This document shows positions 1-64,000 of a DNA stretch of 64,000 nt, in pieces; the first letter of the stretch is position 1; each line of letters starts with the position of its first letter. Both the position numbers and the translations under genes were made by a program. The notes under the pieces were generated by a model, which was not told where the DNA came from, searched no databases, and worked only from the letters and a program-made list of their open reading frames with translations. Location: assembly GCA_052327205.1 (NCBI GenBank), contig CM126222.1, positions 31,992,001 to 32,056,000 on the forward strand. Reading direction: 5' to 3'. Source of the DNA: Somniosus microcephalus (taxonomy: Eukaryota).

Positions 1-530
1 GACCGAGACATGGATGAAGATTTCAGAAGCAGCTGGGCTGAGGCAGGGGCAGAGGCGGTCAACATAGGTGGAACTAGGCGCACTTTGTAATGGAGAAGAT
101 ATGGGATCACAAACTCCCCTCAGGGATGAATACAACACTGTGAGCTGTCTGGTTCAGCCTGAGCTAGTGGTTGGGGAGGGGAATGGAATCCGTGGCCAGG
201 ATATGGAGTTTTTGGTGGGAAGATGATGGCTTCGGTCTTACGAGTGTTTAGCTGGAGAAAATTGCAGCTCAGCCAAGACTGGATGTTGGACAAGTTGTCT
301 GACAAAACAGAGGCAGTGAAGGGGTTGAGAGAGGTGGTGGAGAGGCTGGTCCTGGTGTCGCAGCAAACCCCATGTCTGGGGATAATGTTGCCGGGGGACA
401 GCATGCAGATGAGGAAGAAGAGAGGGTCAAGATTAGACCCTTGGGGGGTGGGGGGGGGAGGTCTCAGGAGGTAACAGTTTAGGGGAGGGAAGAGAAGCCA
501 CTGCTGGAGATAATCTGGCTACGAAAGACA
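1..530 (-). mobile_element. Degraded L2-clade LINE fragment (reverse transcriptase C-terminal part)
   Basis: Minus-strand peptide LSDNLSNIQSWLSCNFLQLNTRKTEAIIF resembles L2 RT; boundaries approximate. Confidence 0.65.
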
Positions 531-840
531 GAGAAGATGGAAGTCTGGAGAATTTGAGGAACCCATGCCAATGAGTAGAGGGACAGAATGCATAGAACTT
601 CATTGAATGATTAGCTATTCCTTTGTGAAAAGCATAGCTATCCAGTGACCTACCTTTCCACTTCTGGTGAGGTTATTGAATTATTTCTGACCCTCCAGTC
701 ATGTGCAGCATATAGTTTTGCTGGAGTTAACATGCTTCAGCACATTGTGCCATGCTTTTCTGCCTGTGGTCTTCCTGGCTTTTCTCCCTCTGGCAGGCAA
801 TAGCAGCAGCAGGTCAATTCTATCATGAGAACTATGGGGT

Positions 841-1002
841 CAATGTTCCTGTTAAGTTGTGTGGCCGCGCAGTGGTCTGGAGGTCCCGCGCAAGCCGCTC
901 ACCAGCTTTACAAGGGGAATAACCCCACATGCGCGAAGATTTGATTGGGCCACGCAGCCAGTTATAGGGCCCGCGCATGAAAATAAATTACAGGGAACAT
1001 TG
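841..1002. mobile_element. hAT-type MITE (~160 bp)
   Basis: Termini caatgttcc...ggaacattg; flanks tatggggt/tacagggt resemble a decayed 8-bp TSD; related copy at 7256-7411. Confidence 0.7.
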
Positions 1003-2275
1003 TACAGGGTCCCTGGCTTCTAGCTTACATCCTGTTGCCCTCCTAGGCTTGTACAGCCACAGGACTCCATTTATAGGGGAAGGCACATTGAAAGCAGGAA
1101 GAGCAGAGACCTGCAAAACAAAGTTTCAAGCAGGCAGCAATGCAAGTTAGCAATTTCAAACATCCAGCAACTGTTGATATTGTATCCGATCTGCTTCGAG
1201 AAACCAGCAATTCTGCAGACATCACGTTTGTAACAAACAGCTTCTGCCACGGGATGGGGTGGGGTGACGTGTCCTTTTTAAAAATGTATTCATTCACGGG
1301 ATGTGGGCGTTGAGTTGCCCATCCCTAATTGCCCTTGAGAAGGTGGTGGTGAGCCACCTTCTTGAACCGCTGCGGTCCGTGTGGTGAAGGCGCTCCCAAA
1401 GTGCTGTTAGGGAGGGAGTCCTAAAATTTTGACCCAACAATGCTGAAGGAACAGCGATATATTTCCAAGTCAGGATGGTGTGTGACTTGGAGGGAAACTT
1501 GCAGATGGTGATGGTGTTCCCATGTGCCTGCTGCCCTTGTCCTTCCAGGTAGTAGTGGTCGCGGGTTTGGGAGGTGCTGCTGAAGAAGCCTTGGCGAGTT
1601 GCTGCAATGCATCTTGTAGATGGTACACACTGCAGCCACGGTACGCCGGTGGTGGAGGGAGTGAATGGTTAAGGTGGTGAATGGGGTGCCGATCAAATGG
1701 GCTACTTTGTCTTGAACGTTGTCAAGCTTCTTGAGTGTTGTTGGAGCTGCACTCATCCAGGCAAGTGGAGAGTATTCCATCACACTCCTGATTTGTGCCT
1801 TGTAGATGGTGGAAAGGTTTTGGGGCATCAGGAGGTGAGTCACTTGTTGCAGAACACCCAGCCACTGTCCTGCTCTTGTAGCCACAGTTTTTATCTGGCT
1901 GGTCCAGTTAAACTTCTGGTCAATAGTGACCACCAGGATGTTGCTGCTGGGGGATTTGACAGTGGTAATGCTATTGAATGTCATGGGGAGGTGGTTAGAC
2001 TCTCTCCTGTTGGAGATGGTCATTGCCTGGCATTTGTGTGGTGTAAATGGTCCTTTCCACTTATCAGCCCAAGCCTGGATGTCGTTCAGGTCTTGCTGCA
2101 TGCAGGCATGGATTGCTTCATTATCTGAGGAATTGCAAATGCGATGTCCTGGGGCTGAGATGATTTGCCGCCAACAACCACAATCATCTTTCTTTGTGCT
2201 AGGTATGACTCCAGCCAGTGGAGAGTTTTCTCCCTTGACTTCAATTTTACTAGGGCTCCTTGGTGCCACACTCGA

Positions 2276-3960
2276 CCTAATCAGGAGAATTTATAATGGG
2301 GAACAAGGAAATGGCAGACCAACTAAATACATATTTTGATTCTGTCTTCACAAAGGAGGACACAAATAACCTCCTAGAGATGTCAGGGAACGGTCTAATG
2401 AGAGGGAGGAACTGAATGAAATCAGTATTTGTAGGGAAATGGTGTTAGGGAAATTGACGGGATTGAAGGCTGATAAATCCCCAGGGCCTGATAATCTACA
2501 TCCTAGGGCACTTAAGGAAGTACCTAAAACATCACTAAATCTTCAAATAAATTTTTTAAAAATCACATTTTTTAAATAAACTATAAATGACATGAAATAA
2601 CTATTTTTAAACAATAATTTAAATTTTTGGAAAAAATAATTTTATTTTCTAGTGGGGCTAAAAATAAACTTAACTTTCTTTAAAGTATTTAAAAATAATA
2701 AACCTGTGGAAAAATGTTTTAATTTTAATTAATTCACCACTTACCTTGTAAAAAGCAGGCCTTACGCCTGCTTTTTAAATGTGTAAATTCTGGAGACTTA
2801 CCCTCCCGGGAAAACCTGCAAAAAAAAGCAAGTTTGATGCGCACGCGCAGCCTCTCCCGCGCACGCATATGACCTCTTAACCCCTGCTTTCAGAGGAACG
2901 GAAGTGCCGGTTTTCCACGCATGCGCAGTGCATGCAGGAAACCGGCACTTCCATTGGGCTTACGGGTGAGTACCCCGTGCGTACTCACCCGTGGAGACAT
3001 GAATTTCTGGGCAGTATCTCCAAGTTTGCAGACGACACAAAGCTGGGTGGGCGTGTGTGCTGTGAGGAGGATGCCGAGAAACTCCAGTATGATTTGGACA
3101 GGTTGGGTGATTGGGCAGATGCATGGCAGATGCAGTATAATGTGGATAAATGCGACGTTATCCACTTTGGTGGCAAAAACAAGAAGGCAGATTGTTATCT
3201 GAACGGCAATAGATTGGGAAAAGGGGAAGTGCAACGAGACTGGGTGTCCTTGTGCACCAGTTGCTGAAGGTAAGCATGCAGGTGCAGCAGGCGGTTAAGA
3301 AGGCAAATGGTATGTTGGCCTTCATAGCAAGAGGATTAGAGTACAGGAGCAAGGATGTCTTGCTGCAGTTGTACAGGGCCTGGTGAGACCACGCCTTGAG
3401 TATTGTGTGCAGTTTTGATCACCTTATCTGAGGAAGGATGTTCTTGTCATGGAGGGAGTGCAGCGAAGATTCACCAGACTGATACCTGGGATGGCAGGAA
3501 TGACGTATGAGGAGAGATTAGGTCGATTGGGCTTTTACTCGCTGGAGTTTAGAAGAATGAGAGGGGATCTCATTGAAACTTATAAAATTCTAACAGGACT
3601 AGACAGACTAGATGCAGGAAGGATGTTCCCAATGGCGGGGGAGTCCCGAACCAGGGGTCACAGTCTAAAGATAAGGGGAAAGCCATTTAGGACAGAGATG
3701 AGGAGGAATTTCTTCACCCAGAGAGTGGTGAACCTGTGGAATTCTTTACCACAGAAGGCAGTTGAGGCCAATTCATTAAATATATTCAAGAAGGAGTTAG
3801 ATATATTTCTTAAGGCTAAAGGGATCAAGGGATATGGGGATAAAGCAGGGACAGGGTACTGAATTTGAATGATCAGCCATGATCTCATTAAATGGCGGAG
3901 CAGGCTCGAGGGGCCAAATGGCCTAGTCCTGCTCCTATCTTCTATGTTTCTATGTTTCTA
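2276..3960 (+). mobile_element. CR1 (HER1-like) LINE, 5'-truncated, internally deleted
   Basis: KSPGPDNLHPRALKE, SKFADDTKLGG, RRMRGDLIETYKI, HSLKIRGKPFR peptides; 3' stem-loop and (ctatgttt)n tail. Confidence 0.9.
2521..3012. mobile_element. Partial Harbinger-type MITE (same family as 37020-37781, inverted)
   Basis: Near-identical reverse complement of 37020-37510; keeps one terminus aatttctgggc. Confidence 0.8.
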
Positions 3961-4398
3961 ATGATGCCTTGATGTCATGGGCAGTCACTCTCACCTCACC
4001 TCTGGAATTCAGCTCTTTTGTCCATGTTTGCACCAAGGGTATAATGAGGTCTGGAACTGAATAGTCCTGATGGAACCCAAACTGAGCATCAGTGAGCAGG
4101 TCATTCCTGAGTAAGTGCCACTTGATAGCATTGTCGACAATACCTTTCATCACTTTGCTGATGATTGAGGTAGGCTGATGGGGCAGTAATTGGCCACATT
4201 GGATTTGTCCTGCTCTTGTGGACAGGGCATACTTGGGCAATTTTCCACTTTGTTGGGTAGATGCCAGTGTTGTAGCTGCACTGGAATAGCTTGGCTAGAG
4301 GCACCGCTAGTTCTGGAGCACAAGTCTTCAGCACTGCAGCCGGGATGTTATTGGGGCCCATAACCTTAGCTGTATCCAGTATGCTTAACCATTTCTTG

Positions 4399-5051
4399 GT
4401 GTGGAGATGCCGGAGTTGGACTGGGGTGGACAAATGTAAGAAGTCACACGACACCAGGTTATAGTCCAACAGCTTTATTTGAAATCACAAGCTTTCGGAG
4501 CGCTGCTCCTTCTTCAGGTGAAGTGGAGAAATGCATAAAGACACAGCTTATATAGTCAGAGAATCATGTCAGATGTTTACAGGTAACCTTTCCAACTGCC
4601 ATTTATCACACCTCGGCAGAGAGATAATCACAGCAGTCAAAGGTGTGAATGGTGTCCAAACAGGTCAGTCAGGGAAACATTACATCAAAGAACAATGAGG
4701 TGGGGTCACAAGGGGTCAAATATTGCAGATGCTGGGGTCTGTATGAAAAACAAAAAAACAGACAAAAAACATTTTTTTTGGCTGGAAATCATCTTTGATG
4801 TAATGTTTCCCTGACTGACCTGTTTGGACACCATTCACACCTTTGACTGCTGTGATTATCTCTCTGCCGAGGTGTGATAAATGGCAGTTGGAAAGGTTAC
4901 CTGTAAACATCTGACATGATTCTCTGACTATATAAGCTGTGTCTTTATGCATTTCTCCACTTCACCTGAAGAAGGAGCAGCGCTCCGAAAGCTTGTGATT
5001 TCAAATAAAGCTGTTGGACTATAACCTGGTGTCGTGTGACTTCTTACATTT
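4399..5051. mobile_element. Penelope-like element remnant: 260-bp inverted pseudo-LTR arms plus 33-nt tail
   Basis: Arms 4432-4691 and 4792-5051 are reverse complements; flanking duplication aaccatttcttg (4387-4398/5052-5063); hammerhead motif in each arm. Confidence 0.8.
4961..4999 (+). ncRNA. Minimal type I hammerhead ribozyme motif (mirror copy on - strand 4484-4522)
   Basis: tcac CTGAAGA a GGAGC agc GCTCC GAAA gc TT gtga: stem I tcac/gtga, stem II, core boxes, palindromic aagctt in place of stem III. Confidence 0.75.
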
Positions 5052-6058
5052 AACCATTTCTTGATATCACGTGGAGTGAATTGAATGGGCTGAAAACTGG
5101 CATCTGTGATGGTGATGACCTCAGGAGGAGGCTGAAATGGATCATCCACTGCTGGCAGAAGATGGTTGTGAATACTTCAGTCTTGTCTTTTGCACTCACA
5201 AGCTGGGTTTCATCATCGTTGAGGATGGGGATATTCATGGAGCCTCCTCCTCCTGTTAGTTGTTTAATTGTCCACCACCATTCACGACTGGATGTGGCAG
5301 GACTGCAGAGCTTTGATCTGATCCGTTGATTGTGGGATCGCTTAGCCCTGTCTATAGCAGGCTGCTTCTGCTTTTTAGCATGCATGTATTCCTGTGTTGT
5401 AGCTTCACCAGTTTGCCACCTCATTTTCAGGTATGCTTGGCACTGCTCCTGGCATGCTCTTCTACACTCCTCATTGAACCATGTTTGGTCGCCTGCCTTG
5501 ATGGTAATGGTAGAGTGAGGGATATGCCAGGCCATGAGGTTACAGATTATGGTGGAATACAATACTGCTGCTGATGATCCACAGCACCTCATGGAAGCCC
5601 AGTTTTGAGCTGCTGGGTCTGTAGATCTTATTGCTCCTCCACTTTAGCTACTGCCTTTAAGGCTGTAGAATGGTTCATATTTCCTCCCCTTCATTTGTAC
5701 CTAATAGGGCGCTGCTGTGTGCACCTGGTACACACCCATTGTATGCTGCTGAGCCCCAAGAGGACGTTTAGGCACCAAGGGTTTACTTTTAATGGAGTCC
5801 ACTTATAGTGCGACCTGTTCACATTGCACTTGGCGGGGGGGGTGGGGGAGGGGGGCATCCAGGGTGCAAAATCTCCCCTCGTGTTCCTCTAATGAGCCTG
5901 TTACGTCACTTTTGTTCAACAAAATTGATTGTTTAAGTCTTGTATTTGCACACAAAAAGATACAAGTGCAGCACGTGACACAGCACGTGAACCCATTCTG
6001 ATTGATCAAGAGGCACATCGCTCAAATCTTCGTTCAGGAGGTGGATCCTGCCCCCTAC

Positions 6059-6404
6059 TGTCAGGCGTGAATCAGTAGTAGCACTCTTGGCTCTGAGTCA
6101 GAAGGTTGTGCGTTCAAGTCCCACACCATCGGCTTGAGCACAAAATCTAACCTGACACTCCTGTGCACTCCAGACTGAGGTGCTGTCCTTTGGATGAGAC
6201 GTTAACCCGAGGCTCCGTCTGTCTTCCCAGGTGGATGTAAAAGATCCCATTGCTGGTTGTGGGACCTCACTGTGCGCAAATTAGCGTCCGTGTTTCCTAC
6301 ATTACAACAGTGACTACACTTCAAAAGTATTTAATTGGCTGTAAAGCACCAGACGTCCCGAGGTCATGAAGTATGCTATATAAATGCAAGTCTTTCTTTT
6401 CTTT
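6059..6404 (+). mobile_element. tRNA-derived DeuSINE (SacSINE1-like)
   Basis: B-box-like gttcaagtccc, Deu-domain ggatgagacgttaacccgagg...gtaaaagatccc, L2-type tail gctatataaatgcaagtctttc. Confidence 0.75.
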
Positions 6405-7255
6405 TATGTAAATCTCTCTGTGAGAGACTTTCAATTAGTCCTGTATTCGGGACGGTTTTATTTTTGCCATAGCCTGATACCCTAAGGAAGCAATTGCTTG
6501 GGTGGCTGCCCAGACTAATTTCTTAGGCAATTGGAGAGAAGAGATGTTAATGCCACCAAGTGCAGAGTGAATTGTAACATATGTCCCAAAGGAAAAGGAG
6601 ACTTTGACACCCAATTTCCAAAAGTGTTTATTATTTTCTTCCTCATGTACATCACACAACAACAACTTGAACTTGTATAGTGCCTTTAACATAGTAAAAT
6701 GTTAATTTGCTTTATAAAAGCAAAGAAACAGACCTTGAGCACAATAATTACAGCCTGCATATGATTACACTAATAAGGGTGCACAGGATTAGTCTGTGTT
6801 ACTTTACCATTAACACGTTACTTCAAATTCTGTTGTATCTAATTATAACATGAGCTTTAGACAAGACACTACAACAAGCTGCGAAGCAGAAGTGATGAAT
6901 CTGATCCCCATGCAGGGCCCAAAGTGACGTAGACAAAGCAGTTTACGTATTCATAGAATCATGTAATGATAGAGGACACAAGGAGGCCATTCGGCCCATC
7001 GTGCCTGTGCCGGCTCTTTGAACGAACTATCCAATTAGTCCCGTCCTCCTGCTCTTTTCCCGTAGCCCTGCAAATTTTTCCCCTTCAAGAATTTCTCCAA
7101 TTCCGTTTTGAAAGTTATTATACAATCTGCTTCCACCGCCCTTTCAAGCAGTGCATTCCAGATCATAACAAGTCACTGCGTAAAAAACCTTTTTCCTCAT
7201 GCTGCCTCTGGTTCTTTTGTCAATTACCTTAAATCTATATCCTCTGGTTACTGAC

Positions 7256-7411
7256 CAACATTTCCTCTAAGCTGTGCGGCTCTCCGTCGGTCCCGCGCAG
7301 CCCGGGACTTTTTTTTTTCAATGTTAAATTTTGCGCCTGTGGAAAACTGTGAATGGGTCATGCAGCCCCTTAAAAGGGCCACGCACCCCCCAAAAATTAG
7401 GGGGAACATTG
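7256..7411. mobile_element. hAT-type MITE
   Basis: Perfect 8-bp TSD ttactgac (7248-7255/7412-7419); imperfect TIRs caacatttcctctaa / ttagggggaacattg. Confidence 0.85.
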
Positions 7412-7712
7412 TTACTGACCCTTTTGCCACTGGAAACAGTTTCTCCTTATTTACTCATACAGAACCCTTCATAGTTTTAAATGCCTCTATCAAATCTCCC
7501 CTTAACATTTTCTGCGAGAACAAACCCAGTTTCTCTAGTCTCACTACATAACTGAAGTCCCTGGTACCATTCTAGTAAATCTCCTCTATACCCTCTCTAC
7601 AGTCTTGACATCCTTCCTAAAGTATGTGTCCAGAATTGGTCACAGTACTCCCGCTGGGGCCTAACCAATGTTTTATAAAATTTAGCATAACTTCCTTGCT
7701 TTTGTACTCTAT

Positions 7713-8543
7713 GGGCTCGAATTTCCAAGCCCTGTGGAGGCGGGTTTGGAAGCGGGAGTGGGGGGAAAATTGCAGAATCGGGGGGTACGAACCCTTCCCG
7801 CCCCCAACCCGCCTCCATGCCCGTTTTCCAGGAGGCAGGTACCCGACCTGTGCTGGGAGCCGCCTCCCCGAGGCGGGAAGGGGATTAGTGCCAATTAACT
7901 GCCTGTTAACAGGCAGTTTTTGGCTTAATCCCTATTTTTAGCCCTTAAGTGTGGGCTGCCCGACAGCTCCAAACCACGCCAAGTTAGCGAGGTGGGCCGT
8001 CAGGCTGAAGGGCTTGGAGGGTTCGAGATGTCCGGTGCTCAGGTGAGTGATGGGTGCATGAGTGCAGAGGTAATTGTGTTTGGTGTGTGTAAAGTGTTTA
8101 AATAAGTTTTATTTACCTTTACTTACTAATGCAGGCTTCCTTCCTTCAGGTCTCGGGAGTCCCTCATCTCACCGGCACAGAAAGCAGAATGGCCGCGAGC
8201 TGTCAAAAGTTACAGCATTCTGCTTTCTGTTCTGGAGAGATTTCTAACTGAGTCTGTGGAGAAGGACTCATTAGAAGTCAGATTGTCAGTGTTTGACAGC
8301 TTCACAGAGCTGTCAAACGCTGATATTTCATCTGTCAAAAGCTCTTGACAGATGAAATGTCAATCCCTGACGTCACCTGTAACTGGGTGTCCCTTAATTG
8401 GCCTGCTGAGCCTGCTGGGCAGGCTCAACAAAGTCAATCAAGGGAAAATCGCATGGGTTGGCCACAAATCGATGGAGGCGGGACTACAACCCAAAAAGTG
8501 GGAGTCCCGCCTCCATCACGTCCCCATTGACAAAATCCAGCCC
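7713..8543. mobile_element. Harbinger-type non-autonomous element (related to 15190-16031, opposite orientation)
   Basis: TIR-like gggctcgaattt / aaaatccagccc, 3-bp TSD tat/aat, GC-rich subtermini; CR1 sequence resumes on both sides. Confidence 0.8.
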
Positions 8544-9596
8544 AATGCCTCTATTGCTAAAGCCAAGGATCCCATATACCTTTTGAACAGCCTTCTCAAC
8601 TTGTCCTGCCACCTTCAACGCCTTGTGTACCTACACCCTCAGGTCTCTCTGTTCCTGCACCCCCTTTATAATTTTACCATTTAGTTCATACTGCCTCTCC
8701 TCATTCTTCCTACCAAAATGAATCACTTCATGCTTCTCTGTGTTAAATTTCATCTGCCATGTGTCTGCCCATTTCACCAGTCTGTCTGTGTCCTCTTGAA
8801 GTCTGTTACTATCCTCCTCACTGTTTACTACATTTCCGAGTTTTGTGTTATCTGCAAACTTTGAAATTGTGCCCTGTATACCCAAGTCCAGGTCATTAAT
8901 ATATAATCAAAAAGATCAGTGGTTGCAACAGTGACCCCTGGGGAACTCCACGGCACACTTCCCTCCGGTCTGAAAAGCAACCTTTCACCACTACTCTCTG
9001 CTTTCTGTCCCTTAGCCAATTTCATATCCACGCTGCCACTGCCCCTTTAATCCCATGGGCTTCAATTTTGCTAACAAGACTATTATGTGGTACTCTATCA
9101 AACGCCTTTTGAAAGTCCATATACACATCAATCGCACTACCCCCTTCAACCCTCTCCATTATTTCATCTCAATCAACTGAGTCAAACATGATTTGTCTTT
9201 AACAAATCATTTATTAACCCAGATTTTTCCAAGTGCCCATTAAGTTTGTCTCTAAAATTTTCCCCACGATAGGCCTGTCGTGTCTGGGTTTATCCCTCTC
9301 CCTCCCCAAGACTATTTGTTCCAGGCAATGCCGAAACACATCACAGCAGAAAAAAAACCTAGTAGTTAGGCAAGCTCAGTTATCTTTACCTATACAATAA
9401 CTTGCATTTATATAGCACTGTTAATGTCAAAAAGTGTCTCAAGGTGTTCCACAGAGGCATAATCAGACAAAAATGGATGCCGAGACAAAGAAGGAGATAT
9501 TCGGAGGGGTGACCAAGGAGAAATGCAATGGCTAAAACCATTTGGGAGGATAATGCTTACAGATGAGCTTGGAGCTTTATACTCCGGATGAAGCAG

Positions 9597-10100
9597 CTGA
9601 AGATGGCTGGGCCTAGGACACTACCCTGAAGAACTCCTGCAGCGATGTCCTGGGGCTGTGATGATTAACCTCCAACAACCACAACCATCTTCCTTTGTGC
9701 TAGGTAGGACTCCAGCCAGTGGAGAGTCTTTCTCCTGATTCCCATTGACTTCAATTTTACTAGGGCCCCTTGATGCTACACTCGGTCAAATGCTGCCTTG
9801 ATGTCAAGAGCAGTCACTCTCACCTCACCTCTGGAACTCGGCTCTTTTGTCCATGCTTGGACCAAGGCTGTAATGAGGTCTGGAGCCAAGTTGTCCTACC
9901 GGAACCCAAACTGAGCATCGGTGAGCAAGTTATTGGTGAGTAAGTGCCGTTTGATAGCACTGTCGACGACACCTTCCATCATTCGCTGATGATTGAGAGT
10001 AGACTGATAAGGTGGTAATTGGCCAGATTGGATTTGTCCTGCTTATTGTGGACAGGACATACCTGGGCAATTTTCCACATTGTCAGGTAGGTACCAGTGT
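9597..10100 (-). mobile_element. Fragment of the same CR1-group LINE family as 1277-5620 (RT core)
   Basis: High similarity to 2140-2275 and 3960-4270; WKIAQVCPVH peptide. Confidence 0.8.
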
Positions 10101-11568
10101 GGAAAATTTCTTCATGCAGTATTGTACGGAATGTTTTTACACTTAATCTTGATGTCCAATTGGAAAGAATCTTCACTTTACTGCCAGGATAACAAAAGAG
10201 AGAACATTAGCCTGGTAATGGGCACATGAATAAAACACCTATGACTGCTTCATCTGCCTTGGAGCGGGGAACTGATGAATCTTTGTAAATAAAGCATGAG
10301 ATTTGAGGGTTAAACACTATGCGGTTCATTTTAACTTTTGCCGATAGAGTAAAGTGAGCAATATTAGACTGACTGCCTGTTATACACCTCACATGATTTT
10401 CCTTTCTATTGCCCATTTTATACTCTTGCCTAAAGTTAAAATGACCCCAAATGCATCTTGACACGAGCGAAACTATAGTTGGGAGTCTATTCAGTTTTAA
10501 ATATGCATATATACATTTCCTTACATGTCTGTCAGCCATTTAAATTGTAATTCTTGCCCGTGAAAGAATTAGGTTGTGTACAGAATTGATTCACACTTAA
10601 TGAGAAGCTGCGTTATGGAGGTGCGCTACTCCTGGCAACCGGGCCTGATAATGTTTTAAAGCAATCCCATTATTTGAATGTTTTCAATCATTCTGATCAT
10701 GTTTTACTCTGATCTTTCCTCCTAAGTCCTGCAAAAAAAATCCTTTTGGAAGTTTCGCTCTCTATCTTTATGATTACTAATTAAAGGTGAAAAAGATCAG
10801 TTCCAGCAGCATGGTGATGATTGTTGGGAGGCAATGCCAATATGGAGGATGTACTGTCAATTATTTTTACTACAGAGAGCAAGTTTTTCACAGAAAAAAA
10901 GGTAGTATTAAGAATTTTCAATATTCCATGGTTAGCAGATGAGAAAAGTACAGTTAATTTTAATTCTGGCAAATGTTTTCTCATCGAGTGATTTGTTAAG
11001 GATCTTGCTTCTCCAAGGTCTTTTATTGTTCAAATTGATCTTTTAAATAATTTTCATTCTCCTAATTCTTCCAATTTCTGCCTTCCAGCAGCTTCATGCC
11101 TACCCTGGTTTGTTTCCATGTTGCCTTTATCTTCTTGTCTTCCGTTTACTTCCTTGATTGCCTTAGTCTTGCTGTTTCATTAAAATGTCAGAGTCCATTT
11201 TAATCTGTGTCTTTTCCTTCCCTCTGGAGATTATAACATTATCTAGAAGGGAATTGGGTATTTGTAAATCAAAGAATATAAAAAGATAAGGGGAAATGTC
11301 AAGGAAGTGGGATGAGAATAGATGTTACCAGTTGACGAGCTAGCACCAGCACGGATGCAAATGTCAATTGGGCCCCTCCTGTGCAGTAATGTCAATGATT
11401 CCACATTTGGAGTGAAAATAATGAAAGAGCATGGAAGTGTGCATTAGCCAACAGCACTGAGCATGTAGGAGTGATTAGGAAGATGTGCGGTAGTTAATTA
11501 GTGCCAGTGTGTTATCTTATAAAGACAATGTATTCATTAAATGTTGTCTCAGAGGAAGAGTTTAGGCT

Positions 11569-11582
11569 GTTTCCGTGGTAAC
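11569..11582. promoter_or_regulatory. Candidate RFX X-box GTTTCCGTGGTAAC
   Basis: Matches the palindromic X-box pattern; lies in non-repetitive intron of a motile-cilia gene. Confidence 0.4.
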
Positions 11583-13185
11583 ATCTCTGAGGTGCAAGGA
11601 ATGGAGAGCTGGGGGTAAAAAAATAATTGAAGTCTGAAAGTGAAAGCTGAAAGATGTGAAAAGAAACTGAAAGGACCAAACAGTGGTGAGCGGGTGAATG
11701 ATTGTCCAAACATTCAAATGTAAATTTGAAATTCTTGAAAAGTATTCACAACTTTGTTTACCGTTGAGCCCTTCACAGGACAGCAGATTGTTTTTAAAGG
11801 GACACTTCACGGAAAAAGGTGTTGGGGCAAATTTAACTGAAAATGAACGAGACCATGGAAATCATGTGAAATGTTGGCGTCGTGACAAAGTGTGTATGTC
11901 ACCCTAAACGACGAAACAATGCTTCACGAGAGCAGGGCTCCTTGCATTTGTTTTGTTATTTTTAGGCAATTGGAATGCTGCAGAAAACCTTCAAGTGTAA
12001 TCTTCCTCACTTATTCACGTGCTCTGGGTTAGCGACACTCGAGACGCGATTGTGCTGCACTTCTCTCGGCCGGCTTGATTTTTCAAAATGGTAAATCCTG
12101 TAAATCCTGCTGGAGCTGCAGCATTACATCCTGCTGCTGATAGCACAAGAACATGGCGTTCGTGATGTGGAGTAGAAGCTAATACCAGACGATAAGTTAC
12201 CAGTTCGTGCCATTAAACTATTCAGCTTTGCTGTGTCCTTGCGCTTTGCAGTTCTTTGATTTCTGGGAATATTACTGTCAGTTTGAGGATGTTGTCCACA
12301 TTTTAATGGGCTCTCCTCATTAAGATCAGTTCAAGCTGAACCTCCAAAATAACATCCGTCCACTTACCCAAGCAATTGGCCTTGCTTTAGTTTCCCTTAT
12401 ATTTAATTGAGGATCCCGTTTAAGAATATCATCAGTATTATTATTATTGCAGTAAAATTTATTTCTAAGCTTCTGATGATGTAACATAGCCTTAAACATA
12501 TAACATATATAACTGAGGTGGGGGAACTAATGTGTTTAAATACAGTCTATTCTACATAATTCAAAGTTATATTTTGCAGTAATAAATTTGAATTATCCAG
12601 TTGTTTGAATTAAGCAATGTTTATAACACAGCAAAGTGCGATGACAGTGCAAGATATTTGAGTTGTCAGATAATTTGAATTAAACAATTTTGAATTAAGA
12701 GGCATATTCAGAGTGTTTTACTGTGAGTCTTTAAAGCATCCTGGCATAACTGTGAAATATCTGAAGTTCATTTTACCTTTACTTCGGAAACAGCAATTTT
12801 AATGTTGTAACTCACTCATAACCAGCTGTGGTTCTATATTTACTTCAGGTTTACTTTTAATTGAGATTGGGATATATGTGAATCTAGGTTCAAAATCGGA
12901 ATAGACACGAGTAGGGCTACTTCGCCCAAGCTGTCAGGATTTAGCTGAAACCTTGAAAGAAATTTTGGGGAAGGGAAACTTACGATTGACAGTACAAGAA
13001 CGCTGGACTGGGTCCTGCCAGAACACAGGGAAGAGGATGTTTATGGGTGGACAACTGCGATTGTCCACAATTGTGGTTGTGTCAATGGTTAGAGACTGGT
13101 GGAACAGTCCATGGATGGATTGGTGAAAGACTGATGGGAATGCTGACAGGTGGGATGTGAAGTGAGGACAGGTGATGCAAACTAT

Positions 13186-13878
13186 GGCCTAGAAATTCAG
13201 TGGCCTGCGCCACCAGTTTGCGCCCAAAGAGGGCTTTTGCGCCACTGGCCACACCTACCGCGATATTTAGCGGGGCGCTAATGGCGGCGTTAGCCTGTAG
13301 CGCTGCGCCGCCACCGATGACGTCATCGGTGTGCGCAGCGCCCCGCTATCGCCCCGCTGTCCATATTTGCTCGCGGCCGCCTCCTCCGCGCCGGCCGCAA
13401 ACAGCAACCGGTACACAGGGGCCTACCTGTGGCGGTAGTGGGGCGAGTTAAGGTGGAGGTGCGGCCGGCCGCTTTTTCGGCGGCCGCCTGCCCGCGCCTC
13501 CGTCCCCGGCCTCCTACACCCCCCCCCCCCCGCGGCATTGCCGGCTGTTTCCTGAGAGCCCGGCACTTCTCCTTGGTGCCGGGCTCATTTGCCGGCACTC
13601 GCGAGCGGGGATCGCGCTGTTGCAGGCACCTCCCCCTTAACAGTGGGAGGAAGGCCTGCAGTACCGCAGCCTGCCGTGCCGCAGCGGGTGGCGCTGCGGC
13701 ACTTTGCGCGCCGATATTCAGTTTCAGCGCCCCAAGCGGGGCGCCGAAACCCTTGTTTAGCGGCCGGCTTCCACTTGGGGCGCTGAAACTGAATATCCCG
13801 ATGGCGCAAGTGGCTCTGCGCGCAGCGGTAATTCCGGCGCCCAGGCGAGCTGGGCGCCCAAAACTGAATTTTTAGCCC
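13186..13878. mobile_element. GC/CpG-rich Harbinger-type MITE
   Basis: TIRs ggcctagaaattcag / ctgaatttttagccc; 3-bp TSD tat/tat. Confidence 0.85.
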
Positions 13879-14077
13879 TATGTATTCGAACTGGCCATGA
13901 TTTGGAAAGCAATAGCTTGCAGACTGCCTGGTAGAACAGATAGCAGGGTGAAAAGAATTGGTACCATGTTTGAGTTTGACAGACTTGGGCTAATTTGGAT
14001 CAAGCGGAACACCAGATCTTGTGAAGATGTTCGAGATAATGACCTGGAATCATTTAAGAACCAATTGGATAAGGCAA

Positions 14078-14545
14078 CTTTTTTTTTATTCGCTTATAGG
14101 ATATGGGTGTCGCTGGCAAGGCCAGCATTTATTGCCCATCCCTAGTTGCCCTTGAGAAGGTGGTGGTGAGCCACCTTCTTGAACCGCTGCAGTCTGTGTG
14201 GTGAAGGTACTCCCACAGTGCTGTTAGGGAGGGAGTTCCAGGATTTTGACCCAGTGACAATGAAGGATCGGCGATATAATTCTAAGTCAGGGTGGTGTGT
14301 GACTTGGAAGTGAACTTGGAGGTGGTGGTGTTCCCATGTGCCTGTTGCCCTTGTCCTTCTAGGTGGAAGAAGTCACGGGTTTGGGAGGTGCTGCCGAAGA
14401 AGCCTTGGTGAATTGCTGCAGTGCATCTTGTAGATGGTACATACTGCAGCCACGGTACGCCGGTGGTGGAGGGAGTGAATGTTTAAGGTGGTGGATGGGG
14501 TGCCAATCAAACGGGCTGCTTTGTCCTGGATGGTGTCGAGCTTCG
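14078..14545 (-). mobile_element. 3' end of the CR1-group LINE family seen at 1277-5620
   Basis: Aligns by eye with 1290-1730. Confidence 0.8.
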
Positions 14546-14733
14546 AGGGGACTTATGGGCCATTCACGATGGATGAAGAGCCAAATGGCCTTCCTTATCC
14601 TTGATTATTTTGTCACTCAGAAAAACTGTTGAACATTTTCAGATCATGTGAATATAAACGTGGATACTAAAACGAACGTCAAACCTTATAGAAATTTAGT
14701 GATTATTCCCTTATATCTAATTCCCATAAACAG

Positions 14734-14994
14734 GTGGATGATCTGAAAGCTAAACTGGCTGCGCAGGAAGTTGAACTGAAACAGAAAAATGAAGATGCTG
14801 ACAAGCTGATTCAAGTAGTTGGAGTTGAAACAGAGAAAGTAAGCAAAGAAAAAGTCATTGCAGATGGGGAAGAACAGAAGGTGGCTCTCATTGCTGATGA
14901 AGTTACCCGAACACAGAGAGACTGTGAGGAGGATTTAACAAAGGCTGAGCCTGCCCTTGCTGCAGCTCAGGAAGCCCTCAACACTCTGAATAAG
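14734..14994 (+). CDS. DNAH9: Axonemal dynein heavy chain exon (stalk coiled coil; [27 protein letters not shown]...LNTLNK)
   Basis: cag|GTG acceptor, AAG|gtaaga donor, 261 bp phase 0-0; peptide closely matches recalled vertebrate DNAH9 (paralogues DNAH17/DNAH11 are not excluded). Confidence 0.92.
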
Positions 14995-15189
14995 GTAAGA
15001 GTTTAAATGAATTCAAAAGAAAAATAACAATTTGCAATTACTTAGTGCTTTGAATGTAGAAAAACATCCCCAAAGCACTTCACAGAGTCGTAAGGAAGAA
15101 AATGAACGCCAAACATTAGGAGTGTTGACCAATGACGTGCGTGAGCCTAGGCAATTACTGACAAGTGACTACTTGACCATGGAGACATT

Positions 15190-16031
15190 GGGGTCGATTT
15201 TGTCGAACCTGTCGGGAAGAAGGCGGGACTTCCCCTTTCGGGTTTCTGACCCGCCTCCTTCGACGTCCGGCCAATCCGCGCGATTTTCCCTTGATTGACC
15301 TTGTTGAGCCCGCCCAGCGGGCTCAGCAGGCCAATTAAGGGCCACCCGGCAACAGGTGACATCACAGACTAAAATTTCATCTGTCAAGATTTCTGACAGA
15401 TGAAATATCAGTGTTTTACAGCTGTTTGAAGCTGTGAAACACTGACAGTCTGATTTCTAAGATGAGTCCTACTGTGCAGACTCATTTAGAAATCTCAGCA
15501 GCGCTAAAAGCTGAAGGCTGTCACTTTTGACAGATCGCAGCAGTTCAGCTTTCAGTTCCGGCTGAGTGCTGCGCTCCCGACGGCTACAGGAAGAAAGGCT
15601 GTTAAGGTAAGTGAAGGTAAGTAAAAGTTCTTTACACACTTTAGACACACCAAACACACTTATCTTTACACTCATGCACCCATCACTCACTTGAGCGCCG
15701 ACAGCGCGACCCCTCCAACTCACTCAACCCGACGGCCCACTGCTCTAACCTGGCGTGGTTTGGAGCCGTCGGGAAACCCACACGAAACCCCTCAAAATAG
15801 GGATTAGGCTAAAAACTGCCTGTTAACTACCTGTTAACAGGCAGTTAATTGGCACTAATCCCTTCCCGCCTGGTTTCGGCGGGTCCCAGTGCGGGGCAGG
15901 TACCCGCTGCCCCTGAAACTTACGTGGGGTGGGGTTTTGGGCGGGATGGTGTCGGGACCCCCAAAGTCGGGATTTCACCCCCCCCCCACACGCCTGCAAC
16001 CCCGCCTGACGGCTCCCCGAAAATCTAGCCC
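15190..16031. mobile_element. Harbinger-type non-autonomous element
   Basis: TIRs ggggtcgatttt / aaaatctagccc; TSD att/att; homologous to 7713-8543. Confidence 0.85.
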
Positions 16032-17005
16032 ATTATTATTGAACGCAATCTGAATTCCCCTCTCCCTGAGACCAGTTGAAAATCCCCAACCATTGCCCAG
16101 TGTCTTGGCCAACAACAGTTGAAAACAGATTACCTGATTATTCACTCTTTTGCTGTTTGTGGTACTTTACTGTGTGAAAATTGACTGACCTGTTTGTGCA
16201 TGTAACAGCAGTGATAGCTCTTTAAAAAATAATCCATTGGTTGTAAAGCTCTTTGGGAGATGCTAAGAACATCATAAGTCACTATATAAATACAAATTCT
16301 TTATTTCTTTCTAACGGGTACAGACCAACATTTTATGTAATCCACTATGTGAGTACAGTGTTGATGGAGAGATATTATGACTACAGTTTTGTCTCTCCAT
16401 GCTGTAGCATAAAGATTACACTAGGAATGGTTATTTTGTTCTTTATTCTTCTGTACAACATGCACATTATATGATAATACACCTTGCGACACTTTCCAGC
16501 ATCTACACCATTCAACATGTCCTACACCAAGAATTGAGGAATATTACAGTTTCTCCCGTAGGCCTTTCCCAATTTATCGTATTTTAATTTCTCTTGAAGT
16601 AGGGTATAAATCCTCTTACACTGAGTTAAATATTGTAACAGTAAATTGTGTGTTTCAATCGCTGATGTGCTGGAAATTTGATTTATTTTGATGCACTTAG
16701 GAAGATAAAATGCAGCCTTTTGTCTTGGCAGGGCGATAATTATCGAAGTTAACATCTTGTTTGGATGTTTCTTCAGCCGATGTTAAATCAATTGAATTCG
16801 ATTTACAGCCCCGAGTGATTTCATTGACAATTCATGCTATGGGAAGAAGAATAGGCGGGTTTCATCTTAAATAGCCGTGGGAAAAGATCTGTGCTGTTCG
16901 TAAACAATATAGAATGCGTGATAGCTCTGCGGAGTGAGCACCCAGACGCAGCCAATCTCAGAAGATGTTGAAATCGCTGACGTGCAAGGACATACTGTGT
17001 TGTAA

Positions 17006-17227
17006 TAACAACAAAAAATGCTGGAAACACTCAGCAGGTCAGGCAGCATCCGCAGAGAGAGAAAAACAGTGTTAACGTTTCAGGTTTGAGATCCTTCGTC
17101 AGAACTCGGACCTGAAACGTTAACTCTGTTTTTGCTCTTTCCGCGGATGCTGCCCGACCTGCTGAGTGTTTCCAGCATTGTCTGTTGTTATTTCAGATTT
17201 CCAGCATCCGCAGTATTGTGCTGTTGT
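17006..17227. mobile_element. Penelope-like mini-insertion (inverted ends plus tail) with hammerhead motif on - strand at 17070-17106
   Basis: Duplication atactgtgttgtaa (16992-17005/17228-17241); ~80-bp inverted arms; minus strand agtt CTGACGA AGG..CCT GAAA cg TT aac. Confidence 0.8.
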
Positions 17228-18163
17228 ATACTGTGTTGTAAGCCTCCTTTTCAATGAAAATGACTGACGAATGCCCCCAAGGGAACTCTTTTTTATAGGA
17301 CAATGGAAGTATAAAACATCAAAGACAAGGTGGCGCATCAGCTCGCCAACTTCTTCAGTGGTAATTTTCCTTAAAAAAATGTTGTTACTCTACATCCCTC
17401 TAATGATGGGCAGTAGAAATCTATACACACACACACACGACCCCATGTTTTGGTGTAAATGTGTGATCTTAAGCACGATAGGATATTACAGAATTGTTCA
17501 GAACCATGATGTTTTAGATTGCAGTGAATGGGAGCGATTAAAAAAAAAACTAAACCAAATTTAATTTCAGGGTAATTAGGTGTTAGCTGCTCTTTTGGAA
17601 AGAATGTAGATGGTCCAAGGGCGAGTCAGAAATTGATTTTTATTATTCATTGGCAAGATGTTGTGGCAGAAATGTGTCTGATTAAAATAACAGAATATCT
17701 TTTTACTCCAAATTTCCCACATTTGACATCATTGCTTAATTTGCATTTCCACAGCCTTTCTTGTTAGGCCCTAATTTTCTTGTTCGGCCCCAGTGTTCAT
17801 GTAAAATGGGTTTACTTAATTAGAAAAGGTTTCAGAAGCACTAAACTAGGTCAGTTATACAGGGATTGTCACAAGTTTGCTGATCATTTGTTTCTGATTC
17901 CCTTAATCTTGTTAGAATCAGCTGCCATTGGACACAGTGGGTACTCAGCGACTTCACAGCTAACAAGCCATTCGAGGTTTGTGTTACCACTAGGGGGTTT
18001 CATTGCATTACATTTGATGACTCATGCTATATAAAATTCAGACTATAGCTCCAGTCTTCAAAGCAACCCATTCAGATTGATAACTCAACAACCTGACTCT
18101 ATTAATGCTTGAGTGCAAAGAAAAATCCATTCAGTTTCACTCGCAGCTTTGTTTTCCCTCCAG

Positions 18164-18589
18164 AACAACCTGACAGAATTGAAGTCCTTTGGTACACCTC
18201 CCTCGGCAGTGAGTAATGTCACAGCTGCCGTGTTGGTGCTCACAGCGGTTGGAGGCAAGATACCCAAAGACCGCAGCTGGAAGTCGGCAAAGGTCATGAT
18301 GGCAAAGGTAGACGGGTTCCTCGATTCCCTGATCAACTTCAATAAGGAGAACATCCACGAGAACTGTCTCAAAGCTATTCAGCCATACATGCATGACCCT
18401 GAATTCAACCCAGAGTTTATTGCATCCAAGTCTCTTGCTGCCGCTGGCCTTTGCTCCTGGGTTGTCAACATTGTGAATTTTTATGAAGTCTATTGTGATG
18501 TCGAGCCTAAGCGGCAAGCTTTGAGCAAAGCCAATGCAGAATTAGCTGCTGCCCAGGAAAAATTGACAATTATCAAAGCCAAGATAACT
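18164..18589 (+). CDS. DNAH9: Axonemal dynein heavy chain exon (microtubule-binding domain; [13 protein letters not shown]...KAKIT)
   Basis: Pyrimidine tract + cag|AAC acceptor, ACT|gtaagt donor, 426 bp in frame; PKDRSWK and AAGLCSWV motifs. Confidence 0.92.
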
Positions 18590-19373
18590 GTAAGTATCAA
18601 GAAATAGCGTCATTTGCATTTGTCACAGTGCCCTGTATGTTTTCCCTGATGTACGCAGACTGCAGTAGTGCATTCCTAGTCAAAGGTACCTCATTAATAT
18701 GGAAGATTCATATGGATGTTATGTAAAACTATTGAACGCACAGTTCTAACCATTAATGGAGGCCACTTGAAGATCTCCACATCGTAGGAAGATTGTACGA
18801 GATACCTTGCACATATCTTTCAAAATGAGCACTTTCTGTACTACAGTATTGATGCAATATTGAAGGTCCTCTGTAAAGTGTTAAGTTTTGAAATACATGA
18901 AACATTTTAACTTCAGCACTTTAATCACCCAGCAAATGATGTCATCTTTCTTGGCAAAAAGCCTACATGGCAAAAAACATAATAAAATGTAATGACATCT
19001 TAACACAGAATCATACAGCACAGAAAGAGACCATTCAGCTCATTGTGCCTGTGCTGGTATTGTTAATTATATCTGTAATTGCTTTAAAAGGGAAATGGGG
19101 AGGGGAGACAACTATGACCTTTGATACAGGCCAAGTCATAGGGCTGAAAATGTTATTTGGACTCATTCAATTACTGAACTCAAAATGTAATTGGACAAAA
19201 TAATCTAAATGTTATCCATGAAAGATGTTTAGCAAGCTGCAGTTTAGTTTCCCAGAAATGTAAGGAAAGATTGAGGCAAAAAAATAATAATAAGCTGCTT
19301 CTTTTCTAGCGGTGCGCTGCTGTTATGTATTGATCTGATATTGATTGACATCTGTTTTCTTGTTCTTTAATAG

Positions 19374-19493
19374 CAACTGAATGAAAATTTAGCTAAACTA
19401 ACAGCGAAATTTGAACAGGCCACAGCAGATAAACTGAAATGCCAACAAGAAGCTGAATCGACTGCACGGACCATCTCCCTTGCCAATCGACTG
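19374..19493 (+). CDS. DNAH9: Axonemal dynein heavy chain exon ([40 protein letters not shown])
   Basis: Not in ORF track; translated by hand; tag|CAA acceptor, CTG|gtgagt donor, 120 bp, continues the previous exon. Confidence 0.92.
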
Positions 19494-19825
19494 GTGAGTT
19501 TCAGTGTCCCGCAGACATTTCTCTAATCACTGGATGTAGTTGGCGGAGCATTAACCATAGCTGGTGCTGGACAACATTGACAGAATGTGTTCATATTGCA
19601 ACATTAACACTACTGTCATACTACAAGTACCCATTTCACACATGTACCTGCTCCAGCCCGCACCACAATCTACCCAGTCAAAGCAGAGCTCTGTGAATGC
19701 CTAATGATACATATGAGCAGAGTTCTGCTAACTGGTGTCTGAACGCTGGTGAAATCTTCAGTGTTAGTAAAAACATTCACACAGCATTACCAAAGAAACT
19801 CTAACAAATGACCGGCACATGACCT

Positions 19826-20126
19826 GGGACCGTTTTAAAGTTTAAAAGCACACTTTCCCGATTTTAACTCCAGATGGATTCCTCGCTCAAGCCCGAGTTA
19901 AAATTAGTGTCGGGTCTCAATAATGTCAATTTTACCACCACGTGCATATGTAAAGAAGGACGCTGTTGGCTCCGGGCCCGTGTCCTTGCTGCCTGCTCAG
20001 GAGAGCAAGTTAAAATTGCAGATGTTGCGATCATTGCATGGCGGCTTTTGGACATTTAAGAGCCAGGGCAATTTTAACCGCCCACCCGCCAGGTTTCTGC
20101 TGAGCGAGTAGGATTAAAATTCCCCC
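19826..20126. mobile_element. Small MITE-like element sharing a terminus with the element at 40424
   Basis: ggattaaaattcccccc is the reverse complement of gggggaattttaatcc at 40425; left boundary uncertain. Confidence 0.45.
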
Positions 20127-20919
20127 CTTTTTGTGTCTGTTGCAATAATACTAAAGATGATCTGAAGATGAAGTGGTGTGAGACAATGCACTCACAGCAT
20201 TTCTGAAGTATAACTGGCACATACTCCGATGATTCATCCATATTAGCTTTCTGATTTAAAGTTTCAGACTCTGTAAAGCGATGAGTCAGATATAAACAAC
20301 CTGATGAAAATATCAGTAACATTTCCTGTTGTTATTTTGCAGGCGTTTTCAGGATTTTTTTAAAAATTGGATTTTTTTTTTTTTTGCTTTAACAGTTTCA
20401 TTGCTATTCTCATCAACGAAGAAACTGCAGGAAGAAAATAGTTATTAGGACTAACGAGTTGGGTGCCAATTTTTAGAATAGTCAGTAAAGTGAGTGGAAA
20501 ATGTCAGTTGTAGTATTGAGCAGGGATGTTATAATCACACCAACATTTTCACGCACATTAGAGACTGGAGGAAAATGTCTCTTCATGCCCTTAATCAAGG
20601 TAAGCATTGGTAATGGCTACAATCAGCAATTGCCTCGAAAGCAATGATCACCAATACTTTTCTGAATCTTGTCCAAGCCTATGAGCAGAGTTATTTTAAA
20701 TTTGGTCAATGCAACCACAGCTCACTTCAATAATACAACCTTAGCAGTGGAACAAATGCAGAAGTCGGTGAGCTGTATTTAGAAGTAGAATTAGACCACT
20801 GGCTGAATCGGTTAGTTGTGCCCTGCATAATAGTTTCTTATAAGAATAGGTCTCATCTGTGTAACTATTGTTATCTGGGAAAAAAATGTGTAATGAAAAT
20901 ATCCCAGCAAATAACTACA

Positions 20920-21990
20920 ACTTGCATTTGACTAGCACCTTCAATCTAATAAACATCTGAAGGCCAATCATAAAGCATGGACATTAATCAGTAATCGAGG
21001 AGTTAAGAGATGATCACAGAATCACAGAATCACAGAAACCCCACAGTGCAGATAGAGGCCATTTCGGCCCATCGAGCCTGCACCGACACATATCCCACCC
21101 GATCCCCGTAACCCCTACACCAACACATATCCCACCCTATCATTGGATCAAAAGTATGGTTAAAAACAAAAGTTTTGAGGAGGCTTTAAATGCAATGAGG
21201 GGGTTAGGAAGGGAGACCCAGGGAGTAGGGCTGAGTCATAGGAAAGAAAGTAGAGGATGGGGGAGGGGGGTACGTCGGCAATGCACAGCAGGCTAAGCTC
21301 AGAAGGCCAAACAGCACAGGCTAGGATGTACAGCTGGAGGATGTTGCAGAAGTAGGGTGGGACAAAGCCATGGAGAGACCTGTAAACACGGAAAAGAATG
21401 TTGAATTGCAGGGTAGCAAACCAGAAGCTTGAGAAGTTGGTGAGGAGTGTGTCAGTGAGGTTGAGTCTTGAGCTGATGAAGGTGTGGTTTAGAGTTCAGC
21501 AATGGTGAGGTGATTTAAGGACAAAGGTGGGCAGAGCTAGAAGTAAGAGGTCTTTGTAATGAAGTTTCAAGCTCAGTTCAGGGCCAGCAGGTTGTGTACG
21601 ATTGGTTAAGCCTGAGCAAGTAGCTGGGGAGGTGGGTAGAGTTGGGGAGAAAAGGTAGAGGTTTGGCACAAGCTGATTGGCATTGGTTGTTCAATATTCA
21701 ATGAGATACATTTCTGGCTCATCCATTCTTTAATGCCAAAAAGCAATTGCACAAAACAGAGCGGATTGTGGAATCGAAGTTGGTGGTGGGAGATGGTTGT
21801 TATCAGTACACACAAAACTGAATCCATGCCTTTGGGCAATATAAGTAAAAGAAAGGGCCAAAGATGGAACTTTGAGATACCCTGGAGGTGGCCATATGGA
21901 GGGCAGCAGTAGAAGCAACTCCTGGAGATGTGCTAGCTACATTGGGTAGGTGGGTGTGTAACCAAGCAAAGGATAACCATATATAATGAC
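20920..21990 (-). mobile_element. Old L2-like LINE remnant with a short HE1/CR1-tail insertion (~21010-21145)
   Basis: L2-type tail acaacttgcattt; minus-strand GIKEWMSQKCISLNI; (cacagaat)3 tail repeat. Confidence 0.5.
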
Positions 21991-22352
21991 CTGCATCTCA
22001 GTCCCAGATTATATGCTTAAACTGAGTTTACTGACTCAGTTATGGCATTGAATTAATTGGGACAAACTTTGATTTGACAAGACTAACAAATAGAAGCTGA
22101 GACAAATTGCGGTTAGACGTACGTATGGCGTTGTGGCAAATTTTCATTTTCTCTTGTGATCCAAAATCTTACATATGACATTTAATAGGTTGCATTGCCC
22201 ATCATTAACCTCCACCTTTTATCTACATGTTTTCAAGCTAAAGATACACCTTCACCCCTTTAAAATAAAATGATAAATAATTATGATGAACTTGCTCCTT
22301 TTGTATTGGTCAGTTATGTGCAAATACTGATTGGAATACTGAAAGACTTATT

Positions 22353-23980
22353 GGCCTAGAAATTCGGTTGGTAGCGCCAGTGATTAGCGCCGAAAGAGCC
22401 CGAGAATTGGGGCGTTACCCAATTTTCGGGCGGGCGCTGTGAATATAGCGCCACCTCCCATATTGAGTATGATTTTAGCGCCGGCGCTAACTCTTTGCGC
22501 GCGCCCATGGGCGCAGGCAGATCATGACATCATTTCAGTGTGCAACGCCATTTTTGCACCCCGGACCGGATATTTGGTGGCGCCCGCAACCTTTCCACCT
22601 GGCGCTATTAGTGACAGTTGGATGGAGCGTTCCCAGGCCCTTCTTGGACTCAGGGGGCGCTATTTAAAGGGGACAGCAGTAGTATAAAAGCTGCAGCCAT
22701 TTGGGCTGGCCATCCTGATCGTTGCTGGAGAGAGTTGCTGACCTTCTGTTGGACAGTAATTTTCTCATTGAGCCTTCGGAGGCACTGGCACTGGCAGCTT
22801 GAGGGCCCGGCTCCCGAGCTGGTGATGCAGCATCTGAAAGCAGGGAGGTGGAGAGTGGCTTTAGCAAAAGGACAGGTTCGCAGCAAGGGATGCCAGAGTG
22901 TGGCAAGGCTGTGACATGGGTCCACAGTGAGAAAGCATACTGGCGGGGGGAACAAGTAGAAGGAGACAGTTGTAAGAGGTGAGAACCTTACCATCGCTGT
23001 CGACAATGGGGTCGGTAGCTGCAGTGGTTACAGGACCACTCAGATGTCCTCCAAGAATCTGGTGGACTCTCTCCTCGAGATCCGTGAGAGTGACCACTTG
23101 TGGAGGTCCTCCACCGGTGCGAAGCTGGTCTTTGCCAATCCTCGCCATCATGGACTGCAGGGGAAAGGAGGGGAAGTTATGTTACCTGATGCCCTGAGTG
23201 ATCATCTCATGCCCCCCATGGTGCAAGAGTCCTTACATGACGCCATGAGTCAAATGTGCATGTGTGTGCCCAGAAAGGGCCATGGGTGCTTGCTGGCAGA
23301 TGGCCAATGGGGCACAGGCCACCCTGTAGCCATAAAGTCAGGTGCAAATGAAGGGATGCAGAAGTTTGCAGGAACAACACCCACCCTCACGACCCGAGTG
23401 AGGTCGTTGAATTTCTTTCTGCATTGGACAGGGCTTCTGGTCACCATGCTGCTGGAGTTGACACTCTGGCATACATCCCTCCAAGCTTGTCGGTAGTCCT
23501 TATGATTCGGCCTCCTGCCATTGTCTGGGTAGAGAACATCTCGCCGGGGCTCCACTGCGGCCACCAATTGCTCCAGAGCCTCATTGATGAAGCACTCTGC
23601 TCTCTGTCTCACCTTCTCCATCTGGTCCAAGTTTTTATCGCCAGAGAAGGGCCTGCGCCGATTTTGAGGCCTGCAAGGCGCAGAGTGTGGATGCTGAAGC
23701 TGACTGACCCACCCCTTTAAGAGCTAGCCGGCGCCTGGAAGCCTCGTGGTCATCGGTAATTGAGAGTACCTGCGCTGAGCCCGTCTGCTCCGATATTGGA
23801 TTGCGCCGGAAGTTTAGCGCCTTAGGAGTCCCGTGTAACGCCTGAATTCGCGCCTCAATCGCCTTTAGGGGGCGATGCATCCCAATATCGTGCCAGGCGG
23901 CGATAAGTTTTGTCTGGCTATAAACTTTGTGCAGCGCCAGTTCTAATGCCTCAAGCCGGGCTATACCCAATTTCTAGGCC
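22353..23980 (-). mobile_element. PIF/Harbinger deletion derivative retaining the Myb/SANT-like gene 5' part
   Basis: TIRs ggcctagaaatt / aatttctaggcc, TSD att/att; internal Myb-like exons. Confidence 0.9.
22992..23630 (-). pseudogene. Harbinger Myb/SANT-like DNA-binding protein, two exons (23630-23385, 23154-22992), truncated
   Basis: F..EALEQLV...AWRDVCQSVN...RSPVQCRKKFNDL trihelix motif; AGG|gtgggt...ctgcag|TCC phase-0 intron; exon 2 has RTGGGPP motif and G|gtaagg donor. Confidence 0.8.
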
Positions 23981-26573
23981 ATTGAGTTCCAGAGTGCTAA
24001 GTATCTGAATTGATTTACATAATAGATTTGGAATCATCACTGATTTTAAGACACTCCAACACCTTATCACAGAGGCTTTGATTTCTCCACCATCAGGGCC
24101 TCCAGGGGATGGATCTGTAACAGGCCTTGTTATATCACGGGGGTTGGTTTGTGCTCATCCTGTGTTAAATTGATCCTGACTTCATGCAGGTCCCACTGCA
24201 GCAGTGCATCTTCCCTTTTTAAATCAGGCTTCTCACACACACACGGTACTTTATCACGCTTAAGGAGGAGTCTAAGCAAGTGAAATAAAGAATAGATTTG
24301 CCTTTCTAATCTAGGCTTTATTAACTTAAAAATCCTGTAGCACATCTTTCAACACCCAGTCCCAACTAAAGGCTGGAAGGAACTGAATTTAAGATGGCCA
24401 CCACAAATCACATGACATCAACTACCAATGAGATTACAACATATATCCCAAGGCAGGAAACAAACAACCAATCACAATACTTCTTACTAAACATAGAGAA
24501 TAATCACCACAGCAAGGTGTCTAGAAATGCCCCGAGAACACACATTGAACAGCATCTCCTGACAGTTTCAGCCTGGTCTTCCTTTGCATCCATATCCTTT
24601 AACTTTCCTTTCATGTGTAGCCCCCCTGCCCTTCTTGGTGAAAACTGCTTCTGGGTTTTACTGCCATGGTACAGTTTCTGGAGATTCATCTGAATCATTT
24701 TGCTGATGATTATCCATGGCAAGACTTTGATATCTGTGGTCACACAGAATCTCTACCCAGCAGGCCACAATTCTGGAAACAACTTCTTTTCTCCCTCAGG
24801 CACAAACTTAAAATCTTTCTTTCCAGGAACTTTTGTACCTTCCCGGCTCTCCATTGTTATCTCCAATGATTGTTATAAAGTGACCTCTTTGAGCAGGCAT
24901 TTCTAAGCTATTTGGTACTCATACACCATATATAGCAATTTAAAATAATTGACAGTCATAGTCATATGTAGCAGTGTCAGATAATTGACAGGGAGCCTGA
25001 ACACTCGCTACTCCTCCTCAAATTGGACAACTTCTTCCACATGGTTGCTTGTGATGCCTTCTGGACTCCTCGCCTTCTTGAGGATTGACTTTCATAGGAG
25101 GGCATTTCTGCATCCTCTCTTGCTGTTCTCACTGATTTGCATTGCCACATTGTCAAGTGGGCCTCAATACACCTTCCTCCCTCCACCAGCACTCAAAGTT
25201 GTACAGCTCACAGCTGCGCCAACATACTAAGAGTTATTAAAGCTGCTTGTGCTTGTGCGACTACTAACGGTGTTATTGGTGATTCAGCACAGTTATTGCA
25301 AGACTTTCCTGACTGCCACTCAGTTGCGCATTAAAAATAACACATCCTAGACCCACAAATGTATGATGTGTGTTCCTGCGGGTGCGGATAATTCTTTGCT
25401 AAGCCTTTAGTTTGAAGATGGTTTCTGGTGGCGAAGATTCTGTAAAATCCTCTACTGGAACACGAGGGAGGAGGGGCAACGTTCATTTTGAGCATACATC
25501 GGGTGGGTGGCAGGCAGAGTGATCCCACCCCCCCTGCCTGATGTCACTGGCTGCTGGCCCAATCGGTTTGCGTGATCGGGCCTCATTTAAATAAAATCGG
25601 TGCGCTGCCGGTGCTTATTGTTTAGCGGGGGTAGGAGGGAGACAGGAATTCCAGCCGCTCCTCTGCATATCCAAACCTGCAGGGAGACCTTAAGGAATGG
25701 AAGGTGATGGTTTGGGGTTGAAATGTGCTGACAGAGTAGAAAGTATACATGATCAAAAAAAAGGAGCTAGCCCCTTGTGTCCTTTTAATTCTGTCAGCCT
25801 ATCTGTTCTGTCAGCTCCTTTAACTCAAATTACTCTGTATAGTGCTCCATGCTCAGATTGCGACCACAAATTTAAGGTCTTCTGGGTGATGGTGAACAAT
25901 CTCGTTCCAGTGGGAGCATTTGTCCCAAATGAATAATGGAGATCATAAGATCTTTCTTACTCACAGTTATGAGTCTGCAGCAAAAAGCTGTTGCTTCTCA
26001 TTTCCAAAAGGTCGTAATTAAAGATGTTATGACTGAAAGTCTTCCTCAGTACAGCTGCAAGCACTTTGATGAGATTGGTGTTGAACAAGTGATGCCTTGC
26101 AAATGCTTCTGAATTACATTGACCTAATCAAAGCCTGACTGGAATTCTCAAGGGCTCTTTTGATACTGGTAAAATTCATATTGATAAACACTTAACTAAT
26201 AAGCAATGAATGTTATTATCCTTTTATAGCAATTGGTTAGCACAGAACAAAATTGCTTTGGACATTTCTTTAAGTTCGACAGATTTGCAATTTTGGGCAA
26301 CTTAGTAAAAGAACACCATTTTTGATTATGGATGCAGGAGTGTCTAACACACTGAATAATAGTAACTCTAGACAAGAGGCTCAATCATGCAATTCAGGTT
26401 AAGTTCAATTAACATCATAAAAGTCTATTGATGCAACCATTCATTTACTAATACATTGTGAATGAACTAGATTTTATATTTTTAATCACATCTATTATTA
26501 CATTAATCTTGTATTAAAAAAAAAATCATGTAATGTTTAAGTTTAATTCTTTTTGGACCCCTTAATATAAATC

Positions 26574-26843
26574 GGGGGTCAATATGGTCTCCTGGACTTG
26601 TTTCCATCACTTAAAGGGGTCGAAGAAGAACTTGCCCCATCTTTTGCCTGATTGGCTTGGCTTTTATCTGGTTTTTCGGCTTTTATCTGGTTTTTCGGCT
26701 TTTATCTGGTTTTTCGCCTCTCCCAGGAGATTACTTGGGTAGGGAGTGTATGAATTGTGATGCATAAGGCATGACAACGGTATGGGATAGGCTAGATCGA
26801 CCAGTAGGTCTTTACCGGTCCATCATTTTTGTATGTTCATACG
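26574..26843 (+). mobile_element. LINE/SINE 3' UTR remnant with internal 21-bp triplication (ggcttttatctggtttttc)
   Basis: Similar to 61300-61545; ends in gaccagtaggtcttt...tatgttcat tail. Confidence 0.5.
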
Positions 26844-27223
26844 AGGTTTTTTTTAAAAAGACAAAGACAGCCTTGTTACCAGGCTATGCTTGGGGACCAC
26901 GCAGAAAGTTTATGATGGTAAAGGGTGCTTAGAGAGAAGATTTGTTTTATAGTTTCTTTGTTAACAGAAACAGTAATGTGTGTTAGAAAGGAGCTCAGCT
27001 ACTAGTCCACATAATTAATTTATATTAGTCAACCTTCTAAGGTGTTGCTCACAGTAAGTAGGAAGATGTGGTCTCTCTATTACCTGTCTCTGTCAGTTAA
27101 TGTTGCTTTTATTTTCTCTCTATTCTGTGCATCTCTGCATTTCTCTACTGCATTGCTCTCTAAGCTCTTCAACCTCCTTTGGTCCCTTTTTTTGCTTCTT
27201 TTCTTCCCTTTTGGGTGGGTGAG

Positions 27224-27895
27224 GTGATGGGGACGGGAGCTGCTGGGGGGCTCCAGCTTGTGTGATGGGGACGGGAGCTGCTGGGGGCTCCAGCTTGTGT
27301 GATGGGGACGGGAGCTGCTGGGGGGCTCCAGCTTGTGTGATGGGGACGGGAGCTGCTGGGAGCTCCAGCTTGTGTGATGGGGACGGGAGCTGCTGGGGGC
27401 TCCAGCTTGTGTGATGGGGACGGGAGCTGCTGGGAGCTCCAGCTTGTGTGATGGAGACAGGAGCTGCTGGGGGCTCCAGCTTGTGTGATGGGGACGGGAG
27501 CTGCTGGGGAGCTCCAGCTTGTGTGATGGGGACGGGAGCTGCTGGGGGGCTCCAGCTTGTGTGATGGGGACGGGAGCTGCTGGGGGCTCCAGCTTGTGTG
27601 ATGGAGACAGGAGCTGCTGGGGGCTCCAGCTTGTGTGATGGGGACGGGAGCTGCTGGGGAGCTGCAGCTTGTGTGATGGGGACGGGAGCTGCTGGGGGGC
27701 TGCAGCTTGTGTGATGGGGACGGGAGCTGCTGGGGAGCTCCAGCTTGTGTGATGGGGACGGGAGCTGCTGGGGGCTCCAGTTTGTGTGATGGGGACGGGA
27801 GCTGCTGGGGGCTCCAGCTTGTGTGATGGGGACGGGAGCTGCTGGGGGCTCCAGCTTGTGTGATGGGGACGGGAGCTGCTGGGGGCTCCAGCTTG
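27224..27895. repeat. Minisatellite, ~37-bp unit (tgtgtgatggggacgggagctgctgggggctccagct), ~18 copies
   Basis: Direct tandem array read from sequence; 36-38 bp variants in the G run. Confidence 0.95.
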
Positions 27896-30623
27896 CATTT
27901 TGCAGCAGCCGATAGGTGGAAAATGAAACTTGTAGTTCTCAACAGTTCTCTATATATCTCGTCACAATTCACCCCTACCCCTTGCTCCCATCATCTCCCT
28001 TTCCCACCAACCCTTCTCCGCAGTTTCCTCCCCACCCCTCCTATCATGCCCCCAAACCCTTCCCCTTCATTCGCTACATTCCTCCCAATCTCACTTGCTG
28101 TTCACCTCTCTGTCTCCTTTGCCCCAAATCCTCACCAGTGATTCCTTACCCCAAACACCTGCAGTCCTGCCCCCCCTCCAGCCTCACCATTCTCTCACTT
28201 ACTCCCAGTCAGTCTCAGCCAGCATTCACTTCTCCTTGACCCCATTCCTTACTCACTCAGCTCCTACCCCCTATTTTATCCTTCACGTCCCTCAACTCAT
28301 ATTGTGTCCCCTCCACCAATGTCTCCTATCCTTCTCAGCCCCATTCATGTCCGTCACTGACTTAATCCCAATACCCTCTCCTCACCAATCTCATTTTAAA
28401 TCCCCTTCTTCCTACCATCCTCACCCAAAATCCCCAATCGCTATACTGCCTCACCCCCACCCCCCCACCCCCCAACCTTGGTGAAGGTGCAATTTGATTT
28501 TCTAAATGGCTTATCACACTATAGATAGCTTAGTGCTGGTAAACTGATGAAGAAGGAGCTCCTTTGGGGACCGGGAGAAGGGCACTAGGCCCAATGGGCA
28601 AATGGTCTAGACATTAGGCTGTGGGGAACCAGGTGGCTGAACATCTGAATTGGAGCCAAGCAAGAAGGCAAGGGCAGGAAGGAGGCTGGGAAACCTAAGC
28701 CAGCCGGAGTCCCGAGGCCCTGTGTCAGGGAAGGCACACTGAGACATGGAGGCAGCTGAAAGAAAGCAATGGCGCAGTAAATAAAATAAAAATACACGGA
28801 AAATGGGCTAATCAAGCGTGCAAATAAAATGTATAAATTTAAATAAACTTAAAATAAAATGTACCTGCTGGAAAATAATAAATGTTTAGGAAATTTAAAA
28901 GAAAAAAAAGCTTACCCATAGTGCCACCAAGAAAAACAGATCTGGGAGACCGACCTTGGAAGGGCAAGAGTGCCACCTGGCTTTCGGAGTCCTGAAAGGG
29001 AAGTCGAACAACATTAAGAGCAATATATTAATCCACTCATTGTAAAGCAGTTTATCGTGTCCTGAGGAAGTGATGAGGCATTATAAAAATGCAAATCTTT
29101 CTTTCACATTTTGATTTCTTCACAGCATCTTATACAAACTGTAGTTTTCAAGCACTTTTCAGCTTAACAGCAGTTCCAGATATTACACCGAGGCGTAACA
29201 CAGGAGTGACACAGGAAGTCCACAAGACTTCTAGTGATGGTCAGAAGGCTGTGTTCCGGGAATTAAACAGGAATATTTTCTGGAGTGCTATACGCAAACT
29301 CTGAAATAACTTTTTAAAAGTTCAAATTTGTATTGGGTGATGTATTTGGTTCCAATCTTCAAAAGAGGTTCAATAGATTTTTTGATGTTTTTGCCTAAAG
29401 GAATGTAGGTTTATCTTTTACTCAGAATTTCTCAAGCAAAAGCATTTTGATTTAACCTAGTTGTTAAATACAGTAATACACCAACAATAGCACAGTTTTG
29501 GATCATTGTATTCAGCTGGCTCTCCTTTACAGGCAGAAATAGGTGATGTGCAGTTCGTTGATTTATAACCTAAGTCTACACATGTCTAAAAACATGTATA
29601 GTGGGTGCTTTATCCAATACATCACACTGCCTGTGTCACCCTTCAGGTGTCACACCTGTATATATGTAAATTTCTTGCAGCTGATTGACTGACATTTCAC
29701 TTTCATGACATGACAACAAATTTCAGTTAAATATTGCAGGGACGTGCAAATCAAATATGAGGGAAAAACAGCAGGGAACTACAAATGACATAGGAAAGAA
29801 ATGAGTCAAGAGTAAGCAGTTAGTAAACTCTACCAAAAAGTAGAAAGGTGAACCATGAGATTGCTCCAAAATGTTTTGGGGCTGCTATTTTGCTTTCTCC
29901 ACCAAGCTGTAGACAAGGTTTTTTTTTTCTCGTATTCTCTTTTTGCAACTCTTACTACTTTCTTTGTGTCCCTTTACTGTTCTTTACATCTCTCCCAGCC
30001 CGCGGGATCTCCACTATTCTTTGCATCTGTGTAAGCTCTTTATTTTATACTATCTCTCACCTCTTTTGTTGGCCAAGGTTGTTCAATTACACAAGTAGAG
30101 CTCTTGCCCTTTAGGGGTAGTACAGATCTTGTATTGTACCAAATACTTATTTGAACACCTCCCACTGTTCATCTGTAGTTTTACCCTTCAAAGACAACCT
30201 TACCTAAATTTAAAACCTTGGTTGTGACACACCCTTCTCCCTCTCAAAAGTATTTAGTTTACTTTCTCTGGGAAATTCTCTTATAAATTTCTTCCCAAAT
30301 TCTTTCAGTAGAGATGTGCATCCCTTCTCCACTTCCACACTTTTGCAACCCACCCTGTAATAAGTTAATCTCTAAACTCACTGAACAACACTGCGGGAGA
30401 TCTACTAGTATGCAAGATAAATTTAGCTGATCCTGCTTGTTAATACAGACCTGTACGAATCAGAATGGAGGGGCTACCTTACACCTTAGTGAGTGAATGC
30501 ACTTTGTGATGTGTACTGAGCTGTCAGCCTTGGCTATGTGATAGCACTCTCGCCTCTGTGTCAGAAGCTAATGAGTTCAAGCCCCACTCAAGGGCTTGAG
30601 CACATAATTTAGACTGATACTTC

Positions 30624-33600
30624 TGATGCGCCTCAATAACTTCAAGACTCAAAGTTAGCTGAATAAAACAAGGCTTTTATTAGCAAAGAAAAGATGCCTG
30701 TGTCTGCACCTAGCTTCACCTAGCATGCTGCTGTTCTGCTGCAAGACAAGCCTGGGCTTGTCTTAAGTAAGGCCAGGTATGGGCGGAGCCGACACCCAAA
30801 GGGGGCGGCGCACTATACACAATACAAGGTAACACACCGGAGCAGGCAATACAATATGTGTAGTTAACTACAGAGTCTGATGAATGACATATTTCATCAC
30901 ATTCACCCCTTCTACAGATTTAGTCTGTCCGGGGGTGTGATAGTCCTCTGTGACCGGCGTAACGGTTGCGGTGCCGCGGGTGCCGGCTGGGTGTCCCGGG
31001 TGGTCTCCTGGGTCTCTGCCGGGGGCGCCACCGGGGTTGTTGAAGGAGTAGGTGGTGAGGATACCGTTGGCTGGTGTTCTTCCGGGGGTGATGAAAGAAT
31101 AGTGGGTGGAGTGGGTGGGTAATAGTTGTTGTGGTTGTTGTGGTTGTTGTTGTTGTTGTAGTTGTTGTAGTTGTTGTCGTTGTTGCTGTTGTTACCGGCT
31201 GGGGCGAGGTCTTTTATGGACACAGTGTCCTCCCATCCGTCGGCGTGCCGGACATACGCATATTGTGGGTTGGCGTGGAGCAGGTGCACTGGCTCCACGA
31301 GAGGGTCCGTCTTGTGGCCCCTCACATGCTTTCGCAAAAGTACCGGACCTGGGGTGGAGAGCCATGACGGTATGGATACGCCTGAGGTGGATTTCCGGGG
31401 AAACACAAACATTAGCTCATGAGGCGTGACATTAGTGGCGGTACACAATAGTGACCGTATTGAGTGGAGCACATCTGGGAGGACTTCCTGCCAGCGGGAG
31501 ATAGGGAGGCCCTTGGTCCTTAGAGTTAGGGTGACTGCCCTCCATACTGTCCCATTCTCTCGCTCCACCTGACCGTTACCCCGGGGGCTGTAGCTGGTGG
31601 TACGGCTCATGGCAATCCCCTTGGACAGCATGTACTGGCGTAGCTCTTCACTCATGAAGGATGCCCCCCTATCCGTGTGGATATAGCTTGGCATACCGAA
31701 CAGGCAGAACAGGCTGTTGAGGCATTTAATGGTCATGTCTGGGCAGGGGAAGGCGAATGGGAAACGGGAGTATTCGTCCACAATGTTCAGGAAGTAAACA
31801 TTGCGGTCGACGGACGGGAGGGGGCCCTTGAAATCCAAGCTAAGCCGCTCGAAGGGCCGTGTAGCTTTGATTAGGTGGGCTCTATCAGGGCGGTAGAACC
31901 GAGGCTTGCAATCAGCGCAAGTGCGGCAGTTCCTGGTCAGGGACCGAACTTCCTCAATCGAGTAGGGTAAGTTGCGGGACTTTATGAAGTGGAACAGCCG
32001 TGTGACCCCTGGGTGGCAGAGGTCGTTGTGGAGGGTCTGTAGCCGATCCCCGGTGGCGTTGGCACACATCCCTCGTGAGAGGGCGTCGGGGGATTCGCTA
32101 AGGGCCCCCGGCCGGTATATGATGTCGTACTCGAAGGTGGAGAGTTCGATCCGCCACCTAAGAATCTTATCATTTTTAATCTTCCCCCTCTGTTTATTAT
32201 TGAACATAAACGCTACCGACCGCTGGTCGGTAAGTAAGGTGAAGCGTTTGCCGGCTAGGTAGTGCCGCCAGTGGCGCACTGCCTCCACGATGGCTTGGGC
32301 CTCCTTTTCCACGGAGGAGTGTCTGATCTCGGGCCCCTGGAGGGTCCTCGAGAAGAAAGCTGCGGGCCGCCCCGCCTGGTTGAGGGTGGCCGCCAAGGCA
32401 AAGTCAGACGCATCACTTTCCACTTGAAAGGGAGTGTTCTCGTCCACTGCCTGTAACGTGGCCCGCTCAATATCCTGCTTAATGCTTTTGAAGGCAGCAT
32501 GGGCCTCAGCAGAGAGCGGGAAAGCGGATGCTTTCAAGAGGGGGCGGGCTTTATCGGAGTAGTTGGGGACCCATTGGGCATAATACGAGAATAACCCCAG
32601 GCACCTTTTCAGGGCTTTGGGAGTGTTGGGCAGGGGCAGCTCCCGTAGGGGGCGCAATCGGTCGGGGTCTGGTCCGATTTCCCCATTCTCCACCACGCTG
32701 CCTAGTATGCAGAGGCGCCTGGTGTTGAAAACGCACTTGTCCTCGTTGTAGGTGAGGTTGAGTTTTTGTGCGGTTTTCAGAAACCTCGCGAGGTTTGAGT
32801 CGTGGTCCTGTTGGTTGTGGCCGCAGATGGTGACATTGTCGAGATAGGGGAAGGTTGCCTGCAAGCGGTGGTCATCGACCATGCGGTCCATCTCCCTCTG
32901 AAAGACCGAGACCCCATTCGTCACCCCAAAGGGGACTCTGAGGAACTGGTAGAGGCGTCCGTTTGCCTTGAAGGCGGTGTACGAACGGTCCTCTGGTCTG
33001 ATAGGGAGCTGGTGGTACGCTGACTTGAGGTCGACGGTGGAGAACACCCGGTATTGGGCGATTTGGTTCACCATCTCGGATATGCGGGGTAGCGGGTAGG
33101 CGTCTAGTTGGTTATAGATGTTGACTGTTTGACTATAGTCAATCACCATCCGCTTCTTCTCGCTACCCCTCACCACCACCACTTGGGCGCGCCACGGGCT
33201 GTTGCTGCGTTCAATAATGCGCTCCTTCAAGAGCCTGCCTACCTCGGTCGCGATAAACCGCCTGTCCTCCCAGCTGTACCTCCTGCTTTTGGTCGCTATT
33301 GGCCGGCAGTTAGGGGTAAGGTTCGCGAATAGCGAAGGCGGCTTTACCTTCAGGGTAGCCAGACCGCACACTGTGAGGGGCGGCTGGGTCCCACCGAAAT
33401 TGAGCGTGATGCTTTGGTGGTCGCACTGAAAATCCAGGCCCAAGATCACACTCACACATAAATCCTTCATAATTAACAGTTTAAAATTATTATATACAGT
33501 GCCTTTAGCGGACAATCGTACCGCGCAGTAACCCGCAATAGTCGATATCTGGGTTTTGTCGGCCATAGAGATCTTGCCCTGAGTAGGGACTATAGTTAGA

Positions 33601-34986
33601 GAGAGTCGTTGTACCAGATCAGGGTGAATGAAGCTCTCCGTGCTCCCGCTGTCAATTAAACACTTAACCTTGCACCCGTTTATCTCGATGTCCACCATCG
33701 ATTTGGATAGTGGGTGCGGTCTGGACTGGTCCACTGTGATCGACGCCACTGTAGGGCCCTGATCGGGACAAGATGGTAGGCCCCACGAGGCCGGGTAAGA
33801 TGGCGTCCACGATGTCTGCTTGCGAGATGGCAGACCCCACGAGGTCGGACAAGATGGCGTCCAAGATGGCCGCTCCCACGGCGCGCACGCGGCGGTGGCG
33901 GTTTTGCCTGCGGGGTTCCCTCTGCACACCTTCCCAAAGTGCCCCTTCTTACCGCACTTACAGCAGGTGGTGCCTTTCGCCGGGCACAGGTTCCTGGTGT
34001 GCTTCGGCTGCCCGCAGAAGTAGCATTTGGGGCCCCGATGCGTCGCGGCGGTCGTAGGGCTTCTGGGGGGAGAGCAGGGCCCCGACGGTGTTGGGCTACT
34101 GGGCGGGGAAGCAGAGGCGGCGTGGGCTGCGCGGCCTGACGAGTAGGAGTCAGAGTTCTTCTGAGCCACATCCAGCGATCGCGCTGTGTCCACAGCCTGT
34201 GTCAGATCTAGGCCCGTTTTCTCTAGCAGTCTCTGCCGGATGTAATTAGAGCTAAGGCCTGCGATAAAGGCATCCCAAATAAGCTCGTCTGTGTATACCG
34301 TGGCTTTCACGTCTTTGCATTTGCAGTCTTTGCCAAGCACTTTTAGGGTGACTAGAAAGTCCTCTAGCGACTCTCCGGGTCGCTGTGTGCAGGTAGCAAG
34401 CAGGTGCCTGGCGTACACCTCGTTGGTAGGCCGCTGATAGTGGGCCTTTAGAATGTTGCAGGCATCCAGGTAGGTGGCGGCGTCTTGGATGAGTGGAAAA
34501 ACCCGGTGGCTTACCCGATTCTGCAGGATCCTGAGTTTCACATCTCCGGTGGCTTTAGAGGCTGTGACGGCTTCGGAGTTGGCCATAAAGAATTCCAAGC
34601 ACTGGAACCAGTGTCCAAACCGTGCCGATGCATCCGAAGCATGCGGGTCCAAATCCAAGCGTTCCGGTTTCAAAAGTTGATCCATCGTTAAAAGTTTGCT
34701 AATAAAATTGATGCGCCTCAATAACTTCAAGACTCAAAGTTAGCTGAATAAAACAAGGCTTTTATTAGCAAAGAAAAGATGCCTGTGTCTGCACCTAGCT
34801 TCACCTAGCATGCTGCTGTTCTGCTGCAAGACAAGCCTGGGCTTGTCTTAAGTAAGGCCAGGTATGGGCGGAGCCGACACCCAAAGAGGGCGGTGCACTA
34901 TACACAATACAAGGTAACACACCGGAGCAGGCAATACAATATGTGTAGTTAACTACAGAGTCTGATGAATGACATATTTCATCACA
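30624..34986 (-). mobile_element. Full-length young Ty3/gypsy LTR retrotransposon
   Basis: 278-bp LTRs 30624-30901 and 34709-34986 (TG...CA, 2 differences seen), 5-bp TSD acttc, polypurine tract aggggtgaa, single gag-pol ORF. Confidence 0.97.
30912..34685 (-). CDS. Gag-Pol polyprotein (two zinc knuckles, protease LIDSGS, RT YLDN, RNase H DASD, integrase), 1257 aa
   Basis: Uninterrupted ORF; first ATG downstream of the 5' LTR at 34685; PR-RT-RH-IN order of Ty3/gypsy. Confidence 0.93.
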   Translation of the reverse strand: MDQLLKPERLDLDPHASDASARFGHWFQCLEFFMANSEAVTASKATGDVKLRILQNRVSHRVFPLIQDAATYLDACNILKAHYQRPTNEVYARHLLATCTQRPGESLEDFLVTLKVLGKDCKCKDVKATVYTDELIWDAFIAGLSSNYIRQRLLEKTGLDLTQAVDTARSLDVAQKNSDSYSSGRAAHAASASPPSSPTPSGPCSPPRSPTTAATHRGPKCYFCGQPKHTRNLCPAKGTTCCKCGKKGHFGKVCRGNPAGKTATAACAPWERPSWTPSCPTSWGLPSRKQTSWTPSYPASWGLPSCPDQGPTVASITVDQSRPHPLSKSMVDIEINGCKVKCLIDSGSTESFIHPDLVQRLSLTIVPTQGKISMADKTQISTIAGYCAVRLSAKGTVYNNFKLLIMKDLCVSVILGLDFQCDHQSITLNFGGTQPPLTVCGLATLKVKPPSLFANLTPNCRPIATKSRRYSWEDRRFIATEVGRLLKERIIERSNSPWRAQVVVVRGSEKKRMVIDYSQTVNIYNQLDAYPLPRISEMVNQIAQYRVFSTVDLKSAYHQLPIRPEDRSYTAFKANGRLYQFLRVPFGVTNGVSVFQREMDRMVDDHRLQATFPYLDNVTICGHNQQDHDSNLARFLKTAQKLNLTYNEDKCVFNTRRLCILGSVVENGEIGPDPDRLRPLRELPLPNTPKALKRCLGLFSYYAQWVPNYSDKARPLLKASAFPLSAEAHAAFKSIKQDIERATLQAVDENTPFQVESDASDFALAATLNQAGRPAAFFSRTLQGPEIRHSSVEKEAQAIVEAVRHWRHYLAGKRFTLLTDQRSVAFMFNNKQRGKIKNDKILRWRIELSTFEYDIIYRPGALSESPDALSRGMCANATGDRLQTLHNDLCHPGVTRLFHFIKSRNLPYSIEEVRSLTRNCRTCADCKPRFYRPDRAHLIKATRPFERLSLDFKGPLPSVDRNVYFLNIVDEYSRFPFAFPCPDMTIKCLNSLFCLFGMPSYIHTDRGASFMSEELRQYMLSKGIAMSRTTSYSPRGNGQVERENGTVWRAVTLTLRTKGLPISRWQEVLPDVLHSIRSLLCTATNVTPHELMFVFPRKSTSGVSIPSWLSTPGPVLLRKHVRGHKTDPLVEPVHLLHANPQYAYVRHADGWEDTVSIKDLAPAGNNSNNDNNYNNYNNNNNHNNHNNYYPPTPPTILSSPPEEHQPTVSSPPTPSTTPVAPPAETQETTRDTQPAPAAPQPLRRSQRTITPPDRLNL

Positions 34987-35271
34987 ACTTCAGTGCAACA
35001 CTCCCTCAATGCTGCACTGTTGGAGCTGCCGCCTTTTGGATGAGATGTTAAAGCGAAGCCCTGTCTGCCCTCTCAAGTGGACATAAAAGATCCAGTCTCA
35101 CTGTTGAAAGAAGAGCAATGGAGTTCTCCTGATACCCTGGTCAATATTTATCACTCAACCATTAATAAAACAGATTAGCTGGTCATTTAGCTTTTTCTGT
35201 TTGTGGGATCATTGGCTGCCATGTTTCCCTATAATATAATGGAAATTACACTTCAAAAGTACTTCATTGGC

Positions 35272-35930
35272 TGTGTTGAGCACACCAGATGACACGTCAG
35301 GTGATTCAAGAAACTCACAAGATACTTAGCATGGTGTATAACGTTAAAAGTTCCAATGTCCACCCGAACTTAACTAACCATTACATTCATAGATAGATCT
35401 TAATTCTATAACACCTATTCTATTACAAGTTATGAGCTCTTCTAGCCATTGCATGCTCACAACTCATGGCGCCTCGCCTTGGTCAGAATCCACGTCCTGG
35501 TCTCTCAAAGTACCAGCTGACTAATCGGCTCCCTCTCTTTTATACAGTCATTCTTGTTTTTACCTTTTTCAGCCAGCTGTGGCGGACAGACTTCATTTCA
35601 CAACACAGGTGGAGACCTATAGTTACTGCAAAGGCTCCATTCTTATCTGAGCTCTCTCAGCGTTGCAGACTGAATTAATTCCTTTTTTTGTCCAGTAATT
35701 TCTATTACCCCACTGCTTCTTCCTGCTTAACCTTATATTTCTGTTCTGGCTAATTTGCTTAAACATGTTTTCTTCTTCCAGTTGGGTTTATGTCAGCGAA
35801 AGCCTATTACAGTACGTGACTGCCTACATGTACTCCAACTCAAGCTAACTTTGTTGACCCATGATGCCTGTGTTAGCTATATTGTCATTGTTTAATGCCA
35901 AAGCCTGTAGCGAAACGCATTTATTTACCA
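35272..35930 (-). mobile_element. Probable solo LTR inserted in the SINE tail
   Basis: TG...CA ends, flanks attggc/actggc, minus-strand TATA-like gtataaaag near 35540; no coding content. Confidence 0.5.
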
Positions 35931-36355
35931 ACTGGCTATGAAGCACTTTGGGACATCCTGAAGTTGTGAAATAAGTGCAACTTCATTCTTACTCACTGAC
36001 CAGGAATGTCCCAAGTGGCTACCTACTGCCTCAGTATGCACAGATATTGTTTTGAACCATTTTTGTACTGCTCTGAGCATTAGTAATGGCAAAGAAGCAT
36101 TTAAAGAGATGTCGAGTGTTTGAATTAAACAGCCTTTGTTCTCTCTTGTTTTGAAAGAAATGATCAATTTATCACATCTTGTCATGATTTTGGCCTTTCA
36201 ATGAGAGTCGACTTGCTGCCTTAGTGTTTCTTTTGCACTGCCTACATATAGCTTTATCAAGCTCCAATGGTTTCCATAGCTTAAGTAGCTGGTTTGCTTT
36301 GGAAATGTATTCATCATTCATTATGATCTGTTTCAAAGCAATGTATTCTTCATAG

Positions 36356-36544
36356 GTTGGTGGCCTGGCCTCAGAAAATGTACGTTGGGCTGAAGCTGTG
36401 CATAACTTCAAACAACAGGAGAGTATGCTGTGTGGAGATGTGCTCCTCATCACTGCCTTTGTCTCATATCTGGGCTATTTCACCAAGAAGTATAGACAGG
36501 ATCTAATGGATGGAATGTGGAAGCCTTATCTTGGGCAGCTCAAA
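36356..36544 (+). CDS. DNAH9: Axonemal dynein heavy chain exon (VGGLASENVRW...KPYLGQLK)
   Basis: Not in ORF track; tag|GTT acceptor, AAA|gtaagg donor, 189 bp; conserved ANRL-VGGLASENVRW junction and LCGDVLL motif. Confidence 0.92.
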
Positions 36545-37019
36545 GTAAGGAGAAATTTTGGCGATTCTATTTACTAATAAATTGACTGGTTTTGTAACTT
36601 ACTAAACATTTCCTCACGGACAATATTTAGTAATATTTATACATTATATAAACAAATGCATTTGTTACATTGTGCTATAAATGTTAGTTTCGCTAAATAT
36701 GAGTGAAAGCTTTATTTTTAATCAACTTTTGTATATACTCATGTCTCATGCAAATTTTAACATTTTAAGTGTGTTTTGGGAGAACCTTTGGTGCATTCAA
36801 TATTATATATGATTATCTAGGTAGATCTTTGTAGAATACGGATATAACACTCAAGACACCACTTATGCTGTTTTCTCTGCCATGTAGGTATTTTTCCAAG
36901 ATAGTTTGGCTCATTGTCTTGATCTTCCTTGAATTATTATTGGGTTTCAATCATAAAGGCTGATTCACTCTTTTACCAGCACTGCCATATGTGTCATTGT
37001 TCCTTGCTAATGAGATGTT

Positions 37020-37781
37020 GGCCCAGAAATTCGGGCCTCCACGGGTGAGTACGCATGGGGTACTCACCCGTAAGCCCAATGGAAGTGCCGGTTTCCTGCA
37101 TGCACTGCGCATGCGCGGGAAACCGCAACTTCTGTTCCCCTGAAAGCAGGGGTTCAGAGGTCGAACGCGTGCGCGGGAGAGGCTGCGCGTGCGCATCGAA
37201 CTTCGGTTTTTTTTGCAGGTTTTCCCAGGCGGGTAAGTCTCCAGAAGTTAGACATGTAAAAAGCAGGCGTAAGGCCTGCTTTTTACAAGGTAAGTGGTGA
37301 ATTAATTAAAATTAAAACATTTTTTCCGCAGGTTTATTATTTTTAAGTACTTTAAAGAAAGGTAAGTTTATTTTTAGCCCCGTTAGAAAATAAAATTATT
37401 TTTTTCAAAAGTTTAAATTATTGTTTAAAATAGTTATTTCATGTAATTTATAGTTTATTTAAAAAATGTGATTTAAAAAAAATTATTTGAAGATTTAGTG
37501 ATGTTTTGGGGCCCGTAGTATTTCTAAGTTTGACAGCACTTCCTGTCAGACTTATGAATGGAGCATTCCCTGCTCCGATTGGCTCTCCATGGCCCACGTG
37601 ATCCCAGGGGACGCATCGAACTAACTGTGCCCCTGGGATACGCAAGCACTGTGCGCCGGCAGCTGGAGCAGGCCCCGGATCGGAATTCCACAGGGGCCCA
37701 CAGCTCAACGGCCGTCGCGCAAGGTAAGTGCAGGTCGGGGGCTTGCACCTGCGGGAAGCCCCTGACCCAAATTTATGGGCC
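37020..37781. mobile_element. Harbinger-type MITE (GC-rich ends, AT-rich core)
   Basis: TIRs ggcccagaaatt / aatttatgggcc, TSD gtt/gtt; second partial copy at 2521-3012. Confidence 0.88.
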
Positions 37782-37809
37782 GTTAAAGTCTGATAAACAG
37801 CTTTGACTT

Positions 37810-38110
37810 AACATAGAAGATAGGAGCAGGAGTAGGCCATTCAGCCCCTCGAGCCTGCTCCGCCATTCAATGCGATCATGGCTGATCATCCAAATTCAGT
37901 ACCCGGTCCCTGCTTTCTCCCCATATCCCTTGATCCCCTTAGCGTTAAGAAATATATCTAACTCCTTCTTGAATATATTTAATGACTTGGCCTCAACTGC
38001 CTTCTGTGGTAGAGAATTCCACAGGTTCACCACTCTCTGGGTGAAGAAATTCCTCCTCATCTCAGTCCTAAATGGCTTACCCCTTATCCTTAGACTGTGA
38101 CCCCTGGTTC
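37810..38110 (-). mobile_element. CR1 (HER1-like) 3' end
   Basis: Reverse complement of ~3650-3950. Confidence 0.9.
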
Positions 38111-40423
38111 TTCTTCTTTCTTCTTTCAATATTAGTAGCTTTTTTATAGACCTCGTTTAAGTTGTACTCTGAGAGACTTTAATCCGTGAGCTAGTCCTCA
38201 GTGTTGACACTAATGCTTGGCTCCCTTAACCCAATGGTACAGTCGTAGAGTCATAAAAATCTAGATTAAACACTGGGAGCTGGCTCATGGATACCAGTTT
38301 CCCAGAATCCAAATTGAACCAGGGCCAGTGTAAAATAAACTAGAGATGTGCGTTGGACTACTGTTCCCAATGAGTTGTCCGCAGCTCTTTAAATGTCTTT
38401 TTGCATTGATATTTGCTTAGTTTAAACTGTGGGAAAGTAGCATCCACGCACCGACATTTTTGCAGCTAAATCTGGCTCTCTTATCCTCATGGTGGATTAG
38501 TAGAACCACAAAAACTTGGATCTATAATTATGCTGATGGGACCAGCCTGCCACTTGAAGGAATGTAAACATGGGGAGGTGACTCACAGACACTGCGATCT
38601 GAACGATCCAAATGCCAATGTAAAAGTGTATTTTCCTACATGACATCTTATGGTTAAAGTCCTTAATTATTGGTCCAAGATGAAATGTCAACAGTCCATT
38701 TGTCAGGGTCCTCTCGGGAGTAATGCCAGCACGAACCATCCATCTGGCCCAAGAGGACACATGTCCATCAGCTGCTAGTTGCATCTCAACCCCAACCTTC
38801 TGAGAATTCACCAATGTCATTTAATATGAGTTTTCCATATGGCCTCTCTGTAGTTAGCAATTGTGCTGAATTCTTTTATCCCGTGGAATTGCGTCTACTT
38901 GGAAGTAGGCTGAGGCTGCCCGGGTGTATTTAATGCTTACAGTCAGCAGAGTGTGGAAACACTCATTCAGCCAATCTGGACTGCATTCAAATCCAGCTCC
39001 CAGAGGTGCAAAGGCAGTATTCTGCGGCACTGCATCATGCAGTCCCATTGTGCAACAGAATTTTAAGTAGCATTGTTTCAATCTTTTACATATTTTTGTG
39101 GTAAGTTGAACAGTTGACAGCTGTGCATTATAAGTATCGTGTAACAGTGACACGCAATTATCTGCATATTTATATAGCCAGTTGTGTTCTACTGTAATGG
39201 CTCTTGGCAAATCTGATTAAGTGCTACAATTGTAAATTAAAGCAAATTACCGTTCAAAGGATAGCTGCGATTCTCTGCTTATAAATCTTTTACCAAACCA
39301 TATCATTTAGCTAAATGGAAATGAAGATAGAAATGCTGCACAAACTGTGTATTGCCTTTTTAATAATTGAAAAATCGCCTTTTATTCTGCTCAAGAACTG
39401 TCATCTATTTGTTTCTCCTGAAAGACCTTTTTCTTTATTAACTTGCCTTTGTGCCTGGAACATTACTTTAAATGGACGTTTGTGTTTTATTATTCATATC
39501 AGCAGAAGAGCGTGTCAGCAAAAAATAAACCTGTGCTAATAGATAGCGAGGCGAGAACTGAACCAACTGGTTGTATGACGTCATGAATCACAATCGCGAG
39601 GCTTCCACACCTGTCGTACTTGTTATAAACCACGTTCCCAACGTTCCTACAACACGAGAATATTTACAGACAGAAGCAGAATTCCACTATTGAATCACTA
39701 CTCTAAACTTTGTCAGATTTTTGTTCTTCTTTAATCTCAGCGATTTCTTGGAATTTTTTTTTTGACGGCTGAGCGAAGCAAACAATCTAATGTTGATGAA
39801 AAGGTAAAAAAACAGATAATGACAAAAATTACGAAGGTGATTACAGATGGCGATGGCCAATCTTGAATTCATCCAACTAGAACGACTCGAGTCTCCCCAC
39901 TGCCACATCCATTTTGTTTCTTGAATCCTTCCAGGATTATATGCCTCCACCACTCTTATCTGAAAGTTCATTTCAAGTGTTACTTACTCCTTCTGTGAAG
40001 AAGGACTTCCTGATATCTGTTATCAGCTTCACTTTTGCTAATTTTGTGTCCCTGTGCACAGCTGATATGAACATATGAAAATGATGGGCTAAGAAAGACC
40101 TGTTGGTCCATCAAATCTGCCCCACACTCATGATGCTTGAAGCAGCCGAGACACTTTCTGACCCACCCGCCCCTACAGCCATATAATCTCCTGGGAGGGG
40201 CAAGAAAATACTGGTGATACCTTCTTTTCTAGCAGGTTGCAAGCATATAAACCATGGGATTGTCATTCTTGGGAGACAGAGGTCAGGAGGGATCTAATCT
40301 AAGAAGCAGACATGGTCAAATAACACATATTTTATTGATACTATGGGGAGGATGAAGGAATATACAAGTTATAACTGCAAAATTGAAGTGTTCAATTAAT
40401 AAATGATTTACCAGAAAGAGTGG

Positions 40424-43075
40424 AGGGGGAATTTTAATCCCTAAAAAGGGGTGGGTTTCGGTCGGGTGGGATGAAAAAAGTTAAAAATCTCAAACCCGAA
40501 CCCGCCTCAAATCCACCCACTTCCAGTTGTAACAGAGGTGGGGTGGGGGGCCGGGGGGGGGGGGGGGCGGTTGTTGCTGGTGGGAGCGAAAATTCCACTT
40601 CCAGGAGGCGCGTCGCTCATTTAAATATTTTAATGAGGCTGTGTGCCTCAGATATTACTTCCATTTTAAATTTAACCCTGGCTGGCTGGGTTTCCCAGGC
40701 CATTCCCACAACCACCCCCACACCCCGCCATGATCTCCCACCAACCCGCCTTTCCGATCTCCTCAGCCCTGGTCTTTCTGATCCCTCCCTCCTCTGCACT
40801 CTCCAGCTGCAACCTCCAATCTCCTCTGACCCTTCCAATCTACCCCCCCAGCCTTCCAATCTCCCCCCCGCCTTCCAATCTCCCCCCCAGCCTTCCAATC
40901 TCCCCCCCAGCCTTCCAATCTCCCCCCCAGCCTTCCAATCTCCACCCCCCCAGCCTTCCAATCTCCCCCCCAGCCTTCCAATCTCCACCCCCCCAGCCTT
41001 CCAATCTCCCCCCCAGCCTTCCAATCTCCGGCCCCAACCTTCCAATCTCCCCCCCAGCCTTCCAATCTCCGGCCCCAACCTTCCAATCTCCCCCCCCAGC
41101 CTTCCAATCTCCCCCCAGCCTTCCAATCTCCCCCCCCAACCTTCCAATCTCCCCCCCCAGCCTTCCAATCTCCCCCCCCAGCCTTCCAATCTCCCGCCCA
41201 GCCTTCCAATCTCCCCCCCCAGCCTTCCAATCTCCCCCCCCAGCCTTCCAATCTCCCCCCCAGCCTTCCAATCTCCCCCCCCAGCCTTCCAATCTTCCCC
41301 CCCCCAGCCTTCCAATCTCCCCCCCAGCTTTCCAATCTCCCCCCCAGCTTTCCAATCTCCCCCCCAGCCTTCCAATCTCCCCCCCAGCCTTCCAATCTCC
41401 CCCCCAGCCTTCCAATCTCCCCCCAGCCTTCCAATCTCCCCCCCCAGCCTTCCAATCTCCCCCCAGCCTTCCAATCTCCCCCCCAGCCTTCCAATCTCCC
41501 CCCCAGCCTTCCAATCTCCCCCCCAGCCTTCCAATCTCCCCCCCAGCCTTCCAATCTCCCCCCCAGCCTTCCAATCTCCCCCCCAGCCTTCCAATCTCCC
41601 CCCAGCCTTCCAATCTCCCCCCCAGCCTTCCAATCTCCCCCCCAGCCTTCCAATCTCCCCCCCAGCCTTCCAGTCTCCCGCCCAGCCTTCCAATCTCCCG
41701 CCCAGCCTTCCAATCTCCCCCCCCCAGCCTTCCAATCTCCCCCCCCAGCCTTCCAATCTCCCCCCAGCCTTCCAATCTCCCCCCCGCCTTCCAATCTCCC
41801 CCCCAGCCTTCCAATCTCCCCCCAGCCTTCCAATCTCCCCCCAGCCTTCCAATCTCCCCCCAGCCTTCCAATCTCCCCCCAGCCTTCCAATCTCCCCCCA
41901 GCCTTCCAATCTCCCCCAGCCTTCCAATCTCCCCCCAGCCTTCCAATCTCCCCCCCAGCCTTCCAACCTCCCCAGCCTTCCAATCTCCCCCCCAGCCTTC
42001 CAATCTCCCCCCAGCCTTCCAATCTCCCCCCAGCCTTCCAATCTCCCCCCAGCCTTCCAATCTCCCCCCAGCCTTCCAATCTCCCCCCAGCCTTCCAATC
42101 TCCCCCCAGCCTTCCAATCTCCCCCCAGCCTTCCAATCTCCCCCCAGCCTTCCAATCTCCCCCCAGCCTTCCAATCTCCCCCCAGCCTTCCAATCTCCCC
42201 CAGCCTTCCAATCTCCCCCCCAGCCTTCCAATCTCCCCCCCCAGCCTTCCAATCTCCCCCAGCCTTCCAATCTCCACCACCCCAGCCTTCCAATCTCCCC
42301 CCAGCCTTCCAATCTCCCCCCCCCAGCCTTCCAATCTCCCCCCCACCTTCCAATCTCCCGCCCAGCCTTCCAATCTCCCGCCCAGCCTTCCAATCTCCCG
42401 CCCAGCCTTCCAATCTCCCGCCCAGCCTTCCAATCTCCCCCCCCCAGCCTTCCAATCTCCCCCCCAGCCTTCCAATCTCCCCCCAGCCTTCCAATCTCCC
42501 CCCCAGCCTTCCAATCTCCCCCCCCAGCCTTCCAATCTCCCCCCCAGCCTTCCAATCTCCCCCCAGCCTTCCAATCTCCCCCCAGCCTTCCAATCTCCCC
42601 CCAGCCTTCCAATCTCCCCCCAGCCTTCCAATCTCCGCCCCAGCCTTCCAATCTCCCCCCCCAGCCTTCCAATCTCCCCCAGCCTTCCAATCTCCCCCAG
42701 CCTTCCAATCTCCCCCCCCAGCCTTCCAATCTCCCCCCCCAGCCTTCCAATCTCCCCCCTAGCCTTCCAATCTCCCCCCCAGCCTTCCAATCTCCCCCCC
42801 AGCCTTCCAATCTCCCCCTCCCCTGCCCAAGCCTTCCAATCTCCTGCCTCCAACCTTTCTGATTTCTTCCTTGCCTCTGATATCTCCTGACATCAGCCTC
42901 CAATCTCTGCCCCCCCACCACCCTCCCAATCTGACTGGCTGCGGCCGGGAAATGGAGACAAAATATGTTAATCAGATTCTGCCGTTAAACACGGCAGGAC
43001 CTGAGGGAAACCCGTCCTTCCGGGCTTCCGAAATGCAAAACCGCTTCCTCCCCGCCTCCCCGTAAATAACAGGCC
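40424..43075. mobile_element. GC-rich MITE-like element containing an expanded minisatellite
   Basis: Left end gggggaattttaatcc shared with 20111-20126; GC-rich flanks 40424-40830 and 42860-43075; TSD not resolved. Confidence 0.5.
40830..42855. repeat. Minisatellite ~19-21 bp unit (c)nagccttccaatct, roughly 100 copies, ~2 kb
   Basis: Direct tandem array; variation mostly in C-run length. Confidence 0.97.
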
Positions 43076-43647
43076 AGTATTTGAAAATGTGGCTTGATTA
43101 GAAGTGTAGCGTAGGCCCCGTGGCTAGCCAAAGTGATAAGACCATAAATGAATGTATACGTCACACACCTTGTACTGCCATGTAAATGTATAAATCCTTC
43201 CACTGGTCAGTATGTTGTTGTGCTGCTCTGCATTATTCTTAGAATACACGATCATTTTCACCATTACTGTTATCAGGGTGAAGTGGTAACCAGATGACTT
43301 TGTAGTTCTAGTTAAAGCAACCCTAGTTGGGTATAACTGTAGGCAGCAGAGGTGCTGGCTGTTGGAACAGAACAGATTCAAGAAGATAGTGCGATGAAAC
43401 CACTATACTTATGTTCCCAGGAATTGAGGTAACTATAGACTCTTTCTGCATTTTTGCAGTGCTGTTTAACAACTAATTTGTTGTAAGCGTAATTATCTAG
43501 TGTCTGAAACCACAAGACTTCTCTATCTTTAGAGGGACAACAGAAGTGATGTGCTTTTGGTTGCATTTGTAGCTGATGCCATTGTTGAGCTCTGGTGGAG
43601 CCTATTAATTGACCAGTTTCTGTTGAGTGTTCATTGGTAGTTGTTGG

Positions 43648-43661
43648 GTTGCCATAGTAAC
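43648..43661. promoter_or_regulatory. Candidate RFX X-box GTTGCCATAGTAAC
   Basis: Full match to GTNRCC-N2-RGYAAC consensus in unique intronic DNA. Confidence 0.5.
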
Positions 43662-44378
43662 GGTAGCAGCGCAGTATAAATTGGACTTCTCACCCTCCAT
43701 TTGACAAGTGCCTTCCCTCTGAATAATGGAGTGTGATTACTTTACCATATCAGCTAAATAACTTTGCTTTAAAGCTTCTATGGAAGTCTTACACACTGGA
43801 TAATGTAGCCTCTGGTTTAAAACCTCGTTGCTCCAGCATACAGCGTAAAGTGGGTAGCTGGAATCTAATCAGGAGGTTCAAATGATGTCAGAAATTGTTT
43901 ATAACTGTCAGCAAAAACTGAGATTAGATTGGAGCCTTGAGCTCAGCCCCTAATAGTTTTCCTTAAAAAAGAATAAATACTATTTAGTTTGTGTGCTGTT
44001 TTATCTACTTTCAATCACTTTAATGCCAGCAGGGGCTGTCAAGAATGCCCATATCCTTGATGCATGGTGATGTTCATAAAAAGGTATTAATGCTTTGAGA
44101 TGTCTACAAAAGGGTATTAATGAGCTATTCCGCATGGTATTTTCTCACGATTTAACCAACACAACATATGTTAGAGAACATTACTAAACTGATGTGACAC
44201 TAAGTATTGTGAAAGCAAGTTGCTGATTTAGTTGTACAGTGTACTCACTGTGTAATGTTAAAATATTTCTCTCTGTACGTACCATAGAGTTTGGTGATAA
44301 ATTGAGAATTAAGTGCACAATAAGATTGTGGTTCATTTTTTTTAGATGGACTGTTTAAGCAACCATTAATAGATAGTG

Positions 44379-44392
44379 GTTTCCATGGTGAC
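44379..44392. promoter_or_regulatory. Candidate RFX X-box GTTTCCATGGTGAC
   Basis: Near-palindromic X-box ~730 bp from the one at 43648. Confidence 0.35.
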
Positions 44393-47167
44393 GCAACATA
44401 CATTTTCTGGTTTGAAAGAGTTAAGAGCCACAATTATGAGCACTGTGATTAATGGGCCAACATTGTCTGCCTTGAAGAATACATAAATAAAATATATTTT
44501 ATAATTTATTTACTGTAATAATATGTTTTTAATCTATCTTCCTTGCAAAGGAATTCTCATATTTTGAAGTAAATCATAACTCTGCCCCATTGTTAGGCTG
44601 AGTAATGAAAAAAATAATATGGAAGAAAATCCCACAGCCTAAGGCTATGGCTCAAAAGTGCCTGACTGCCTTAAAAGCATTCATGTTGAAATGATTAATT
44701 GTCATGTTGCTTTTGAACTCCCTTGCATTTTAAGTTACGGGGCCATATAAAGTATGTACCTGTCTCCTGATATCACACAAGGAAGTTTGTGTGTCTACCA
44801 TCTCCTCCTAATACAGACTGAAATAATCAACTTGTTCAGTAGTCAACAAATAATGCGCCTGGGTCTTGGATAATACTGTTCTTCAATTGACATTGTGATC
44901 CAACTGATAACAGAGGACTGAAGACAATGACCACTTATGCCTCCATCCTTATAAAATCTTCAATACAAGAGAGACCTGCCATCTCCTGTGTGCATCGTTC
45001 AGGAATGCCCAGTGTCCTTCATATATATTGTATACCAGTCTCTTCTATAACTTAATCATTAGTAAAACTATGGATGGGGAGAGTGAGTACTAAGGCTATC
45101 TTTTAAGCAAGGAGCTTGGATAACATCACAAATTTCCAGATTGAATCTTATGGATGGATATTAAGGGTGTCAGTTGAGCCTCAAATTAAGTTTTAACGTG
45201 TAATAAATTCTGTACTATTTAGACTATTCCTTTCAGTAGAATCAAAACTGTATGTTGACAGTTCAAAGCACCAAATTTTACTGTGAAATCTAATATATAA
45301 TTCATATTTTCCATTTTATATTTGCTGTTTTCCTTTATTGTTATGGATGTTTGGGTACATGTTTCCACATTGTGTATCTTGTTAATGACTTTCTTGATCC
45401 ACCTTGCTTGTTGCCTTTAGCCAGCAGTTGAGTACCTCCAGTGCTCCCTGTAGCTCTCAGCAGGACATTCCATGGATTACCCAGGCATGACACCCCTTCT
45501 TAGAATCATAGAATGACACAGCACTGAAGGAGGCCATTCGGCCCATCATGCCTGTGCCAGCTCTTTGAACCAGCTCTCCAATTAGTCCCACTCCCCTGCT
45601 CTTTCCCCACAGTCTTGTAGATTTTTTCCCTTCAAGTATTTATCCAATTCTCTTTTGAATGTTACAATTGAATCTGCTTCCTCCACCCTTCTTCTTTTGT
45701 ATGGTAGCAACAAAGCAAATCAAATGTCCCTATCTAAGTCAGATATCCAGGCCAAAGCTTCCCGTGTAACAACGTGGATATCTTGTAGGCTGCCTGTGAA
45801 TTTCTTCTGAGGGCAGTGCTCAATGATGTGCTCCAGGGTCTGATTAGGAGCTCCACAGTCGCATGATGGGGATGCTTTAATCTTCCATCTATGGAGAAGG
45901 TGGCAGCATCTACCATGACTGGTTCTGAGGCGGTTGACGGTTGTCCACTGTTTGCGAGGAAGGTTTGATCCTTCAGGTTGTACTGTGGGGTCCTCTATAA
46001 GGAATCCATTCCGTATGTTATAGTTCTTACAAGTATTTCGCCATCGATCATCAAGGCTGAGGGGAGATCACTGAAGGGCTTCAGCGACGGTCCAAAATGG
46101 TCTTCTAGATTTGAGACGGATTGGTGGTAGGTTGTTCAAGTCAGCCTGGATCGGCATGTCTTTGCTGATGTAGCAGTTGTATTCTCTGGAAACTACATAT
46201 TCGCAGCGTAGGTGTGGTGGTGCGATGTTTGCAAGCACGGGCAGCCAAGATGTTGGTGTCAATAAAAGCGTACCGCTGATAATTCTCCTAGTAGAATTCA
46301 GCTGGACATCAACGGATTTGACATGCAGACCTGATAACCATGCCGGAGAACAGTACTCCGCTGTAGAGTACACCAGGGCGAGTGCTGCTGTATGGAGGGT
46401 TTGAGCGTCTGCTCCCCATGTGGATCTGGTGAGTTTCTGGATCAAGTTGACCCTACTCTTTAGTTTCTTCCCAAGGATCTGGAGATGTTGTCTATATGAC
46501 AGGGTGCGATCAAGCGTGACTCCTAAATAGGTTTTTTGTCATGGTTTATCTCTGCGCCACAAAAGGAGACTTTCAAAGCTTGGTTTGCTTGATGAGCTTT
46601 GAGGTGGATGGTCGAGGTGGCGGTTTTTTGCATGTTTGGCTGAAGTTGCCATCGGCGGAAGTAGGCCTCCTTCCTCTGTAAATCACTGGTCAGGGTCTCC
46701 TCGGTGATGGACAGATTCATGTTTTGTGTAGCCAAGGCAATGTCATCAGCCTGTACGAACTTGCGGGACTCTGTTTCGGGCAGGTCACTGGTGTAAACGT
46801 TGAATGATATGGGTGCCAGGACAGAACCCTGTGGGAGTCCATCGTTCAATGTCCTATATCTGCTCTTCTGGGTGCCAGAGTACACACGGAAGCGTCTGTT
46901 GCTAAGCATGGAGTTGAGAAGATGGATTGTTGTTCTGCAGGGTAAAATGGTGGAGAGTTTGAAAAGCAAGTCCATGCTTTCATACTGTGTCATATGCCGC
47001 TGACAGGTCCATGAGTGCTACGGCAGTCTTGAGCTGGTGCTGGAAGCTTGCTTCGATGTGCGTTGTTAAAGCTACCACTTGGTTGCAGCAGTTACGGCCA
47101 CTCTGGAAGCCCGCTTGCTGCTTAGGAATGGTTGGCTCAATGATGGAGGCTAGTCTGTGGAGTAGTA

Positions 47168-47855
47168 CGATAGCAAAATACTGCAGATGTTGGAAATCCG
47201 AAATAACAACAGAAAATGCTGGAAAAACTCAGCAGGTCAGGCAACATCCGTGGAGAAAAATTTGAGTTGACGTTTCGGGTTGGACCCTTCTTCAAAACTG
47301 GAAAGAAAAGAAACTAGATCGGAGGCAGGGCTGCGATCGGACAAAAGAATAAAAGAAACAAAAGAAGTAAAAGAGATTAGAAGCTAGACGAGATGGTAAT
47401 AGGCTGGGATTAGGTGTAAAGTGTACTGGCAGGGCAAAAGATAGCTGCCAGGTGTGAGAGAGAAACAAAAGGAAAGGGGGGGGGGAAAGGAGTGGAACAA
47501 TTACAAGAGAAAATGAAATGGGGGCCGAGCTTATGATCTGAAATTGTTGAACTCGATATTGAGTCCGGAAGGCTGCAGACTGCCTAATCAGAAGATGAGG
47601 TGCTGTTCCTCGAGTTTACATTGAGCTTCCGTGGAACAATACAAGAGGCCCAGCCTATTACCATCTCGTCTAGCTTCTAATCTCTTTTACTTCTTTTGTT
47701 TCTTTTATTCTTTTGTCCGATCGCAGCCCTGCCTCCGATCTAGTTTCTTTTCTTTCCAGTTTTGAAGAAGGGTCCAACCCGAAACGTCAACTCAAATTTC
47801 TCTCCACGGATGTTGCCTGACCTGCTGAGTTTTTCCAGCATTTTCTGTTGTTATT
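47168..47855 (-). mobile_element. Penelope-like element 3' remnant with 209-bp inverted arms, nested in the Vingi RT
   Basis: Duplication tctgtggagtagta (47154-47167/47856-47869); arms 47200-47408 and 47649-47857; spacer encodes KLEEQHLIF*LGSLQPSGLNIEFNNFRS* (GIY-YIG C-terminus) on - strand. Confidence 0.9.
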
Positions 47856-49406
47856 TCTGTGGAGTAGTAGTCTCTCCAGCACTTTATAACAAGCGCAAAG
47901 TAAGGAGATCGGGCAGTAGCTGGAAGCTTCACAAGCATTTGTCCCCTGCTTCAGGAGGGCAATTATTTTAGTCTCCCTCCAAATAGATGGAATTTTACCA
48001 GTTGCCAGTACCTCAGAGAAGAAGGAGGTCAACCATCTCTTGGCTTTGGGTCCCAGTGCTTTTAAGAATTCTGGGTAAACACCATCTGGACCAGCAGCTT
48101 TTCCAGATGTGGTTGTCGACAGGGCTGCGTTTAGTTTGTCCAAGGTGAATGGATCAGACAGAGTTGACGATCTTGGTGCCGCCATCAAGTTTGTCGAAAA
48201 CTGCCACTTCACCTGGCGTCAAGATTCTTTGTCCAGCAGAGCCTTTGATATTTGTATCAAGTGGGATACAATGGCGTCCTGCTCTGATGGTCACCCCGTG
48301 TTTACAGGCGGGGTTTGCCTCACCAAGTTGGCGGAGCAGGGCCCATGTTTTCCTGCTGGAGTGAGTGAAGTTAGTCTTCTCCACAAGGCTCCTCCACCTT
48401 TCATGTCTCGCCCAGTTCAAGGACTCCAGCATTGCGGTGGCTGTGGCTGGTTTCTTGTTCAGCGAATACCTCTGGTAGAGAGCCTCGCTTTCTTCCGTCC
48501 AACAAGGATATATGTCTTTCTAAACCCCCGAGGTATACTGTGTTTTGTGGCAGCTTTAATAATTCCTATAAATCTGTTGAGGGCATTGGTGGTTGGTGGA
48601 ATCCACCTGATGTTGGTGTCAACTGACCTTTGGAAGGTTTCCCAGTTTGCTTTTTTGAAGTTCCATCGTGGTTCCGGTGTTGATGTAATGACAGGAATTT
48701 CGATGCCAGCGTTGATGATTGAGGGCCTGTGTTGACTGTTGAGGAAATCGTCAAGAATAGTTCCTTTGCTGTCTTTAGAGAGGAAACACAGGTCTGGGTT
48801 ATATTCTCTCTGCTACCTTGACGAATGAAACGTACCTCAATCTTTGGCGTCAAAAAGGAGGAATTTATTCTCTAGTGAAGCCCACTGTGCAATTGCTTCT
48901 CCATTATAGGTGATGTCTGCAAAGCCCCATATTGTGTAGAGGCTATTAAAGTCTCTGAGATGGATGGATGTTGACTAGGAGGGAGTGGTGGGTCAGGCCG
49001 CTGTATGAGTGGTGGTTTGTAGACATTGGAGATTATTAGCTCTCCTACGTGTATTGCTGTAGTGAAAACTCTGGCAATACTGGTATGCTAGAGTTCAGTG
49101 CAGCTTTTGATGTCTTGTTTGACATAACGTGCAAGGCCATATTTGGGATGGTTATTGAAAGCGATTAGGTCAAAACCTGTGACATGCCCTCTTGCGTCGA
49201 GCTGGTGGATGTGTTCGATGTGTGTTTCTTGAGTAACCTTTCGAGGTATTCACATTTTGAATGAGAGATGCCTTCGATGTTAAGTTGGCATATTTGGATG
49301 GCTGGATACATGTAGTTTTCTTTGGTCTTGGAGAGGACCGTTTGATTTGCTTGGTTTGCTACTGTCAGCGGGAGATCGATTTAACGACAAGTTCGGTGTC
49401 CTTTGA

Positions 49407-49475
49407 GACGACATTAGTTGTGATCTAAGATCACGTAACAGGGCGGACTGCGAGAAGGCTGTCATCAATCACCCC
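49407..49475 (-). ncRNA. HDV-like (nested double pseudoknot) self-cleaving ribozyme at Vingi 5' end
   Basis: Minus strand: P1 GGGGUGA, P2 GAUGACA, P3 GCC, L3 UUCUCGC, AGU, P1' CCGCCCU, GU, P4 GUGAUC-uua-GAUCAC, J4/2 CUAA, P2' UGUCGUC. Confidence 0.8.
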
Positions 49476-49879
49476 ACCACTCTTTCAGGCAGTGCATTCC
49501 AGATCACAACAACTCGTTGTGAAAAAGAATGTTTCCTCATGTCGCATTTGGTTCTTTTGCCAAGCATCTTAAATCTGTGTCCTCTAGTTACCGACCCTTG
49601 TACCACTGGAAACAGCTTCTCTTTATTTAACGTTTATGATTTTGAATATCTCTATCAAATTTCCTCTTAATGTTCTCTGCTCTAAGGTGAACAACCCCAG
49701 CTTCTCCAGTCTCTCCATATAACTGAAGTCCCTCATCCCTGGTACCATCTAGTAAATCTTTTTTGCACCCTCTCTAAGGCCTTGAAGTGTGATGCCCAGA
49801 ATTGAAAACAATACTGCAGCTGAGGCCTAACCAGTGTTTTATAAAGGTTTAGCATAACTTCCTTGCTTTTGTACTCTAT

Positions 49880-50875
49880 GGGGGAAAAATTCAGTTGGTT
49901 TGCACCTCCCGTTAGCGCCTTAAGAGGGCGCTAATGGGGCGCAAAGCAACTAGCGCCCGGGCGCGGTGATGTTTGCGCCGCTCGCGAAATTGACCAGACA
50001 TTTGTGGCGGCGCTAAACACTACCGCCACGATCTCCTGCGCTGGCAGATCGTGACGTCAGTCGAGTGCGCAACGCCCCGGTAGCGCCCCGGACCGGATAT
50101 TGAGTGGTGCCCCCTGCCTTACCACCTGCCGCTAGCAACGACAGGTTAAGGGGAGCGTTTTGCAGTCAGGAAGGGACTGGGGGAGCGCTATTTAAAGGCG
50201 ACCACTTCCTGCCTTCTTTTGTTGGTGACATTTTTGCACCACGCATTCTGAGAGAGAGAGAGAGACTTCTGGAGAGATTCAATGCTGTGTGAGGGAGTTT
50301 TGGGTACTGAGCAGTGCTTTGCAGGTTCATTTTGATTTGTGCTTGTATTGATTTAGAAGAGACTGTGGGGGCTGCACTCTGAGCTCTTTCCCTGGGTCTC
50401 TCCATTGTTCTTTCCAGCAGATTTGATGTACAGGTCTCTCCAGGCCGAGATTCAAGGCTGCAATGAGCAGGATGTGGATGGAGAGAAAAATCAACCCTCC
50501 CCTTTAAGATAAAAACAGAAAATGCTGGAGAAACTCAGCAGGTCAAGCAGCATCCATGAAGAGAGAAACAGAGTTAACATTTCAGGTCGATGACCTTTCG
50601 TCAGAACTCCCCTTTAAGAACTGGCCGGCGCCAGTGTGTCTGTGTTCCATTGCTGACTGACATTACATGAGCTTTGCCAGCGCTCTGAGGTAGCGCCTCG
50701 CTCCTCGGCCTTTGTGCCTTAAGACAGGTGTGAAGTGCCTGATTTAATGCTCCAATCACCTCCGGGGCGATAAAAGCCAAGTTTGCTGTCAGAGGTGATA
50801 ATTAGCGGCAGGTGCTAAACTTTGCGCACAGCCGATAATGGCGCCCCAAATGGGGCGATACTGAATTTTTCCCCC
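49880..50875. mobile_element. Harbinger-type deletion derivative
   Basis: 15-bp TIRs gggggaaaaattcag / ctgaatttttccccc, TSD tat/tat; minus-strand MERPRERAQ resembles the Myb N-terminus. Confidence 0.88.
50510..50608 (-). mobile_element. ~100-bp Penelope end with hammerhead motif (50572-50608)
   Basis: Duplication ctcccctttaaga (50497-50509/50607-50619); minus strand agtt CTGACGA a AGGTC atc GACCT GAAA tg TT aact. Confidence 0.8.
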
Positions 50876-52528
50876 TATACCTCTTAATAAAGCCAAGGAT
50901 CCCATAAACATTTTTTTAACAGCCTTCTCAACCTATCCTGCCACCTCCAAAGATTTATGTACATACACCCCCAGGTCTCTTTGTTCCTGCATCCCTTAAG
51001 AATTGTACATTTAGTTGATATTTCCTTGTCTCATTCTTCCTCCCAAAATGTATCACTTCACACTTCTCTGTGTTAAATTTCATCTGACTGGCCTGTAATA
51101 GCCGGGCTTATCCCTTTCCCCTTTATTAAACAGGGGTGTAACATTTGCAATCCTCTAGTCCTCTGGCACCACCCTCATATCCAAGCAGGATTAGAAGATT
51201 GTTGTCAGAGCCTCCGCAATTTCCACCCTTACTTCCCTCAGTAACCTAGGATGCATCTCATGGAGCGGGTGACTCATCTACTTTCATTGAGGACTGCCGA
51301 CCTTTTAAGTATCTGCTCTTTATCTATTTTTATCCTATATAATATTACTACTGCTTCCTCCTTTACTGCTACATTGGCAACATCCTCTTCTCCAATGAAG
51401 ACAGATGCAAAGTGCTCATTTAGCACCTCAGCCGTGCCCTCTGCCTCCACAAGAATATTTCCTTTTTGGTCCCGAATCAGCCCCACCCTTCCTTTGACTA
51501 CCCTTTTACTATTTATATATTTATAAAAGACTTTTGGGTTCCCTTTTATGTTAGCCGCTAACCTATTCTTATACTATCTCTTTGCCTCTCTTATTCCTTT
51601 TTTAGATCTCCTCTGTACTTTCAATTTTCAGCTTGGTTCTCTACTGTATTATGAATCTTACATTTGTCATAAGCCTATTTTTTCTGTCTCATTTTAACCT
51701 CTATATCTTTAACCATCCAGGGAGCTTTGGATGCCCTTCCTTTCCCCCAAGTGGGAATGTGTCTACTCTACCCAAACCATCTCCTCTTTTGAAGGCCTCC
51801 CATTGTTCAATTAGTGTTTTGCCTACCAATTTTTTATTCCAATCCACCGGGGCCAAATCCCTTTTCAACTCACTGAAGTTAGCCCTCCTCTACTTAAGTA
51901 TTTTTACGCTTGATTGTTCATTGTCCTTTTTTATAACTATTCGAAAACTGATGATATTATGATCACTGTTCCCCAAATGCTCCCTCACTGAAATGTGCTC
52001 CATTTGCCCCACTTCATTCCCTAGAACTAAATCCAACACTGCTTCCTTCCTCATTGGGCTGGAAACACACTAGTCAAGAAAGTTATTTTGTACACATTTC
52101 AAGTATTCTTCCCTCTCTTTGCCCTTTACACTATTACTGTCCCAGTCTATATTAGGATAATTAAAGTCCCCTGTTATCACTACTCTGCAGTTCTGTAATT
52201 TGCCTACAAATTTTATTTTATTCCTTTATGGGATGTGGACAGCGCTGGCAAGGCCAGCATTTATTGCCCATCCCTAATTTGCTCCTCTATCTCCTTCTGA
52301 CTATTTGGTGGCTTATAGTATACACCCAGTAGCATAATAGCTCCTCTATTGTTCCTTAATTCTAACCAAATAGATTCTGTCTTTGACTCCTCAACTATAT
52401 CATCCCTCTCCAGTGCTATAATAGTTTCTTTGATCAATACTGTCACGCCCCTCTTTTTTATCCTTCCCTATTTTTCCTGAATACATTCTAGTCAGGAAGT
52501 TCCCAATTCTCCCCTTCTTTGAGCCAGG

Positions 52529-55500
52529 TATTAAATCTGTGTGTTAATGGAGACACAGAATGCAGGAGTTGGTTTAACAAGTCTTTACTGAATGGAGACA
52601 CTCTGGAAACTGAAACTACAGAAGGCTGCTAGCGCCTCTTTATACAGGGGTGGTCACTGCCGGTACTGCAGTCTGAGACCAGTTATTCTCTTAAAGGTAC
52701 ACATACACAACAATTCCTCCCCTTTTAGATAAACAGTACATAACATTCATTTAACAACTAAATGATAACTAATTACAATCACAATTACGGTTGCTAGATA
52801 TATTGGTTGAGGTTAAGCAATTATAAGTTCAGTCTTTGAGGAGGCTTCCTGATTCTGTCTGGATAACGCCTCTGTGGGGTATCAGGTTCTTCTGGCAAGG
52901 TTGAGTCGGGATCAATGTCGTTGTTTGGTTCATCTGCTTCCAATATCACCGATTCTGCGGTAGATGCAATTGGTACGTCGGTTTCATCGCCAGGTGTATC
53001 AGATCGTGGTGTGGAGTTGACGTTTTCCCGTGACTCTAGAATCTGGTCAGCATGGCGTCTTACAATGCACTCTCCAACGTCCACGGTATACATGAGAGGT
53101 CCTTGCCGTGTACAAATCGTTCCTGGCTGCCATTTCTGTGTGCGGTAGTCCCGGGCCAAAACTGGTTGACCTATCTTAAAACTCCTGGTCGGTCTTTCAT
53201 TCATATTCTGAAACTGCCTGTTCTCCACATCTCTTCTGATGTTCGGCTTAACCAAATCCAAGCGGCATCGTAGTCTTCGATTGAAGAACATCATGGCAGG
53301 AGTTTGGTTGGTAACCGCATGTGTCGCATTCCGGTAGGCAAACAAGAAGTTGTCCACCTTGTGTTGTAGGGGTATATCTTCATTACACATTGCCTTGATA
53401 GCCTTCTTGAATGTTTGAACAAACCTCTCAGCCAATCCATTAGTGGCTGGATGATATGGGGCAGATGTGTAATGCTTAACACCATTGTTCTTTAAGAACC
53501 TCCGGAACTCTTCAGACACATACTGTGGTCCATTGTCAGAACAAATCTGTTCAGGCAGCCCATTCCTGGCGAATATGGTTCGTAAGACTGTAATAGTTTT
53601 TTCTGTGGTGGTTGAGGACATTTTTATTACCTCTGGCCACTTTCAATGTGCATCCACCGCAATTAAAAACATCGAGTCCATGAAGGGACCAGCAAAATCA
53701 ATGTGCACCCTTTGCCATGGAGATGAGGGCCACTCCCATGGATGTAGAGGGGCTTGTGGTGGGGCGTTTTGGACTTTCTGGCATCCTGTACAGCTCTTGG
53801 TCATCTCTTCGATTTCTCTATCGATTCCCGGCCACCACACAAACGCTCTAGCTAAGTTTTTCATTTTTACCCCTCCCAGATGGCCCTCATGAAGCTCATT
53901 GAGCACTCTATCCTTCAATTTGGGTGGAATTACTACTCTGGATCCACACATCAAGTTTCCTCTGCACACTGACAGCTGTTCTCTTCTCGGCGAGAATGCT
54001 GGCAGCAGTGGTTCGCCATGTGCTGGCCATCCCTTCACCGTTAAATCATAGACCCGTGATAGTGTCGGGTCATTCCGTGTTTCCTTTTCTATGTTTGCAT
54101 TTGTCACAGGGAGACATTCGACTATGGTCGAGTGGAATATCTCCATTGGATCCACTGCAAGTTCTTCTTCCACCGCCGGCAACGGTAGGCGCGACAATCC
54201 ATCAGCATTCCCATGCTGTTTAGTTCCTTTGTACTCGATGTCATATTGGTGTGCCACAAGGAAAAGGGACCACCTCTGTAGCCGTTGTGCTGTCATTATC
54301 GGTACGCCCTTCTGAGGGTTGAAAATGGAGACGAGAGGTTGATGATCAGTTATTAGAGTAAATTTTTGACCGTGCAGGTAGTGATTAAACTTCTTCACCC
54401 CCCACACTAGGCTGAGGGCCTCTCTGTCAATCTGGGCGTAGTTACGCTTGGCTGAAGTTAACGAGCGTGACACAAAAGCTATCGGCCTCTCAGAACCATC
54501 AAGGAATTTATGTGACAGTACCGCCCCAATGCCGTAGGGAGACGCATCACACGCCAGTCTTATTGGTAGTGATGGGTTGTAGTGAGCCAATACTTCTCTT
54601 GAAGTGATTAGGTCCTTACTCTTCTGAAAGGCCCGCTTACATTCATCGCTCCATTTCCATGCTACTCCCGTTCGTAGTAGGGCGTTCAGTGGATGCAGAA
54701 TTGTGGACAAATTCGGCAAAAACTTATGGTAGTAATTCACCAATCCGAGGAATGACCTCAGTTGGGACACATTTTCAGGCGCTGGAGCCTTAACTACCGC
54801 TTCAATTTTGTCAGGGGACTTATGCAACCCCTCTTCATCAATCACGTGGCCACAATACAATATCTGTTTCTTAAAAAACTCGCACTTGGAGCGATTGGCT
54901 TGTAGCCCATGTTCACGTAGTCTAGTGAGCACCTGCTCTAGGTTGGCAAGGTGTTCACTGTCATCTTCACCTGTCACCAGGATGTCATCCAAGTAACACT
55001 GAGTCCTCGGAATCCCTTGCAGGACTTGTTCCATCGCTCTTTGCCATATCGCCGGAGCTGATGCTACTCTGAATACCAGTCAATTATACTGGTAAAGACC
55101 TTTGTGAGTGTTTGTCGTGAGATACTTCCTAGAGGATTCTTCAACCTCCATCTGCAAATATGCTTGTGCTAGGTCAATTTTTGTAAAACGCTTCCCTCCA
55201 GATAGTGAGGCGAAGATATCCTCTATCCTTGGAAGAGGATATTGTACAGTGTGAAGGACTGGGTTCACTGTCACCTTGAAGTCCCCACAGATGCGAACCT
55301 TCCTTGGCTCCTCAGACTCATTGTTTAACGTTTTCTTCATGACAGGAACGATGGGTGTCGCCCACTCGCTCCAGTCTACCTTAGATAACACGCCTGCATT
55401 CTCCAGATTCTCCAGCTCTGCCTCAACGGCTGGGCGAATTGCATATGGTACCGGTCTTGCTTTGAAAAACTTGGGAATTGCATTCTCCTCTATTTTTATC

Positions 55501-57533
55501 GAGGCGGTTACGCCTTTAAGAGTGCCCAGTTCTTGTTGAAATACCTCTTTGGCGTCAGCTAAGATTGTTGACAATCGTCCAGGAGTGACGTCGTCATCCT
55601 TTTTACCAGCCACCCTCAGTGCCTGAATGGAGTGCCAGTCTAAACTTATCTTTCTGATCCATTCACGTCCCAATAACGGTGGTCCACCATCTTGCAGAAT
55701 GTAGAGATACAATTTCCGTATTTTCTTGCCGTTGTATTCGACAGGCACCCTTATTTTTCCTCTGGGGTATACTTTTTGCCCCGTATACGTCCTCAAGACA
55801 ATGGATGTCTCTCTCAAGGGTATGTGTGAGAATAGCCGTTCGTAGTCTCGTCGATTCATGACGGTTAGAGCTGATCCTGTATCCAATTCCATTTTGACTT
55901 GGGACCCTGCTATCATGAGGGTGACCCACATGGTTCGGTGATCCTCTTTTGCGATTACGTTGTGAAGTTTGAGACAGCTTAGTCTCTTGTTCCCGGATTC
56001 ACTATCGCTCATCTGGTCTTCGGAACTACTGTCCGTCATCTTTTGTACTTTCCTGTACGGTTCCTTAGTAGCCTTTTTATTGTCGTTGGTCTTCTTCTCA
56101 GACCTGCAAACTCGTGCAATGTGTCCCATCTTTCCACATTGCCTGCATATTTTGTCCTTGGACCAGCAGTCCTTCTGGTCATGGTTTGTTCTGCCGCAGC
56201 GATAACATTTTGCAAATCCCCGTGTCATTTTGTGGGTGCCGTATTCCTGTGGCTTTTGTTGTATTTCCGCAGCTCGCCTTGCTGCTGCTTCGTACGATAC
56301 TGCCACGCTGAAAGCCTTATCTAGCGTCAGCTCTTTCTCTGAGAGTAACCTCTTCTGGGTTCCTTCACTCAGGAGTCCACAGACAAATTTGTCCCGTAAG
56401 GTATCTGCCAGTCCTGCTCCGAACTGGCAGTGCTTTGATAGCTTGCGTAGTTCCGTAAGGTAATCAGCATTGCTCTCATTTTTATGCTGATTTCTCTTGT
56501 GGAATTTAAATCTTTCTGCTATCAGCAGCGGTGTAGGATTTAGGTGTTCCTTTAGGATAGCAACAATTTTGTTAAAACTCTTCGCCTTCGGTTTGGCTGG
56601 AGTAATTAGGTCCCGCAATAGGCTGTACGTTCTTGCGCCCATTAAATTTAGCAATACCGATGCCTTTTTCTCCTCGGCTATTTCGTTTGCCTCGCAATAT
56701 ACCTTGACTCTTTCCACATACGTGGTCCAGTCTTCTATTGCATTATCAAAGGCAGTGATATCACCAGTCTTTGGCATCTTGAAAATCTAAGATGGCGCCT
56801 CCCGCGCTTTTCCTTCTTCCCCGTCGAGTTAAGATGGCACCTCCCGCACTTTCCCGCCGCTGCCGCTGCTGTCAACGCCGCTCTCCGCGGTATTTTTATT
56901 TTTAACCTTTCCCATCATGGAGCGGACCCTCTGGGACACTTCCCTCCCTCTTCTTAGGTCCGAACGCTGCCCGGCTGCGAAGCACCGGCCGTGCCCTGTG
57001 TGCTCCACCCTCTCTCTCTCTCTTTGATACCCGACTCGCTGCCCGGCCCCGTTGCAGAGCCACCTGATCGAGCTCTAGCCCGCCGCAGCCCAGGAAGGAT
57101 CAGTGCACTACCTGCCACCAGCCCGATTGGCTGGGAAACCACAGACTGGAGACCAAGCCTGGCTCTCGACAGTCTCTCCTGCACTTTTCAAGTCGATGAT
57201 TTGGAGGGCGGTTGCCCACGGTCGACGCCCGTTTCTCGAGTTTCTGTGGATTATTTTTTTTATTTTTCTCTCTTCTGGCTTCGACCGTCAATAACGTCGT
57301 CTGAGGTGCTGCCGAGTTGCAGGTAAGTTCGTTTCTTACTCGTCGCCAGTATTAAATCCGTGTGTTAATGGAGACACGGAATGCAGGAGTTGGTTTAACA
57401 AGTCTTTACTGAATGGAGACACGCTGGAAACTGAAACTACAGAAGGCTGCTAGCGCCTTTTTATACAGGGGTGGTCACTGCTGGTACTGCAGTCTGAGAC
57501 CAGTTATTCTCTTAAAGGTACACATACACAACA
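52529..57533 (-). mobile_element. Full-length Ty3/gypsy element, Mag-like
   Basis: 184-bp LTRs 52529-52712 and 57350-57533 (5 differences seen), TSD ccagg, PBS tggcgacgag, PPT aaaaggggaggaa. Confidence 0.95.
52821..56777 (-). pseudogene. Gag-Pol of Mag-like gypsy, one frame with two premature TGA stops (55080, 53643)
   Basis: Three ORF-track segments are in the same frame; two zinc knuckles, LDTGS, RICGDFK, YLDD, CDASPYG, HIDFAGP, SDNGPQ, NGLAER. Confidence 0.92.
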
Positions 57534-59628
57534 CCAGGTCTCTGTTATTGCCACTATATTATATTCCTATGTGGCGACTTGTGCCTGCAGCTCACCAACC
57601 TAATTTCCCATGCTCCGTGCATTTACGCACATACACTCCAAACCCATCTTAGACTGCCTCGCATTTGCTCCCTGTCTGGTCCCTCCTATTTCTGAACTAT
57701 TCTTTACTCTAGTGCTAATTGTCTCTCCAAGTCCTCCGTGCACCTTGTTTCTCCTCTCTCATGTGTCCACCCCCCTGCCAAATTAGTTTAATCCCTCCCC
57801 CACAGCACTAGTTAAACTTCCCACAAGGACATTGGTGCCAGCTCTGTTGAGGAGCAACCTGTGCACCTTGAAGAGGTCCCTCTTGTCCCAGAACTGTCAC
57901 CAATGCCCCAAGAATCTGAAGTCCTCCCTCCTGCACCATTTCTCCAGTCAGGCGTTAACCTCTCTTATCCTACTATTCCTATACTCACTAGCGCGCGGCA
58001 CTGGGAATAATCCGGAGATTACTACCTTGGAGGTATCAATTTCTTTGATTGTTCCTCTCCCCTGCAGGAAGATGCCTCTGCTCAATCTCTTCCTAATTAA
58101 GTGATGTGGATCAGGAACCAAAGCTGCATTTATGCCTCCACTATGGCACTAAATGCCACACATTAATAGTTAGACCCAGCACCATTGCCCAATATTGCAG
58201 TTCATTGCAAAAACTGTACCAATTGTACAACTTGCTCCCCTATATTCAGAGAATGTAAAACTTGCATGTAGGTGGGACTTATACAGTGGATTTTATAGAA
58301 ATTTAAGACTCAGAGGCTGAAATGTTACACCAGAGTATAAAATGTAGAACTCTAATTGAGAATTAATTAGCAATTTGTCATTTACTTCAAGATTTTGGGC
58401 GAGAATTGAGCCACAAGTACAAAATTTGTGTGTTTTGTGGCTCTTGTTTGAACCCTGTGATTAAATTACTTAACTCTTACGCAGGGTATCAAAAGATCAC
58501 TGCGGTGTTAATATTGATTGAAGGCAAAAATAAAACTCCTCCAAATGGCTTAGCAGGTGAATTCCCTTCCCAAGGCATTCTTGAACCATGCAGGTTAATG
58601 AGGTTTCGTGTTTGATCCCCCATTCTGTGCTGAGTTAGTTGATCTCAATTGTGGTATTCGAAGGTTGAACATTAAAGCAGTTCATTTGGCCAACAGTGTC
58701 TGTGTTGGCTTTTTGTTGGAGCAATTCAAAACAATTCCCACTGCCCCAATCTCTTGGCATAGCCCTGTATACTCCTCTGCTTCAAATGCGTACCTAATAT
58801 TCCCTGAAAATATGTTGTTTTCTGTGGCAAAGCTCCAACAACCTTCTTTGTAAGAGAATGTCTCCTCACCCCTCTCCTCTGTCTCTTAGTGGTGATTTTA
58901 AACTCCTCAGCACTGTCTTCCCAACCAGAGGAAATGGCCTTTCCATATTCAATCTATCAAAACACTTCATAATTTTAAAATACCTCTATTAAATCTCCTC
59001 TTAGTCTTCTCTGCTTCACTGGAAATAGTCCCAGTATTTCAGTTTCTCCTCGTAACTATACTTTCCCTTCCCTCACGTTATCCTGGTGAATCAGTGTTTT
59101 CATGTCCTTTGGAAAATGGGATTCCCAAACCTGCACACAATACTCTAAATGTGGTCTAACCAATATTTTTTTTATTATTACTTCTTTAGTCTTTAGAAGT
59201 AATGGTAAAATGCCACTGTTTATTAAAAAAGGACAAAATGCTGTTGATCTTTTTATTGTCTTTGCCTAACTAAACTTACACTTTCAGGGAATTAAGTATT
59301 GGAACTTCTAAGTCTATCTGTTTATCTATACCTTTGATTGAGTGTACATTGTTTTTCCTCCTAAACTGTATTACCTACACCTATCCAATTACAACTGCCA
59401 CCTGTCAGCCCATTCAGCTAAACTGTCGTATATATTCCTGAAGTCTTTTACAATCCTCCTTCCTATTTTCCAAACACCCTACTTTTTGTGTTAGCAGCAA
59501 ATTTTGAGATTGTGCCTCTTATTCCCTAGCCCAAGTCATCTTTGTCTGTCAAGAACAAAAATGAACCCAGCACTGACCACCTCCTACCCTTCTTGAATCA
59601 GTGCAGCATCCATTTACCCCAACTCTTA

Positions 59629-61202
59629 GGGGGAGAAATTCGCTATAGCCCCGTTTGGGGCGCTAGTTCTGGCGAAGCGCAAAGCCTAGCGCCAGTTGCG
59701 ATTTAGCGCCACCTGGCGCGATATTGGGTCGTTGTGCCCCGAGGGCAATTGCGGTGCTAAATCAGGCGCTGCACGAGGCTCTTAAGGCGCTAACCCGGGG
59801 GCGCAACCCAATTTAGCGGCGGCGGGGCGCAGCGCAGGCGCTTTCAATAATCACTTTCCCTGAGACACACTGGCGCCGGCCAGCTCTTAAAGGGGCAGGT
59901 TAATTGGCATCACCAGACACACTCACTGCCTTGTAGGCCTTCAAAGCGGTGGGAGCCTACCTGTGGTGCACCAGCCTAGCAAGAAATGGAAAGGGTGAGG
60001 CAGAGGGCGGAACGCCTCACTGATGGGGCATTGGATGCTTTGGTTGGCGCAGTGGAATCAAGGCCAAGGAAGATGGTCGGAATGTGATTTATGTTTTGGA
60101 CAGTCTCCCGGGTGTGAGAGGCAGTTATGTGTCAGTGTATTCGTTTTGCTTTCTGTTGCCATAGCTTTCTCATGTTTGAAGGAACCACATTTTGTGTAAT
60201 GAAACACTTTCTTCATTTACAATGGCCATGCCTTCTATTTACATGCATCTTGCCCTTCACAGGCTTGGGGGTATCAGACCGGTTCCATTCCTGTTCTTGG
60301 AATGGCAGCAAGCATTCCGTGAGAGGGGCCTAGAAGCTGCTTCTGATCAGCCTCTGACGCGCAGCCTGAGAAGAGCTGCTCGCGTAGAAGTTCAGGCCAG
60401 CAGGCATCTTCTCAGCCACCGACAGAGATGTCCTGCACCTTATCTGAGGCTGCAGATCTGGCTGAAGCAGCTGGCACAGCTCAGTCACCACCTCCTTTCT
60501 AAATTGCAGCCTTCTGACACACTGCTCCTCCAGCATGTTCATGTAGGAAAACTGCTGTCGGAAAACCCTGCCAGCGTAAGGCCTGCTGTGGCGACGTCTG
60601 TTGGCCCTCCTCCGTCTGGCCATGCCCGCCCCCCTCTCCCAGCGTCTCAGTGCCCTTTCCAGATGATTCAGCAGCAGGACGTACCCCTCCAATGCAGCCC
60701 CCATAATAAGTGCCCACAGGAAGGTTCCCCGTTGTCAAGGCTCACCAACAGCAAGGTGATGGTCAGAAGGCTGAAGATCGTCTGCCTGCGCTGGCTCAGT
60801 GGTCAACTGGATCTCAGTGTGCAGCTCAGCAACTCTTTGTAGCTCTCGAGGAAGTTGTGCACCAAAAATGCCTGCCGCTTTTAAACCACACCAGTCCCCT
60901 TTAAATAACGCTCCTCCAGCCCGAGAGCGACTTGGTAAGGTCCAGGTAAGCTGTCACTATTAGCGCCAGACGCTACGGAGGGGGGCGCCACTGAATTTCC
61001 AGTTCGGGGCACCCAAAAGGTGTTGCACACTCAAATGACATCATAATCAGCCTGTGCCCATGAGCGGGCGCTGGCGCTAAATGCATGCTCAATATGGGGC
61101 GAGGCACTAGGCGCCTTGCGCCCGCCCGGAAATTGACTAACGCCCCACTTCTCGGCCTCTTTAGGCGTTAATCGGTGGCGCAACCAACCGAATTTCTCCC
61201 CC
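59629..61202. mobile_element. PIF/Harbinger deletion derivative with Myb start (+) and transposase N-terminus (-)
   Basis: TIRs gggggagaaattcg / cgaatttctccccc, TSD tta/tta; ends homologous to 22353-23980. Confidence 0.9.
60330..60704 (-). pseudogene. HARBI1-like Harbinger transposase N-terminal fragment
   Basis: RVFRQQFSY...CVRRLQFRKEVVTELCQLL...LSVAEK...LNFYAS motif series; truncated before the DDE core. Confidence 0.8.
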
Positions 61203-61776
61203 TTAGTTTCCTGTCCAATCAGCCAATTTCCTGTCCATGCTACTACATTTAATCTTGTACCATAAGCCTAATGTTTTGTACCAACCTTGTAGCATTGATC
61301 AAGGCCAAGTTGGTCTCCTTACTAATTTCAATTGCCTAAGGGAATTGGAGAGGAATTTTACAGATTTTTTCCCCCGAATTGACCAGGGTTTTTATCTTTT
61401 TTTTTCACACCTCCCAGGAGGTTACATGGCTCTGGATGGGGTAGGAAGTCTGTCTATGTGATGCACTAGCCATCACAACTTCATGGGACAGGCTGGATGG
61501 ACCAGTAGGTCTTTTCCTGTCTGTCATTTTTCATACATTCATATGTTATTATCATGCCTTTTATGAGATACCTTATCGAATGGTTTCTGAAAATCCATAT
61601 GTATTACATCTACTGCATTCTCAGAAAGTTAGCAGCTTCAGAAGAGAAAATGGATTTAAAAATAAAATAAGCTGAACTTGATGGTTAAAGAGAAAGTAAA
61701 AGCCTTTCTTATGTTGTGCCGTGATATTATGGTCTTAATGGTAGTACCCTAAACACACTGTTTTTCCCATGTTCAG

Positions 61777-62012
61777 GTTCCGATCCCTGTGACCTCTGGT
61801 TTGGATCCCTTAACCATGCTTACAGACGATGCAGATGTTGCAACCTGGCAGAACGAAGGCCTCCCTGCAGACAGAATGTCCACGGAGAATGCTACGATCT
61901 TGACCAACTGTGAGCGCTGGCCGCTTATGATCGACCCCCAGTTGCAAGGTATCAAATGGATCAAGAACAAGTATGGAGAAGACCTCCGAGTTGTGAGGAT
62001 TGGCCAGAGAGG
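61777..62012 (+). CDS. DNAH9: Axonemal dynein heavy chain exon (AAA5 start; [12 protein letters not shown]...[16 protein letters not shown]...[17 protein letters not shown])
   Basis: cag|GTT acceptor, GG|gtaaac donor, 236 bp; hallmark dynein RWPLxIDPQ motif. Confidence 0.92.
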
Positions 62013-62069
62013 GTAAACCATTTCATAACTTGCTTATTTCTTGTTAGATCTGTGATTCTTTAAATAGGA

Positions 62070-64000
62070 TGTTTCCCCAAGAACTACATGGAGACTGTAA
62101 CTTAACAATCAACAGGTGTTTACTGGAATAGAGTAGTCTCAAGACTGATGTACAGAAGCCTGCTCCGGCTTTATATACAGGTGTGGTCACTGCCGGTACT
62201 ACAGTATACAGGAGCTGTCTCTCTTAAAGGTACATACACAACAATTCCTCCCCTTTTAGATTAACAGTACCCATAACATTCAAATAACAATTAACACTTT
62301 AACATGCACATTAAACAGAAATAGTCCATTTATAAATTCAGTCTTTGGGGCGGCTTCCTGATCCTTTCTGGATAGCGCCTTTCCTGAGGTTCTTGTTCTT
62401 GGTGCGGAGGCGATTCTGGCCCCTTTTTACCGGTTCCCACTGCTACTGTTTCTGAGGTAGATGCTGCCAGTATGTCGGGTTCATTCCCAGGTACGCGAGA
62501 CATGGGGTTGCCTCGTTCCTGTGACGCTAAGATCTGGTCGACGTGGCGTCTCACAATGTTCTCCCCGACATCCACTGTGTACATTAATGGCCCCTGCCGT
62601 GTGCATATTGTTCCGGGTCGCCATTTCTCTGTTCGGTAATCACGGGCCAAGACTGGTTGTCCTACATTGAAGCTCCTTGTCGGCTTCTCATTGATGTGCT
62701 GGAATTGTTTATCCTCGACATTTCTTCGCACATTTGGTCTGAGCAAATCCAGGCGAGATCTCAACCTTCAGTTAAAGAACATCATGGCCGGGGTCTGGTT
62801 GGTGATTGTATGTGTCGCATTTCGGTAGGCTAACAGGAAATTGTCCACCTTATGCTGCAGTGGAATGTCGTCATCTCACATGGCCCTTACTGCTTTTTTA
62901 AAGGTTTGTACAAACCTCTCAGCCAATCCATTGGTGGCGGGATGATACGGAGCGGAGGTGTAATGCCTTACCCCATTTCTTTTCATGAATCTTCGAAACT
63001 CTTCTGACACAAACTGTGGTCCGTTATCAGAGCAAATCTGCTCTGGCAAGCCGTTCCTGGCAAAGATGGTCCGTAGGACTGCAATAGTTTTCTCCGTGGT
63101 GGTGGAGGACATTTGGATCACCTCAGGCCATTTCGAGTGCGCATCCACAGCTATTAAAAACATTGAGTCCATGAATGGACCAGCAAAGTCAATATGCACC
63201 CGTTGCCATGGAGAGGAGGGCCACTCCCAAGGGTGTAGAGGGGCATGTGGTGGTGCATTTTGGACCTTCTGGCATCCTGAGCAGCTCTTAGTTAGGTCCT
63301 CGATTTGTTGATCAATCCCCGGCCACCACACATAAGCCCTAGCAAGGCTTTTCATTTTCACCCCTCCCAGATGACCTTCGTGAAGCTCATTTAGCACTCT
63401 CTCCCTTAACTTGGGTGGAATTACCACTCCGGATCCACACATCACTGTCCCCTGGCATACTGACAGCTGTTCTCTTCTGGATGAGAATACTGGCAACAGT
63501 GGGTCACCATGTGTTGGCCATCCCCTCACCGGCAAATCATATACCCGAGACAGTGTCGGATCATTGCGGGTCTCCTTCTCTATATCCGCGTTAGTTACTG
63601 GCAATCATTCAATTATTGATGAATAAAATATCTCGATAGGGTCCACTGCTGGTGCTTCCTCCACAGTAGGCAGTGGCAAGCGTGATGGTCCATCAGCATT
63701 TCCGTGCTGTTTCGTGCCTTTATATTCTATTTCATATTGGTTCGCCCCTAGAAAAAGGGACCATCTTTGTAACCATTGTGCAGTCATTACCGGCACGCCC
63801 TTCTTTGGATTAAAGATGGAGACAAGTGGTTGGTGGTCAGTCAGCAAGGTGAACTTCTGTCCATGCAGATAGTGGTTGAATTTTTATACTCCCCATACTA
63901 GGCTGAGGGCCTCCCTGTCAATCTGGGCGTAGTTGCGCTCGGCTGAGGTTAGTGACCGAGAGGCAAAGGCTACTGGCCTCTCCAACCCGTCCGGGAATTT
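62070..64000 (-). mobile_element. Second Mag-like gypsy element, 3' LTR (~62070-62243) and RNase H/integrase with in-frame stops; continues beyond window
   Basis: Integrase peptide highly similar to 52821-54500; same PPT and LTR end catacacaaca; LTR left edge inferred from a TG only. Confidence 0.88.

Follow-up and report, generated by a model that had tools for sequence, protein, structure and literature searches.

A Vingi-like LINE family that begins with an HDV-like ribozyme fold, and a possible retrotransposon ancestry for the mammalian CPEB3 ribozyme

HDV-like ribozymes are already known in the Ingi clade of LINEs, the sister clade of the elements studied here. According to the available text of PMC4035085, L1TcRz, or Pr77, of the trypanosomatid L1Tc/ingi elements is a compact ribozyme that occupies the first ~70-80 nt of an APE-type, single-ORF LINE and cuts before nt +1. 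As far as the sources at hand describe them, the ribozymes of R2, R4, RTE and SART/Baggins also release element RNA from a host co-transcript, and an aid to translation has been proposed for them. The mammalian CPEB3 ribozyme is presented in the accessible part of PMC8233481 as a single intronic copy, reported absent outside mammals. Vingi elements, in the available portions of PMC13708176 and PMC3708506, have a single ORF carrying an APE endonuclease domain and a reverse transcriptase (RT) domain and are without RNase H. Our search of published papers, partly through excerpts, returned no ribozyme credited to Vingi and no LINE origin of the CPEB3 ribozyme; a prior mention is possible.

We analyzed a stretch of 64,000 nucleotides from Somniosus microcephalus, hereafter the window. 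On its minus strand, from 49475 to ~45692, lies the remnant of a LINE with endonuclease and RT. The element landed at the end of another repeat (the host repeat), which we take to be CR1-like, and measures ~3.1 kb once a 658-nt insert is subtracted. Our main reading, to which we assign a probability of roughly 0.85, is that its nt 1-69 formed a CPEB3-type HDV-like double pseudoknot that would have cut the element RNA from host transcripts exactly before G1, the window copy being decayed. The segments of the predicted fold (P1, P2, P3, L3, J1/4, P4, the C at 49417 and the ATG at 49414) all lie where the initial annotation had put them. The features are as follows.

49407..49475, minus strand: element nt 1-69, with the HDV-like ribozyme fold of CPEB3 type in a decayed state
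49469..49475, minus strand: 5' strand of P1, pairing with 49440-49446; predicted cut just 5' of G1 (49475)
49460..49466, minus strand: 5' strand of P2, pairing with 49407-49413
49447..49459, minus strand: P3, a 7-nt L3 and P3' (P3 strands 49459-49457 and 49449-49447, L3 49456-49450); U20, C22 and G25 kept, G27A and C29T in the window copy
49438..49439, minus strand: J1/4, G37 and U38, giving one C22-G37 pair and a U21.U38 apposition, the CPEB3 form of P1.1 according to the available text of 10.1101/2022.09.22.508989
49420..49434, minus strand: P4 hairpin of 6 bp (strands 49434-49429 and 49425-49420), with a 7-nt insertion here in a subfamily
49414..49417, minus strand: J4/2, CUAA, with the predicted catalytic C59 (49417)
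49412..49414, minus strand: ATG that likely starts the single ORF and overlaps J4/2 and P2'
45720..49414, minus strand: broken single ORF with APE endonuclease, reverse transcriptase and a C-terminal zinc-finger-like motif; no RNase H found
45692..45720, minus strand: short 3' end with a (GAA)n tail
49474..49484, minus strand: target-site duplication, 5' copy, overlapping G1-G2
45681..45691, minus strand: target-site duplication, 3' copy, beyond which the host repeat resumes; limits approximate
47200..47857, no strand: later 658-nt fold-back insertion that other copies lack; its inverted arms are 209 nt long

The window copy bears several later changes. Relative to the family majority it lacks 2 nt at 49306 and 31 nt at 49230, deletions that shift the frame before and inside the endonuclease. 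The arms of the 658-nt insertion are 99.5-100% complementary and a ~14-nt duplication flanks it; its ends recur at window 17004-17194 and 50509-50608. A peptide inside the insertion presumably resembles the C-terminus of Penelope-like elements, and a Pfam search with this peptide gave no match. Upstream of the element the host repeat is interrupted by a G+C-rich repeat (window 49880-50150 and 50800-50875) with short inverted ends, visible as 16-nt matches between 49880-49895 and 50860-50875 and between 50119-50134 and 50803-50818.

The initial annotation had called the element a Vingi-like LINE, and the size, the single APE-RT ORF and the absence of RNase H agree with this. Relatives of the family encode single proteins, mostly of 960-1040 aa, with APE and RT, and Pfam found both domains in family copies. 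Pfam matched no family at E<=1 in the C-terminal frames of L044 and L052, and no RNase H in P0001 and P0044; by eye, the leader peptides of family copies contain no NPGP-type (2A-like) motif. RNase H and an N-terminal 2A-like peptide mark the Ingi clade, and the window family shows neither. It further differs from L1TcRz, whose place in the element is similar, in a G1.U start rather than C1, in residing in a large animal genome and in having its start codon inside J4/2-P2'. R2, in the sources available, is site-specific and often has a long J1/2 or a cut within 28S, whereas the window family has a 2-nt J1/2 and dispersed insertion sites. The described Vingi-1_Acar, Vingi-1_EE and Vingi-2_Gav are, on the published portions consulted, alike in length (~3.1 kb), in one ORF of ~1000 aa with APE and RT, and in the absence of RNase H. 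The start of locus L159, one of the relatives described below, resembles Vingi-2_Gav, an indirect tie to Vingi. Among viral contigs there were no relatives, and the only solved structures matched were LINE-1, R2 and a group II intron RT. We refer to the element as Vingi-like, as placed by architecture with an RT tree that holds no named Vingi references.

In the window copy the pair counts agree with those first annotated, 7/7 in P2 (one of them U.G), 6/6 in P4 and 6/7 in P1, including G1.U36. The unpaired position in P1 is A7.C30; P3 keeps 2/3, with G17.U29 a wobble and C19.A27 unpaired. Differences from the family majority are G7A, A8T, G27A, C29T and A32G. Two of these five changes break pairs at the P1-P3 core, making a poor ribozyme probable, and we regard this copy as probably weak or dead, cutting poorly or not at all. 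The mismatches in P3 and P1 had been attributed to CpG-type decay, which fits G27A but not the other four changes. One stretch of the window copy is, we presume, close to the HDV core 12-mer. Rfam reported no ribozyme model for the window region at E<=10, and the copy does not reach the Rfam gathering cut-off for HDV or CPEB3. Plain minimum-energy folding, a method that cannot show a pseudoknot, gave z=-1.09 and a different structure. A relaxed descriptor was needed to capture the window copy, and it had no match when the 100-nt piece holding the copy was shuffled 20,000 times. In a compact version of this descriptor the site is the window's only match, with 0 sites in 20 shuffled windows. The loose version finds 1.4 sites per shuffled window, and a lone copy is therefore not conclusive without its family. 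That background, along with the missing Rfam match, is what a chance resemblance in a G+C-rich start would have in its favor; we consider such a coincidence extremely improbable, given that the family majority fits a strict descriptor and that the fold, as described below, occurs at the same place in eight other families and nowhere else in 322 kb.

Copies of the family were collected by a search with the element's first 200 nt (294 candidates, 40 scored) and by a second search omitting the ribozyme (154 candidates, 40 scored, 30 loci returned). De-duplication by genome place left 57 distinct copies, 12 rows having been dropped (11 same loci and 1 segmental duplicate), and the copies are 92-98% similar to the family majority. 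The majority of 55 aligned genomic loci has a complete HDV-like fold over nt 1-69, with P1 7/7, P2 7/7, P3 3/3 and P4 6/6 in double-pseudoknot order. Restoration of the P1 and P3 pairs in a consensus had been proposed as a check, and both helices are indeed fully restored. Every pair is kept in 82-100% of the copies that cover it. The C22-G37 pair of P1.1 is formed in 46/49 copies, with U.U at the second position as in CPEB3, and the G1.U36 wobble at the cut site is found in 20 of the 21 copies that reach nt 1. C59 is present in 46/50 copies, with an A two positions after it in the family, and the L3 residues U20 and G25 are conserved in the alignment. A strict descriptor, matched by 0/20,000 dinucleotide shuffles, is matched by the family majority and still by just 4/57 individual copies. 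The descriptor or Infernal search that had been suggested thus had a divided outcome, with a pass for the majority on the strict descriptor but no Rfam match for the window copy. In contigs of four public runs, filed under four organisms of which one could be the window's own species, the pair-restoring base accounts for 94-100% of depth at 49444 and 49447 and for 66-89% at 49449.

The sole shared length variant is a 6-7 nt insertion in P4, found in 10/50 copies; the CPEB3 ribozyme is described as tolerating change in P4 in the available text of PMC8233481. We also considered selection on inserted copies. Non-CpG divergence is 3.5% over nt 5-69 versus 4.2% and 5.2% downstream, a difference that is biased by the search, and it was discounted.

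Where copies begin bears directly on the predicted cut. Starts fall at nt 1 in 21 of the 57 copies, at nt 2-5 in 24, at nt 9-11 in 5 and further in for 7; the expectation that full-length copies start at G1 is borne out, with 45/57 beginning within nt 1-5, and none extends upstream of 49475 on the same strand. Among the 27 copies that start at nt 1-2, the 12 positions upstream of nt 1 show no conservation. With the ribozyme-free query, 21/29 copies nevertheless begin at nt <=10. Contigs of the host repeat track the window up to 49474. Among nine other full-length copies, target duplications are clear in four, ending at nt 0 or +1, and a script found no convincing duplication in the other five. 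In the window copy the duplication reads AAGAGTGGTGG / AAGGGTGGAGG (9/11 identical by eye) and includes G1-G2, leaving the boundary of this copy ambiguous by 2 nt. The claim that G1 is the boundary between element and duplication stands for the pile-up of copies, but in the window it holds only to within those 2 nt.

Transcription starting at G1 from an internal promoter would yield an identical pile-up, the fold then having a second function or being a slow ribozyme, comparable to the dual Pr77 of L1Tc. There is precedent in the sister clade, where promoter and ribozyme are reported within the same 77 nt (PMC3383444 and PMC6765202, in the text available). Such a start would predict a cap-derived extra G at -1, which is seen in only 3/27 copies; its near-absence weakly favors an uncapped template. 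Among the relatives described below, helices diverge while pairing and catalytic residues stay, which argues for selection on the RNA. We consider it unlikely that a promoter alone sets the 5' end, and by analogy with L1Tc a promoter may lie in the same bases as the ribozyme.

In nine loci (L002, L005, L016, L025, L026, L076, L091, L095 and L099) the 5' part is inverted against the 3' part, resembling the twin-priming products of mammalian L1, and no target duplication was confirmed around these nine. L061 and L076 have inverted element sequence in common upstream. The inverted part ends exactly at G1 in 4/8 examined copies and at nt 3-9 in the other four; the inversions ending at G1 are a second sign of a template ending there.

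A protein alignment of 51 relatives was used to fetch 76 metagenome loci, of which 27 include the protein start and 23 of these have at least 240 nt upstream. The fold is present in 11 of the 23, from 8 families. Scanning all 76 loci (321,968 bases, both strands) gave those 11 matches and no others, all sense and 173-247 nt before the endonuclease. The descriptor had no match in 12/23 loci: by eye, L130, L132 and L148 have degenerate folds and L178 the 3' half alone, and the eight without any fold are presumed to be 5'-truncated. In L130, the region ~424-560 can be drawn by eye as an HDV-like fold with a long hairpin inside L3, which the descriptor missed. Across nine rows, both-side changes occur in 14/18 pairs and 88% of cells pair versus 38-46% when slid, in an alignment whose rows were picked by a pairing descriptor and so biased toward structure, three of them misregistered by the aligner. 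By descriptor, U20, C22, G25, the catalytic C and an A two positions after that C occur in all nine families, each of which starts with G. Helix sequences vary between families while pairing and catalytic residues are constant, suggesting selection on RNA. In the RT tree, which is rooted on one distant sequence and weakly supported at its deep nodes, fold-bearing loci occur in all main branches. Judged from sequence, the fold spans the whole sampled Vingi-like group and is not special to the window family.

The same conservation bears on whether the window family keeps the fold mainly as a structural module, such as a shield against exonucleases, a protein-binding site or an aid to translation, its cleavage having been lost or being a side effect. 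In its favor, the accessible text of PMC13708176 describes folds of this kind as protecting R2 templates in the manner of a cap and has the Vingi-1 driver RNA retain its native 5' UTR, and a single-pair P1.1 is tied to slow catalysis in CPEB3 (10.1101/2022.09.22.508989, in part). A module of this sort would not need the catalytic residues kept in all nine families, the leading G or a fold placed at the element's first base, and we find it very unlikely. The claim of an HDV-like ribozyme fold at the LINE 5' end is, by the majority fold and the compensatory changes in relatives, confirmed for the family.

Under the cleavage reading, an element within a transcription unit would be read through from a host promoter. 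C59 would serve as the general acid, by analogy with C75 of HDV, and cleavage before G1 would free from the host transcript a 5'-OH RNA starting at G1. This RNA would be both message and template, and full-length cDNA would stop at G1. Cap-independent initiation at ATG62, aided by the ribozyme, is the likely route and the weakest step of the proposal. Because the start codon sits within J4/2-P2', 3 nt beyond C59, initiation would need to open P2. In the partial sources available, ribozyme-assisted cap-independent initiation is reported for other retrotransposon ribozymes, and some trypanosomatid copies with good folds show no cleavage in vitro (PMC4035085).

The probable start at 49414 (ATG62), overlapping J4/2-P2', had been pointed out initially and is retained. 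It is in frame with the endonuclease in 36/46 copies and is the only start staying in frame in both subfamilies; in the window copy the 2-nt deletion follows it. ATG8 and ATG11 keep the frame in the main subfamily and lose it in the 10/50 copies that have the P4 insertion, and were therefore rejected as the conserved start. L134, L135 and L167 (3/8 other families) likewise have an in-frame ATG located 3 nt beyond the catalytic C. Of the remaining families, one has its first in-frame ATG within P2' and four, out of nine families in all, have it elsewhere; the overlap is thus not universal.

The fold shares its architecture with the mammalian CPEB3 ribozyme (RF00622), with the same numbering through nt 38, P1 at 1-7/30-36 and a 7-nt L3; on the partial literature at hand, both likewise have G37-U38 and a P1.1 made of one C-G pair plus a U.U. 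The window family differs in its helix sequences and has no match to the model. Other members of the group come far closer. Among 20 loci scanned with RF00622 (cut-off 35), L161 and L162 matched, at 55.6 bits, and agree with 35 of the first 38 CPEB3 consensus bases; six other fold-bearing loci were below the cut-off. L159 (3775-3848), L161 and L162 represent a branch start nearly identical to the CPEB3 consensus. Nucleotides 2-74 of Vingi-2_Gav and 61-127 of SINE2-1_AMi are given in the supplement of PMC5786205, with no remark on a ribozyme in the part available. The printed Vingi-2_Gav 5' end can be drawn by eye as the same structure, is all but identical in sequence to the L159 start and, also by eye, agrees with the Rfam CPEB3 consensus in 38/40 bases (nt 2-41) and 13/13 at the 3' end.

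Applied to the same genome as the window, the CPEB3 model passed its cut-off at 55/59 scored places. Of 30 places inspected, 25 are a SINE with a tRNA-like head and a shortened P1. In this SINE of ~370 nt (L102-L106, L108-L113, L115, L116 and L118-L129) the CPEB3-like segment sits close to the 3' end and both strands of P1 are shortened, which is what a need to switch off cleavage and so retain the head would predict. L100, L101, L107, L114 and L117 have CPEB3-like folds with a fuller P1 and unrelated upstream flanks. L114, which also passes the RF00622 cut-off, runs into a broken APE-RT ORF closest to P0076, and P0076 and L159 share a branch (support 1.00). L114 is, as its ORF and its closest relative indicate, a second, older Vingi-like family in the same genome.

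Convergence was considered as a source of the CPEB3 likeness and rejected, because the match covers the P1 and P2 helices, which differ freely among other families. For active-site bases convergence is genuine, according to the available text of PMC3774820. We think it more likely than not that an HDV-like ribozyme is both ancestral and clade-wide at Vingi 5' ends and that the mammalian CPEB3 ribozyme is the exapted 5' end of an extinct Vingi, or of a Vingi-derived SINE, from the L159/L114/Vingi-2_Gav branch.

Taken together, the aligned sequences indicate that an HDV-like ribozyme fold is genuine in this LINE family and lies exactly at its 5' end, and they give a well-supported clue to where the CPEB3 ribozyme came from. 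The finding adds a LINE clade to the likely users of HDV-like ribozymes and supplies nine naturally occurring versions of the fold, in several of which the start codon is buried next to the catalytic base. According to the accessible part of PMC13708176, Vingi-1, complete with its native 5' UTR, is under development for inserting genes from RNA alone, and a self-cleaving, uncapping module in that 5' UTR would affect template design. Deeper ancestry of the CPEB3 ribozyme is described as untraceable for want of non-mammalian relatives (PMC8233481, in the text available); the Vingi-like ribozymes offer it a testable origin and outgroups. If this origin is true, relatives of the "mammal-only" ribozyme would survive at the heads of mobile elements in other animals.
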